A stretch of 64,000 bases of DNA from Squalus acanthias (taxonomy: Eukaryota): the NCBI GenBank assembly GCA_030390025.1, contig CM059431.1, positions 156,738,001 to 156,802,000 on the forward strand. The letters are read 5' to 3'. Positions 1 to 64,000 of this stretch are shown here, one piece after another; positions within the stretch are counted from its first letter, which is position 1; every line of letters begins with the position of its first letter. A program made the position numbers and the translations under genes. Under the pieces are notes generated by a model. That model did not search any database. It saw only the letters and a program-made list of their open reading frames with translations, and was not told the origin of the DNA.

Positions 1-1620
1 GGGGTATGTACTGGTCCTGCATTAAGCTAAATTTTGTTTTCATCATCTCCCACTGATTATCTGTAGTTTTTCCTGATAATAGGTTGGGCCATTTTGCTGT
101 CGTCTGTCTCTGTCCATACCACGACCCAGATTACTAGTGTTAGTTTCCTTTTGGAAACTAACATTGAATTATATCATATTATGATCACTGTTAGATTAAT
201 ATTCTCTTACTGTTAGATTATTAACTAAGACTGGCTGGTTACTTATTACTAATTCTAGTATATACTGCCGTCTTGTGGTTTACGAACACATTGCTCCAAA
301 AAAACCTATCATGAATGCACTGAGTAAATTCACTACCTTTCTATCTTGACCTACTCTGTTCTTCATAATCTTTCTGAAATCATTTTCACCAATTAAAACA
401 ATCTTATTTTGCATGAAACTTCTCTAATGCTTGAACTCGCACATTCTACCACTCCATTGTTGCTATCAGGAGGTCTGTCGACAACTCGCGTTATAGTTTT
501 ATGTCCATTCTTATTAGCAATTTCTAACCAAATTGTCTCTTGATTGATTTCACCTACCTATATCCTCTCTTACTCATGTTGTAATAATATATTAAATCAA
601 TAAGGCTACCAAACCTCCTCTTCCAGTTTCCCTATCCTTACTAAAGACATTATAAACTAGAATATTTAAATCCTAATCCTGACATTTTGCAGCGATCAGT
701 ATTTCAGCCTTAAATTTACTCCATGTATTTCTTACACGACTTTAGTTATTTGAGGATTCCTTTCGTGTGTAGAATCTATATCACAGTTTGTGAACTGAAT
801 TTTACTTTTATCACTTTCTTAAAAAGAATGAACTATCATTTTTATTACTGTGTTCGACGTAGTCCTTCTCCCATCTTTTAGTTTACAGTCCTTTTATTCC
901 GCCTGGTCATCATTTCCGCGAAGACTTTGGTCCCATCCCGGTCCAGAAGCAGCCGGGCCCAATGGTACTCATCCTTCCTGTCCTAGTACTGTTGCCTGTG
1001 AGCAAAGAAATCGAACCCCTCCTTCCGTTAATTACACCTTTAACCACGTGCTCATTTTCCTGGTCTGTTTGTCGCGTTGCTGATTAGCACGTGGCTCCGG
1101 TAATAACCCTAAAATTAACATCTCTAATGTTCTGCGTTTTAATTTAGCTCCGAAGTCCTGATACTTCTTCTGCTGCAATTTCTACACTTCCTAACCTTTG
1201 TCATTTATCCCGTCATGGACCCCATCAACTGGATCTTCCCCTTACTTTCCAAATTCCTTTTCAAGCGCATGTGCCTATCACTTACCCTGCCATCATGTAG
1301 GCAACATATCCTTCGGGACTCTAGATGGTGGCTACAGAGGATGCAACCTAGCCCCCTAATTTTTGACTCCATTATAACTACTGATTATCGAATCTGCTCC
1401 TCCGATCTGTCTAGAGCAGCATTGTGGCTGGCCTCCACGCAGTCTTTCTCCTTATCCTGACAGGTATTAATACATTATACCCGTTGCATTGTACCAGTGT
1501 CTGCGGGCTGTCCTCCTCCATCTCCCCTCAGTTACCCCTACCCTGCTGGAAGTCACACTCTCCCCTTCCTGCAACTGTGCTTTCCTCTGGGATGTGACTA
1601 TGCACGGTCGCTGCCATTTC
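1..1620 (-). mobile_element. Degraded CR1-type LINE 5' part (ORF1 esterase region and ORF2 endonuclease start)
   Basis: Reverse complement resembles the ORF1/APE regions of the other CR1 copies in the window; many stops; boundaries approximate. Confidence 0.7.
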
Positions 1621-1629
1621 TAGTTTTCA

Positions 1630-2035
1630 TCACAGAATAATGTAGTAGGAAAGTAGGCCATTCGTCCCATTGTGTTTGTGCCAGCTATTTGGTAGAGATT
1701 TCCATTTATCCCACTCCACTTCTCTATCAGCATAGCCCTGAATTATTTTCCTTCATGTATTTATCCAATTCCTTTGAGCAGGTCACTATATCATCTTCTT
1801 CCACCCACTTTCATACAGTACATTCAAGATCGCAATAACTCGCTGCATAGAAACACGTTTCCCCATGCAGCCTCTGCTTTTTGCCTATCAACTAAATATG
1901 TGTCTTCTTTTTATGAACCATTCTGCCACGGCAATAACTTTCACCCTATTTACACTATCAAACCTTTCATTGTTTTGAACACTTCTATCTAATCCCCTGG
2001 GTATATTCCCGGTTCTAAGTGGATAAAGATTAGCT
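1630..2035 (-). mobile_element. CR1 3'-end fragment
   Basis: 'aggccattcgtcccat...cagcatagccctg' CR1 3' UTR motifs; diverged. Confidence 0.65.
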
Positions 2036-2089
2036 TTTACAAAAAATGCATACATTATGGCGACTCTGACAGATGTTCATGTTGATTCA

Positions 2090-2795
2090 CAGAAAAATCT
2101 GGAATTCAGCTAGGTATGTATCTGATTCCACAGTTTATCGGGATCGTGCCAGGTATTCCTTGGGTTTCCCAGTGTGTCAGGATGCTACCAGGTGAGTATG
2201 TGGATTCAGAGTGTATCAGCTGCCGACCAGGTCTGTATGAGGTTTCAAAGTGTTTCAGGATCCTGCCAGGTTTGTATGGGTTTCCCAGTTTATCAAGTTC
2301 CTGCCAGGTGTGTATGGGGCTTCCCAGTGTATCAGGATCCTGCCAGGTGTGTATGGGGTTTCACAATTTATCGGGAACCTGCCAGGTTTGCAAGGGTTTC
2401 ACAGTGTATCAGGATCCTGCCAGGTGGGTATGGAGTTTCACAGTGTATCAGGCTCCTGCCAGGTGTGTATGGGGATTAACAGTGTTCCAGGTTCCTGACA
2501 GGTGTTTATGGGGTTTCACATTGCATCAGGATCCAGCCAGATGTGCAAAGTTTTCACAGTGTATCAGGATCCAGCCAGCTGTGTATGGGTTCCACAGTGT
2601 ATCAGGATCATGCCAGGTGTGTATGGGGTTTCACAGTGTATCAGGAACGAGAAAGTTATGGTGTTTCACTTTATATCGGTGTCCTGCCAGGTGTGCACGG
2701 GGTTTCACAAAATAACAGGTACACACAAGAAATGTATGGGTGTTTAAGTTTGTTAGGATTCTGCCAGGTTTGTATGGGGTCTCACAGTTTATGAG
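2090..2795. repeat. 39-bp minisatellite (CAGTGTATCAGGATCCTGCCAGGTGTGTATGGGGTTTCA)
   Basis: Tandem units spaced 39 bp (e.g. 2403 and 2442); produces spurious 13-aa repeat ORFs. Confidence 0.95.
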
Positions 2796-2809
2796 AACCC
2801 AATTAGTTT

Positions 2810-3105
2810 CTGCCCTTGCCACAATATCGAAGCGGCTAATATCAAAATCACAATAGACATCCTTTGTGACTTTGACAAAGGTAAACTATCGCTTTGCGTC
2901 CAACTCGACCTGTCTGCAGCCTTTGACACGATTCACCACTCCAACTTCTTACAACGCCTCTCCACCGTTGTCCAACTGGGAGACACTGCACGCGTCTGGT
3001 TTCATTCTTATCTATCTAATAGTAGCCAGAGAATCACCTGCAATGGCCTTTCTTTCCGCTCCCGCACCGTTACCTCTGGTGCAGCCCCACCTTGCCCCCA
3101 TCCTC
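2810..3105 (+). mobile_element. L2 LINE RT fragment
   Basis: Translates to ...DKGKLSL..LDLSAAFDT...LLQRLS..VQLG..WFHSYLSN.SQ..., typical of L2 RT. Confidence 0.8.
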
Positions 3106-3107
3106 AT

Positions 3108-4460
3108 AAAGTCATAGAATCATAACGGCAAAGAACGAGGCCATGCGGCCCATCCAGTCCGTGCCGGCTCTCTGTAGAGCAATTCAGTCAGTCCCATTCC
3201 TCCGCTCTATCCCCATAGCCCTGCAAGATTATTTCCCTCCAGTGCCTATCCAGTTTCCTATGAAAAACATTGAGTGTCTCCGATTCCACCACTTCCGCTG
3301 GCAGCGAGTTCCAGGTCCTCACCACTCGCTGCGTAAAAAAGTTGTTCTCACATCCCCCCTGTATCTCTCGCCCAAAGCCTGAAATCTGTTTTCCCCTAGT
3401 CCTTGTATCATCAAATAGTGAGAACAGCCTTTCCCCGTCGAGCCTATCCAAACCCGTCATAATCTTGTACACCTCTATCAAATCACACCTCAAAATCCTT
3501 TGCTCTAACGAAAACAAATCCAGCTTTTCCAAAATAACAACAGAAAACTCTGGGATTCTCAGCAGGCCAGGCAGCATCCGTGGAAAGATAAACAGAAGTT
3601 TCCACGGATGCTGCCTGGCCTGCTGAGTTTCTCCAGCGTTTTCTGTTGTTATTTCGGATTTCCAGCATCCGCAGTATGTTGCTATTGTATCCAGCTTTTC
3701 CAACCTGTCCTTGTAGCTAACGTACCCCATCCCCTGAACCATTCTGGTAATTCTCCTCTGCACCCTCTCAAGCGCATTCACATCCTTCCTAAATTGTCGA
3801 GACCAGAACTACACACAATACTCCAGTTGTGCCTAACCAGAGATTTGCAAAGGTTCGGCAGAACTTATTTATTTTGCACTGAATACCTCTATTTATGAAG
3901 ACCAAGATTTCATAGGCTTTGTTAACCACTCTCTCAATTTGTCCTTCCACCTTCAAGGACATATTCACATTAACTCCCAGTTCACTCTATGCGTGCAAAA
4001 TTTTTAATATTGTGCCATTAAGTGCATATTGCCTCTCCCTGTTCCTTCTGACAAAATGCATCACCTCACACTTCTCTGTATTAAATTCCATCTGCCACTT
4101 ATCTGCCCATTCTGCTAGACTTTCTAAGTCTTGTTGCAGTCGATTGGTATCATCATGACTTTTTGCCACACCCCGAAGTTTGGTGTCATCGGCAAATTTA
4201 GAAATTGTAATATGTATTCTAATATCCAGGTCATTAATATATATCAAAAAACCAGTGGCCCCAGCACTGACCCTTGGGGAACACCACTGTACACCATCCT
4301 CCAGTCTGAAAAACACCCATTTACCAAAACTCGCTGTTTTCTGTCCTTAAGTCAATTACTTATTCAAGCTGCCACTGACCCATCTATTCCATGAGTCTCA
4401 ATGTTGTTAACTAGCCTTGTATGTCGTACATTGTTAAACGCCTTCGGAAAATCTGTGTGG
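3108..4460 (-). mobile_element. 5'-truncated CR1 LINE (RT C-terminus and 3' UTR)
   Basis: YINDLD..SKFADDTKL, WADKWQMEFN..KC and FFTQRVV..WNSLP motifs; microsatellite tail at ~3108. Confidence 0.92.
3533..3688. mobile_element. Palindromic Penelope-derived short element inside the CR1
   Basis: Inverted arms 3532-3586 and 3599-3654; 15-bp TSD ATCCAGCTTTTCCAA at 3518-3532 and 3689-3703. Confidence 0.8.
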
Positions 4461-4589
4461 ACAACAGCTCCTTTTATCTGCTCCGCTCTCGCTGTGCTCC
4501 CTCCATGTCAACTCCTTCCGGTCTCAGGCTCCTGCCGCTCGCGACTGCTGCACTTACCAACTCCGCTCACGCTGTGCTCCCTCCTTCCG

Positions 4590-5430
4590 GTCTCAGAAGT
4601 GGGATTGTTCGCTTATGATTGCACAGTGTTCAGTTCCATTCGCTACTGCTCAGAAAATGAAGCATTCTATGCCCACATGCAGCAAGACATGGACGACATT
4701 CAGGCTTGCCATAAGTGGCAAGTAATATTCGCGCCACAGAATTTCCAGGCAATGACTATCTCCAACAGGAGAGTCTCTAACCACCACCCCTTGACATTCA
4801 ATGGCATTAACATCTTGGGAGTGACCATTGACAAGAAAATTAAATTGTCCAGACAGTAAAATATGTGTACAAGTGCAGGTTAGAGGCCGACTTTTCTGCG
4901 GTGAGGGTCTCACCTAATGGCTCAAGTAAGGAGTGTGATGGAATAATCCCGAATTGCCTGGATGAGTGCGGCTGTAACAACACTCAAGAAACTCGACCTA
5001 ACCAGTGCAAAGCAGCCCGCTTGATCGGAACTCTATCCAAACCTTACACTTTCACTCCCTCCAGCATCGGGGCACCGTGTCTGCAGTGTATACCATCTAA
5101 AAGATGTACTGCAGCTCGCCAGGGCTTCTGCGACAGCACCTCCCAAACCGGCGACCTCCACGACCGAGAAGGACAAACGCAGCTTCACATGGGAACAACA
5201 TCACCACCATATCCCCTCCAATGTTAAACAACATGCTGACTTAGAAATATGTCGTCATTCCTTCATCGTTGCTTGTTCAAAAAAATGGAATTCCCTCGAT
5301 AACAGCACTGTGGGAGTACCTTCACCACGCGAATTGCAGCGGTTAAAAAGCGGCTCACCAGCACCTTCTCAAGGGCAATTATGGGTTTAGAATAAATGAT
5401 GGCCTTATTTTCCCAGTAACGAATGAAAGA
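4590..5430 (+). mobile_element. CR1/L2-clade LINE (second family) 3' portion
   Basis: LFAYDCTVF (YADD-like) and LGVTID motifs; tail 'aagggcaatt...aataaat..ggcc' shared with 60034-61240. Confidence 0.8.
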
Positions 5431-5449
5431 AAAGTAATTCGGAATGTAG

Positions 5450-5548
5450 ATGAGGTCTGCAAATCATTAGAGTAATCTGGGCTGTTGAGCCCGCAGAGGG
5501 ACAAATTACCCTGATGCAATTGGGACTGTAGAGTTTAACCTGAGCAAT
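5450..5548. repeat. Diverged ~34-bp minisatellite, left part (ERV target site)
   Basis: GGGCTGTTGAGCCCGCAGAGG-type units that continue after 13609. Confidence 0.6.
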
Positions 5549-6694
5549 GGCAGGCTTCGCAAATTCCCCCAGAAACTCCAATAGAGCCATAAAGGGAGTG
5601 ATCTTTGGACTTTTCATACAAACCTGGGATGATGGGACCTCAGTGAAGTGATTTGATGTAAAAACCTAAAGATCACAAGAAGAAAATCTGAGGAAACTAA
5701 TTTTTCTGAATCTTATTGTTGGGAGAGACATTTTTTTTCACAGACAAGCTGCGAGGGGCGTGGCCAGTCAGTGAACGGATCAAGCTGTCTGGGAATTGTT
5801 TGAGACAATGCAAAACTCCCAAACACATTCAAATATGGATCCCCAGGGGCAAACAAAATGCTGGAAATCTAAAAACGATTCAATGACAATATAACTTCGA
5901 TCACACAGTTTCATACCCATTATCCCATCAAAAAAACAATCAACCAGGTATCCAGAGAACCGATTTAAAAGCTCGCCAACAGAAGGACAATAGAGTGAAG
6001 ATTTGGCGCGTAGATAAGGCCGTGTTTTAAATCGTAAAGCGATTAACACTGAGCAAAAACTATCGGAACTGGCAAGCCCGCCTAAAACTAGACAATTGGA
6101 CGAAGCAAGGGTCATTTACATTCAAAAAGGATTCGTTTTAGTAAGGGGTTTTTGAGCGCGAAAAATGAACAATGTAACTTGAAAGCCTGTGCCATAATCT
6201 CTCTCTTTGGACTGACTGGCGACGCGGACACAGCTCTCTCCCTGCTGCAGCAAAACTTACCACAGGCCACGAGGAAGATGACCAGCACGCAAGAAGAAAC
6301 CATAAGGGCCTTCCGGAGTCCCTTTAAACAAAAAGTCTCTAATACCCTGTCAAGGATTCGTTGGTGAGCATTATCCCTGATCTCCTGAACCCAAAAATCC
6401 TAGCCAGATAGTGGGATCTTTGGGAGGGATAAGGTTTTGTTTGATATATTGTCATTTCCCTCGCTTGTACCGTGTGTTCCCTAAATCTGTGTTTCAGTAA
6501 TAAGTGTGTTTCAAGATTGTTACCTCTTTTTCTTTTAATAAAGAAAATTTCTTTCATCAGACCCTGTTTACTGCAATTTTGTTCACAACCCCTAAATAAG
6601 CCCAAAGTCTAGGAACCGGAGGGGTGTTGGAGTGATTCGAACCGCTCACTGTGTCAGAAAGCGAAGGCTGACCCCACATAAGATACTCCTAACA
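5549..6694 (+). repeat. 5' LTR
   Basis: Direct repeat of 12464-13608 (13 mismatches in the first ~152 bp); ends in ACA; AATAAA at 6537-6542; 5' TG mutated to GG. Confidence 0.95.
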
Positions 6695-6697
6695 TAA

Positions 6698-6716
6698 TGG
6701 CGACCGCGGCAGGACT
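6698..6716 (+). promoter_or_regulatory. Primer-binding site complementary to tRNA-Arg(TCG) 3' end
   Basis: TGGCGACCGCGGCAGGACT, 3 nt after the LTR; complements the recalled vertebrate tRNA-Arg-TCG end ...AGTCCTGCCGCGGTCGCCA. Confidence 0.85.
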
Positions 6717-6789
6717 TTGGCGAAAGGGTTGTGAAGCAGTAAATGCTGGTTTTGAGGAGAGAACAAAAATGGAAGAGAGGATGTCATCC

Positions 6790-8450
6790 TATGGACGCTG
6801 CAGCTGCATGGACTGAGAGGAAGTAATACAATAAGTCTGTGGACAAAGCCATATGGTTGGTCTGCTCCCAGAAACAAATGCAGCATATGGGGAAGCGCAT
6901 TCAGGCTCTCACAGAAGAGTTAAAGGAAGAAAGCCAACTGTCCCGTCCAAGAGCTATATCAGGGGATAGGTTGTTAGCAGAGCTCGGCACAAAAGATCAG
7001 GAACAGTCACAGATGCTGGAGGAACACCGTGCCAGTAAGGGATACCTCCAGTGTCAGGCCACCGAGGCCAAAAGTAGTGAACTGGCATTGCGGGTAGAGA
7101 ACACCCGCCTTGCCAAGCAATTAAGGGAACTCAAAGAGAAGTTAAACGATGTCCAGGCAGCCTATAGAGTAGCCAGTACAAGGGAGTTTGAGGTAGGGGA
7201 CCACGGCCCCTGTCAGAAGCAGATTGAGAGTCTGAACCTTGCTCTGTCGAAGGCAAAAGGCATGCTGTGCCTGATAAGCCCGGGTGCGGCCAGGGCAGAC
7301 CTGGAAGAGCAGGGGGAGACTGTTCGACCACCACCTGTGGCGCCAAGGAGAAGCTTGGTTAGGCAGCAGGAGCTGCAGACAATCTGTGAGGTTGACAGGG
7401 AGTGCACACCAGCACCTTTGGCGCCGAGTCTTGCCTCGGTCTGGCAGCAGGGAGAGGGGGGCGACCCGATGCAGGAGAAGTCGGAGCCAGGGCCAATGTG
7501 CCCAGCACGACAGCAAAAATTCGGCCCGCCCGCCGGTGGTGGAGGTCACGGACCCCTTGAAGGTCAATTCTTGGCTCCCCACGGTACACAACAGCTTAGG
7601 GCTATGGTAAGCCACCTGAGTAAAGTTACCCAAAAGGAAGAACCCCCAGTCCACTTCATGGACGTGGAACAATCAGGGTCCATTAACGAGTGTGACGATG
7701 CCGAAATGGCAAAATTGCTCCTGTTCTGATTAGATTGCAAATTGTACCAGTCACTCTCTACTGAGAGCAAGAGAGGACAAACCGGGTATGCTGCCCTCAG
7801 GGAGGATGTTTTAGAGGCCATGGGAATGAATGAGGGAAGTCCTTTCTCCCGGGTGGAGAAAACAGTGCAGTTCGCAGGGAAGACCCCACAGGCTTTCGCA
7901 GACAGGCTGTGGCCGCTGTACAGGGGTGCTTGTAATGGGGCTCTCGACAGGGCTAACTTGAACAGGGACAAGCTGGCCCACTGGCTCCGTAGCCTAGTGG
8001 CAAACAGCTTGCCACGAGTAAAAGCCAAGGCTGAGCTTTGGTTTGACCCAAGAGATCCCCGGGTCACCGAGGAGGCAGTGGTCAGGCAACTGACCCTAGC
8101 CTACCGGAACGGTAGGGGAGCTGAAGACACCCTACCGAAAGGGAAGGTGCATGAGATAAAGCCCAGTCAGGATAAGAAGGAGTGGCACCAGGAAGGTGGA
8201 AAACATTCCGACACGAAGCGTAATTGCTTCGGATGCGGGAAGAGGGGGCACTGGAGAAAGGACTGTTGAAATCCCTGGAAGGATATGCTAACAAATAATT
8301 CCCCAGCTTTTGCCTCAAAAGTAGAGGCACCGACCTCTTCCCCCACACTAGACACAATAGTAGCGGCCATCAGAGTCCTGTTTGGTGGTCCAGGCAAGTT
8401 AGCTACTGGTGCATTAATCCCATCTGCCCCCCCTAACGCAGACCTATGTC
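6790..8450 (+). pseudogene. gag: gag: coiled-coil N-terminus, capsid-like region, CCHC zinc knuckle
   Basis: ORFs 6839-7729, 7742-8269 and 8285- share one frame, split by stops; CFGCGKRGHWRKDC; 'QFAGKTPQAFADRLW' CA-CTD-like motif; ends approximate. Confidence 0.85.
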
Positions 8451-9081
8451 TGGAACCAGCGCAGCCTGTCTACCTGTGTTCCCCGGGGTACGATGTGAAG
8501 AAGGGGGTGGAGAAAGTGCAGGGGAGATGTTTGGTGGACACCGGAACAGCCAGCACGGTGGTCCATTCAGAAGACCTGAACAATTCACCCAGGTTTAACG
8601 GCGTCCCAACAGTTTAATGGGAATCAAAGGGAACAAGCAGGCTGGGGCAATGTCCAAACCTTTGGACATAGATTTAGGATCCCTCCATACCACGTGGGAG
8701 GGTAACCAAAAGGCCGACAAGTTGGCCAAGCAGGCGACCAGGGAAGGAGAGTTATGGGATCCCTATAAAGCAGGTCCGGTAGCTGCAATCCGAGACAAGG
8801 GAGGCACACAGAGGGTAGATTTGCACCCGGACTTAAAGCAGGTCCAAGCCCAGAATCCCGTCTTTAAGGCCGTCCTGGTAAAGAGAGAGAATGGGGAATC
8901 CCTAGAAGGTCCGTTCAGGGCAGAGGACGAGATTTTTAAAGAGAGTCACTGGCAAGCAGCCAGTAGCCTGGGGAGCCAGCACCAGAAAAATCTGCTGCTG
9001 TTAGAACCCCAGAGAGTCCATGGGTGGGAGATCAAACAATGCAAACTGTTTAAACCTAAAAGGGAACAGCCCCCAAGTTAG
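8450..9081 (+). pseudogene. pol: pro/pol remnant: aspartic protease joined to RNase H C-terminus and integrase ends; RT and IN core missing
   Basis: CLVDTG active site and GIKG flap followed directly by EGNQKADKLAK (RNase H end), then LKQVQAQNP and IKQCKLF; no YxDD or DDE motif. Confidence 0.8.
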
Positions 9082-9841
9082 AAATCCTCAGCCAGCAGCA
9101 GCTGTGGCAGACGCACAAGCTGCAGCGGGAGGGACAGTGTGTTGTCTCACAGGAGAGGTCACTCCACCGATTATGTGGGACTCAAGCACACCCCCAGTGG
9201 CCAGAGCCCTAAGAAGGTCTCCCCGCACACCACAGCAAAGGCTACTGTGGCCACAGGTGTATTTGTTTAGAGGGTCCCACCCAAAGAGGGTTACAACTCG
9301 AAAAAGAGCGCCCAAGAGCAGGGAGCGTTCTAAAGTTGGGGATTCCCAGCCGACAGCCTCCAACAGTGAGGGTTTCACAGCAGAGGTAGTACTGGAAGAA
9401 GAGAGAGGGAAGGGTCCCCCGCCCGCAGCCTCAGGCTGGGAGGAGCCCACAGATATGAACGAGGGCGCTGCAGCCACACAAAAGGGGGTAGTGTGCTGCA
9501 GCACAGGACGCAGCTGGGATGTTAAGATACCCCCAGCGGTTTTGAGGAAGGCCTTTTGGGTCCGGCGGTACAGGCCGCACTACACCAAGGTGTACAGGCC
9601 ATCCAGAGGCCACATAAGGCAGAGACGAAACAGGATTTAACCTGGCCGTCCGGAGACGGGCGGCAAATGTACAGAATTTTCGGTTTTAAGTAATTGTAGA
9701 TTTGGTGGTTATGGTTATCATTAGTTTAGTTGTTTGTAGAGTTGTTTTTAAGTTTAAGGGCTTGATTAATTATCCAGCCAGTGAATCTTTCTGGGACATG
9801 GATATATGTTTTGTGTGTACCCCTGCAGAAAGGACTTCGGG

Positions 9842-12230
9842 ATGAAAATGTTTCTGCTCCTGCTCGCATTGGTAGGGGTGAGCATCGCTGACCGAGGTGA
9901 CGTGGAGGACTCCCACATCTATTGGTGCTCAGGAGTGAGAGCACCAGTCGTTACCGCAGGGGGTGGCGAGCGGGGAGTGGAGGAGCTCGCCATCTACTTC
10001 CACGAGCGAAGCTGGCCAGGGTGGCTGTGGTCCAACTCTACTAAATACTCCAGCCAGCCCGGGTTCACGTACGGGGAGGCCTCCCTCCCATGCCCCAGAA
10101 TACTGGTCGTTGCCACAAGGGTCAGTGTCACCGAGGGGAAGCGTGTGTGCCTTACCTGTAAGGGATGAATTCCCTTGAATAGGTGGTGGTGGCTCAGGAA
10201 GCTGAGCAGGGACGCAGGGGAGCATACAGCCGACTGGGAAAGATTAGGGAACGACACCCACCGGACAATCACAGGGACCCAAGGAGGAGTTAGTGTTTGT
10301 TGGAATAAGTGCTGGAAGTCGGAACAGGAAGTCTATGTTTGTATGTGGGGATCAGAGGAAGCCTGCCCCACAGGGGTATACATCATCTTCCCCAGCCAAT
10401 GGCAAGATGCCGGGGAGGGGATAGGGTGGGATTCTAGCCTGCATGGTTGCGTGGTCCCACACATTCCGGTCCCAGTTATTGCCACTGAACTCGTGGCACA
10501 CACCCGAAAGCCCCTACCCACGACCCAGGTACCGAAAACCCTGGAAGAAAAGTGCCCTACCACCACCATGGGACCAGAGAATGGGTTAGTCCTAGTACCA
10601 ACCGAAAAGGTACTATACCAGGGGGTACACTATGCAGTAGCTTCAGTAATATTAAACCTTACCGAGGTATACTTACCTGAGTGGTGTCCTATGGAGACGG
10701 AGCAGCTGTACCAGGCCCTGCTAAAGGAAATGTTTAGGAAATTTTACGAATTTGATTTTGCCAATATAACAAACTAGAGCTATACAGAATACACCCTGAG
10801 AACACTGTGGGCACGGGTAGACAAAGAAGGGGAGCCTGGAGTGATGTCTTCAATGCCTATAGTACAGGGCCCTCTATTATAAATAGCCTGGATGACATAG
10901 AATTACAGATACAGATAAATGGTTTAAGAACCCAGTTAAAAAAGATCCTGATGGAAGGGAACACATTGGTAGGCTCAGAGCTACATGAGGATCAAGCTAT
11001 GACGTTTCATTTAAAGGAAATTATTGCAGAATTGGAAAGGTATGCCAAAACAGTAAATGCACACATACAGGAGGATAGGAATGCATCGGATCAGGCTGCA
11101 CAGAATGAGGTGTGTGTGCTGTACGGGGCATGGTTGCTGGGCGAGGGCCGTAGAAACCTGGAGGATTTAAAGCAAGGTCCTGGATCAGCAACAAGCACCT
11201 TGCAGCCCTCCACCCGGTTAGTAATACGATTAGCCCACGCCAATTTCGTCTAGCCTCTGACGCCTACCCTGTCCCAATAGATTGTGGGAGTTCAATTCAC
11301 ACTATCATGTGGATAGTAGTGAGAATGGCGGTCATTAGTGGGACAGCCCGACCCGTACCGGAATACAGGGTGAAGAACATTGGAGTCATTCAAGGGGGTG
11401 CACACATCCGTTTTACAGCGGTCCCACCTTTTGTCATCAAGTGGGAGCACGCCATGACAGGTACTGACCTCTCCGGGTGCCGGAGCCGGGGTTAACACAT
11501 AATACTGTGTCCCCAGCACTTGAATGCCTATTCCAAACCACAGTGCGGTTTAAAGCTGCTGGCGCACGACCTATCAATTGTACCATGGAGGTGATGGCAC
11601 ACGACCATGTTTCCCCACAGGTAGCCTATATAGTGGGTGGGACATATTGTGTCACCACAGTTGCGTCCCACTACCAGCATGGACACTTCTGGTGTCCGGT
11701 AAGTGACAGCAGTTTCTGCTTTAAACCCGAGGCAGAAGTTCAAGTGGCCCAGGAACGGATTGTCCCCATACCTGAAACCTCCACTTTTCACCTCACTGTA
11801 ACAGAAAACATCACCAACCTGCAAAAGTATGTGACTTACTTTTGATATAAAATTCCCCTTCTACCCGAACATTTTACAATCCTACTTAAAGCTGTAGAGA
11901 TTTCACAAACAATTTCTACAACCTGGAACAGAAAACAGTTGAAATAGTGGCAGAGATTTTGGATATAGTAGTGCCACCCTGGTGGGATATTTTCGAGAAT
12001 ATAGAGGTGCCTTCCTGGATCAGGATGGCTTCCCATCTTTTGTGGTCTGCCAGCTCGGGATAGTTCTCTACCTGCTGTGTACAAAGTGCAGGGGAAGGGA
12101 CGGGCAGCTCCGCTCCAGACACGAAGGGACTTGGAAGTGCATCAAAATAAAGGCTATGGCCAGAGATGCAACGAAACTTGAATTTTCTCTTTCAATAAAT
12201 AATTGTATGTGTGTTGTGTCATTTTTATGA
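9842..12230 (+). pseudogene. env: env: signal peptide, Ig-like domain, furin site, F-type fusion ectodomain, TM anchor
   Basis: MKMFLLLLALVGVSIA; VSVTEGKRVCLTC..WWW..EQEVYVC; RQRR/GAWSDVFNAYS; heptad; Cys-rich DLSGC, INCTMEV, YCVTT, SFCF; hydrophobic segment ~12030-12080; stops and frameshifts. Confidence 0.85.
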
Positions 12231-12454
12231 TGTGTATGATGTGATTTTTTCCAAGCTGTGCAGGGGTGTCGGACCCTCTCCGTGCTTGGATGTGAAATAA
12301 AGATTGATTCTTACCTGTATGTACCTGAAACACCACTTTCAGAAGGGGAATGAATGTTTGGGTCTTTAGTTGAAGTAATACAGGGGAAGGTTTGTTTTCG
12401 GGGATCGGAAATTTTGCTCACCTGTTAATGATACTAATTCAGTGTTAGTATCAC

Positions 12455-12463
12455 AGTGGGGGA
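12455..12463 (+). promoter_or_regulatory. Polypurine tract
   Basis: AGTGGGGGA immediately before the 3' LTR TGTAGG. Confidence 0.8.
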
Positions 12464-13608
12464 TGTAGGCTTCGCAAAATCCCCCAGAAACTCGAACAGA
12501 GCCCTAAAGGGAGTGTTTTTTGGACTTTTCGTACAAACTTGGGATGATGGGACCACAGTGAAGTGATTTGATGTAAAAACCTAAAGATCACAAGAAGAAA
12601 ACCTGAGGAAACTGATTTTTTTGAATCTTATTGTTGGGAGAGACATTTTTTTTCACTGACAAGCTGCGAGGGGCGTGGCTGGTAGTGAACGGATCAAGCT
12701 GTCTGGGAATTGTTTGAGACAATGCAAAACTCACAAACACATTCAAATATGGATCCCCAGGGGCAAACAAAATGCTGGAAATCTAAAAACGATTCAATGA
12801 CAATAGAACTTCGATCACACAGTTTCATAGCCATTATCCCATCAAAAAAACAATTCACCAGGTATCCAGAGAACCGATTTAAAAGCCCGCCAACAGAAGG
12901 ACAATAGAGTGAAGATTTAGCGCATAGATAAGGCCGTGTTTTAAACTGGAAAGCGATTAACACTAAGCAGAAACCATCGGAACTGGCAAGCCCGCCTAAA
13001 ACTAGACAGTTGGACGAAGAAAGGGTCATTTACATTCAAAAAGGAATTCGTTTTAGTAAGGGGTCTTTGAGCGCGAAAAGGAAACAGTATAATTTGAAAG
13101 CCTGTGCCATAATCTCTCTCTTTGGACTGACTGGCGACGCGGACACAGCTCTCTCCCTGCTCCAGCAAAACTTACCAGAGGCCACGAAGAAGAGGAACAG
13201 CACGCAAGAAGAAACCATAAGGGCATTCCGTAGTCCTTTTGAACAAAAAGACTCTGATATCCTGTCAAGGATTCGTTGGTGAGCATTATCCCTGATCTCC
13301 TGAAACCAAAAACCTAGCCAGATAGTGGAATCTTTGGGAGGGATAATGTTTTGTTTGATATATTGTCATTTCCCTCGCTTGTACCGTGTGTTCCCCGAAT
13401 CTGTGTTTAAGTAATAAGTGTGTTTCAAGTTTGTTACCTTTTTTTCTTTTAATAAAGTAAATTTCTTTCATCAGAATCTGTTTACTGCAATTTTGTTCAC
13501 AACCCCTAAATAAGCCCATAGTCTAGGAACCGGAGGGGTGTTGGAGTGATTCGAACCGCTCACTGTGTCAGAAAGCGAAGGCTGACCCAACTTAAGATAC
13601 TCCTTACA
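12464..13608 (+). repeat. 3' LTR
   Basis: TGT...ACA termini; AATAAA at 13451-13456. Confidence 0.95.
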
Positions 13609-14310
13609 CTATGCAGAGGATCATAGTCTCTGGCCTATTTGGTCGGTATATGGACTGAGTGCCGTAGGTTATGTAGTGGACCAAAACGCTTTGGGATAGT
13701 GGGCATGCAGAGTGTCATAGTACCCAGCAATTATGAAACTACAGAGCGTAGGAGTCCCGTCATCTACAGAGAATCAGTGTGCCCTGGGCTACGGGAAGAT
13801 AGAGGGAATATTTATCCTGTAGAGGTTCAGAATACCTGCGGCTACTGGGATTGTAGAAGCTCAGAGTAGCTTGGGCCATTGGGCTGCAAGAGGGGAAGCG
13901 TACACTGGGGAATTGAGCCTGCAAAGGAGCAAAGTACGATGGGGTATTGTGTGTGTAGTGTTTGTGTGGACCCTGGGCTATGTTGAGGGTTGGATTTAAC
14001 TGGGCTATGCAAAGGTTCAGTGTGCCCTTGGCTATGCAGAGTATCAGAGTTCCCTCGGCTATTGAGTTTGTAGAGGTTCAGAGTACCATGGGGAATATAG
14101 AGGGTCAGATGCCATTGAATCATAGGTCAGTAGAGGTTTAGAGTACTCTGTACTATTGGGCCCACACAGTATCAGAGTACCCTGTGCTATTGACCCTGCA
14201 GTCGTTCCGAATGCCCTGTGCTATTGGGCCTACAGCGGCTCAGAGTAACCCGGGCTATTGAGCCTACAGAGGATACGAGTACCCTGGACTATGCAGCGTT
14301 AGTTCGTAGC
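13609..14310. repeat. Diverged ~34-bp (and ~25-bp variant) minisatellite
   Basis: GAGTACCCTGGGCTATTGGGCCTGCAGAGGTTCA-like tandem units. Confidence 0.75.
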
Positions 14311-14445
14311 CACGTTGGAGAGGCACCAGAGTTTCCAGGTGCGCCTCTTTTGTACAGGGACCATGAATCAGGCATGCCTCCCTCGCCTGATCACTATCTC
14401 TTGGCAACTGCTTAAAACTACAATTGAGTTGATGTCTTTCGGAAG

Positions 14446-17400
14446 CATAGAAGCATAAAAGCATAGAAGATAGGAGCAGGAGTAGACCATTCGTCCCGTC
14501 GAGCCTGCTCCGCCATTTAATGAGATCATGGCTGATCATTCAACACGGTGGCATAGTGGTTAGCACTGGTGCCTCACAGCGCCAGAGACCCGGGTTCGAA
14601 TCTGGCCTCGGGTGACTGTCTGTGTGGAGTTTGCACATTCTCCCCGTGTCTGCGTGGGTTTCCTCCGGGTGCTCCGGTTTCCTCCCACAGTCCAAAAATG
14701 TGCGGGTTAGGTGATTTGGCTATGATAAATTGACCCTTAGTGTTAGGGGGAGATTAAATATGTGGGGTTACAGGGATAGGATGGGATATGTTAGGGGGAA
14801 TTAAATACGTGGGGTTACAGGGATAGAGTGGGATATGTGTCGGTGCAGGCTCGATGGGGATTCTGTGTGAGGGGGCAGGGACAGGGTACTGGATTTGGAT
14901 GATCAGCCATGATCGTATTGAATGGTGGAGCAGGCTCGACGGGCCGAATGGCCTACTCCTGCTCCTAGTTTCTATGTTTCTATGTCTATGTTTCATTCAA
15001 ATTCAGTACCCAGTTCCTGCATTCTTCGCCAAATCCCTTGATGCCTTTCGCCTTAACAAATATATCTATCTCTTTCTTGAATATATTTAATGAATTGGCC
15101 TCAACTGCCTCCTGTGGTAGAGAATACCACAGGTTCACCACTCTCTGGGTAAAGAAATTCCTCCTCATCTCAGTCCTAAATTTCTTACCCCTTACCTTTA
15201 GACTGTGACCTCTGGTTCTGGACTCCCCCACCATCGGGAACATCCTTCCTGCATCTAGTCTGTCTAATCCTGTTAGAATTTTAGAAGTTTCAGTAAGATC
15301 CCCTCTTATTCTTCGAAACTCTAGCGAATATAAGCTTAATCGACCCAATCTCTCTTCATAAGTCATTCCTGACATCCCAGGTATCAGTCTGGTAAATCTT
15401 CGCTGCACTCCCTCCATGGTAAGAACAGCCTTCCTCAGATAAGGCGTCAAAATGGATAACCTCGCATTTGTCCACATTATACTGCATCTGCCATGCAACT
15501 GCCCAATCACCCAAACTGTCCAAATCATACTGGAGTTTCTATGCATCCTCCTCACAGCATACACGTCGACCCAGCTTTATGTCTTCTGCAAAGTTAGAGA
15601 TATTACATCTAGTGCCCTCCTCTAGATCATTAATATGTATTGTGAATAGCTGGGGTCCTATCGCCGATCCCTGCGGTACCCCACTAGTCACTGCCTGCCA
15701 CTCGGAAAAAGTCCCGTTTATTCCAACTCTTTGCTTCCTTTCTGCCAACCAGTTCTCCATCCAAATCAATAACTTACCCGCAAACCCATGTGGTTTAACT
15801 TTGCACGCTAGTCTCTTATGCGGGACCTTATCGAAAGCCTTCTGACTGTCCAAATATAACACAGCCACTCGTTCTCCCTTGTCTATTCCACCAGTTACAT
15901 CCTCAAAAAATTCCAGTAGATTAGTCAGGCATGAGTTACCTTTTGTAAATCCATGTTGACTTTTTCCGATCCTGTCACTGTTTTCCAATGCTCTGCTATA
16001 ACATATTTTATAATAGACTCTAGCATTTTGCCCACTGCCGATGTCAGGCTTACCGGGTTATGATTCGCCGTTTTTTCTCTGCCACCTTTTTTATTAGTGC
16101 TGTTACATTAGCTACCCTCCAATCAATGTGAACGTTTCCAGAGTCTATAAGAATTTTGAAATATGACCAGCAATGCATCTACTATTTCTAGGGCCACTTC
16201 GTTAAGTACCCGAGGATGGAGATTATCAGGTCGTGTGGATTTATCGGCCTTCAATCCTATCAATTTCCCTAACACCATTTCCGTACAAATAATGATGTCA
16301 TTTAATTCCTCCCTCTCATTAGACCTTATGTTCCCCGACATCTCTGGGAGTTTATTTGTGTCCTCCTTTGTGAAGACGGAACGAAAGTACGTATTTAATT
16401 GAGCTGCCATTTCTAGGTTTCCCATTATAAATTCCCCTGATTCTGACTGCAAGGGACCTACGCTTGACTTCACCAATCTTTTTCACTTCACATATCTATA
16501 GAAGATGTTACTGTCAGTTTTTACGTTCCCTGGAAGCTTACTCTCATATTCTATTTTCCCCCTCTTAATTAATCCCTTTGTCCTCCTTTGTTGATGTCTA
16601 AACTGCTCCCAATCCATGGGTTTGCTGCTTTTTCTGTCCAATTTATATGTGCTCTCCTTGGATCTAATGCTATCCCTAATTTCTGTTGTTAGCCACGGTT
16701 GAGTCACCTTTTTTGTTTTAATTTTTTTCCAAACTGGAATGAACAAATTCATAGTTCATCCATGCGATCGTTAAATGTTTGCCATTGCCTATCCAACGTC
16801 AACCCTTTAAGTAATGCAACCCCAATCCATCCAAGCCAACTCGTGCATCATGCCATCGTAGTTTCCTTTATTTAAATTCAGGACCCTAGTCTCTGAGTCA
16901 ACTAATTCACTCTCCATCTTAATGAGGAATTCTATCATATTATGATCGCTCCTCCCCATGGGGCCTCGTAAAACAAAATTCCTAATTAATCCTTTCTCAT
17001 TAAATAATACCCAGTTTAAGATGCCCTAATCTCTGATTGGTTTCTCGACATATTCGTCCAGGAAACCTTCCCGTATACACTCTAGGAATTCCTCCTCCAC
17101 AGTATTGTTACTAATTTGGTTAGCCCAATCTTTCTGAAGATTAAAGTCACCCATGATAACTGCTGTGCTCTTATTGCATGCATCTCTAATTTCCCGTTTA
17201 ATGCCATCCCCAACCTCAGCATTACTCTTTGTGGATCTGTATACAACTCCCACTAACGTTTTCTGCCCCTTTGTATTTCTCAGCTCTACCAATACCGATT
17301 TCACATCATCAGAGCTAATTTATTTCCTTACTATTGTGTTAATCTCCTCTTTAACTAGCAATGCTACCCAACCTCCTTTTCCTTCTTGTGTGTCCTCCCT

Positions 17401-18239
17401 GAATATTGAACACCGCTGGATGCTGAATTCCCAGCCTTGGTCATCCTGGAGCCATGTCTCCGTGATCCCAATTAAAGCATATCCGTTTACATCTATTTGC
17501 GCAGCTAATTCATCGACCATATTGCGAATGCTCCTCGCATTAAGACACAAAGCCTTCAGGCTTGTTTTTTAACACTCTTATTCATTTTAGAATTATTATT
17601 TATTGTAGCCCTCTTTGATTTACACCCTTGATTTCTCTGCCTTCCACTTTTGCTTTTCTACTTCCTGTCTTTTGCTTCTATCCTTGATTCCCCTTCCTCT
17701 GTTTCCCTGCACGGGTTCCCAAACCCCTGCCATTTTAATTTAAACCCTCCCCAACAGCACTAGCAATCACACCCCCTCGGACAAATGTCCCGGTCCTGCC
17801 CAGGTGCGAACCATCCAGTTAGTACTTTTCCCACCGCCCCCAGAACCGGTTCCAATGTACCAGGAATTTGAAACACTCCCAGTTGCACCATTCCTCTAGC
17901 CACGTATTCAGCTGAAATATTCTTCTATTTCTACTCTGCCTAGCACGTGGCACAGGTAGCAATCCTAGGATTACTACCTTTGAGGTCCTATTTTTTAATT
18001 TACCTCCTAACTCCCTATATTCAGCTTTTCGGACTTCATACCGTTGTTTACCTATATCTTTGGTAACTATATGCACCACGACAACTGGACGTTCACCCTC
18101 CCCCTCCAGAATGCCCTGCAGCCGCTTCGAGACATCCTTGATTCTTGAACCAGGGAGGCAACATACCAACCTGAAATTCATCGTCTGGAATTTACTCTCC
18201 CTCACAGAACATGCGGTGTGGTCTAACAGTGAAGAACAC
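14446..18239 (-). mobile_element. Near-full-length CR1/HER1-type LINE (ORF1 SGNH esterase, ORF2 APE-RT), disrupted
   Basis: CCLPG..V.VH..WNRFWGRW; CLNARSIRN..ITETWL; GDFN; QGSAIGP; candidate TSD TCGGAAG at 14439-14445 and 18240-18246. Confidence 0.93.
14544..14992 (+). mobile_element. HE1/V-SINE (tRNA-derived) with CR1 3' tail, inserted in the CR1 3' UTR
   Basis: A/B boxes TGGCATAGTGG and GGTTCGAATC; V-domain GTGGAGTTTGCACATTCTCCCCGTG; 8-bp TSD TCATTCAA at 14536-14543 and 14993-15000. Confidence 0.92.
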
Positions 18240-18524
18240 TCGGAAGAGGGACTGCACGTTTTTCAGCTTCAGTTGGATCCGGACCATTTGGTGATAGACT
18301 GATCTTCTGAGTGGAGGGGAGGAAACTGGTAAAGTTGCATATGTGTACATTTTGGCCCGCTTTTAGTGAGCGTCCATCTTTCCAGATACTTCAGGACATT
18401 GTCGACGCCGGCACTCCAGTGTACAGTCCAGAACATCGGGCAGAACTCCCCAGCTCTTCTTTCAAATTGTGCCATTGTATCATTTCATTCCAGCTGAGAA
18501 CGGAGACATGGCCTCGATTTACTG

Positions 18525-18600
18525 CCTAATCCAAGAGATGGCACATCAGACAGTGCAGCGCTCCCTCAGTACTGCGCTGAAGTTTCAGGAAATATACATC
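18525..18600 (-). mobile_element. DeuSINE-like fragment
   Basis: GGCACATCAGACAGTGCAGCGCTCCCTCAGTACTGC core motif. Confidence 0.55.
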
Positions 18601-19109
18601 ACACTCCGTCGGTAACCTTATCTCCAACTTGCCACAATATTGCCGGGGAGAACTCGCCTCTGAGTCACTTCTACAATTGAATTCACAGAGGTACAGTTCG
18701 TATCTAGTAGACACTTCGTGAAACTCGGGAAGGTACTCCAACTTTGACATCTGTTTCTCCCTGTCAGACCTGCAGGATGTCGCCAAAATCAGTTTATTTA
18801 CACTTTATTTGTGCCCTAATCAGTCCAGCACGAGCTATTGAATGACCACATTCTGAGCAGTGCGATCAATAATCCCTGTCTACCTTGCATAAATAAATCA
18901 GTGCACGCACATGTAATTCAGTCCCCATGGCGTTTATTTTATTATTATTTCAATAATTTGTGTATTAGATGTTTTGTAATATATAAACATTTTTTATATC
19001 TCTATGCAGATATATTATACATTCTGATGTACACATATCTAAATGACGTTGTGGATCTCGTTCTTAAGCTTTAATTACCAGCAACTACTGTCGTAAAAAT
19101 GGGAGCAGT

Positions 19110-19480
19110 GACTATGATCTAAAATTGTTGAAATCAGTGTTGAGTCCGGATGGTGGCAAAGTGCCTAATCAAAAGATGATCTGCTATTCCTCGAGCTTCT
19201 GATGAGCTTCATTGCCCGAGTACAAAGAGGTCACAGTGGGATGGAGAATTAAAATGTCAAGCGACCGGAAGCTAAGGGTCACACATCCGGAGAGAACAGA
19301 TGTGTTCACCAAAGCGATTACTGATCCTGCACTAGGTCTCCCCACTGTAGCGGATTCCGCATTGTGAACAGCGAATACAGTATAATGCATTGAAAGATGT
19401 GCTTGTATATCGCTGCTTAACCTGGAAGGAGTATCTGGGACACTGGGAAGTGGTAAGGGAGGAAATGCGTCTACTGAGCT
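19110..19480 (-). mobile_element. Penelope-like element GIY-YIG endonuclease fragment
   Basis: FQVKQRYTSTSFNALYCIRCSQCGIRYSGET...RFGEH...PVA.HFNS. Confidence 0.85.
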
Positions 19481-20950
19481 CATTTATGTTATTTGTTCTC
19501 TTTGGAACACGTCCCGACAACCTGTTCAAAAATGCTATCGATTCTAGAGTATCACTTAATTAACATAATTGCATTAAACTCTCTTCATGATAAGCAATCT
19601 TTTAGTCTGTAATTACAGTCAAATGACCCGATACATTTTTGACCGACTTCAGATTTTTCTGTCCTGTTGCCGAGAATTGATTGTGTATCAAACTGAAAAA
19701 TATTAAAGTAACGAAAAAATAATTATCGATAAGGAGTGGATTCTTCCGTTCACTGTGAGTAGCAATATTATGAAATTCATTCAAAATAAATGTGTTTACT
19801 CATGCGAAGGACATAAATTCTCCACGATATAATATTTCCATTTTTCCCACATCTAGTCTAAAGAAATTAAAATACCTAAAATGCATTTTACATGTGAAAG
19901 AACATTTAATTAATAAATAGTTAACCTGGAAACACACCTGATTTCCTAGAGATTAGCTGTACTCTGGATGAGACGGCACAATGCCGGAACAGAATAGTCA
20001 GTCAGTCTGTTGGCCTGTTCGCAATCCTGATTATCGTTACTCAGATCCAGCTCCATCAGTGAACCGTTTTCATGGAGGGCAGAGACCAGATTTTCCACAC
20101 AATGATCTGTGATATCGTTAGCTTTTAACCTGCAGTGATCGAAAAATAAACAGAAATTATATAAAACGCTCACACATTAAAATATACACCACTTGCTAAT
20201 TATTACTGTGACATTCCAGAGAACGCGGGAGAAACCTTTCATGATATATGCATTTTTTTTCTGTTTATAAATTATTTCCGTCTTAATTTGAATTGAAAAG
20301 TGGGCTGCCTGATCATCATTCGCAAACTAGTTGTACGGTTCAATATTTTAAACCTAATTACTCACTCCAGTCTCTGTATTTTACAGTCTTTTTTCTTCAG
20401 AACGGCAGAGAACCGTTTCACTCCCGAATCTCCCAGTTTATTCTCATTGAGTCTAAACAGGAATAACCAAAATCAATAATTCATAGTTAGCAATGCAATA
20501 AATAGGAAATGTTCGCAATTAATTAATGCATTTAACGTGGGACAATTTGGCCATCCAAGACGCGAATATAAGACCCGTAATTCAAATTCAATTCTATGAT
20601 TTTTCCCAACAGCGATCTCATATATCATGATTAAAGGGTAGGGGAATATATTTTACTGATTAATCCAGCTTCACCCGTGTTGCAAAGAGTGCGCTTGATT
20701 CGAATGCAATGTTGCCAACATCCAATCTGATCTAATTAAATGAGCATCACAGCTCTTTCAGATATTACTTGATCAGACATTCCGGTGCCGTCTCTGAGGG
20801 TGCCATTTAGCACAGCAGGGATGGGAATGAGAGAAGGTGCTCATTAATTTATGGAATTCAGTGATTTGTTTTGCTTTTACCTAATATTACCCCACATGCC
20901 AGTAAAACAGTAGTTGTTGATAATGATATTTAACATAGTCGGTGAATTAC

Positions 20951-22669
20951 CTGAGTATTTTACATTTTTGTAGCACGATAGCCAGCTGATGGATGCCATC
21001 ATCTTGTATTCCACATGTACTAAGATTCAACTCTTCGATCAGTTCAACGGCCATTAGTGCGTTTGAAAGAACCGCAGAGTCAGAAGGTTTAAGAGGGCAT
21101 TGTGTGAATTTCATTGTCTTTATCGATGTTAATGCGGCCTTCATCAGTTTTATGTCTCCAAATTCAAGAAAATAATGCAATATCTTTAAGTGTGTCCTTT
21201 GGCTTTTCCCATCTTCCAAGGTCTGAACACGAATGTTTACATTTTCTGTGAGCCAATCCGACACACACTGGAATGCTTCAGAAGGAAATTGCCCCTATTT
21301 TCGTTCGAGCTGATCAGCTGAATTCCTTGTGGAGAGACCAGAAATAAACTGTAAAAATGTCTTAAATCTGTCGTCACTGCACGCGTGCCATTCCTTGAGC
21401 AGGCGTGTCAGGTCATCTCCTGGTGTCCTTAGACGTTTCATAAGTGCAGCAACAAAGTCATGCATAACGGAATGAGTGAATATGTAGTCAACACTACAAA
21501 GATCTTTGCCACGAATCTCCATCATAAACGCAGAGATAACATTGTAATGTTCGAGACTGTGGTGATAGATTTGTTTTTTCTTGAAAACAACGGTTTTGTT
21601 GCAAAGTCCCTTGTACGCTAACTCGCCCAGTTTCAGCAACATGTCGCGAGAGGTTTCCGCGTCGCAGCCGCATCTCTCTAAAAGGCTTGTGAATTAAGCG
21701 GAGAACACCAGTGTACATATTGTGACGGACAATGGTCTCTCCTCCGCTCCTTCTGCCCGGTGTGACTCTAATAATGAATCGAGGACCGAGCAGTACAGAG
21801 GATTATTGCACATGGTGTACAATGTCTCATTCTGCTCAATATACTCGATTACATCTGTCAAAAACTGCTCATCTCCAAAAAAACGGCGAAAATATTGCTT
21901 TATTTTCTCAGAGGTGAAACCCAGGATTTCGAAGGTTGGAATTAGATTCGCCTTTCCCATAGACTCCAGGGTCCACGGCCGGCTTTTGATCAGTACTGAG
22001 CAGCCCTTGAGCAGTTTCCCCTTTATGAGGCAGCGCACGATTTCTGACACGTCACAGAAGCACTCGGGATCGAAACGCTGATTTGGGGGGTCGTTGTTTC
22101 TCTGAATATCTGTGAAATCAATGGGTTGCCTAAATTCATCTAAATCATTAAATATAAACAATATATTTCCGGCTTGTTTCCACAAAAGTTTAAACTCATT
22201 TTCGAAATCGGGGTAGTAATCCAGGATCAGGCTATTTAGACAAGTTTTTCCTTTTATTAAATTTATTTTTCGAACCTTAAAAGGAAAGACAACTTTAAAC
22301 TGTTGGTATATTTTCCCTGCGGCCCAGTCACTGATTATCTTCTGTATCATGTTGCTTTTCCCAATCCCCGAGGCCCCAATTACCACGGTTGTCCCAGAAC
22401 TGCCTGTTTTAGCGAAACTCAGCAATTGATCCAGCTGAATCTCTTCCAGTTCATCCTCGATATCTTTCCTCTGTAATTCTTCAGGCTCTCTACCTCGGGC
22501 CATCAGTTCATTTTCAACAAGACTCCGCTCACCCAGTGAAGCAACAATCGTTACTTTAGTATATTTTTGATGCAGAAAAAATCTGCGAGGTCTTTCTTTT
22601 CTACAGCGGATTTGACTGTTATTTTCTCACTCTTTTTGCGGAGGTTGTCTTTGTGCTGTAGTTCTATCT
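20951..22669 (-). pseudogene. NACHT exon of the NLR pseudogene
   Basis: Walker A GASGIGKS, Walker B LFIFNDLDE, SRP, EILGF, CNNPLYC, FTHS..DFVAAL; three same-frame ORFs split by stops. Confidence 0.95.
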
Positions 22670-22859
22670 CTGAACATGAACAACGTAATTGGTGCAGTCA
22701 TTGTAATTCAGGAGAAACATATTTAACAGATCAATGCTATGAAGGAGAAACTAATTGTCAAGAAATATTTAAAAATGTCTAAAAAATCTCAACAATGATT
22801 CAACCCTTAATTATTTTACACTTTGTTGTCCAGACACTCATAGAATTGGAAAAAAATAG

Positions 22860-24110
22860 AATTTCTGAAGTGCCAGGAAGCAAGCTTGAGTATTGTGGGC
22901 CGTTTGCTGTTGGATTTTGAGCTTCTGGTGATGAAGATTTCAAAAATTCGATATAAATTGCCAAGTAACTGTTGCTGGTATTTAATGTTCGCAGGTCAAT
23001 TTGGGTTATGAACGACTCCTGCTTTCGTGGTGTAACAAACGATGTTCGGGAACCGCGGGTCTGGCCAGAAAACGAGTTCCTTCATTATATTCTAGCCCCG
23101 ATGATTCCATGTGTTCTGATTGTGCTGCTCACTCCTGTAACCGTTAGACACATTTTACTGGCCAGCGGAGCCTGCAGGAGGCTCCGGGGACAGAGTAGTG
23201 GGGAGAACCGCAGAGACCCAGAGATGGAAAGTCGAAGGAAATCCATCATTTTACTGTTTGTTATATCGGTAAAATTCATTTGGGCCAGAAATTCTGGTCT
23301 CCACGGGTGAGTACGCTTTGGGTATTCACCCTTAGAACCAACGAAAGTGCCGGTGTCGCGCATGCACTGCGCACGCGCTGGAATATTGAACTTCCTTTCC
23401 CCTGAAGTAAGGGGTTCAGAGGTCGAACGCGTGCGGCCGAGAGGCAGAGCGCACGCAGCGAACTTTGTTTTTTTCAGGTATCTCCGTGATGGTAATTACG
23501 GTGAACTTGCGCGGGGAAAAAGGAGGCGCAAGGCCTGCTTCTAACAAGGTAAGTGGAGAATTAAATACAAGTTAAACATTTTTTCAACAGATTTATCTTT
23601 TTTACATACTTCAAAGATAGGTAAGTTTATGTTTAGCACCGTTAAAATGTGTAAATACGTTTTTCAAAAATTTAAATTTTTGTTTAAAGTAGTTAATTTA
23701 TGTAATTTATAGTTATTTTAAAAATGTGATTTTTTTTATTTATTTGAAGTTTTAGTGAGGTTCTGGGCCGATCTCTATTCATAGATTTGGCAGGTCTTCC
23801 TGTCAAAATCTATGAATGAAGAGTCCCTGCTGCGATTTGCACTCCATGGTCAACGTGATCCCAAGGGCGCTTCAAACTAACTGCGCCCCTGTGATACGCA
23901 AGCATTGTGTGCCGGCAGCTGCAGGAGGCCCAGGAGCCGAATTCCACGCAGGCCCGAAGCACAACGTCAGGCGTGGTATGTAAGTACGCGCCCGATTCTT
24001 GCACCCGCGGGAAGCCGGATTGCCGAATTTCTGACCCATTGTTATGATCAGTCTTTATGGTGTATTATATTGGTAGCGAATGTGGTTTTTTGTGTATCAG
24101 CCTTTACTAC
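22860..24110 (+). pseudogene. GPR139-like GPCR fragment (TM5-ICL3-TM6) in an NLR intron, split by a MITE
   Basis: LAPMIPCVLIVLL..VTVRHILLAS...RRLRGQSSGEN..DPEMESRRKSIILLFVIS..FI|LL; matches the recalled shark GPR139-like family pattern. Confidence 0.75.
23282..24037. mobile_element. MITE (PIF/Harbinger-like non-autonomous DNA transposon)
   Basis: TIRs GGGCCAGAAATTC and GAATTTCTGACCC; AT-rich core; related in reverse orientation to 36054-36817. Confidence 0.8.
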
Positions 24111-25374
24111 TACCTAGTTTTTTACAAGAAATTTGCTTTACTTTTCTATATATATCTGTATACACAAAAGTATTTACATGTATATATATATACATAAAAT
24201 GCAGATGTAAACATACATTAGTATCAAAATATGAATTTACCATATTTTGAAGCGCAGTGAAGATTTATTATACTTACAAATACTGGTAATGCCCATGGTG
24301 AAACCTCCGCTCCAAATAGGTTAACGCATTATGAGACCAGAGCAGGACACAAACGGCATCAAGTCAGGCCGCCCGATATTCAGTTTTATTGGTCAATGGA
24401 AGGCAACATCGGACTGAGCCCATAACGGGAGGCAGATATAATCCCCGCCGTTTTGTTTTCCCGTCCAAAACAATTTTAACCCACTTGGTGTTAAACTAAC
24501 CAATTTCATAATAAGTCACTATCAGTCAGCTTGCATACATGCACTGATGCATGGAATATTTGCATTTCGATAAGTTTACTGAATTATGGCATGTCAATTG
24601 TACGATGTCAACAACGTTTTGTGAAACAAGTCGAAATAATCCGTGCAGACCTCATTTTATTTTTTGTCATTGTTTGGTTCTTTTGTAATTATACATTTGT
24701 CAAATATAAGTGATACGGGATGAAATTGGCCATGGGTGGGGGACGCTAAACAGGTGGTATTGTATGGCTCGCCTGTTATAAGCTTCGCTCAATATTCAGA
24801 TCCATTGAATTTAAAAGAACGGATAATCTGGCGTGTGTTAATACGGTGGGGGAATGCGACTCTGCTTGTTTTGCGTGGTTGCCCCTGTCGAACTTCAGCC
24901 TCACAAATTTTAATTTAAAAACAAGTTCTGTCCATAAATAATAAACATTGTTATTCTGACGGTAAATTCCATTTGGATACCACCTACCTTCTAGATCACT
25001 TTCTCCGTCTGTACCTCTGGTCAGTATCTCTGACAATGTTGTTTTCAGCTTGGTTTCTTTACCCTGCAGTTGAAACAAAGTGCACCAGATTGTTCTTTGT
25101 GCCCGAGCTCCCTTTTCCAGCACGGTATCGAAAATAAGTTCGGAGGCTTTAGTTCTGCGGTGACTTTCAGCTAGGGTTCTGATACTGTAAAAACAAAATA
25201 TATTGCAATCAAATACAGCGAAGTAATTTTCAAAATCGGATAGAAAAGGTCTTTTCTCTTTCTCCCTTTCCTTAGGAAAAGGATAAATGGAAACGCTCAG
25301 AATCGGGTGTTAATGCAGAAAACAATTAATTTCGCCATTACTGAGACGGGAGGCGTGAAATACAATGAACATTA

Positions 25375-25720
25375 AGTGGAAACAACAAGAACTAATGCAG
25401 CAGAACGTCCCAAGGCGCTTCAGAGGAGTTTTACTAAACAAAACTTAACACCAAGCCCCAGAGGTATATATTAGCACAGGTGACCAAAGCTTGGTCATAG
25501 AGGTAAATTGTAAAGAGCATCGTTGAGAAGAAATAGTTAGAGATTCAGAGAGGTTTACGGAGGGAATTCCAGAGGTTAGTGTCTAAACCGCTAAATGCAC
25601 GGCAGGCAATGGTGGAGTTATGAACATGGGGGATGCACAAGAGGCCAGAATTGGACGAGCGCCGGGATCTCGACAGGATTCTAGGACTGGACAACGTTAC
25701 AGAAATAGAAAGGACCAGCG
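25375..25720 (-). mobile_element. L2 LINE 3'-end fragment
   Basis: 'aacgtcccaaggcgcttca...caggtgaccaaagcttggtca' L2 tail motifs. Confidence 0.7.
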
Positions 25721-26404
25721 TTGAGTCACCCAGGGCGCCTGGATTTTCTGTCGATATAACCAGGCACTTTATCTCCCAATCCTGACCTTATATAAGGCGC
25801 GCCAATCATATCATTATATCATACGCGTAGACAAGCTGTACCTTAACTAATGAGCTTCATTCACAGAACTTTGTTTATTCACATTTGTGTTACATAATTG
25901 AGGAGGTATTGGACAATTTGAGCAGTTTAGCATCATACATTAGTCGCGGTTTTTTAAAGAAATGGGACGTTATGGCATTCATGGGGAGAGAGGATGTGGC
26001 CTCGGGAGATGTCCCAGAGCATTGGGCCGAAGTAGGGTCGGGACTTAAGAAGAAGTAGAATGAAAGAAAAGATTTGGATATGTTCAGTAGAAATGTTTTA
26101 AATCCGCGCCACCTGCAGTGGCTCGATCCAGTTGAATAGTTTACTGTAAACGTACGGCCGATTTCATAGAGAACGGGCGGAAAAATCTCGGCCCTGATCG
26201 TAGGGAAATTCCTACAGTTAACTTTACACATGCCAGTTAATTCCAGTTATTACAGTTTTGATCTGTCTTCAGGTTTTCCACTGGGACTGTAATGAGGACG
26301 CGTAATTATTGCTCTTCTGGCTGTGACTTTTCGAGGGCTCTTGCCTACTGGAATTACATTAACTGCACGAAGTTTGGCAGTGAATTCTCAGATCCCTGGG
26401 ATAC

Positions 26405-26700
26405 TCATTGTGGCAGAACACCGATGACAATGCCATTGAATGTCAACTGCAATTGGTTAGGATTTCTCCAGTTGCAGGTAGGCAGTACCTGGGACTTAGG
26501 CGGCATAAATGTTAGCTGCCACTTATCGGCCGAAACCTGGATGTTGTCCAGTTCTTGCTTCATGCGGGCATGGACTGCCTCATTTTCTGAGGAATTGCGA
26601 ATGGAACTGAACACTGTACAATCATCAGCGAGGAACCTAAATTCTGAATCTTTGAAGGAAGTTCAATGATGAAGCAGCTGACGATAATTGCGCCCAGCTG
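26405..26700 (-). mobile_element. Second-family LINE RT fragment
   Basis: ADDCTVFSSIRNSSENEAV..MKQELDNIQ..ADKWQ. Confidence 0.8.
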
Positions 26701-27759
26701 GCTACCATTTAAAAATCACGGTTAATCCATGAGTTCCTGTACTCTTAATATGAATGCATTCATGAAAATTCCAGAAAGAATACATTGACAGAGAGATATC
26801 TCAGAAGAGCACTACAAATGTTGGTTACACTGGCACCGGACAACAATTTCATTTTGGCTACTGAAGTTAAAGAAGTACAGCATTAAGTATTGCTTATATC
26901 CTTAATTGCACAGAACAATGTCTGTCTAAATAGTCAATCATATGACTCATTTAACACTATACGAAGCTAACATATATGAAGCATACCTTGTGATCTGTTT
27001 CAGTAAACACGTTTGCCTCTACGAGCGATTGGCTAACATCCTCGATTACCTCCTCAATTGACTGTTCTAGTCTCTGACGGTAGGAAACGATAATTCTGCG
27101 CAGCTGGATATTCGTGCATCTCGCCAGCGTTAGTAAGATTTTGTTACCTGAATTTTCTGTCAAGGTGTAAATGAGAACACATTAACATACAATGGCCGCT
27201 ATGAAAAGTGAATAAAGTGAACTAACAGCTATCGCAACAGCAGTTGTTCAGAGTCTTTCAAGCAGTGACACGGCCAGTGGAGCGTTACAGATGTGGTATT
27301 CAGAATTAACGCTGCCTTTTTTGCTGGAGTTAAGATAAATAGCCCAGTCCTTGAAACATGTGGTCGCTGTTTAAAATAAGTAAGCCGTACAGAGGTTGAA
27401 GCTCCGAGGAACTGATTTGCAGTCAGTGGGAATGAATTCTATGCCTGGAGTCCAAAGCAGATGAACCGATACACTGCGGGCAACCACAAAGGGACAGTTG
27501 GGACAGGGGATGTGGAGACGACATTAGAGATAAGATGCGCGAGGGATGTGTAAATGAGTAGGAGGATTTCACAAATGATCAATGTGGGATAAGGAATCAA
27601 TGTGCATCAGTTAATGAGGGCACTACGGATCCGTGCAACGAATGTTGTATTTGAATCGGAGTAGTAGATCTCTGTCTAAGCTGGAATTTATAAAGCGCAG
27701 GGCCAAGTGTCGCATAATGAATCAGGTCAAAAACACACAGAAGCATGCAGAAAGTAACA

Positions 27760-28150
27760 GCATTCAGTCCCTTCCCAGCGGCATACCGTGGCTGCAGTGT
27801 GTACCATCTACAAGATGCACAGCAGCAAGTTGTAAAGGCTTCTCGACCCAAACACGCGAACTCTATCTCCTAGAAGGACAAGAGAAGCAGGCAAATGGGA
27901 ACACCACCACTTCCAAGTTCCCCTCCAAGTCTCACAACTTCCTGACTTGGAACTATATTGCCAGTCCTTCATCGTTTCTGGGCCAAAATCCTGGCACTTC
28001 CCCCCAACAGCATTGTGGGAGTACCTTCACCACACGGACTGCAGCAGTGCAAGAAAGCGGATAACCACCATCTTCTCAAGCACAATTAGGATGGGTAATA
28101 CATTTTGGCCTTATCAGCCACGCCCACATCGCTTGAATGAATAAAAAAAT
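27760..28150 (+). mobile_element. Second-family LINE 3' end
   Basis: Similar to the 3' parts of 4590-5430 and 60034-61240; A-rich tail. Confidence 0.8.
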
Positions 28151-28199
28151 ATATATTTATATTGAAACGTATGTCCGGATAATTAACCTATATCTGTTC

Positions 28200-31100
28200 C
28201 GGACGATGATCTGAGATCCCAGGTTATATTGCACAGTGTATCACGATCATACCAGGTGTGCATTGGTTTCACCGTGTATCACGGTGCTACCTGCTGTATA
28301 TAGGTTTCCACAGTATATCAGGAAACTGTCAGTTGTGGATGGGGCTTCAGAGTGTATCAGGATAGTGAAAGGTGTTTATGGGGTTTCACGGTGTATCAGG
28401 ATACTTACAGGTGTTTAGGGGGATTCAAAGTACATCAGGATCCTGCAAGGTATTCATGCGGTTTCGCAATATATCGGGATCTGCCAGGTGAATATGACGT
28501 TACAACGTACATCATGATCCTGCAAGATATGGATGCGGTTTCACTGTATATCAGAATATGCCAGGTGCGGGTGGGCTTTCAAAGCCTACCGGGATCCTGC
28601 CAGGTGTGTATGGGGTTTCACATTTTGTCGGGATCATATCAGGCATCTGCGGGCTGAAAACTGTATGAGGATCCTGGAAGGTGTGTATGCGGTTTCAGAT
28701 TGTAACAGGATTCTAAGAAATATATGTGGAGTTTTAAATTATATCATGATCGTGCAATATGTTTAAGGGGTTTTGCAGTATACCGGAATCCTGCCAGGTG
28801 TGTATTTGGTATCAACAGTGTATAGGAATCGGGCCATGTGCGTCTGGGGTTTCACAGTGTATCCGGATCCTACCAGGTGTGTATGAGATTTTACCCTGTA
28901 TTTGGATCCTACCAGGTGTGTATGGGGTTTCAGAGTGTATCAGGATCCTGCCAGGTGTGTATGGGATTTCACAGTGAAGCAGGATCCTGCCAGGTGTGTA
29001 TGGGTATTTAAAGGGCATCAGGATTCTGCCAGGTGTGTATGGCATTGCACACTGTATCAGGATCCTGCTAGGTGTGTATGTGGTTTCGCAGTGTATAAGG
29101 ATACTGACAAGTGTTTATGGGGTTTCAAAGTACATCAGAATCTTGCAAGGTATGCATGTGGTTTCACAATACATCGGGATCTGCATCGTGAGTATGGGGC
29201 TACAAAAAACATCAGGATCCTGCAAGGTATTTAGGCTGTCTCACTGTATATCGGAATATGCCAGGTGCGTGTGGCCTTTCAAAGCTTATGACTGCTGTTA
29301 CGTTGGAAGTTCCAAGATTTTGACCCAGCGATGATGACGCATCGGCGATATACTTCTAAGTCAGGTTGCTGTGTGATTTGGAGGGGTACTTGGAGGTGGT
29401 TGTGTTCCCATGCGCCTTCTGCCCTTTCCCTTCTAGGTGAAAGCTTTCGCGGGTTTGCGAGGTGCTGTCGAAGAAGCCTTGGCGAGTTGCTGCAGTGAAT
29501 CTTGTAGATGGTACACACTGCAGCCACGGTATGCCGGTGGTGGAGGGAGTGAATGTTCAAGGTAGTGGATGGGATCCCAATCAAGAGGGCTGCTTTGTCT
29601 TGGATGTTCTCGAGCTTCTTGAGTGTTGTTGGAGCTACACTCATCCACGCAAGTGGAGAGTATTCCATCACAATCCTTACTTGTTCCTTTAAATATTTGA
29701 AAGGCTTTGGGGAGTCTTTGCCACAAGTTCACAGATTTCACAGTGCAGCAGGATGCTCTCAGGCGTGTATGGGGTTTCACAATGTATCGGGATCCTGCCA
29801 GGTCTGTAAGGGCATTTTTGTATATCGGGATCCTGCCAGGTGTGTTTGGTGTTTGACAGTGTATCAGGATCCTGCCAGGTGTGTATGGGGTTTGACAGTT
29901 TATCGGGATCTTGCCAGGGGTGTATGGGGTTTGCCAGTGTATCGGGATGCTGCCAGGTGTGTAAGGGTTTCTCATTGTTTCAGGAACCTGCCAGGTGTGA
30001 ATGTATTTCAAAGCATATCAGGCTCCTGCAAAGAATATACGAGTTTTCACATTTTGTCAGTATCATGTCAGGTATTTAAGGCTTTAACAGTGTATCACGA
30101 TCCTGCAAGTTGTGTATAGGTATTCGCAATTAATCAGGATTCTGTTAGTGATGTTCATGGAGTCACAGATTATAAGGATCCTTCCAGGTGTGTTTCAGAT
30201 TTTGTCGAGATTCTGTGAAATATATATATGGGGTATAAATTAAATCATGATCCTGCCACATGTTTAAGCGGTTATACAGTATATTGGCAATCATGTTAGG
30301 TGTGTATTTGGTTCCAAGAGGATTGGGATCGTGCCATGTATGTCTATGGTTTCACAGTGTAACAGAATCCTAACTAAAACCAGGGGTCAGAGTCTAAGGA
30401 TAAAGGGGAAGCCATTTAAGACTGAGATGAGGAGGAACTTCTTCACCCAGAGAGTGGTGAATCTGTGGAATTCTCTACCACAGAGGGTTGTTGAGGCCAG
30501 TTCGCTAAATATATTCAAAAGGGTGTTAGATATAATACTCACAACTCGGGGGATCAAGGGGAATGGCGAGAAAGCAGGAATGGGCTACTGAGGTAGCATG
30601 TTCAGCCATGAACGCATTAAATGGCGGTGGAGGCTCGAAGGACCGAATGGTCCACTCCTGCACCTGTTTTCTATGTTTCTATGTTTCTAACAGAAATGTA
30701 CGGGGTTTCACAGTGAAACAGGATCCGAACATCAATGTACGGGCTGTCACAGTGTAACAGGAAGCTAACAGGTGTGTATGTGGCTCAAAGCTATTCCAGG
30801 ATCCTGCAAGATAGGCATGTGATTTCACAATATATCACGATACTGCCTGGTGTCGATTGGGTTCCACTTTGTATTGGTTACTGCTAGGTTTGTATTGTTG
30901 TTCAAAGTGCATCGAAATCCCGCCAGGTGTTTATGGTGTTCCACAGTGTAACAGGATCCTGACAGGTATGTAAGGGTTTTAACAATGTATCAGGATCCTG
31001 CCCGGTGTGTATGGGGTTTCACAATGTATTCGGATTCTGGCATGGTGTGCTTGGTGGATCAGAGTGTATCGGTGTCCTCTCAGGTGTTCATGAGTTTTAA

Positions 31101-31490
31101 CATTGTATCTGAATCCTGCCAGGTGTGTATGGTGTTTCATAGTGTATCGGGATCCTGCCAGGTGTGTATGGGGATTCACAGCGTGTCACGATCCTGCCAG
31201 GTGTTGATGCGATTTCACAGTGTATCAGGATACTGCCAGGTGTGTATGAAATTTCACAGTGTAGCAGGATCCTTCCCGGTGTGTATGGAGTTTCACAATG
31301 TATGGGATCCTGACAGTTGATAATTGGGTTGCAAAGAACATCTGGATTCTGCAAGGTATGTATGCGGTTTCACTTTATCTCGTGAAGTGCCAGTTGCCTG
31401 TGGGCTTTCAAAGCGTATCATGATCCTGACAGAAATGTATGGGGTTTCTCATTTTGTCGTTATCATGTCAGGTATCTCCGGGTTTAATAG
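28200..31490. repeat. 39-bp minisatellite array (same family as 2090-2795), interrupted by LINE pieces
   Basis: Same consensus; insertions at ~29290-29730 (second-family LINE, minus strand) and ~30375-30690 (CR1 3' end). Confidence 0.93.
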
Positions 31491-33465
31491 CGTGCAGAGC
31501 CAGATTAAACGGAGTGGATTTGAACAGTGTGTTTTATTTGGTAACTTGGAAAGCGTGGTAATTCGGAAAAGAGGGTGAAGGAGTTGTTGCTTTTTGCTGA
31601 CACTACTCGTGGTGCGTTCTGTTACAGGTAGATATTTAATTTAAATGCCCTTAACTTATTATAGATCAAATCACTAGTCAAGAAACTTCATTGTAATCTA
31701 ATTTACCTCAATACAAATCTAAATAACATTCATTAACTAAAACAAGATCATATAGGAATGTCCGCGCAGTAGGTGTGCCGCAACAGCAGCATGTGCAAAT
31801 TGTGGAGAGCACTGTGATCCCGGACAGCCACGTTTGCAGTAAGTGCCTGCAGGATAAATCTTCATTTAGAAAGACACGGATTAATCAAGGTAATCAGCAA
31901 GGATTTGTTAAGGGAAGGTCGTATCTGACAAACTTAATTGAACATTTTTGGGGAGATAACAAGTAGAGTAGATGAGGGTAGTGTGTTTGATGTAGTGTAT
32001 ATGGACGTTAGCTAGGCTTTTGATAATGTTCCACATGGCAGACTGGTAACGAAGTTAAAATCCCATGGGATCCAGGGCAAAGTGTCAAGTTGGATTCAAA
32101 ACTGGCTCGGAGACAGGAAGCAGAGGGTAATGGTTGATGTGTGCTACTGGAAGGCTATTTCCAGTGGGGTTCCATAGGGCTCACTACTAGGTCCCTTGCT
32201 TTTTGTGGTATATATCAATGATCTAGACAAGAATATAAGGGGTATGATTAAGAAGTTTGCAGCTGATACTAAAATCGGCTGTGTGGTTGATAATGAAGAA
32301 GGAAGCTGCAGACTGCAGGAAGATATCAATAAATTGGTCAGCTGGGCAGAACAGTGGCAAATGGAATTCAATCCGGAGAAGTGTGCGGTAATGCATTTGG
32401 GGAGGGCTAACTAGGAAACGGAATACACATTAAATGCTAGGGCACTGAGTAGTGCAGAGAAACAAAGGGACCTTGGAGTGCATGTGCACAGATCCCAGAA
32501 GGTAGCAGGCCAAGTAGATAAGGTGGTTAAGAAGGCATACGGAATGCTTGCCTTTATTAGCCGTGGAATAGAATACGAGAGCACGGGGGTTATGCTTCAA
32601 CTGTATAAAACACTAGTTAGGCCTCAGCTAGAGTACGGTGTGCAGTTCTGGTCACCACATTACAGGAAAGATTGCACTAGAGAGGGTACAGAGGAGATTT
32701 ACAAGGATGTTGCCGGGAGTAGAGAATATTAGCTATGAGGAAAGACTGGATAGGCTGGGTCTGTTTTCTTTGGAACAGAGAAGGCTGAGGTGAGAATATA
32801 TTGAGGTGTATAAAATTATGAGGGGGCATAGATAAAGTGGATAGAAAGGACTTATTTCCCTTAGTAGAGTCGTCAAAATCCAGGGGGCACAGATTTGAAG
32901 TAATTGATGAAAGGTTTACAGGGAATTTGAGGGGAAATGTATACACCCAGAGGGTTGTGTGGGTCTGTAACTCACTGCCTGAAAGGATGGTAGATGCAGG
33001 AACCCAACCTCATTTAAACGTACTTGGATGTACACTTGGATGCTCTCACCAGCAGGGCTACGGACCAAGAGCTGGGAAGTGGGATTAGGCTGGATAGTTC
33101 TTTGTTGGCCGGCGCGGACAACATGGGCCGAAATGGCCTCCTTCCATGCTGTAACTTTCTATGATTCTATGATTCTATAACCTTGAGGAACTTCAGCTCA
33201 GATTTTTTGGGCGTGAGTCTCAGATGCAGATATTGCGGTGCATCAGGGATGGGCAGAATTACCTGGGCACTTTGACCAGGAGGCAGTCACACCTCTTAGG
33301 TTATGTATTGATAGATGTATGTTTTGTGGTCAGCGACAGCAGATTGTGTCTGCAAATCAGCCAGCTAAGAGGACCCCAGGTGCATGCTGCAGGAGTCTCA
33401 GCCATTGTCCTTGCCCAACAGGTATGAGGTTCTTGCTGCCTGTGTAGAAGGGGGCCTGTAGATAA
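31490..33465 (+). mobile_element. CR1 5'/ORF1 fragment interrupted by a 5'-truncated CR1 (~31853-33178)
   Basis: ORF1 zinc motif HVCSKCL resumes as LEELQL after 33180; insert carries an RT C-terminus and (TTCTATGA)n tail. Confidence 0.8.
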
Positions 33466-35800
33466 GGGATGGAGGCAACAATCGTGAGAGTGAGTTAAGC
33501 AATTGGGAGTAGAGGCCGTCAAAGTGCCGCGGTTTTAATATCGAGAAAGGAGGAGAACTCCTGAACTTATTCGCTCCACATTCAGTTAAATATTTGTTTA
33601 AAAGAAAGTGATATGTTGGTGACGCTCTGCAGACGTTTCTTTCACGATCGCCGGTTAGATGGATCGAGTTAACTAGAACTTCAGTAGTCACAGACAGTTT
33701 ACCAGAATAAGCAAAAGGAATGCCACGGTTGAACCAAGGTTGAGTTTAAATCTTGACAGAAGGAAAAAACGTCAATTCTCAAAATTTATTGTATCATTTA
33801 GAGTATAATTTACCTCACTGGCATAGTTAAGAATTAACAGTCTCAGATCAGTCGGAATCTATAACAGAAGTACGAGAGACTGCAGACACTGCTTAAGATT
33901 TAATGGATTGAATTTAAATACTGGCGGATATAGCTGTTCAGCAAAAAGAGTAAACTCACTGGATGTCTCTGCGGTTCTTTCATATCCGCGAGCTCTTTCT
34001 TCTTGTAGCCGTGGATTTAGATCTTCATTCACTGTGTGTGGGGCTGACCTCACTGTAAGTATCTACGCTGAGCAGAGTTTCTGGAGGAGCAATTTCCTGT
34101 TGGCTCTGATTAGAACAAGAATATGATTAGATATAAAAGGGCTTACTTTTCCGTTTCTGAGCTGCCCGGCCACAGATTTCCTCAGCCTGTGCAACAACGG
34201 GCACTGTTACTTGGGGATACCAAAGCGACGAGGCACAACATATACCGTAGATTTAAAGCATAATGCCGATGCTAATAGCAAAAGCGAAAACAACAAATGC
34301 AAGGAAGTTGTTTGATACGATGGTTTTACTAAAGCTAGAGTCGATATGATGCCCAAAAGCTTATATTGACTTGAAGAGATCAATCGCTTGTATCATCGGG
34401 CTGAGGGAAGCTTTAACGTAAAATTCACAAATATCTGACGAGACATCTCTGAGCAGAGGTGAAGAGCGATCGCTGCACTATTAGGCAAAGGACATCGGAG
34501 CAGAATCATGAAATGTAAATCCCGTAGACGTAGCAAAGCTGGACACACAGGTTCATTTCGCTACCAATGATTCAGATTTTAATTGATTCCTGAACCCAAA
34601 TTCCAGTGTCAAGAAAGGGGGAACCGGGAAACAAACCGGAGAGTGGCGGGCGATACAGAATAAGATTGATGATTGAAGTGACCATTGAAATGTAGTTAAC
34701 AGTCAGGGTATAGAGGCGGGGATGCAGATACAATGCTAGATTTCAGATTCGAGACGATGGTACAAATTCAAGGTCAAGGTTGGGGTTAGAGTTGAAGAGG
34801 TAGCTGCAGTCTAAGTGATGGGAATGGAGGGGAGGGAGATGGTCAAGGGATTATTTAGTGACTCGCCCCACAGGATGAATCCTAATTCTTGCAAAATAAC
34901 GTAAAGGTCTATGATTAAAGCTGGGCTCAAAGTTACTCTGGAGAACAAACATTGAGCATGAAGGAGGACCGATCTGAAAACAAATCTTCCTGAATATCTT
35001 CAATTAAATTCCAGTGCTTCCAGTAAAACTGATATTCCAGAATATCGTAGGACAGTGGCTGTTGGTGATGAACACGGAAGTAGACCAAATTCCAGTTTCA
35101 AAGCTGTGGTGATTCCGATGCATAGAGTTGCCTCCGCATTAGATTCGGGCTGAAATCGGACTAAATTAGAGTCTGAGAGGCACCCGAGCGGAAAATAGGT
35201 AAGCAAGTAGAAATTTCAGCAATCATCCTTTTCCCTCATGTATAACATCTCAGAGGAAGTGGTGATCCATGTTACCATTGCGCAGTGCAATTCGCCTATT
35301 TCAGAAAAGAAAGGGCGCGAAAGCAGAAAAACTGCTTATATTTAAACAATGGAATTCCTGTCAATGCTACAGTAGGTTAAGAATGGTCCTGTTGCTTTCA
35401 GGTCAGACATATCTCATATTCTACCCGAGGGAATAGATTCATATGATTCTGATTTGCACGGAAACCGTCCACCGATCCTTCAATAGCTTCAGGAATTCTA
35501 GCCGAATACAATTCCGTATCTTGGGATTGTTGAGTTTCAGCGTCTGTCGACAAAGTCAGTCCAACTCCAGTAATTTCAGCCCCTGTAAAATATAAGTGGA
35601 ACAAAAAATTTCGGAGTAGATGTAATAAACGAGGATACTTTGGAAAATGTATTAGAAATCTGTTGGACTGCTGAAAACAATTCCTTAATACGAGGAGGGA
35701 GCGGCAAATAATTAAAAATGATTGTGAATCTATCTATCTGACTGTCTTTCTGCCTGGCCCGCTGTTTTGCTGTCTGTCGATCAATCTATATATTATCTAT

Positions 35801-36048
35801 GTTGGCATCCGGGAATGCACAGAACACCTCGAGTCTATTCGCTGGGAGCAAGCGCAAGTCAAGTGCAAGCAGTGCAAGGAGCGCACATCAATCCAAGCAC
35901 GCCACCCACCCGCCTGTTGAAATACCATCTGCCCCACCGGTGACAGAGACTGTAGGTCGCACATTGGACTCATCTGTCACCGGAGGACAATTTTTTAACG
36001 TGGAAGCAAGGCATCCTCGTTTGCGAGGTTCTGCCTAAAAAGACGAAG
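35801..36048 (+). mobile_element. RTE-type LINE 3' end (unit 1 copy)
   Basis: IRE..EHLES.RWEQ..VK....CPT.DRDCRSHIGLICH C2H2 tail. Confidence 0.8.
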
Positions 36049-36053
36049 ATAAT

Positions 36054-36817
36054 GGCCCATAAATTAAACATCGATGGTTCCCGCGGGGGTAAGGATTCCC
36101 CGCGATATCGCACTCCGCGCCTACCTTTTTGTTTGGGGCCCACACGAACTTCAGTTTCAGAGCCTCTCACTGTTGCAACCGTGCAGTGCTTGCGTGTCCC
36201 AGAGGCGCAAATAGTTCGTGCGAGCTCTTGGATCACGTGATACAGTTAGAGCCAATGGCAGCCCACCATCTTTCATTCATAGTTTTGACAGCAAGAGCTG
36301 TCAAAGCTATGAATACTACAAACCCCCAAAAGAACAGCTAAACCACAATTACATTTAAAAAAAAGCCATCACATTAATAAAATAAGTATAGGTAAATAAA
36401 TTAACCACTTTAAACAAAAAATAAAATTTTTGAAAAAATTTAAAATCTTTTTAAAAGTTACAAAAATAAAGTTACCTTTCTTTAAAGTCTCTAAAAAAGA
36501 TAAACCTGTTGAAATTTTTTTTAAATAACACTAAATTAACTACTTACCTTATTAAAAGGGGGTCCTACGCCTGCTTTCTTTATGTGTAAAATCTTCACCA
36601 CTTACCTGCGCGTTCAAACCTGAAAAAAAAACTATGTGCACTGCGTGCGCACAACCTGTAGCGCGCACGCGGTTCACTTAGGAACCACCCCCTTTGCAAT
36701 GCACGAAGTTCTGGTTTCCCGCGCTTGCGCAATGCATGCAGGAAACCGGCAATTCGGGATCTAATACACGAGAGCACACAGTGCGTACTCTCGCGTATTA
36801 GGTTTCATTTTCGGGCC
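36054..36817. mobile_element. MITE (PIF/Harbinger-like) with AAT/ATT 3-bp TSD
   Basis: GGCCC...GGGCC termini; absent from the homologous site in unit 2 (~40100). Confidence 0.85.
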
Positions 36818-39800
36818 ATTATCTATAAAGCCATCTGTCTATATGTTTTGCCTATTTATGGATTAGCTAATCTGTATTCATGGTAATGGATTACACGGCT
36901 GGTTACTGTATGTATTTGATGCATCATCATAAGCACACTGCAGGGTGAAGGCTAAAAGCACAATCAATGAATTTACCGACAATTGCCTATATATTGGTTC
37001 CTGCTGGCTGGCGCGAACTGGGCACCAGTCAATGGGTGTAATTATGACTTTCTTATTGTGAGATAAATTAAAAAGTGCTGAAATGATGGGCAGTCGCTTT
37101 TATACCTCTCTCGATTTTGATATCCATTGAAAACGCTCGCTAGTACATTCGATTACCTATCGCCCATTTTACACCATCACACGACGGCACATTACCGCCG
37201 AGAACGATCACTGTGCCGCAAGGTGTAGTCCTGAGACCCACCCAATATTTTGCCTCTGGTCTCGATTAATGCATACCGAGGAGGTGCAGACACCTGCTAA
37301 GTCTCAAAAGGCAGATTGCGAAGTGATCATGATTTTAATGTCGACTTCTCAATGGGCGACTGAAAGAGTTTAATGCGTTCTGGATGGAGGATCGACCAGC
37401 TGAGGGCGCGATATAAGTGGTCGGAAGAGAGAGAGAGTGGGACGGGTGGATGAGCGAGGGAGGCAAACATCGGGAGAGTGAAAGAGGCAATCGAGAATAA
37501 TGTCCGGCAAGTGCCAATGGTTTTAATTTCGTGCTAGAAGAGGAACACACGAAATTAATGGCTCCACATTCGGTTATTAAATTGGTGCTAGAAGGGAAAC
37601 TCCTGAAATTAATGGCTCCACATTCGGTTAATTATTTTCTGAAACTTATCTTGTGTTGGCGGTCTGCAGAAGACCCTTTAACGATCGCCGGTTCGATGGA
37701 TCGAGTTAACCGGAACCTCAGGCGTCAAAGAAAGTTTACCGGAGATAGCAAAAGGAAAGCCATGGTTGAACCGAGATTGATTGTGAGATTTGACAGAAGG
37801 ACAAGAGGTGATCTCAGAACCTTTATGTAGTATTTCGAGCACTATTTACCTCACATATAAAGATGTGAGTTGACAGTCTCCGATAAGCAGAAATATACAA
37901 CTGAATGACAAGAGAAAGATAACATTGCTTGAGGTTTACTGGATTGAATTTAATGACTGGCGGACATATCTATTAAGCACAAAGATAAATCTCACCGGAT
38001 GTTTGTGTGGTTCTGTCGTATCCGCCGCCTCCTTTTTCTTGCAGACGTGGATGTAGATCTTCATTCACTGTGTGTGTGGCGCTGACCTCACTGTAAATAT
38101 CCGTGCTGAGCAGAGTTTTTATCGGAGCATTTTCCTGTTGGCTCTGATTATAACAAGAATATGATTAGATATAAAAGGGCTGATTTTCGGTTTCTGAGCT
38201 GGCCAAGACACAGATTTCCCCAGCCCGTGCAACAAAGGGCACTGATACTTTGAGAATCCCAAGGGAGTAGGTACAACATATACCGTACATTTAAATCGTA
38301 AGGCGGATCTTCATTGTAAAAGCGAAGAAAACAAATGCAGGAAAGATGATGATAAGATGATTTTACTAAAACTGGAGTCGATATGATCCCCAAAAGATTA
38401 TTTTGTCTTGAAGAGATCAATCGCTTGGATCATCGGTCTGAGGGAAGTTTTAATGTAAAATTCACAAATATTAACGAGACATCTCTGAGCAGAGGTGAAG
38501 AGCGATCGCTGCACTAAAAGGAAAAGTACATCGGAGCAGAATCCGAAATGGAAATCCCGTAGACGTAGCAAAGCTGGACACATAGGTTAATTTCGCTTCC
38601 AACGAATCAGAGTTTAAATTAATGCCTGACCCCAAATTCCAGTGTCAAGAAAGGTATAACCGGGAAACAAACCGGAGAGTGCGGGGGGGGGGGGGGGGCG
38701 AAACGGAATAAGATTGATGATTGAAGTGACCATTGAAATGTAGTTAACAGTCAGGGTACAGAGGCGGGGATGCAGATAAAATACCAGAGTTCAGATTCGA
38801 GACGAAGGTACAAATTCAATGTCAGAGTTGGGGTTAGAGTTGAAGAGGTAGCTGCAGTCTAAGTGTTGGGAATGGAGGGGAGGGAGATGTCCAAAGGATT
38901 ATTTCGTGACTCGCCCCACAGGATAAATCCTAATTCTTGCAAAATAATGTAAAGGTCTATGATTAAAGCTGGGCTCAAAGTTACACTGGAGAACAAACAT
39001 TGTGCATGAAGGAGGACCGATCTGAAAACAAATCTTCCTTTCATTTTCAATTACATTCCAGAGCTTCCAGTAAAACTGATATTGATGAATATCGACGGGC
39101 AGTGACTTTTAGTGATGAACACGGAAGTCGACCAAATTCCAGTTTCAGAGCAGTGGTGATTCCGATGCAAAGAGTTGCCTCCTTATTAGATTCGGGCAGA
39201 AATCGGACAAAATTAGTGTCTGAGCGGTTCACCCAGGCGGAAAATAGGTAAACAAGTAGAAATTTCAGCTATCATCCTTTTCCCTCATGAATAATATCTC
39301 AGAGGGAGTGGTGGTCCATGTTACCATTGCGCAGTGCAATTCGCCTATTTCAGAAAAGAAAGGACGCGAAAGCAGAAAAAGTGCTTATATTTAAACAATA
39401 GAAGTCTTGTCAATGCTACAGTAGGTTAAGAAAGTTCCAGTTCCTTTCAGGTCAGACATACGTCATATTCTACCCGAGTGAATAGATTCATATGATTCTG
39501 ATTTGCAACGATACCGTCCACCGATCATTCAATAGCTTCAGGAATTCTAGCTGGATACAATTCCGTATCTTGGGAATGTTGAGTTTCAGCGTCTGTCGAC
39601 GAAGTTAGTCCAACTCCAGTAATATCATCCGCTGTAAAAGACAAGTGGACAAAAATATCGGGGTAGTTGTAATAAACGAGGATACTTTGGAAAATGTACT
39701 TAGAAATGTCTTGGCCTGCACCAAAACAATTCCTTAAAACGAGGAGCGAACGTCAAATAATTAATAATCATTATGAATCTATCTGTCTGACTGTCTTTCT

Positions 39801-39849
39801 GCCTGTCTCGCTGTTCAGCTGTCCATCGATCAATCTATATATTATCTAT

Positions 39850-40097
39850 GTTGGCATCCGGGAAGGCGCTGAGCACCTCGCGTCTCTTCGCCGGGAGCAA
39901 GCGGAAGTCAAGCGCAAGTAGCGCAAGGAGCGCACGTCAACCCAAGCACCCCACCCACCCGCCCGCTCACCCATGGACTGCCCCACCTGTAACAGAGACT
40001 GTAGGTCCCACATTGGACTTATCAGTCACCTGAGAACTCATTTTTAACGTGGAAGCAAGGCATCCTCGTATGCGAGGGTCTGCCGAAGAAGACAAAG
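39850..40097 (+). mobile_element. RTE-type LINE 3' end (unit 2 copy)
   Basis: CPTCNRDCRSHIGLISHLRTHF; 11-bp TSD ATATTATCTAT at 39839-39849 and 40098-40108. Confidence 0.88.
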
Positions 40098-43000
40098 ATA
40101 TTATCTATAAATCCATCTGTCTATATGGTTAGACTATTTATGGATTAGCTCATCTATATTCTGGGTAAAGGAATACACGGCTGGTTACTGTATGTAGTCG
40201 ATGCATCATCATAAGCAAACAGCAGCGTGAAGGCTTAAAACACAAGTAGCGAATTTAACGACAATTGCCTAGAAATTGGTTTGTGCTGGCTGGCGCGAAC
40301 TGGGCACGGGTCAATGGCTGTAATTATGACTTTCTTATTGTGAGATAAATTAAAACGTGCTGAAGTGAACGGGCAGCCGCTTTTACATCCTTCTTGATTT
40401 TGATTTCCGTTGACTACGTTCGCTAGTAATTTCGATTCGCTATCGCCCATTTTACATCACCACACGACGCCACATTACCGCCGAGAAGGATCACGGTGCC
40501 GCAAGGTGTAGTCTTGAGACCCAGCCGATATTTTGCCTCTGGCCTCGTTTACAGCAAACCGGGGAGGAGCCGACACCTGCTGAGTCTCTACAGGCAGATT
40601 GCGAAGTGACCATGATTTTAATGTCGACTTCTCTATGGGACGACTGGGAGAGTTCAACGCGTTCGGGCTGGAGGGTCGAGCAGATAAGGGCGAGATAGAA
40701 GTGGTCAGCAGAAAGAGAGAGTGGGACCGGTAGAAGAGCGAGGGAGGATAACATCGGTAGCGTGAAAGAGGCAATCGAGATTAATGTCCGGCAATATACA
40801 GTGGTTTTAATTTGGTGCTAGGAGAGGAAGTCATGAAATTAATGGCTCCACTTTCGGCTAATCATTTTCTGAAACTTATCTTGTGTTAGCGGTCAGCAGA
40901 ATACCCGTGAACGATCTCGGGTTCGATGGATTGAGTTAACCAGAACCTAAGACGTCAAAGACATTTTACCGGAGAGAGCGAACGGACAGCCATCGCTGAA
41001 CGGAGGTTGAGTGTCAGATTTGACAGAAGGACAAGACCTCATTTCAGAAGCTTTATGTAGCATTTCGAATGTAATTTATCTCACTGTTATAGATATGCGT
41101 TAACAGTCTCAGATAAGCAGGAATACAAATCTGAATAACAAGAGAAACAAAACATTGCTTGAGGTTTACTGGATTGAATTTAATGACTGGCGGACATATC
41201 TATTAAGCACAAAGATAAATCTCACAGGATTTTTGTGCTGTTCTGTCATATCCGCCGCCTCCTTTTTCTTGCAACCATGGATGTAGATCTTCATTCACTG
41301 TGTGTGTGAGGCTGACCTCACTGTAATTAACCATGCTGAGCAGAGTTTTTGACGTAGCATTTTTTTGTTGTCTCTGATTATAACAAGAATATGATTAGAT
41401 GTAAAAGGACTGACTTTTCGGGTTCTGAGCTGGCCAAGCCACAGATTTCCCCAGCCTGTGCAACAACCGGCACTGATACTTTGAGATTCACAAGGATCCT
41501 AACAGCAAAAGCAAAATTCAACAAGTGCGGGGAAGTTGTTTGATAAGTTAATTTTACTAAAACTACAGTCGATATGATCCTATAAAGCGTATTTTGTCTC
41601 GACGAGAGCAATCGATTGTATCATCGGGCTGAGGGAAGTTTGAATGTAAAATTCACAAATATCTGACGAGACATCTCTGAGCAGAGGTGAAGAGCGATCG
41701 CTGCAATAAAAGGAAAAGTACATCGGAGCAGAATCATGAAATGTAAATCCCGTAGACGTAGCAAAGCTGGACACATAGATTCATTCCGCTTCCAATGATT
41801 CAGAGTTTAAATTGATGCCTGATCCCGAATTCAAGTGTCAAGAAAGGCGGCATCGGGAAACAATTCAGAGAGTGACGGGCGATACGGAATAAGATTGATT
41901 ATTGAAGTGACCATTGAAATGCGGTTAACAGTCAGGCTATAGAGGCGGGGATGCAGATATAATGCAAGAGTTCAGATTCGAGACGAAGTTACAAATTCAA
42001 GGTCAGAGTTGGGTTAGTGTTCAAGAGGTAGCTGCAGTCTAAGTGATGGGAATGGAGGGGAGGGAGATGTCCAAGGGATTATTCAGTTACTCGCCCCACA
42101 GGATAAATCCTAATTCTTCCAAAAAAAGGGACAGATCTGTGATTAATGCTGGACTCAAAGCTAATCTGGACAACCAACTTCGAGTATGAAGGAGGGCCGA
42201 TCTGAAGACAGATCTTCCTGAATATCTTCAATTACATTCAAGAGCTTCCAGTAAAACTGATATTCCTGAATATCGAAGGGCAGTGGCTGTTGATGATGAA
42301 CACGGAAGTCGCACAAATGCCACTTTTAGAGCAGTGGTGATTCCGATGCACGCAGTTGCCTCCGCATTATTTGCAGGGCAGAAATCAGCCAAAATTAGCG
42401 TCTGAGATGCACCCGAGCGGAAAATAGGTAAGGAAGTAGAAATTTCAGCAATCATCCTTTTCCCTCATGTATAATACCTCAGAGGGAGTGGTGGTCCATG
42501 TTACAATTGCGCACTGCAATTAGCCTATTTCAGAAAAGAAAGGGCGCGAAAGCAGAAAAAGTGCTTATATTTAAACAATAGAAGTCTAGTCAATGCTACA
42601 GTTGGTTAAGAAAGTTCCTGTTCCATTCAGTTCAGAGATACCTCATATTCTACCAGAGCGAATAGATTTTTATGATTCTGATTTGCACGGATAACATCCA
42701 CCGATCCTTCAATATCTTCAGGAATTCTTTCCGGATACAATTCAGTTTCGTTTGATTGTTGAGTTTCAGCGTCTGTCGACAAAGTTCGTCCAATTCCAGT
42801 AATATAATCGCCTGAAAAATACAAGTGGAACAAAAATTATAGGAGTAAGTGTAATAAACGAGGATACTTTGGAAAATGTACTTATAAATCTCTTGGACTG
42901 CAACAAAGCAATTTAGTAAAACGAGGAGGGAACGTCAAATAATTAATAATCATGAGTAATATATCTGTCTGACTGTCTTTCTGCCTGTCTCGCTGTTCAG

Positions 43001-45809
43001 CGGTCTATCGATCAATGTATTTATTACCTATAAAGCTATCTGTCTATATGATTACTCTATTTATGGATTAGCTAATCTGTATTCTGGTTTAATGGAATAC
43101 ACGGCAGGTTACTGTATGCAGTCGCTGCATCAGCATAAGCAAACTGCAGGGTGAAGGTTGAACGCACAATCAGTGAATTTACTGACAAATGCATATGAAT
43201 TGATTCGTGCTCGCTGGCGCGAACTGGGCACGGGTCAATGGTTGTAATTGTAACTTTCTTATTGTGAGAAAAAGTTAAAACGTGCTGAAGTGAATGGGCA
43301 GCCGCTTTTACATCTCTCTCGATTTTGATAACCATTGTCTACGTTCGCTAGTACTTTCTATTCGCTATCGCTCATTTTACACCATCACACGAAGCCACAG
43401 TACCGCCGAGAAAGATCCCTGTGCCGTAAGGGGTAGGCCCACCCGATATTGGGCGTCTGACCTCATTTACAGCAGAGTGGGGAGATGCCGAGACATTCAG
43501 CGCCTCCACAGGCAGCTTGAGAAGTGAACATGATTTTAATGTCGAATTCTCAATGGGGCGACTGGGAGAGTTCAATGTTTTCGGGATGAATGGTCGACCA
43601 GATGAGGGCGAGATAGAAGTTGTCGGCAGAGAGAGAGTGAGACCGGTAGAAGAGCGAGGGAGGCAAACATCGGGAGAGTGAAAGAGGAAATCGAGATTAA
43701 TGGCCGGCAATGTGCTGATTTAATTTGGAGCTAGGAGGGGAAAACCTGAAAATATTGGCTCCACATTCGGGTAATTATTTTCTGAAACGTATCTTGTGTT
43801 GGCGGTCTGCAGAAGACCCTTTAACGATCGCCTGTTCATGGATCGAGTTAACCAGAACCTCAGGCATCAAACACATTTTACCGGAGAGAGCGAACGGACA
43901 GCCATGGTTGAATCGAGATTCAGTGTGAGATTTGACAGAAGGACCAGACGTAATTTTAGAACATTTATGTAGCATTTCGAGTACAATTTACCTCACTGTT
44001 ATAGATGTGAGTTAACAGTCTCAGAAAAGTAGGAATACAAAACAGAATCACAAGAGAAAGAAAACATTGCTTGAGGTTTACTGTATTGAATTGAATGACT
44101 GGCGGATATATCTATTAATCACAAAGAGAAATCTCACCTGATGTTTGTGCGGTTCTGTCATATCCGCCGCCTCCTTTTTCTTGCAGCCATGGATGTAGAT
44201 CTTCATTCACTGTGTGGGTGGGGCTGACCTCACTGTAATTATCCGTGCTGAGCAGAATATTTGTAGGAACATTTTCCTGTTGGCTCTGATTATAACAAGA
44301 ATATGATTAGATATAAAAGGTCTGACTTTTCGGTTTCTGAGCTGGCTAAGCTTCAATTTTCCCCAGCCAGTGCCATAACGGTCACTGTTATTTGCGTGTC
44401 TCCAGGGCGGTGTTACCGTAGACATAAATCGTGTTGCGGATCCTAATAGCAAATGCAAAAGCAACAAATGCATAAATATTGTTTTTTAATATGATTTAAT
44501 TAAAACTGCAGTTGATGTGATTAGAAGCTTATTTTTTCTTGAAGCGAGCAATCGTTTCTATCCTGCTTTCAGAGAGTTTTTAACGTAAAATTCAGAAACA
44601 TCTGACGAGTCAGCTCTGAACAGAGGTGAGCAGGAATCACTACATAAACAGGAACAGGACATCGGATGCATATTCAAGACATTTAAACCCCATAGGCGTA
44701 GGAAAGCTGGGCACATAGGTACATTTCGGTTCAAATGATTCTGATTAAAGCTGGGCTAAATAAATACGTGACCCCAAATTCTGGAACAAAGAAAGGTGGA
44801 ACCGGAAAGCAAGTCGAAGAGTGTCTGGCGAAACGGAGTCAGATTAATGATTGGATGAAAGGCAAATAACATTTAGGGTATAGAGGCGAGGCGCAGGTAA
44901 AATGCGAGGATTGTGACTGGAGGCGCCGGTATAACTGCAAGGTAAGAGCTCGGGTTAGAAATGTGGAGGCAGATAAAGTCTAAGTATTTGCTATGGATAG
45001 GAGGGTCATGACAAAGAGATAATTAAGTTACTGGGCCCACAGGATGTATCCGAATTCTGGCAAAAGAAGGAATAGAACTATGATTGAGGCTTTCCTCAAA
45101 GTTATTTGAACAACAAACATTGAGCATTAAGGAGCACTGATCTGAAAACATATCTTCCTGAATAAGTTTAATTATATTCCAGAGCTGCCAGTAAAACCGA
45201 TATTGCTGAATTTCGAAGTGCAGTGACTGGTAGTGATGAACACGAAAGGGAACCAAATACGACTTTCAGAGGAGTGGTGATTCCGATACACGGAGCTGTC
45301 TCCGCATTAGTTTCGGGGCTATAATCGGTCAAAATTAGCGTATGAGAGGCACTCAAGCGGACATTAGGTAAGAAAGTGGAAATCTCAGCAATCATGCTTT
45401 TCCGTCATGCAAAATATCGCAGAGGGAGCGGTGGCCCATGTTAACATTGCACAGTTCAATTGCCTACTTCAGAAAAGAAAGAACGAGAAATGTAAAAACT
45501 GCTTACATTTAAGCAATTGAAGTCTAGTCAATGCTACCACAGGTTATGATAGGTCCTGTTCCACTTATTTTAGACATACCTCATATTCTACCGGAGTCAA
45601 AAGATCTTTATGATTCTGATTTGCACTGATACCGTCCACAGATCCTTCAATAGCTTTAGGTAATCCTTCACGATACAATTCGATATCTTTGGATAGATGA
45701 GTGTCAGCCTCTGTCGACACAGTTCGTCCAACCCCAGTAATAACATTCACTGTAAAGTACAAGTGGAACAAAACATTTCGGAATAGTTGAAGTAAACGAG
45801 GATACTTTA

Positions 45810-46777
45810 AGAACATTACAACATAAGACATCGGAGCAGGAGTCGGTCATTTGGCTCCACGAGCCTGCTCCAACATTCAATAAGATCATGGCTGATCTGA
45901 TCTTGGCCTCATCTCCACTTCCCTGCCCGCGTCCCATAACCCTTGACTCCCTTATCGTTCAAAAATCTGTCTATCTACACCTTAAATATATTCAATGACC
46001 CAGCCTGCACAATCACTGAGGAAGAGAATTCTAAACATTTACGAACCTCTGAGAGAAGAAATTCCACCTAATTTCCGATTTGAAAGGGTGGCCCCTTATT
46101 CTGAATTTATGCCCCCTACTTCTAGATTCATGTATATGTTTCAATAAGATCCCCTCTCATTCTTCTAAGCTCCAATGAGTATAGCTTCAAACTATTCAAC
46201 CTTTCTTCATAAGATAACCCCTTCATCGGAATTAACCCAGTGAACCTTCTCTGAACTGCCTCTAATTCAAGTATATCCTTCCTTAAATAGGGAGAGCAAA
46301 ACTGTACGCATTACTCCAGGTGTAGTCTCAACAACGCCCTGTACAGTTGTAAAAGGACTTCCCGACTTGTATACTCCATTCCCTTTGCAATAAAGGCCGA
46401 CACTCCATTTGCATTTCTAATTACTTGCTGTACCTGCATTGTAACATTTTGTGATTCATGTACAAGGACCTCCAGATCCCTCTGTACCTCAGCATTTTGT
46501 AATCTCTCCCATTTAAGTAATAATTTGCGTTTTTATTTTTCCTACCAAAGTGGATAACCTCGCATTTTCCCACATTAAACTCCATCTGCCAGATATTTGC
46601 CCACTCACTTAGCCGATCTATATCCCTTTGGAGATTCTTGGCGTGACCCACACAATTTGCTTTCCCACCTATTATTGCATCATCAGCAAATTTGGATTCA
46701 TTACTCTCAGTCACTTCATCCAAGTCATTAATATAGATTGTAAATTGTTGAGGCCCCAACACTGATCCCTGCGGCAT
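45810..46777 (-). mobile_element. 5'-truncated CR1
   Basis: PQGSVLGP..YINDLD..SKFADD; 3' UTR at ~45810-45960. Confidence 0.9.
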
Positions 46778-46779
46778 AT

Positions 46780-48022
46780 AACTGGGAAAATAGATAAAGG
46801 AGAACCAGTAGATGTGGTGTATTTGGACTTTCAAACGACTTTCGATAAGGTCACACTTAAGAGATTAGCGTGTAATGTTAATGAACATGGGATTGGGGGC
46901 AAGGTATTGACTTGGATAGAGAACTGGTTGGCAGACAGAAAGCAAAGAGTTGCAATAAACGGGTATTTTTCCAAGTGGCACGCAGTGACTAGTGGGGTAC
47001 CGCAGAGACCGGTCCTTGGATCCCAGCTATTCACAATATATGTTAATGATCTAGACAAGGGAACTAGATGAAATATCTCCAAGTTTGCAGACGACACAAA
47101 ACTGGGTGGGCGTGTGTGCTGCGAGGTGGATGCCGAGAAACACCAGGATGATTTGGACAGGTTGGGTGATTGGGCAGAAGCGCAGCAGATGCAATATAAC
47201 GTGGATAAATGCGAGGTTATCCACTTTGGTGTCAAAAACAGAAAGGCAGATTATTATCTGAAAGGCAATAGATTTGGAGAAGGGGGAGTGCAACGAGACC
47301 TGGCTGTCCTTGTGCACCAGTCGCTGAAGGTAAGCATACAGGTGCAGCAGGCGGTTAAGAAGGGAAATGGTATGTTGGAGTTCACAGCGAGAGGTTTTGA
47401 GTACAGGAACAAGGATGTCTTGCTGCAGTTGTACAGGGCCTTGGTGAGACCACACCTTGAGTACTGTGTGCATGTTTGGGCGCCTTATCTGAGGAAGGAT
47501 GATCTTGCCATGGAAGGAGTTCAGCGAAGATTCACAAGGCTGATACCTGGGATGGCAGGAATGACGTATGAAGAGAGATTGGTTCGATTGGGCTTATACT
47601 CGCTGGAGTTTAGAAGAATGAGATGGGATCTCATTGAAACTTATAAAATTCTGACAGGACAGGGCAAACTAGATGCAGGAAGGATGTTCCCGATGGTCGG
47701 GGAGTCCAGAACCAGGGGTCACAGTCTAAGGATAAGGGGTAAGCCATTTAGGACAGAAATGAGGAGGAATTTCTACACCCAGAGAGTGGTGAACCTGTGG
47801 AATTCTCTGCCACAGAAGGCAGTAGAGGCCAATTCATTAAATAGATTCAAGAAGGAGTTGGATATATTTATTAAGGCTAAAGGGATCAGGGATATGGGGA
47901 GAAAGCAGGGACAGGGTACTGAATTTGGATGATGAGCCATGATCATATTGAATGGCGGAGCAGGCTAGAGGGGCCGAATGACCTACTCCTGCTCCTATCT
48001 TCTATGATTCTATGATTCTATG
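46780..48022 (+). mobile_element. 5'-truncated CR1 (same subfamily as 14446-18239)
   Basis: 272-aa RT C-terminal ORF 47114-47932; (TTCTATGA)n tail. Confidence 0.93.
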
Positions 48023-48639
48023 GTACTAATCAGCAAATGTGTGGGTTAAACTAGTGACATTTCTGCTTTATCAGCCTGTTAACTTTTATTGTTGGTAATT
48101 TAATTTCACATTTCATTTAATCTTTTTTTTTACATTTTGACAGCGGATTCATTTAAATGTCAGACTGAGCAAGTCAGAACAATAAAATAATTTCTAACAT
48201 TTGAATTGAATATGAATATTAAAAGTTCATGCTACTTTTTGAGTCTCCTCTGTGTCTCATTCCCCTTCCTGCTTCTCTGTCCTTCCAATCCCAATCTATT
48301 TCTGGCTTCCCAGCTGCTTCGTGTCTGAAAACACTTCATTTTACCTTTCCGCTTCCCTAGCTGATTCTGTGCCTTACCTTTAATGTTTGCTTCCCTCCCT
48401 CACCGGTTTCATATCTCTTTCTACCCCGGTTTCCCTTCTCATCAGCTCTATGTCTGATTCTTTCGTAACTTAACTTCCCCAGATGCATTTTAATTGAATC
48501 TGCTCCCTTCCGGAATGCCCCGTGCATCTGTAAACGCCTCCATCTCTGCAGTCTCCTCCACCATAAACTCTCAACCTAATCTATTATTCCTTCCCCAACC
48601 AGTTGCAATCAGAACCTGACACTTGCACATCGTTTCCTC

Positions 48640-51600
48640 CTGTTCATCTTGATGCTGAAGAATTCCTAAAATGGGTACAGGAGTACTTTATTGATCAGTA
48701 TGTTTCGAGCCCAAATAGGAGCGAAATAATTGCTGGATCTACTGGGTGCTGCCAGCGTCAATTCCACGGCACCGCGGGCGGCTCAGCTGCACAGTGGTGG
48801 GGTGGGGTGAGAGGAAAAAGAGAGGAAGAGCAATATTTGTAGGGGATTCGATATTTAGGGGAGCAGACAGGCGTTTCTGCTGCCACAGACATGACTCCAT
48901 CACGGTATGTTACCTCCCATGTGTCTGGGTCAAGAATGTCACTGAGAGGCTGCAAGACACTCTGTGGGGGGAGGGTGAACAGCCAAAGTTCCATACCAGT
49001 ACAAACGACATAGGCAGAAAAAGGGATGAGTTCCTGCAGGCAGTGCTTAGGGAGATTGCAGACAGATTTAAAAGCAGGACCTCAAAGGTAGTAATCTTCG
49101 GATTACTCCCGCTGCCACGTGCTAGTAAGTACAGGAATAGAAGGATAGAGCCGATAAATGCGTGGCTGGAGAGATGGTGCAGGAGGGAGGGCTTTAGATT
49201 CCTGAGGCATTGGGAACATTGCTGGGGATGGTTGGACCTGTACAAACCGGACGGGTTACAACTTAGCAGAGCCGGGACCAATATTCTGGAGGGGACGTTT
49301 GTCAGTGCTGTTGGGAATGGTTTTAATTAACTTGGCAGGTGTATGGGCACCAGCATATAGGAGTCGAAAAGAGAAATAAGGTGCATAAAAGAGTGAATGT
49401 ATTGGATAGTACTAGAGAATATAGTACCAAAGGCTGTAGTAGTATCACATTAGATAGGAGCAGACTAAGAATGACTTCGAAAAATGCAGAAATGATCTTA
49501 GAATGCATGTGCTTAAACGCACAAAGTGTGGTGAGCTACAAGCACAATTAACTGTATGACAAAATGATGTGACAATAACGGAAACTTGGCTTAAAAACGG
49601 TGAGGACTGGGCACTTAATATTCAAGGGTACAAGGTGTACGGAAAAGATAGGGAGGGGAAAACGGGAGGTGGAGTGGCAGTGCTGATTAAGGAAGACATT
49701 GTACTTTTGGAAAGGGAGGATGTTCCTGAGGGGACAAGGACAGAATCCATTTGGTTACAGTTGAGGAGCAAAAAGGGTATGATCCCGATTTTGGGGGTAT
49801 TCTATAGGCCTCCAAATACTGAGAGGGAGGTAGAGGAGCAAATCTGCAGGGAAATCGTAGAGATATGCAAGAGCTATAGAGTGCTGATATTCGGGGACTT
49901 TAATTTCCCAAATATCGATTGGGATAATGCTAGGGTAAAGGGAAAGGATGTGAGAAATTACTGAAATGTTTTCAGGAGAATTTACTTGGACAATATGTTC
50001 TTGGCACATTTAGGAATGAGGCATTGCTGGATCTGGTGCTGGGGAATTTGGTGGGGCAGGTCGACCAAGTGTCTGTGGGAGAACATTTGTGTATGAGTGA
50101 TCATCGTATCATAAGATTTTGATTAGCAATGGAGAGGAGCAAGGAACAATCTAGAGTGGAACTTCTAAATTGAAATAGGGCTAACTTCAATTTGATGCGA
50201 AAGGATCTAGCCAGGGTAAAAAGAACCAAATACTGACAGGAAAATCTGTAACGGAAAAATTGGTCATCTTTAAGGAGGAGATGTACCAAATACAGGCTAG
50301 GAACATTCCAACAAGAGGGAAGGGTAAGCGAACCAAAGCAATGGCAACTTGGATGACGAGAGAGATAGAGAAGATGATGAAACAAAAAAAAGAGGGTGTA
50401 TGAAGCATGTCAGGTGAATACTTCAAGGGAGAACCACACTAAATACAATTAGTTAAGAGGGGGGTGTGAAGATGAAAATAGGATTGGCAAAGAGAAAATA
50501 TGAGAATAGAATGGCGGTTAGCATAAAAGTGAACCCCAAAATCTTCGACCGGCATGTAAACAGTAAGTGGGCAGTAAGAGGTGGTGTGGGGCCTATTTGA
50601 GGCAAAGAAGGAAATATATCCTTAGAGGCGCAAGGCAGGGTTAGAATACACAATGAGTAATTTGTATCGGTGCCTACTAAGGAGATGGATGTTAAAAAAA
50701 GTATCGGTATCAGTGGAAAAGGTAAAAGCAATTGAAGGTGTGAAAATTGATAGGCAGGATGCACTCGAAAGGCTGGGTGTGCTTAGAGAGGTCAAGTCGC
50801 CTAGTCCAGATGGCTTGCATTCCGGCTTGCTAAGGGAATTGGGGGTGTAGATACTGGAACGGCTTGCCATGATTTTCCAATCTTCCCTAGAGGCGGGGGA
50901 GTTGCCTGAGTATTGTAAAGTGGCAAATGTCGCACCATTGCTCAAGAAAGGCTGTAAAGGCAATCCTAATAACTACAGGGTGGTCAGTTTTTAAAATCAG
51001 TGGTGGGTAACGCCTTAAAAACCATAATCAGGAAAAAAATTAACGGGGTTTTGGAAAGGTTTAATCTAATTAAGGAGATAAGGAAGATCGAGTTTGACTG
51101 ATCTAATTGCATTTTTTGATGAAGTAACAGAAAGGATTGATGAAGGTAATGCAATGGATATGATCTACATGGATTTTCGGAAGGCATTTGACAAAGTACC
51201 ACACAGCAGGCTGGATAACAAAATTGAGGTTCATGGAATAGGTGGGTCAGTGGTAGCTTGGATAAAGAATTGGCTTTAAGACAGAAAACAGCGAGATTTG
51301 GCAAATGGTTGTTTTTCAGACTGGAGCATGATAGAAAGTGTTGTTCACCAAGTGTCAGTGCTGAGGCCACTGCTTATTTTGATATATATATAAATGACAT
51401 GGATATTGGAAAACAGAGTAGAATTTCTAAATTTGTCGATGACACCATACTTGTGGGGTTATCAAACAGTGATGATGATCTCAATCGACTGCAACAGGAC
51501 ATAAAAAGGCTAGCAGAATGGGCAGACAAGTGGCAGATGGAATTTAATACAGAGAAGTGAGAGGTGATGCATTTTGTCAGAAGGAACAGGGAGAGACAAT

Positions 51601-52359
51601 ATACACTTAATGGCAGAATTTTAAAGAGTGTGCAGGGACAGAGGGACTTGGGAATTAATGTGCATCGGTCCCTAAAGGTGGCAGCGCATATTGAGAGAAT
51701 GGTTAACAAAGTATTTGGGCTCTTGGGCTTCATAAATAAAGGTATTGAGTACAAAAGTAGGGAAGTTATGCTGAACCTTTAAAAAGCGTTGGTTAGGCCA
51801 CAACTGTAGTATTGCGTCCAGTTCTGGTTACCACACATTAGGAAGGATATGAAGGCCCTTGGGAGGTTGCAAATGACATTTACCAGACTGGTTCCGGGGA
51901 TGGGGAATCTTAGCTACAAGTACATTTTGGAAAAGCTGGATTTGTTTTCATTAGAGCAAAGGAAGTTGGGGGTTGATTTGATGGATGTGTACAAGATTAT
52001 GACTGGTTTGGATAGGCTATACGGGGAATGGCTGTTACCAATAGTTAATGGTACAAGGAATATGGGACACAGATTTAAGGTTTGGGGCAAGAGATGCAGG
52101 GGGAATGTGTGGAATTTGTTTTTTACACAGCGAGTGGTGATGACCTGGAATTCGCTGCCGATAGAAGTGGTGGAAGCGGAGACACTCAATGTTTTCAAGG
52201 GGAGACTGTATAGCAACTTGAGGGAAATAAACTTGCAGGGCTACGGGGATAGAGCGGGGGAATGGGATGACTGGATTGCACTACAGAGAGCCGGCATGCA
52301 CTCGATGGGCTGAATAGCCTCCCTCTCTGCCATTATAACTCTATGATACTATGACTCTA
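48640..52359 (+). mobile_element. Near-full-length degraded CR1 (ORF1 esterase and ORF2)
   Basis: VGDSIFRG..PDGLQLS (SGNH), CLNAQS, ITETWL, GDFNFP, RT motifs, tail. Confidence 0.92.
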
Positions 52360-52870
52360 GTTTCGGAGACTGTAGTAGGGCACATGGAGTGTGTTTCTGT
52401 GGGAGATCATCTGCTTAATAGAGATCATAATATAATTAGGTTTAAAGATGTTATTGAGAGTGAAATATTAAAATCAACGGTGAAATACCCAACTGGAAGA
52501 AAGCTCATTTCAGTGTTTTGAGAATGGAAACAAAGATTGATCAATGAAACAGTAAATGAACAAAACCAAGCCTTCAACAAGGAGAGAATGTGTCTATAAC
52601 CAGGCAAGTTCCTAAAAGGAGGAAAGATGTGGCATCCAAAGCTAGATTTCCCTGGATGAATAAGAAGGAGATGCTAAAATAAAACAAATAAAAAGTAGGT
52701 TTATAAAAACTTTCAGGAATAAAATACAATCGAAAACCAGACATAATAGATAATGCAGGGGGAAATTGAAACTGGATATAAGAAGGACTAAGACCGATTA
52801 TGAGGAAAATATCAGCAGGTAATATTAAAGGGAAACCAAACATAATTAAACATATAAAAAGGAAAATGAA
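52360..52870 (+). mobile_element. Old CR1 ORF2 fragment (probably continues at ~61240-61990)
   Basis: 'gatcataatataattaggttta' APE-end motif and PWMNK; RT motifs after 61240. Confidence 0.6.
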
Positions 52871-54928
52871 TGGTGGGTACGGTATCATAGTGTTTAAGTT
52901 AATGATCAATTAATCCAGGGGCCTGGATAAATTATCCGGTGATATGAGTTCAAAATCCCACCATGACAGTTGGTGAATTTACATTCAGTTAATTAAAGAC
53001 ATCTGGACTAAAAAGCTACTATCAGTAATGGTAACCATGAAACTATCAGATTGTTGTAAAAACCCACCTGGTTCACTAATGTTATTTAGGGAAGGAAATC
53101 CGTCGTCCATACCTGGACTAGCCTATATGTGACCCCAGACTCATTGCAACGTGGTTGACACTTAACTACCCTCTGAAATGGCGGAGCAAGCCACTCAGTT
53201 GTAACCAACCGCTACGAAGCAAAATAATAAAAATGAAACCAGACAGACCACACGGAATCGACCTCAGCACCGGCTACAGACACGGCAACGGCACACCCAG
53301 ACCAGTCAACCCAGCAAAGGCTTCCTCACCAACATCTGGGGACTTGTGCCTAAATTGGGAGGGCTGTCCCACAGACTAGTCAAGCAAAAACCTGACATAA
53401 TCATATTCACAGAATCATACCATTGAGCCAATGTACAAACCATCACCATCCCTGGATATTTCCTATCCCTCCAGCAGGACAGACCCACCAGAGGTGGCGG
53501 CACAGTGGTACACAGTCGGGAAGGAGTGGCACAGGGTATCCTCAGCATTGACTCCGGAACCCATGAATTCTCATGGCTTCAGGTCAAGCATCGGCAAGGA
53601 AACCTCCTGCTGATTACCAACTACCGTCCTCCTCAGCTGATGAATGACGAATCCGCCATGTTGAACACCACTTGGAAGAAGCACTGAGAGTTGCAGGGGT
53701 ACAGCATGTACTCTGGGTGGGTGATTTAAAAGTCATTCAACAAGAGTGGCTCGTTAGCAACACTACTGATCGAGCTGGCCGAACCCTAAGGTCTGCGGCA
53801 TGTGGTGAGAAAATCAAAACGTGGGGAAAACCTAATTGACATCGTCCACGCCAATCTACCTGTCGCAGATGCATCTGTCAATGACAGTGTTGGAAGAAGT
53901 GAACACTGCAAAGCCATTGTTGTGACGAAGTCCCGTCTTAACACCGAGAGCACTCTTCATCGTGCTGTGTGGCACTACCACCGTGCTAAATGGGATAGAT
54001 TCAGAACAGTTCTTGCAGTTCAAAACCGGGCATACATGAGGTGTTGTGGTCCATCAGCACCAGCAGAATTGAGTTCCAACAGAATCTGTAACTTCATGTC
54101 CCGGCACATCCCTCACTCTACCATTACCATCAAGTCAGGAGACCAACACTGGTTCATTAAGGAGAGTAGAAGAGCATGCCATGAGCAGCACTAGGAGTGC
54201 CTAAAACTGAGGTGCCAAACTAGGGAAGCTGCAACACAGGACTACATGCATGCTAAAAAGCGGGAGCAGCATGCGATAGATAGGGTTAAGCGACCCCACA
54301 ATCAGCGGATCAGATCAAAGCTCTGCAGTCCTACCACATCCAGTCGCGAATGATGTAGAACCATTAAACAACTAACGGGCGGAGGAGGCTCCATTAATAT
54401 CCCCATCCATAATGATGGGTGATCCGGCACGTGAGTGCAAAAGACAAGGCGGAAGCGTTTGCAATCATCTTCTGCCAGAAGTGCCGAGTGGATGATACAT
54501 ATTGGCCTTCTCCTGTCGTCCCCACAATCACAACAGCCAGTCATCAGCCAATTCGATTCACTCCACGTGATATCAAGAAACGGCTGAGCGCACTGGATAC
54601 AGCAAAGGCTATGAGCCCCGACAACATCCCGGCTATCGTGCTGAAGACTTGAGCTACAGAACTAGCTGTGACTTTGGCCAAGCTTTTCCAGTACAGCTAC
54701 AACACTGGCATCAATACGAGAATGTGGAAAACTGCCCAGGCATGTCCTGTCCAAAAAAACAGGACAAATCTAATCCGGCGAATTACCGCCCCAACAGTCC
54801 ACTCTCAATTATCAGCAAAGTGATGGATGGTGTCATCGACAGTGCTATCAAGCGGCACTTACTCACAAATAACCTGCTCACTGGTGCCCAGTTTGGGTTT
54901 CGCCAAGGCCACTCGGCACCCGACCTCA

Positions 54929-57900
54929 CGGAGTGCAGATTTGGAACAGATTGGTAAGCTGCGAGTTTGGTGAGTGAGGGAGTAAATCTTAAAGGTTAAT
55001 CTCTTATTTTTATAAAGTTTTATAAATTCTAGTCTTGTGTGCTTGCAAGTAGCATTTAAATTTACTGTTTCAAGTTTTAAGTTTCTTCCAGGCTTGGGCA
55101 AGGCTAAGCAAGCTCTGTGCTGGAGAGCAGGTGATAGTAATTAATTAATTAACTGGTCTAATCTGGTTCTGTAACTGCCAGAGAGCTCACTTATTTAAAT
55201 CTCAGCAGTATAAATAAGGGAGACTAGAGTGCAGTTTGTCACGGAGTGCAGATTTGGATCAGAGTGCTAAGCTGCGAGATTGGTGAGTGAGGGAGTTCAG
55301 GGAGGGAGGTGTGCCTTCCTTTTTCCATCTTTGTCAGCTTCCTGGTGCGGCGGCGGCCCTGCGTGAGGCGAGGCGGTGGCAGAGGGTTTAAAAGGCTCCA
55401 GAGACCAGGTAAGGCGGGACCAGTCTCCGAACTCGGAGGGAGGGAGAGAGGTTAAAATAATCGAGGAGTGACGTCACCAGAAAGCAGGTAAGTAATTGGT
55501 TGGTCAGTATTTCTCTCTTTTTAAACTTAAACTCTGTGGGTTGTAGTTAATAAGGCCTTTCTGTGCAGAGTGACTGTTGGTAAACCATTTAACATTTGTA
55601 ATTTATAGGGATTGATTTAATTTAAATCAATTAATTAGAGGGGATACTAGCATCTATAATCGGGCAGAGAGTGTCCATAACTAACAATAAAAAACTGAAT
55701 TAATTACATAGAATGGAGCAGTTGATGTGTTACTGTTGCGAGATGTGGGAGGCGGTGGACCCCATTGAGGCTCACGGTGATTACATCTGTCACAAGTGTC
55801 TACTGCTAAAGGAATTCCATCTCCGTATTGATGAGTTGGAGTCTGAGCTTCAGACACTGCGACACATCAGGGTGAAAGAGAAGTACCTGGACTTTGTGAT
55901 TCAGGAGGTGGTCACACCTATGAAGTTAATTAATTCAGATGTAGCTCACGGTCAGGGACAGGACGGTGTGACTACGAGTGAGGCAGGTACGGCGATCCAG
56001 GAGGTAGTGTTGGAGGAGCCGCAGCCCTTGCTCTTGTCCAACAGGTTCGAGGTTCTTACTCCCTGTGGGGACGGGAGCAGGGACTGCAGGGAGGATGAGC
56101 AACCTGGCCACAGCACCGTGGAATGGGGGGCAATTCAAGAGGGGGGAGTAAATAGAAATGTTGTAGTAGTAGGGAATAGTATTATTAGGGGGAAAGATAG
56201 TGGTCTCTGCAGCCGAGAGCGAGTGTCCCGTAGGCTGTGTTGCCTGCCCGGTACCAGGGTTAAGGCCATCTCCTCTGGGCTGCAAAGAAACTTGCAGTTG
56301 TAGGGGGATGATCCAGTTGTAGTGGTCCATGTTGGTACAAACGACGTAGATAGGACAGAGAAGCAGGTTCTGTTTTAGGAGTATGATCAGCTAGGGGTCA
56401 AATTAAAAAACAGAACCTCAGTGGTATTAATCTCTGGATTATTACCTGAGCCACGAGCGAATTTGGCTAGGACAAATAAAATTAGAGAGTTAAATGAGTG
56501 GCTCAAAGACTGCTGTGGGAGAAATGGGTTTTGCTTCCTGGGACACTGGCACCAGTACTGGGGCAGGAGGGAGTTGTTCCGTTGGGACGGGCTTCACTTG
56601 GCCAGTGCTCGGACTAGACTCTTGGCGGATCATATAACTAGGGCTGTAGAGAGGGCTTTAAACTAACTAATGGTGGGGGTAGTTTCCTAGAGAGCAAATA
56701 ATAAAAATGACAACAGAGAAGGTCATAGACTTAGGTAGCAGTGGGGAAATTAAAAACAAGAGTGTTTCAGGAAGGGGCAGAAGGTATGGAGTAAAAGGTA
56801 AAGTAATAAAAAGGGCAAAAGCAGGAACTAAGTTTCACAAAACATATTTGAAAGTTCTGTATCTGAATGCATGTAGCATTCGTAACAAAATAGATGAGTT
56901 AATGGCACAGATAACTACATATGGGTATGATCTTGTGGCAATTACAGAAACATGGCTGCATGTTGACAATGCCTGGGAATTAAAAATACCAGGTTATTTA
57001 ACGAACAAGAAGGACAGGCAGGAAAGAAGGGGAGGTGGGGTGGCTAAGTTAATAAAGGATGGAATCACTGTAATACAGAGAAATGATATTGGGTCAAAAG
57101 ATCAGGATAATTAAACAGTTTGGGTGGAGATAAGGAATAATAAGGGGGAAAAAACACTAGTGGGCGTAGTCTATAGGCCTCCGAACAGTTGAAATCTGTT
57201 GGACGGAGTATCAATCAGGAAATAGTTGAGGCTTGTAATAAGGGAACAACTTTAATTATGGCAGATTTTAACTATCATATTAATTGGACAAATCAAATTC
57301 GGCATGGCTGCCGAGGGGATGAGTTCATTGAGTGTATTAGGGATGGGTTTTTGAGCAGTATGTAACTGAACCAACCAGGGGGCAAGCAACCTTAGATCTG
57401 GTCCTGTGTAACGAGACAGGATTAATGAAAAATGTCATAGTAAAGGATTCCCTTGGAATGAGTGACGATAACATGGTTGACTTCCATATTCAATTAGAGG
57501 GTGAGAAGGTTGGATCTCAAACAAGCGTGCTAAGCTTGAGTAAAGGAGACTTTGAATATATGTAAGCGGAATTAAGTAGAGTGGATTGGGAAAATAGATT
57601 AAAGGGTAAGACGATACATGATCAGTGGTGTACATTTAAGGAGCTATTTTACAACTTCCAAAAAATATATATTCCACTGAAAAGAAAAGGGTGTATAAGA
57701 AAAGACAGTCATCCGTGGCTAAGTAAAGAAATTAAGGATAGTATTCGACTAAAAAAGAAGGCTTATAAGGTAGCCAAATCTGGTGGAAGGATAGAGGATT
57801 GTGAAAACTTTAAAAGACAGCAAAAAATAACAAAAAGATTGATTAAGAAAGGGAAGATAGATTATGAAAGTAAATTAGCAAAAAATATAAAAACAGATAG

Positions 57901-60033
57901 TAAGAGTTTTTTATAGTTATATAAAAAGAAAAAGGGTGTCTAAAGTAAATGTTGGTCCCTTAGAGGATGAGACCGGGAAATTAATGGTGGGAAATATGGA
58001 GATGGCAAATACACTGAATGTATATTTTCACAGAATCACAGAATCACAGAATCCCCACAGTGCAGTTAGAGGCCATTTCGGCCCATCGAGACTGCACCGA
58101 CAGACGTTTTTAATCCCCCTAATACTAAGGGTCAATTTATCATAGCCAAATCAACCTAACCCGCACATTTTGTATCAGTCTTTACAGTAGAGGACACTAA
58201 GAATATGCCAACAATGGACAAACAGGGTGCTATAGGAGGGGAGGAGCTAAACACGATCAAAATCACTAAGGAAGTGATACTCGGTAAAATAATGGGACTC
58301 AAGGCGGATAAATCACCTGGAACTGATGGCCTACCTCCTAGGGTGTTGAGGGAAGTGTGGTAGGGATTGTGGATGCATTGGTAATCATTTTCCAAAACTC
58401 GCTGGACTCAGCAAATATCCCGGCAGACTGGTAATTACTAATGTAACACCCTTATTTAAAAAGGGCAGTAGACAGAATGCTGGAAACTATAGACCGGTTA
58501 GCCTAACATCTGTGGTAGGTAAAATTTTGGAGTCCATTATTAAGGAGACATAAACGGGACATTTGGATAATCATAATTTAATAGGACAAAGTCAGCATGG
58601 TTTTATGAAGGGGAAGTCATGTTTGACAAATTTGCTGGAGTTCTTTGAGGAAGTAGCATACAGGGTGGATAAAGGAGAACCAGTGGATATGGCGTATTTA
58701 GACTTCCAAAAGGCATTTGACAAGGTGCCACACAAAAGATTATTCCTTAAGATAAAAAATCACAGTTTTGGGGGTAATATTCTGGCATGGATAGAGGATT
58801 GGCTATCTAACAGAAGGCAGAGAGTTGGGATAAATGGTTCATTCTCAGACTGGCAATCAGTAACTAGTGGTGTTCCGCAGGGGTCAGTGCTGGGTCCCCA
58901 ACTCTTTACAATCTATATTAACGATTTGGAGGAGGGGACCGAGTGTAATATATCAAAGTTTGCAGATGATACTAAGATGGGAGGGAAAGTAGTGAGTGAG
59001 GGGGACATAAAAAATCTGCACGGGGACATAGACAGGCTAAGGAAGTGGGCAGAGATTTGGCAGATGGAATACAATACTGGAAAGTGTGAGGTTTTGCACT
59101 TTGGCAGGAAAAGTAGTAGCGCAAGTTATTATCTTAATGGCAAGAAACTGGAAAGTACTGAAGTACAAAGGGATCTGGGGTCCTGGTGCACGAAACTCAA
59201 AAGGTTATTATGCAGGTGCAGCAAGTGATTAAGAAGGCCAATGGAATGTTGGCTTTCATTGCTAGGGGGATAGTATGTAAAAATAAGGAGGTATTGCTTC
59301 AATTTTACAGGGTATTGGTGAGACCGCACCTGGAATATTGCATGCAGTTTTGGTGTCCATAATTAAGAAAATACATACTTGCTCTCGAGTCAGTACAAAG
59401 AAGTTTAACTCGGTTAATCCCGGGAATGAGGGGATGGACATATTTGGAGACGTTGGATAGATTGGGACTATACTCATTGGAGTTCAGAAGAGTGAAAGGC
59501 GATCTTATTGAAACTTATAAGATTTTGAAGCGGTTGGATCGGGTGGATGCGGGGAGGATGTTCCCAATGATGGGTGGAACTAGAACTAGGGGGCATAGCC
59601 TTAGAAAAATGGGCTGTTCTTTCAAAACTGAGATGAGAAGGAACTACTTCACTCAGAGGGTGGGAGGTCCATGGAATATGCTGCCCCAAAAAGCTGTAGA
59701 AGCTACATCATTGCATAAATTTAAAACAGAAATAGACAGTTTCCTAGAAGTAAAGGGAATTAAGGGTTACGGGGAGCGGGCAGGAATTGGGACATGAGTC
59801 TAGGTTCGGATCGGTGATGCCCTTGTGGGTAGCATAGCGGGCCCAGGGGCCGTGTAGCCTGATCCTGCACATATTTAGTGTGTCCAATTCTGTTAGGTTC
59901 AGGAGATGGTTCTGTGATAGTAGATTGGCGGTTAGGATCAGATCAGCCATGATCTTATTGAATGGCGGAGCAGGCTCGAGGGGACAATTGGCCTACTCCT
60001 GCTGCTATTTCTTATGTTCTTATGTTCTTATGT
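54929..60033 (+). mobile_element. Full-length CR1 (repeated 5' UTR, ORF1 from 55713, ORF2, 3' UTR)
   Basis: ORF1 CYCCEMW..CHKC plus esterase; APE-RT; (TTCTTATG)n tail; TCA at both junctions. Confidence 0.93.
58029..58166 (-). mobile_element. 5'-truncated HE1 SINE inside the CR1
   Basis: Reverse complement matches the 3' part of the SINE at 14544-14992; (CAGAATCA)n tail. Confidence 0.8.
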
Positions 60034-61994
60034 TCATTACAGCCTTGGGTCAAACTTGGACAAAAGGAGCTGAATTCCAGAGGAGAAGGGAGAGTCAATC
60101 CCCTTGTCAAAATTTAACCGAGTGTGGCAAGAAGGAGCCCAAGTAAAACTGAAGTCAATGGGATTCAAGGGGAAAACTCTCCACTGGCTGGAATCATACC
60201 TAGCACAAGGACGATGGTTGTGGTGATTGAAGGTCAATCATCACAACCCCAGGATATCACTGCAGGACTTCCTCAGGGCTGTGTCCTAGGCCCAACCATC
60301 TTCAGCTGCTTCATCAAAGACCTTGCCTCCAAAATAAGGTCAGACATGGGAATGTTCGCTGATGACTGCACAGAGTTCAGTGCCACTCACAACACCTCAG
60401 ATAATGAAGCAGTCCAGGTCCGCATGCATCAAGACCTGGACGACTTTCAGGCTTGGGCTGAAAAGTGGCAGGTAACATTCGCGCCACGGAAGTGTCAGGC
60501 AATGAGTATCTCCAACAAGCGAGAGACCAACCACCGCCCCTTGATATTCAATGGCATTACCATCGCCGAATCCCACACCATCAACATCCTGGGAGTCACC
60601 ATTAACCAGAAACTTAACTGGAACAGCCACATAAATACTATGGCAACAAGAGCAGGTTAGAGGCTCGGTATTCTGCGGCGAGTGTCTCACCTCCTGACTC
60701 CCAAAAGCCTTTCCACCATCTACAAGGCACACGTAAGGCGTGTGATGGAATACTCCTCACTTGCCTGGATGAGTGCAGCTCCAACAACACTCAAGGAGCT
60801 CGACACCATCCAGGACAAAGCAGTCAGCTTGATTGGCACCCTATCTACCACCTTAAACATTCACTCCATTCACCACCGGCATACCGTGGATGCAGTGTGT
60901 ACCATCTACAAGATGCACTGCAGCAACTCGCAAATGCTTCTTCGGCAGCACCTCCCAAACCCGCGACCACTTCCACTTAGAAGGACAAGGGCAGCAGACG
61001 CATGGGAACACCACCACCTCCACGGTCCCTCCAAGTCATACAGCATCCTGACTACGAAGTATATCGCCGATCCTTCATCGCCGCTGGGTCAAAATCCTGG
61101 AACTCCCCAACTAACAGCACTGCGGGAGTACCATCACCACACGGACTGCAGCGGTTCAAGAAGGCAGCTCACCACCATCTTCTCAAGGGCAATTAGGAAT
61201 GGCCAATATTTGCTCAGAAGTCATGCCTGAGTGACTGAATGAGTATTTTACACCTGTCTTTACAAAAGAATAGAATAACGTTTTTGGTGGTGTAAAGAGC
61301 GGGGAGCAAACATTATAGATAGTATAAAAGTAAACATAAAGCTGTTGCTATAGAGTTTGGCACCACTTAAAGTCAATAAGTCAACCGATCCACTTGGGAT
61401 ACATCCCAGCATGCTGAGGTAAGCTAGGATGGAGATAGCAAAAGATCTATCTACAGTCTTCGTATTGTAGATGTGCCAGAATACTGTAGGGTTGCAAATC
61501 TGAAACCCCAATTAAAACGGGGAGAAGAATGAACCTGATTACCTGATAATCAGTCTTATGTTAGTTGTGGCAAATCTGCTAGAGAGCATTATCAAAGACA
61601 AAATTATTTAGCACTTGGAGATGAGCTGGTTACTTAGGACAGCCAGCCGAATTTTTTCAAGGCAAATCGTGTCCGATTAACCTGATTGCGTTTCTCATGA
61701 AGTAACAGACATGGTTGATTAATTTACTGCCGTAGATATTGTATGTATGGACTTCCAAAAGGCATTTGACAAATTACCACATAACACAATTATTCGGGAA
61801 ATAGAAGGACAAAATATTAAGGGGATAATTATTGATTAGTGAATAGGAGCAGAGCATTGTAATGATACAATGAGTTTACGACTGGAGAAAAGTATGCAGT
61901 GGGGTCCCCCAGGGTTCGCTAATAGGAAATTGTTTATCTTGTTATATATAAATGACCTGGACTTGGGTACAGGGAGTACAATTTCGAAGTTTTC

Positions 61995-62435
61995 GGGCGA
62001 TAGAAAACTTGGCAACGTATTAAATACGCAGAGGCCCAGGTATCTCAGGGGCGCATGTGGTTCGCAAGCGTCTCTGTGATCACGTCTGCCATGGGGAACC
62101 AATCAAGGAAGGGATCTGTCAAAAGTATGAATATGGATTACTTAAAATTAAAACGACATTAAATTACATTTTTTATACCATAATGTAATTTTAGGAAAAA
62201 AAGATTAATTGAAGTTTTTACCGGGCAAAAAATGAACTTGGCTTTTTTAAAAGTATTTTCAAATTCTAAATGAGTGATAAAATGTAATTTTTTAACAGGT
62301 GTAAGATTTTTAAAGGCTTTCAGCAGGCTAAAGTTATGCAGAAGGCACAAATCTCTGCCCGAGGAGGCTCCTCTCCCGGGCATCCATGCGATCTGTCAAG
62401 AGGTTTCTTGACAGATCGCAAGTGCTGGGATTTAG
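61995..62435. mobile_element. Partial MITE related to 23282-24037
   Basis: Shared GCAGAGGCCCAGG and GATCACGT motifs; AT-rich core. Confidence 0.5.
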
Positions 62436-62439
62436 AATT

Positions 62440-64000
62440 AAAACTAGATCTAGTAATTAGTTAAAAACCAAACTATAATCTAATTAAATTAAATAAATCA
62501 ATTTTAATTAACTAATTAAATAAAAGAAGGTTATATAGCAATGGAAGTGCAGGTGGTGTGCCACACCTACTGCATGTGGTAGTATACGGAGAGTATCGCG
62601 ATTCTGGATGAACACGTCTGCATTAAGTGTCTGCATCTCGAGGAACTTCAGCTCTGAGTTGTTGAGCTTGACTCGGAGGGGAAACATTGCGGGGCTTCAG
62701 GAAGGGGTTGATTTTTCTGCAAATTTTGATCCAGGAGGCAGTCACATCCCTTATGTTAGGTAGTGATAAAGGTCTATTTCATGATCAGGGATAGGAGGGT
62801 GTGACTGCAACTCAGGCAGGTAAGGGGATCACAGGTTCAATGCTGGAGGAGCCTTAGCCTTTGCCTTTGTCCAACAGGTATGAGATACTTGCTGCCTTTG
62901 TGGATGAGGGCCAAGTCTGCAGGATGGATGAGCGAACTGATCACGGCACCGTGTTACCTGAGGTCGTTTAGTTGGTGGGGGGTGGGGGGGGGCGGGTGAA
63001 AAGGAATGTAGTTTTGGTAGTTGACATTATAGTCAGGGGTTAGGTACTGTTCTCTGCAGCCGTGACCGGTAGATCTGAAGGCTATGTTGTCTGGCCGGTG
63101 CCTGGGCTAAGGATATCTCCTGGAGGCTGGAAAATAAATTGGAGTGGAGGGGGAGGATCCAGTGATCATGGCCCACGTCGGAACCATCGACATATGTAGA
63201 ACCAGGAGTGAGGTTTTGTTGAGAGAATTTTGATGAGCCAGGGTCCAAATTTAAATGCAGAACATCAAAATTAATAATCTCTAGATTTTTACCTGAGCCA
63301 CGAGGAGACTGACATAGGGGCAAGCAGATCAGATAGTTAGGTACGTGGCTGAAAGAGTGATGTGGCAGAAAGGGGTTTCCATTCATGGGGCTCTGGCACT
63401 TGTCAAAGAGGGAGCTGTTCCGTTGGCAGTGTCGCCATTTAACCAAGGCTGGGTCCAGTGTCCTGGCGTATCGAATAACTGGGGCTGTAGAGAGGACTTT
63501 AAATTTAAAAAGCGGGGGAAGATTCAGGGGAGGGAAAATTATAAAACTAAAGAGAGAATTCAAGGCAATGGAGCAATGTTCTAATTTGGTTAAAGAGAAG
63601 CAGAATGTGACAGGAAGGGACAGAGTTTAATAGTAATAGTGCATCAGCAATTAAGGTTAACGCAGGTAATAATGGTAAAAAAGTTAAAATTAACAGCTTT
63701 TTATCTGAATACTCGAAACATTCGTAAAAATGTAGAAGAATTAGTAGCAAACAGAGAAAAATGGCTTGGATGCATTAGCCATTGGAGAGATGTGTTGCAT
63801 GGTGACCAAGGTTTGGAATTAAATATTCCAGGTTACCTGAGGTTTCGAAAGACACGCAAAATGGAAAAAAAAGGAGGGGAGGGTGAAGCTCTCATAATGA
63901 AGCGTGACCTTTTGGACAGTAGTGAGAAAGGATCTTGGCTTGAAGGATCAGGAAGGGGATGCATTGGTTGTGATCTCCCAAATTTCACGAGATTCTAGAA
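62440..64000 (+). mobile_element. Degraded CR1 5' part (ORF1 and ORF2 start)
   Basis: HVCIKCL.LEELQL, LCCLAGA and YLNTRNIR motifs. Confidence 0.85.

Follow-up and report, generated by a model that had tools for sequence, protein, structure and literature searches.

A provirus lies at positions 5549 to 13608, on the plus strand, of the window, a stretch of 64,000 nt of Squalus acanthias DNA. It is bounded by a 5' LTR of 1,146 nt (5549..6694) and a 3' LTR (12464..13608). The 3' LTR runs from TG to CA. The 5' LTR also ends in CA and opens with GG where the 3' LTR and the sibling copies read TG. The two LTRs align over about 1,145 nt with 1,077 matches, 66 substitutions and 4 gap columns (94% identical, K2P distance 0.060). 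A primer-binding site (PBS) of 19 nt at 6698..6716 (+) pairs with the 3' end of the tRNA-Arg(TCG) genes present in the genome. The pattern of its complement matched exactly 422 times there, and at both of the two loci tested ARAGORN called tRNA-Arg(TCG). A short polypurine tract (PPT), GTGGGGGA, is located at 12456..12463 (+). The order of LTR, Arg PBS, gag, pro, pol remnant, env, PPT and LTR that had been proposed for this locus in a sequence-only reading was confirmed.

The provirus is flanked by CAAT (5545..5548) and CTAT (13609..13612), which share three of four bases. Target-site duplications (TSDs) were also checked in sibling copies. Seventeen end-pairs were tried, of which three had no PBS match, three had one end unresolved and 11 were usable. 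The duplication was a perfect 4 bp at seven of these loci and matched at three of four bases at two. The other two share just 3 bp, and both represent one duplicated locus. The TSD length of the family is 4 bp. The earlier claim of a 4-bp duplication needs correction for the window copy itself, which matches at three bases only. The LTR distances of the siblings were 0.008-0.041, placing the window copy among the older ones. Elsewhere in the window a NACHT ORF is present at 21694-22626. Chondrichthyan proteins made up 26 of its 27 matches, the best being 60% to a shark, in agreement with the cartilaginous-fish host that had been supposed.

The gag, pol and env genes of the window copy are all broken. 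The gag gene (6770..8449, +) has a disrupted 5' end, an approximate start and in-frame stops at 7727-7729 and 8267-8269; its capsid region is putative. A single CCHC knuckle is encoded at 8225-8266; its Pfam zf-CCHC match (E 0.0055) scored below the curated cut-off. The N-terminal half of Gag was heptad-rich when read by eye, consistent with the coiled coil previously suggested for its start. A truncated protease follows at 8450..8697 (+). It keeps the DTG motif, has lost its C-terminal part and is frameshifted. Joined straight to this stub is a relic of the RNase H C-terminus with the following linker (8698..8930, +; end approximate), in which 8698-8881 corresponds to Pol amino acids 774-838 of a full-pol copy at 68% nucleotide identity. 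The integrase C-terminal remnant and a Pol tail of about 190 amino acids occupy 8931..9640 (+; start approximate), with 95% identity to the full-pol copy over 9031-9679. Missing from the window copy are RT, the tether, most of RNase H, and the integrase zinc finger and catalytic core. Measured against the full-pol copy, the loss covers approximately Pol amino acids 90-773 and most of integrase.

The env gene (9842..12182, +) contains a stop at 10166-10168 and several frameshifts. Its layout comprises a signal peptide, an N-terminal domain that gives a weak Ig-like signal, and an F-type core from about 10550. An RQRR motif is found at 10819..10830 (+), followed by a heptad, a Cys-rich region, a second heptad and a transmembrane segment near 12030-12080.

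The 3.7-Gb genome was searched with the C-terminal ORF of gag, giving at least 150 matches at 86-100% identity among 6,223 candidates. Twenty siblings were taken from 150 gag matches, namely the ten top matches and ten more of which most have long open frames, so that they do not form a random sample. RT was absent from 19 of the 20, and the same deletion junction motif was found in 17. The one sibling with a full pol encodes protease, RT, tether, RNase H and integrase in that order. At least 88 tether-RNase H matches scored in the genome. Five more loci from lower-identity matches belong to diverged subfamilies that share this env type at 70-88% nucleotide identity. An exact 27-nt pattern for the deletion junction matched 275 times and one for RT 111 times, with 0 matches for the reversed controls. 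By these counts, which are floors and not copy numbers, the pol-deleted form outnumbers the full-pol copies.

Since hundreds of dispersed copies share one junction and have TSDs of their own, the deleted form must itself have been retrotransposed. Its excess over the full-pol copies suggests that it likely spread through a helper, with RT and integrase borrowed from full-length relatives. Reverse transcription would be primed by tRNA-Arg, and both this step and integration may be supplied in trans by helper copies, because the deleted form keeps the LTRs, PBS, PPT, gag and env. Gag of the deleted form is 93-94% identical to that of full-pol copies at the amino acid level and the Pol tail is 95% identical at the nucleotide level, with the protease and RNase H relics at 67-68% DNA identity. 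Because of this difference, repeated recombination between the deleted form and its helper is probable.

The fold of Env was assessed from the natural open frame of a sibling and not from the window copy. The family profile matched paramyxovirus F0 (E 2e-5), and the F-like fold was also found by Foldseek (E 1e-11). No CX6CC or ISD-like motifs were found in the three window frames or in the unbroken Env of the sibling. A gamma-type Env, as in a class I ERV, was rejected on the absence of these motifs. The family Env is predicted to have a paramyxovirus-F fold and not a gamma-type one. The absence of gamma hallmarks, the layout with RQRR, heptad and Cys-rich region, and the F-fold similarity for which a search had been recommended were in this way all recovered. 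Entry into cells would use an F-type class I fusogen cleaved by furin. The dN/dS of Env was 0.11-0.12 against the most diverged subfamily, where dS is almost saturated; against a closer subfamily it was 0.49. Selection on env would imply that the family spread by infection at some time in its history.

The F signal is not confined to this family. The family env profile also scored SnRV Env and foamy Env (17 foamy Envs, up to 18.9 bits), and walleye epsilonretrovirus Envs were among the Foldseek matches. As these three give the same signal, an F-like Env is not diagnostic of lokiretroviruses, and its earlier use as their mark could not be upheld. In the available text of the two sources, foamy Env has a paramyxo/pneumovirus F-like core (PMC11468914) and the walleye virus Env, without gamma hallmarks, is described as a recent development (PMC9967133). 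A statement that SnRV-clade Env is F-like was not found in the literature searched; most subscription papers fall outside that search, and such a statement is possibly in print.

The top ESM Atlas look-alikes of Env were arthropod Gypsy and Baculo_F clusters (0.93-0.94). This favors a Ty3/Gypsy retrotransposon, errantivirus-like, with a captured F-type env, an origin that the sequence-only reading had also offered. Such an origin is extremely improbable. The full-pol sibling has a dual RNase H, that is, a tether plus a second RNase H. The best solved-structure matches of its RT, at E 1e-46 to 1e-39, were enzymes of the foamy and MLV types, with Ty3 behind them (4e-31). The RT trees refute the Gypsy origin, with the Gypsy rows forming a separate clade at 100/100.

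The relationship of the family to other retroviruses was investigated using RT, integrase and RNase H. The RT search gave 164 proteins, and nearness was judged among the best 120 of these. Among the matches listed, the nearest RT was an unnamed protein at 83% identity, followed at 50-54% by another unnamed protein and by 'NYNRIN-like' proteins of amphibians and coelacanth. The reference rows were labelled by visual comparison with data set S3 of PMC7947760, with P0022 taken as SnRV (leading to a sequence of 10,688 nt), P0067 as Loki-Lro and rows with the same motif called lokiretroviral. A motif scan gave 17 foamy-type genomes, of which six were used. RT trees were constructed from 73, 38 and 46 rows, leaving out near-duplicate rows and many class I rows from birds; beta-, delta-, lentiviral, fish-foamy and Odin rows are absent from them.

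In all three RT trees the family fell among the canonical retroviruses, with the lokiretroviruses as a separate clade. The proposed check by an RT tree of a sibling thus did not join it to the lokiretroviruses. The sibling RT carries the motif LPQGFHNSP, in contrast to the lokiretroviral PFGYxN; PFG is present in 24 of 24 lokiretroviral rows in S3. RT identity was approximately 31-42% to the lokiretroviral rows (mostly 32-38%) compared to 43% to SnRV and the 50-54% of the amphibian and coelacanth group. A grouping of the family and its 83% relative with the lokiretroviruses was rejected by the AU test under LG+G4 (p 0.0018) and under a mixture model (p 0.022), and nesting inside that lineage is largely refuted. 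The CCHC knuckle is shared with SnRV but was found in none of the five long lokiretroviral gene models checked.

The family could be a lokiretrovirus or a sister of the lokiretroviruses, which would make it the first in cartilaginous fishes, but this is very unlikely. The F-type Env and the dual RNase H are both lokiretroviral features; however, a dual RNase H is common to all retroviruses and an F-type Env to several lineages. A wider group of nine rows including the family was not rejected as a partner of the lokiretroviruses on RT (p 0.087). Integrase scored higher with the lokiretroviruses (191-215 bits for seven of eight rows and 106 for the remaining, partial one) than with SnRV (130). 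The integrase tree (42 rows, without a CGIN1 row) was a polytomy in which the family with the lokiretroviruses gave an AU p of 0.056. The RNase H tree (37 of 39 rows) joined lokiretroviruses and foamy viruses at 93/84 without the family, which lay on that side at a weak 71/96. It is well supported that the element in the window is not a lokiretrovirus. The suggestion of a shark member of that lineage is not supported by the RT motif, the tree placements or the AU tests. The accompanying statement that lokiretroviruses were not reported from chondrichthyans agrees with the portion of PMC7947760 available, in which none of six chondrichthyan genomes scored positive.

The 46-row RT tree grouped the family with SnRV and amphibian, coelacanth and turtle ERVs (support 86/85). 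A second tree gave the grouping with SnRV at 89, and a third showed a basal polytomy without it; the support was never starred. The polytomy and the long SnRV branch in the RT trees (0.73-0.88) are consistent with a deep canonical lineage of its own, made up of the family and the amphibian, coelacanth and turtle 'NYNRIN-like' ERVs, to which SnRV is no closer than the foamy viruses. A link with foamy viruses was not rejected on RT (AU p 0.2), the integrase tree set SnRV apart from the family and beside a long bird ERV row, and Env is just about 20% identical to that of SnRV. A separate lineage of this kind is nevertheless unlikely, though less so than a lokiretroviral one. Two of the three RT trees group the family with SnRV. 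The Gag layout, with a knuckle and an in-frame stop before pol, is that of SnRV, and the foamy Gag rows lack the knuckle. A shark ERV lineage has also been placed with SnRV in print (PMC4422223, in the part available). Membership of the SnRV clade is moderately supported. Taken as a whole, the locus is quite probably a dead, pol-deleted provirus from a large cartilaginous-fish family, likely of the SnRV clade, with a predicted F-fold Env and a likely helper-borne spread.

SnRV-like shark ERVs are already published, and the window copy is a dead member of a reported kind. The main value lies in the envelope. The F signal is present in a family of canonical retroviruses, in SnRV and, by Foldseek, in the walleye virus, beside the published foamy case. 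The spread of an F-type Env through the canonical retroviruses of fishes is relevant to the source of the retroviral env and makes its origin testable. In the literature as far as it was available, an F-like Env was presented as peculiar to the lokiretroviruses and used to argue a separate env gain, and PMC9040795 prefers independent gain. A tentative alternative, to which we give somewhat less than an even chance, is that the F-type Env is the ancestral retroviral envelope, that gamma- and beta-type Envs are later replacements and that the lokiretroviral env was not independently acquired. On this reading its carriers would be the lokiretroviruses, the foamy viruses, the walleye epsilonretroviruses and the SnRV clade, with the shark family, amphibian ERVs and SnRV in the last of these. 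SnRV can be grown in culture, and the structure of its Env is solvable. The shark family also illustrates clearly how a form without pol that keeps env can be more numerous than its helper.

Among known systems the SnRV clade (clade Huo; PMC12193657, PMC6001957) is the one with which the family groups on RT, at moderate support. Clade Huo and SnRV-like ERVs are defined in PMC6001957 and PMC4977317, as far as the available parts of these show. Both SnRV and the family have a coiled-coil Gag with one CCHC knuckle, and gag and pol in the same frame with a stop between them. The Gag sequences match weakly (E 0.003-0.014 in a 14-sequence set). The Envs are collinear and homologous at the low identity given above, with the same F-like signal and without gamma-type motifs. 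Env is about 780 amino acids in the shark family compared to about 1,100 in SnRV, and no SnRV-type 3' ORF was seen between env and the LTR of the family. The Arg(TCG) PBS of the family differs in sequence from the PBS of the SnRV comparison sequence L071, with no match to it within 3 mismatches. The latter putatively belongs to another tRNA-Arg. The family integrase does not group with that of SnRV, and a dominant pol-deleted form distinguishes the shark family.

CmiERV lineage I of the elephant shark (Han 2015, PMC4422223) clusters with SnRV. Compared by its description only, in the part of the paper available, it is likewise a chondrichthyan ERV with an Env homolog downstream, but few copies are reported compared to hundreds in the shark family. 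Lokiretroviruses, defined by Wang and Han (PMC7947760), are similar in having gag, pol and env between LTRs and a tether plus RNase H. By the available description their Env resembles paramyxovirus F and has an RXKR-like site, a fusion peptide and a coiled coil; the lokiretroviral rows scored on the family env profile were Gag-Pol or Pol models and not Env. The shark family differs in RT motif, tree position and the zinc knuckle of Gag, and no smc-like gene was seen in it. Foamy viruses resemble the family in that the core of their Env is like paramyxo/pneumovirus F (PMC11468914, as available). The knuckle encoded at 8225-8266 in the shark family is absent in three foamy Gag rows, and the best RT tree does not join the two. 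The shark-family Env also differs from that of foamy viruses in having an N-terminal signal peptide and another N-terminal domain.

In several of the deleted copies, which lack the RT, tether and IN core (L040, positions 727-1932, and its siblings L024, L029, L030 and L039), the pol relic reads in frame as a single ORF, about 400 codons long. This ORF is made of three Pol segments distant from one another. Comparison among the copies gave no signal of selection on it. After the integrase there is a Pol tail of about 190 aa (window 9030-9640), which had no match in Pfam. The tail is 95% alike between the deleted copies and those with complete pol, and the likeness is far lower in other subfamilies.

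Genes for tRNA-Arg(TCG), the primer tRNA matched by the PBS of the provirus, were found in tandem arrays with a spacing of 1,623 nt (host contig G000 C26, about 39-42 Mb). The pattern built on the complement of the PBS had 422 exact matches across the host genome.

A 34-nt-period array lies directly 3' of the provirus (window 14132-14292). A tandem repeat family with a period of 39 nt recurs in the window at 2129-2792, 28232-29267, 29736-30003 and 30697-31448. Non-LTR retrotransposon reverse transcriptase fragments, taken by eye to be CR1/L2-like, are present at 3188-3808, 14986-16057, 47072-47932, 58554-59228 and 60118-61230. A shark-type NLR gene is represented by a NACHT-domain ORF on the minus strand (21694-22626), about 8 kb 3' of the provirus; its best match is a Heterodontus NLRP3-like protein (60%).

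Shark gene models included Env-family pieces fused to Niban-1-like, cadherin-related and FBXO15 proteins (P0122, P0123 and P0188). These fusions could stem from exonisation of env or be artefacts of gene annotation. Three Env homologs of Bombina (P0186, P0200 and P0201) were each 675 aa and located on separate scaffolds, suggesting recent spread of an amphibian family with this type of Env.

The N-terminal part of Env (window 9842-10550) gave weak Ig-like signals: Ig_3 at E 0.016 and, in a homolog, V-set at E 0.045. This part diverged widely among homologs, including database protein P0191 and the env N-terminus of the SnRV contig L071. Together these sequence features suggest a swappable receptor-binding module ahead of the F core.

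Foldseek matches of the F-type Env model in BFVD included an abalone herpesvirus protein, ranid herpesvirus ORF72 and a fish filovirus glycoprotein. The model was also matched by Env of walleye epidermal hyperplasia virus 1 and walleye dermal sarcoma virus, and on this structural likeness F-type Env may extend to the epsilonretroviruses.

Follow-up and report, generated by a model that had tools for sequence, protein, structure and literature searches.

What is an immunoglobulin-like sequence doing at the front of a retroviral Env? The question is raised by a provirus in the window analysed here, a stretch of 64,000 nucleotides from Squalus acanthias, in which an earlier note had read, in a single frame, a captured and possibly host-derived Ig-like domain, a Thr/Pro-rich stalk and an F-like fusogen. 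We ask below whether this head is an Ig domain, what kind of virus carries it, how old it is, where it came from and what it might do. The features of the provirus are collected in Table 1.

Table 1. Features of the provirus, in positions of the window
Feature	Position	Strand	Basis
5' LTR (portion alignable to 3' LTR)	5552..6694	+	94% identity to 12467-13608 (1076/1141 aligned bases)
Primer-binding site, complementary to tRNA-Arg(TCG) 3' end	6698..6715	+	Complement at 422 genomic places
gag: coiled-coil-like N-terminal stretch, one CCHC knuckle, one stop at 7727-7729	6827..8269	+	Translation; zf-CCHC E 0.0055; coiled coil by eye
pol, deleted: protease fragment, RNase H end, integrase C-terminal extension; without RT and integrase core	8270..9640	+	Translation
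Predicted Env signal peptide	9842..9889	+	Hydrophobic N terminus in translation, by eye
N-terminal extension, conserved, aa 17-87, with Cys29 and Cys84	9890..10102	+	dN/dS 0.17-0.25; pLDDT mostly <50; without Pfam match
Predicted Ig-fold domain, aa 88-185; structurally aligned core 10115-10378; stop 10166-10168 in window copy	10103..10396	+	Model, structure search, ESM Atlas, Pfam, conservation
Post-Ig segment with Cys203, and Pro/Thr-rich stalk	10397..10552	+	Composition; fastest-evolving part, dN/dS 0.24-0.58
Probable class Ib (foamy/F-like) fusogen core; RQRR cleavage motif 10819-10830; transmembrane stretch ~12025-12080	10553..12141	+	Translation; foamy virus Env profile match
3' LTR; start inferred from polypurine run 12341-12350 followed by TG; CA at end	12351..13608	+	Sequence

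The window copy of the element is dead, because its env is broken in several places; the fusogen core carries several stops and frameshifts. It belongs to a high-copy endogenous retrovirus family, with at least 40 DNA matches at 96% or more (40 of 40 scored) and at least 150 protein matches to Env at 91% or more (150 of 150 scored), counts that are floors for the family, and named relatives come from sawshark, skate, whale shark, bamboo shark and Mustelus. Putative RNA contig sets from related organisms span the region with a likeness of 88-99%, but such matches are no evidence that it is transcribed. ARAGORN called tRNA-Arg(tcg) at both of the two loci scanned, and the tRNA-Arg primer-binding site recurs in 8 of 8 other copies with 0-1 changes. 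Long tandem arrays at G000:C26:38.9-42.2 Mb, with a period of ~1623 bases, hold tRNA-Arg(TCG) and tRNA-Ser genes, and the tRNA-Arg pattern has 422 matches genome-wide. The natural copies L035 and L036 retain protease, RT, tether, RNase H and integrase in pol. At 21 of the 30 best-matching loci (L001-L030) the element is colinear with the pol-deleted form of the window, with env kept; this form, commoner than the full one among these best matches, is likely a non-autonomous subfamily mobilised in trans. A low-complexity extension of ~200 residues past the integrase C-terminal domain (9005-9640 in the window) is open in the window copy and in L035 and L036. Elsewhere in the window lie degenerate 39-base tandem arrays (2084-2795 and 28216-31460) and four copies of a repeat unit of ~3-4 kb (33600-45800), all unrelated to Env.

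The Env frame opens at 9842 with MKMFLLLLALVGVSIA, which is hydrophobic and signal-peptide-like, and continues through VSVTEGKRVCLTC at 10121-10159, WWW at 10184-10192 and EQEVYVC at 10322-10342, with a single TGA (10166-10168) interrupting the Ig part; the motifs are those that the earlier note had named. Together they provide the B-strand Cys, the C-strand Trp and a D/E-x-G-x-Y-x-C-like F strand of an Ig domain at normal spacing, and the B-F pair is predicted to consist of Cys106 (10157) and Cys167 (10340). The Cys/Trp/Cys pattern is kept across the copies compared, beyond what chance would give: all 30 have Cys103, Cys106, Trp115-117, Tyr165 and Cys167, a sense codon stands at the position of the window's stop in 28, and the Gly of the F-strand motif is kept in 29, the window being the sole departure. 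The full D-x-G-x-Y-x-C is found in the elasmobranch relatives P0005 and P0012. Additional conserved cysteines (29, 84, 103, 153, 175 and 203) and a Trp-rich surface complete the head. Pro and Thr make up 38% of aa 204-243, compared with 12% of the Ig part and 12% of the following 68 residues, and the order Ig-stalk-fusogen is borne out by this composition together with the model and the core profile described below. Details of the proposed stalk fared less well: KPLPTTQVPKT is indeed Pro/Thr-rich but starts at 10508, past the end of the stretch to which the earlier note had assigned it, and PTTT, which had been placed in the stalk before the F-like part, lies downstream of the first Cys common to the fusogen cores of all relatives seen.

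Just behind the signal peptide, env aa 21-50 (9902-9990), like aa 24-74 of P0012, resembles the F-G hairpin of an Ig V domain, E-D-x-x-x-Y-x-C followed by a G-x-G-T-like turn, and has a weak antibody heavy chain match (per-domain E 42). This stretch is possibly a remnant of a second domain, or a chance likeness; a second Ig remnant at aa 21-50 has neither Pfam support nor a cross-score and is no more than a lead.

We call the fold of the head because of an alignment-based AF2 model, in which the core has a pLDDT of 63-78 and B, C, D, E, F and G-like strands form a predicted two-sheet Ig sandwich. A VIA structure search returned Ig-superfamily chains, aligned over model residues 76-163, in 49 of the top 50 rows, in support of the Ig-like domain of the earlier note. 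The best named matches in the ESM Atlas are Ig families, at a score of 0.90 and below. Pfam Ig_3 matches the window at E 0.046, a sister copy at E 0.014 and the family copies at 0.014-0.078, which at 14-16 bits does not reach the curated cut-off of 30; the best sister head has 21 bits. One sister head, L067, is near-textbook Ig (Ig_3 E 0.00046), and a profile of the sister heads matches only Ig-superfamily chains (8 of 8, including IgLON5, contactin-2 and LILRA; E 0.03-1.1). The bamboo-shark relative P0015 is named "Ig-like domain-containing protein" in UniRef. The head is 8-25% identical to all Ig chains, and the I-set and V-set matches score within 1 Z of each other. Other searches returned less: a single-sequence fold of the head had a pLDDT of 37, and Foldseek and VIA on that model were uninformative; sequence comparison of the window protein, P0033 and P0015 with the PDB yielded no significant match, though P0015 had weak antibody VH rows; and profile A4 had no match across the Ig part. 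Profile A1 was discarded because zinc fingers of the chimeric record P0003 had contaminated it. With the better model, Foldseek gave no hit at E <0.001 in the PDB or the viral library and no retroviral Env among the viral rows shown, the best of which are poxvirus and herpesvirus Ig proteins such as a CD200-like protein (E 0.026). We predict, on the strength of the model, that the Env head folds as an immunoglobulin domain.

The profile of the core to which this head is joined has foamy virus Env as best PDB matches (8rm1, E 0.0012; 8rm0, E 0.006), over ~160 positions of the foamy TM, and one relative matches Baculo_F at E 0.0011. Pfam Fusion_gly (PF00523) has no match in any of 34 members, retroviral TM Pfam families have none, and CX6CC was not found by eye in P0002, so that the mark of a gamma-type TM is missing there. 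Present instead is an F-like Env layout with R-x-x-R site, fusion peptide and TM, as in lokiretroviruses. The core is likely a foamy/F-type class Ib fusogen. A tether and RNase H are common to all retroviruses; L035 has a dual RNase H (RT_RNaseH_2 and RNase_H). Read by eye, the RT motifs of L035 include LPQGFHNSP and PTVA as in SnRV, whereas the Loki rows shown have CPFG(Y/L)-x-NSP-type and LSRWPM-type motifs. The lokiretrovirus label was therefore dropped, and on these RT motifs the element is likely SnRV-like class III rather than Loki. To our knowledge, next to nothing has been characterised of Env in the class III retroviruses of fish and amphibians. Elephant shark is described as carrying SnRV-like ERVs (PMC4977317).

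The head is conserved and under purifying selection, as comparison of L014, the shared reference of all pairs, with eight natural copies of diverged subfamilies by the Nei-Gojobori method demonstrates. Over the Ig part dN/dS is 0.11-0.24 in 8 of 8 pairs, with every bootstrap interval below 1; in the same pairs it is 0.17-0.25 for the N-terminal extension and 0.24-0.58 for the post-Ig segment and stalk, and in the seven pairs that cover the fusion core it is 0.10-0.18 there. With dS reaching ~1.5 among these pairs, low dN/dS across diverged subfamilies indicates that the head has long been functional for the virus. Among copies of the young family, each of the four regions has a pN/pS of ~0.5, which fits post-insertion decay plus viral history. 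Orthologous heads at 55-71% identity occur in sawshark, skate and whale shark records. The head is an old feature of the whole clade, and not a chimera special to this element.

Across the clade, the head is also the part that changes. A HMMER search against 1.8 billion representatives gave 49 matches, and the full or near-full relatives diverge at the N terminus. Cys-Trp-Cys heads occur in P0015 and in P0021 and P0040, the latter two being frog records; in P0033 the head is of V type and lacks cysteines (V-set E 0.045; weak PDB rows to SLAMF5, CEACAM1/6 and TIGIT, E 0.2-1.6); the Mustelus and sawshark records P0014, P0026 and P0034 carry an unrelated Cys-rich head of ~120 residues without Pfam match; and P0042 has no head, its signal peptide being joined straight to the core. 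The same genome also holds at least five other divergent Env families from the clade, with varied Ig-like heads (loci L051-L073 and L089-L094; most copies broken), and the RT type is shared with sister Ig-headed families at 45-61% identity (three of five sister-family stretches yielded RT). In an unrooted core tree of 24 rows, four of them less than half filled, each of the two main groups contains Ig-like heads, the Cys-rich heads cluster as a single clade, and the headless P0042 is joined to P0033 at 100/100. The N-terminal head slot is exchangeable, having been refilled or emptied in sister lineages. Homology among the heads is weak. Scored with a sister-head HMM, all six heads of the window family outdo at least 297 of 300 shuffles, and P0021 outdoes 298 of 300. 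With the window-family HMM, L067 and P0021 were reached by none of 300 shuffles and P0015 by one, and L054, L057, L061, L064, P0040 and P0033 do not beat their shuffles; controls with Cys-rich heads, N-extension and core gave no score, and hhalign between heads was not significant. One old capture with later swaps is possible, as are several captures. Public gene models P0003, P0006, P0007 and P0038 join Env pieces to host genes (zinc finger, Niban, cadherin-related and F-box); these fusions are probably annotation chimeras, real read-through transcripts being an alternative.

Where the head came from is less plain. Word-based and full HMMER searches for a host donor returned ERV-derived records only, and a genome search with L067, the most canonical sister head, recovered that head, a second ERV head and a single weak, broken match. 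With no host gene found in these searches, and with the low identity to Ig chains given above, the earlier note's "captured" stands as a proposal; the head would have originated as a cellular Ig-superfamily domain that was taken up long ago and diverged beyond assignment. Uptake of this sort is described for crocodilian ERVs, where nectin3 was captured in place of env (PMC4299795), and for an alpharetrovirus-like Env that captured a SIRP IgV domain (10.1101/2024.03.17.585361).

As to function, we lean toward the head being a receptor-binding module on a flexible stalk, which would give a class Ib fusogen its own attachment module. Its N-terminal position on a variable stalk matches both the gamma-type arrangement of RBD plus proline-rich region and the class Ib scaffold model. 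Furin-type cleavage at RQRR would keep the head with the surface subunit and attached to the class Ib fusion core; the head would grip a cell-surface protein of the target, as N-terminal spike modules or the inserted foamy Env module do; and it would replace the separate attachment protein of paramyxo- and pneumoviruses. Cleavage and binding, like the host origin of the head, are thus what we infer. Alternatively, the Ig domain could be an immune decoy or shield, mimicking a ligand of a host inhibitory receptor or masking the core, while the core drives entry. Ig domains are known as the commonest viral immune mimics, the best viral-library rows are the pox- and herpesvirus proteins noted above, the P0033 head is weakly like SLAM/CEACAM/TIGIT V domains, and headless P0042 suggests that the head is dispensable in some lineages. 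A mimic should stay host-like, however, and at 8-25% identity to every Ig chain, with no host match found, this head does not; we regard a decoy as unlikely.

A structural cap, which would stabilise the pre-fusion trimer or aid folding and have no ligand, could account for conservation equal to that of the core and for the tight packing that the extra cysteines and Trp-rich surface suggest, but the fastest-evolving Pro/Thr-rich segment separates head from core, and relatives carry unrelated heads or none, so that a cap seems unlikely. That the head is a non-Ig viral beta-sandwich with a convergent Cys/Trp pattern is quite unlikely, as motif, Pfam, Atlas features, sister-head profile and structure search all indicate Ig. 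The Ig fold itself, and the known capture of host mRNA by ERVs (nectin3 in crocodilian ERVs, PMC4299795), would also be compatible with recent capture of a host Ig exon that the family passively carries, a reading for which nothing further was found; purifying selection to dS 1.5, orthologous heads at 55-71% identity and the lack of a close host protein largely refute this, and we hold it to be very improbable.

The receptor-module reading can be set within a wider proposal, which we offer tentatively, as possible rather than probable. Class III SnRV-like retroviruses of sharks, skates and frogs would have an F-type fusogen with an exchangeable head slot, filled repeatedly from host Ig-superfamily genes (I-set-like, and SLAM/CEACAM-like V), replaced by a Cys-rich head, or emptied. 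This would be a second, independent invention of an Ig receptor head with a Pro-rich linker, and a natural series in which a bare F scaffold gains an attachment module. If so, the class Ib scaffold model (bare F, spike with N-terminal module, foamy Env with inserted module) would be joined by a retroviral Env whose Ig module sits at the N terminus, and the host origin of retroviral Ig-like receptor domains would get a second, far older test case, in which relatives with no head or with an exchanged one would be the natural controls. F-like Env would then extend beyond lokiretroviruses and foamy viruses into lineages with an SnRV-like pol, a point of relevance to how retroviral env arose. The known parallel in design, the lost donor and the predicted function would limit this significance.

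Several known systems can be set beside this Env. The Loki Env (Wang and Han, PMC7947760), compared from C-terminal snippets, is alike in signal peptide, R-x-x-R site, fusion peptide, coiled coil, Cys-rich C-terminal half and TM, and the genome is alike in its LTR-gag-pol-env order with dual RNase H; the main text of that report does not mention immunoglobulin and does not report Loki from the cartilaginous fishes screened. SnRV, whose general layout is described in PMC12193657, shares the RT motifs LDISNGFWSI, LPQGFH, L-x-QYVDD, PTVA and NPKK; it has a 136-residue tail and accessory ORFs, whereas the shark Env tail is short, and SnRV Env is not among the nameable matches to shark Env. The element also agrees with SnRV in its tRNA-Arg primer site and its coiled-coil-like Gag, both reportedly features of the SnRV genome (Hart et al., 1996). 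In the foamy Env described by Fernandez et al. (PMC11468914), the RBD is a ~330-residue insertion between subunits rather than a ~100-residue N-terminal Ig module; according to that report, paramyxo- and pneumovirus F have the same core as foamy Env, and this scaffold can take up receptor modules N-terminally or between subunits, the coronavirus spike having its module at the N terminus, as does the shark Env. The Ig head is not domain II of the scaffold, which also has an Ig fold, because the headless relative keeps the whole core. Cellular I-set and V-set domains (NCAM2, titin, CD8, TREM2, IgLON5 and contactin-2) have in common with the head the predicted fold, B-Cys, C-Trp and D/E-x-G-x-Y-x-C; the head differs in its low identity, extra cysteines and a W-x-x-W/F in the E-F corner, and no family stands out.

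In the literature searched, an Ig head is nowhere described on an F-like or class III Env, although subscription journals or supplements may hold such a case; the word "immunoglobulin" is absent from the main text of PMC7947760, PMC13524379, PMC9040795, PMC11089739 and PMC5210030, and a survey of anamniote Env treats gamma-type Env (10.1101/2021.11.23.469661). A known parallel is the gamma-type Env (MLV, FeLV and Env-Pb1) and Env-Dbi as described by Hotzel (10.1101/2024.03.17.585361), the main text of which contains neither "shark" nor "fish". There, as here, an N-terminal IgV-like domain is followed by a Pro-rich linker and the rest of Env, and heads are exchanged between lineages, one having been captured from a host Ig gene; the earlier note's view that this is not a standard retroviral Env design is therefore only half right, since IgV-like RBD plus proline-rich region is the gamma-type layout. 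The RBD-C of that report lacks a B-F disulfide, which is predicted to be present in the shark head, and the SIRP head of Env-Dbi is still alignable to its donor, unlike the shark head. The gamma-type design and the SIRP capture are known; what sets this Env apart is a predicted Ig head that sits not on a gamma-type Env but on a probable foamy/F-like core.
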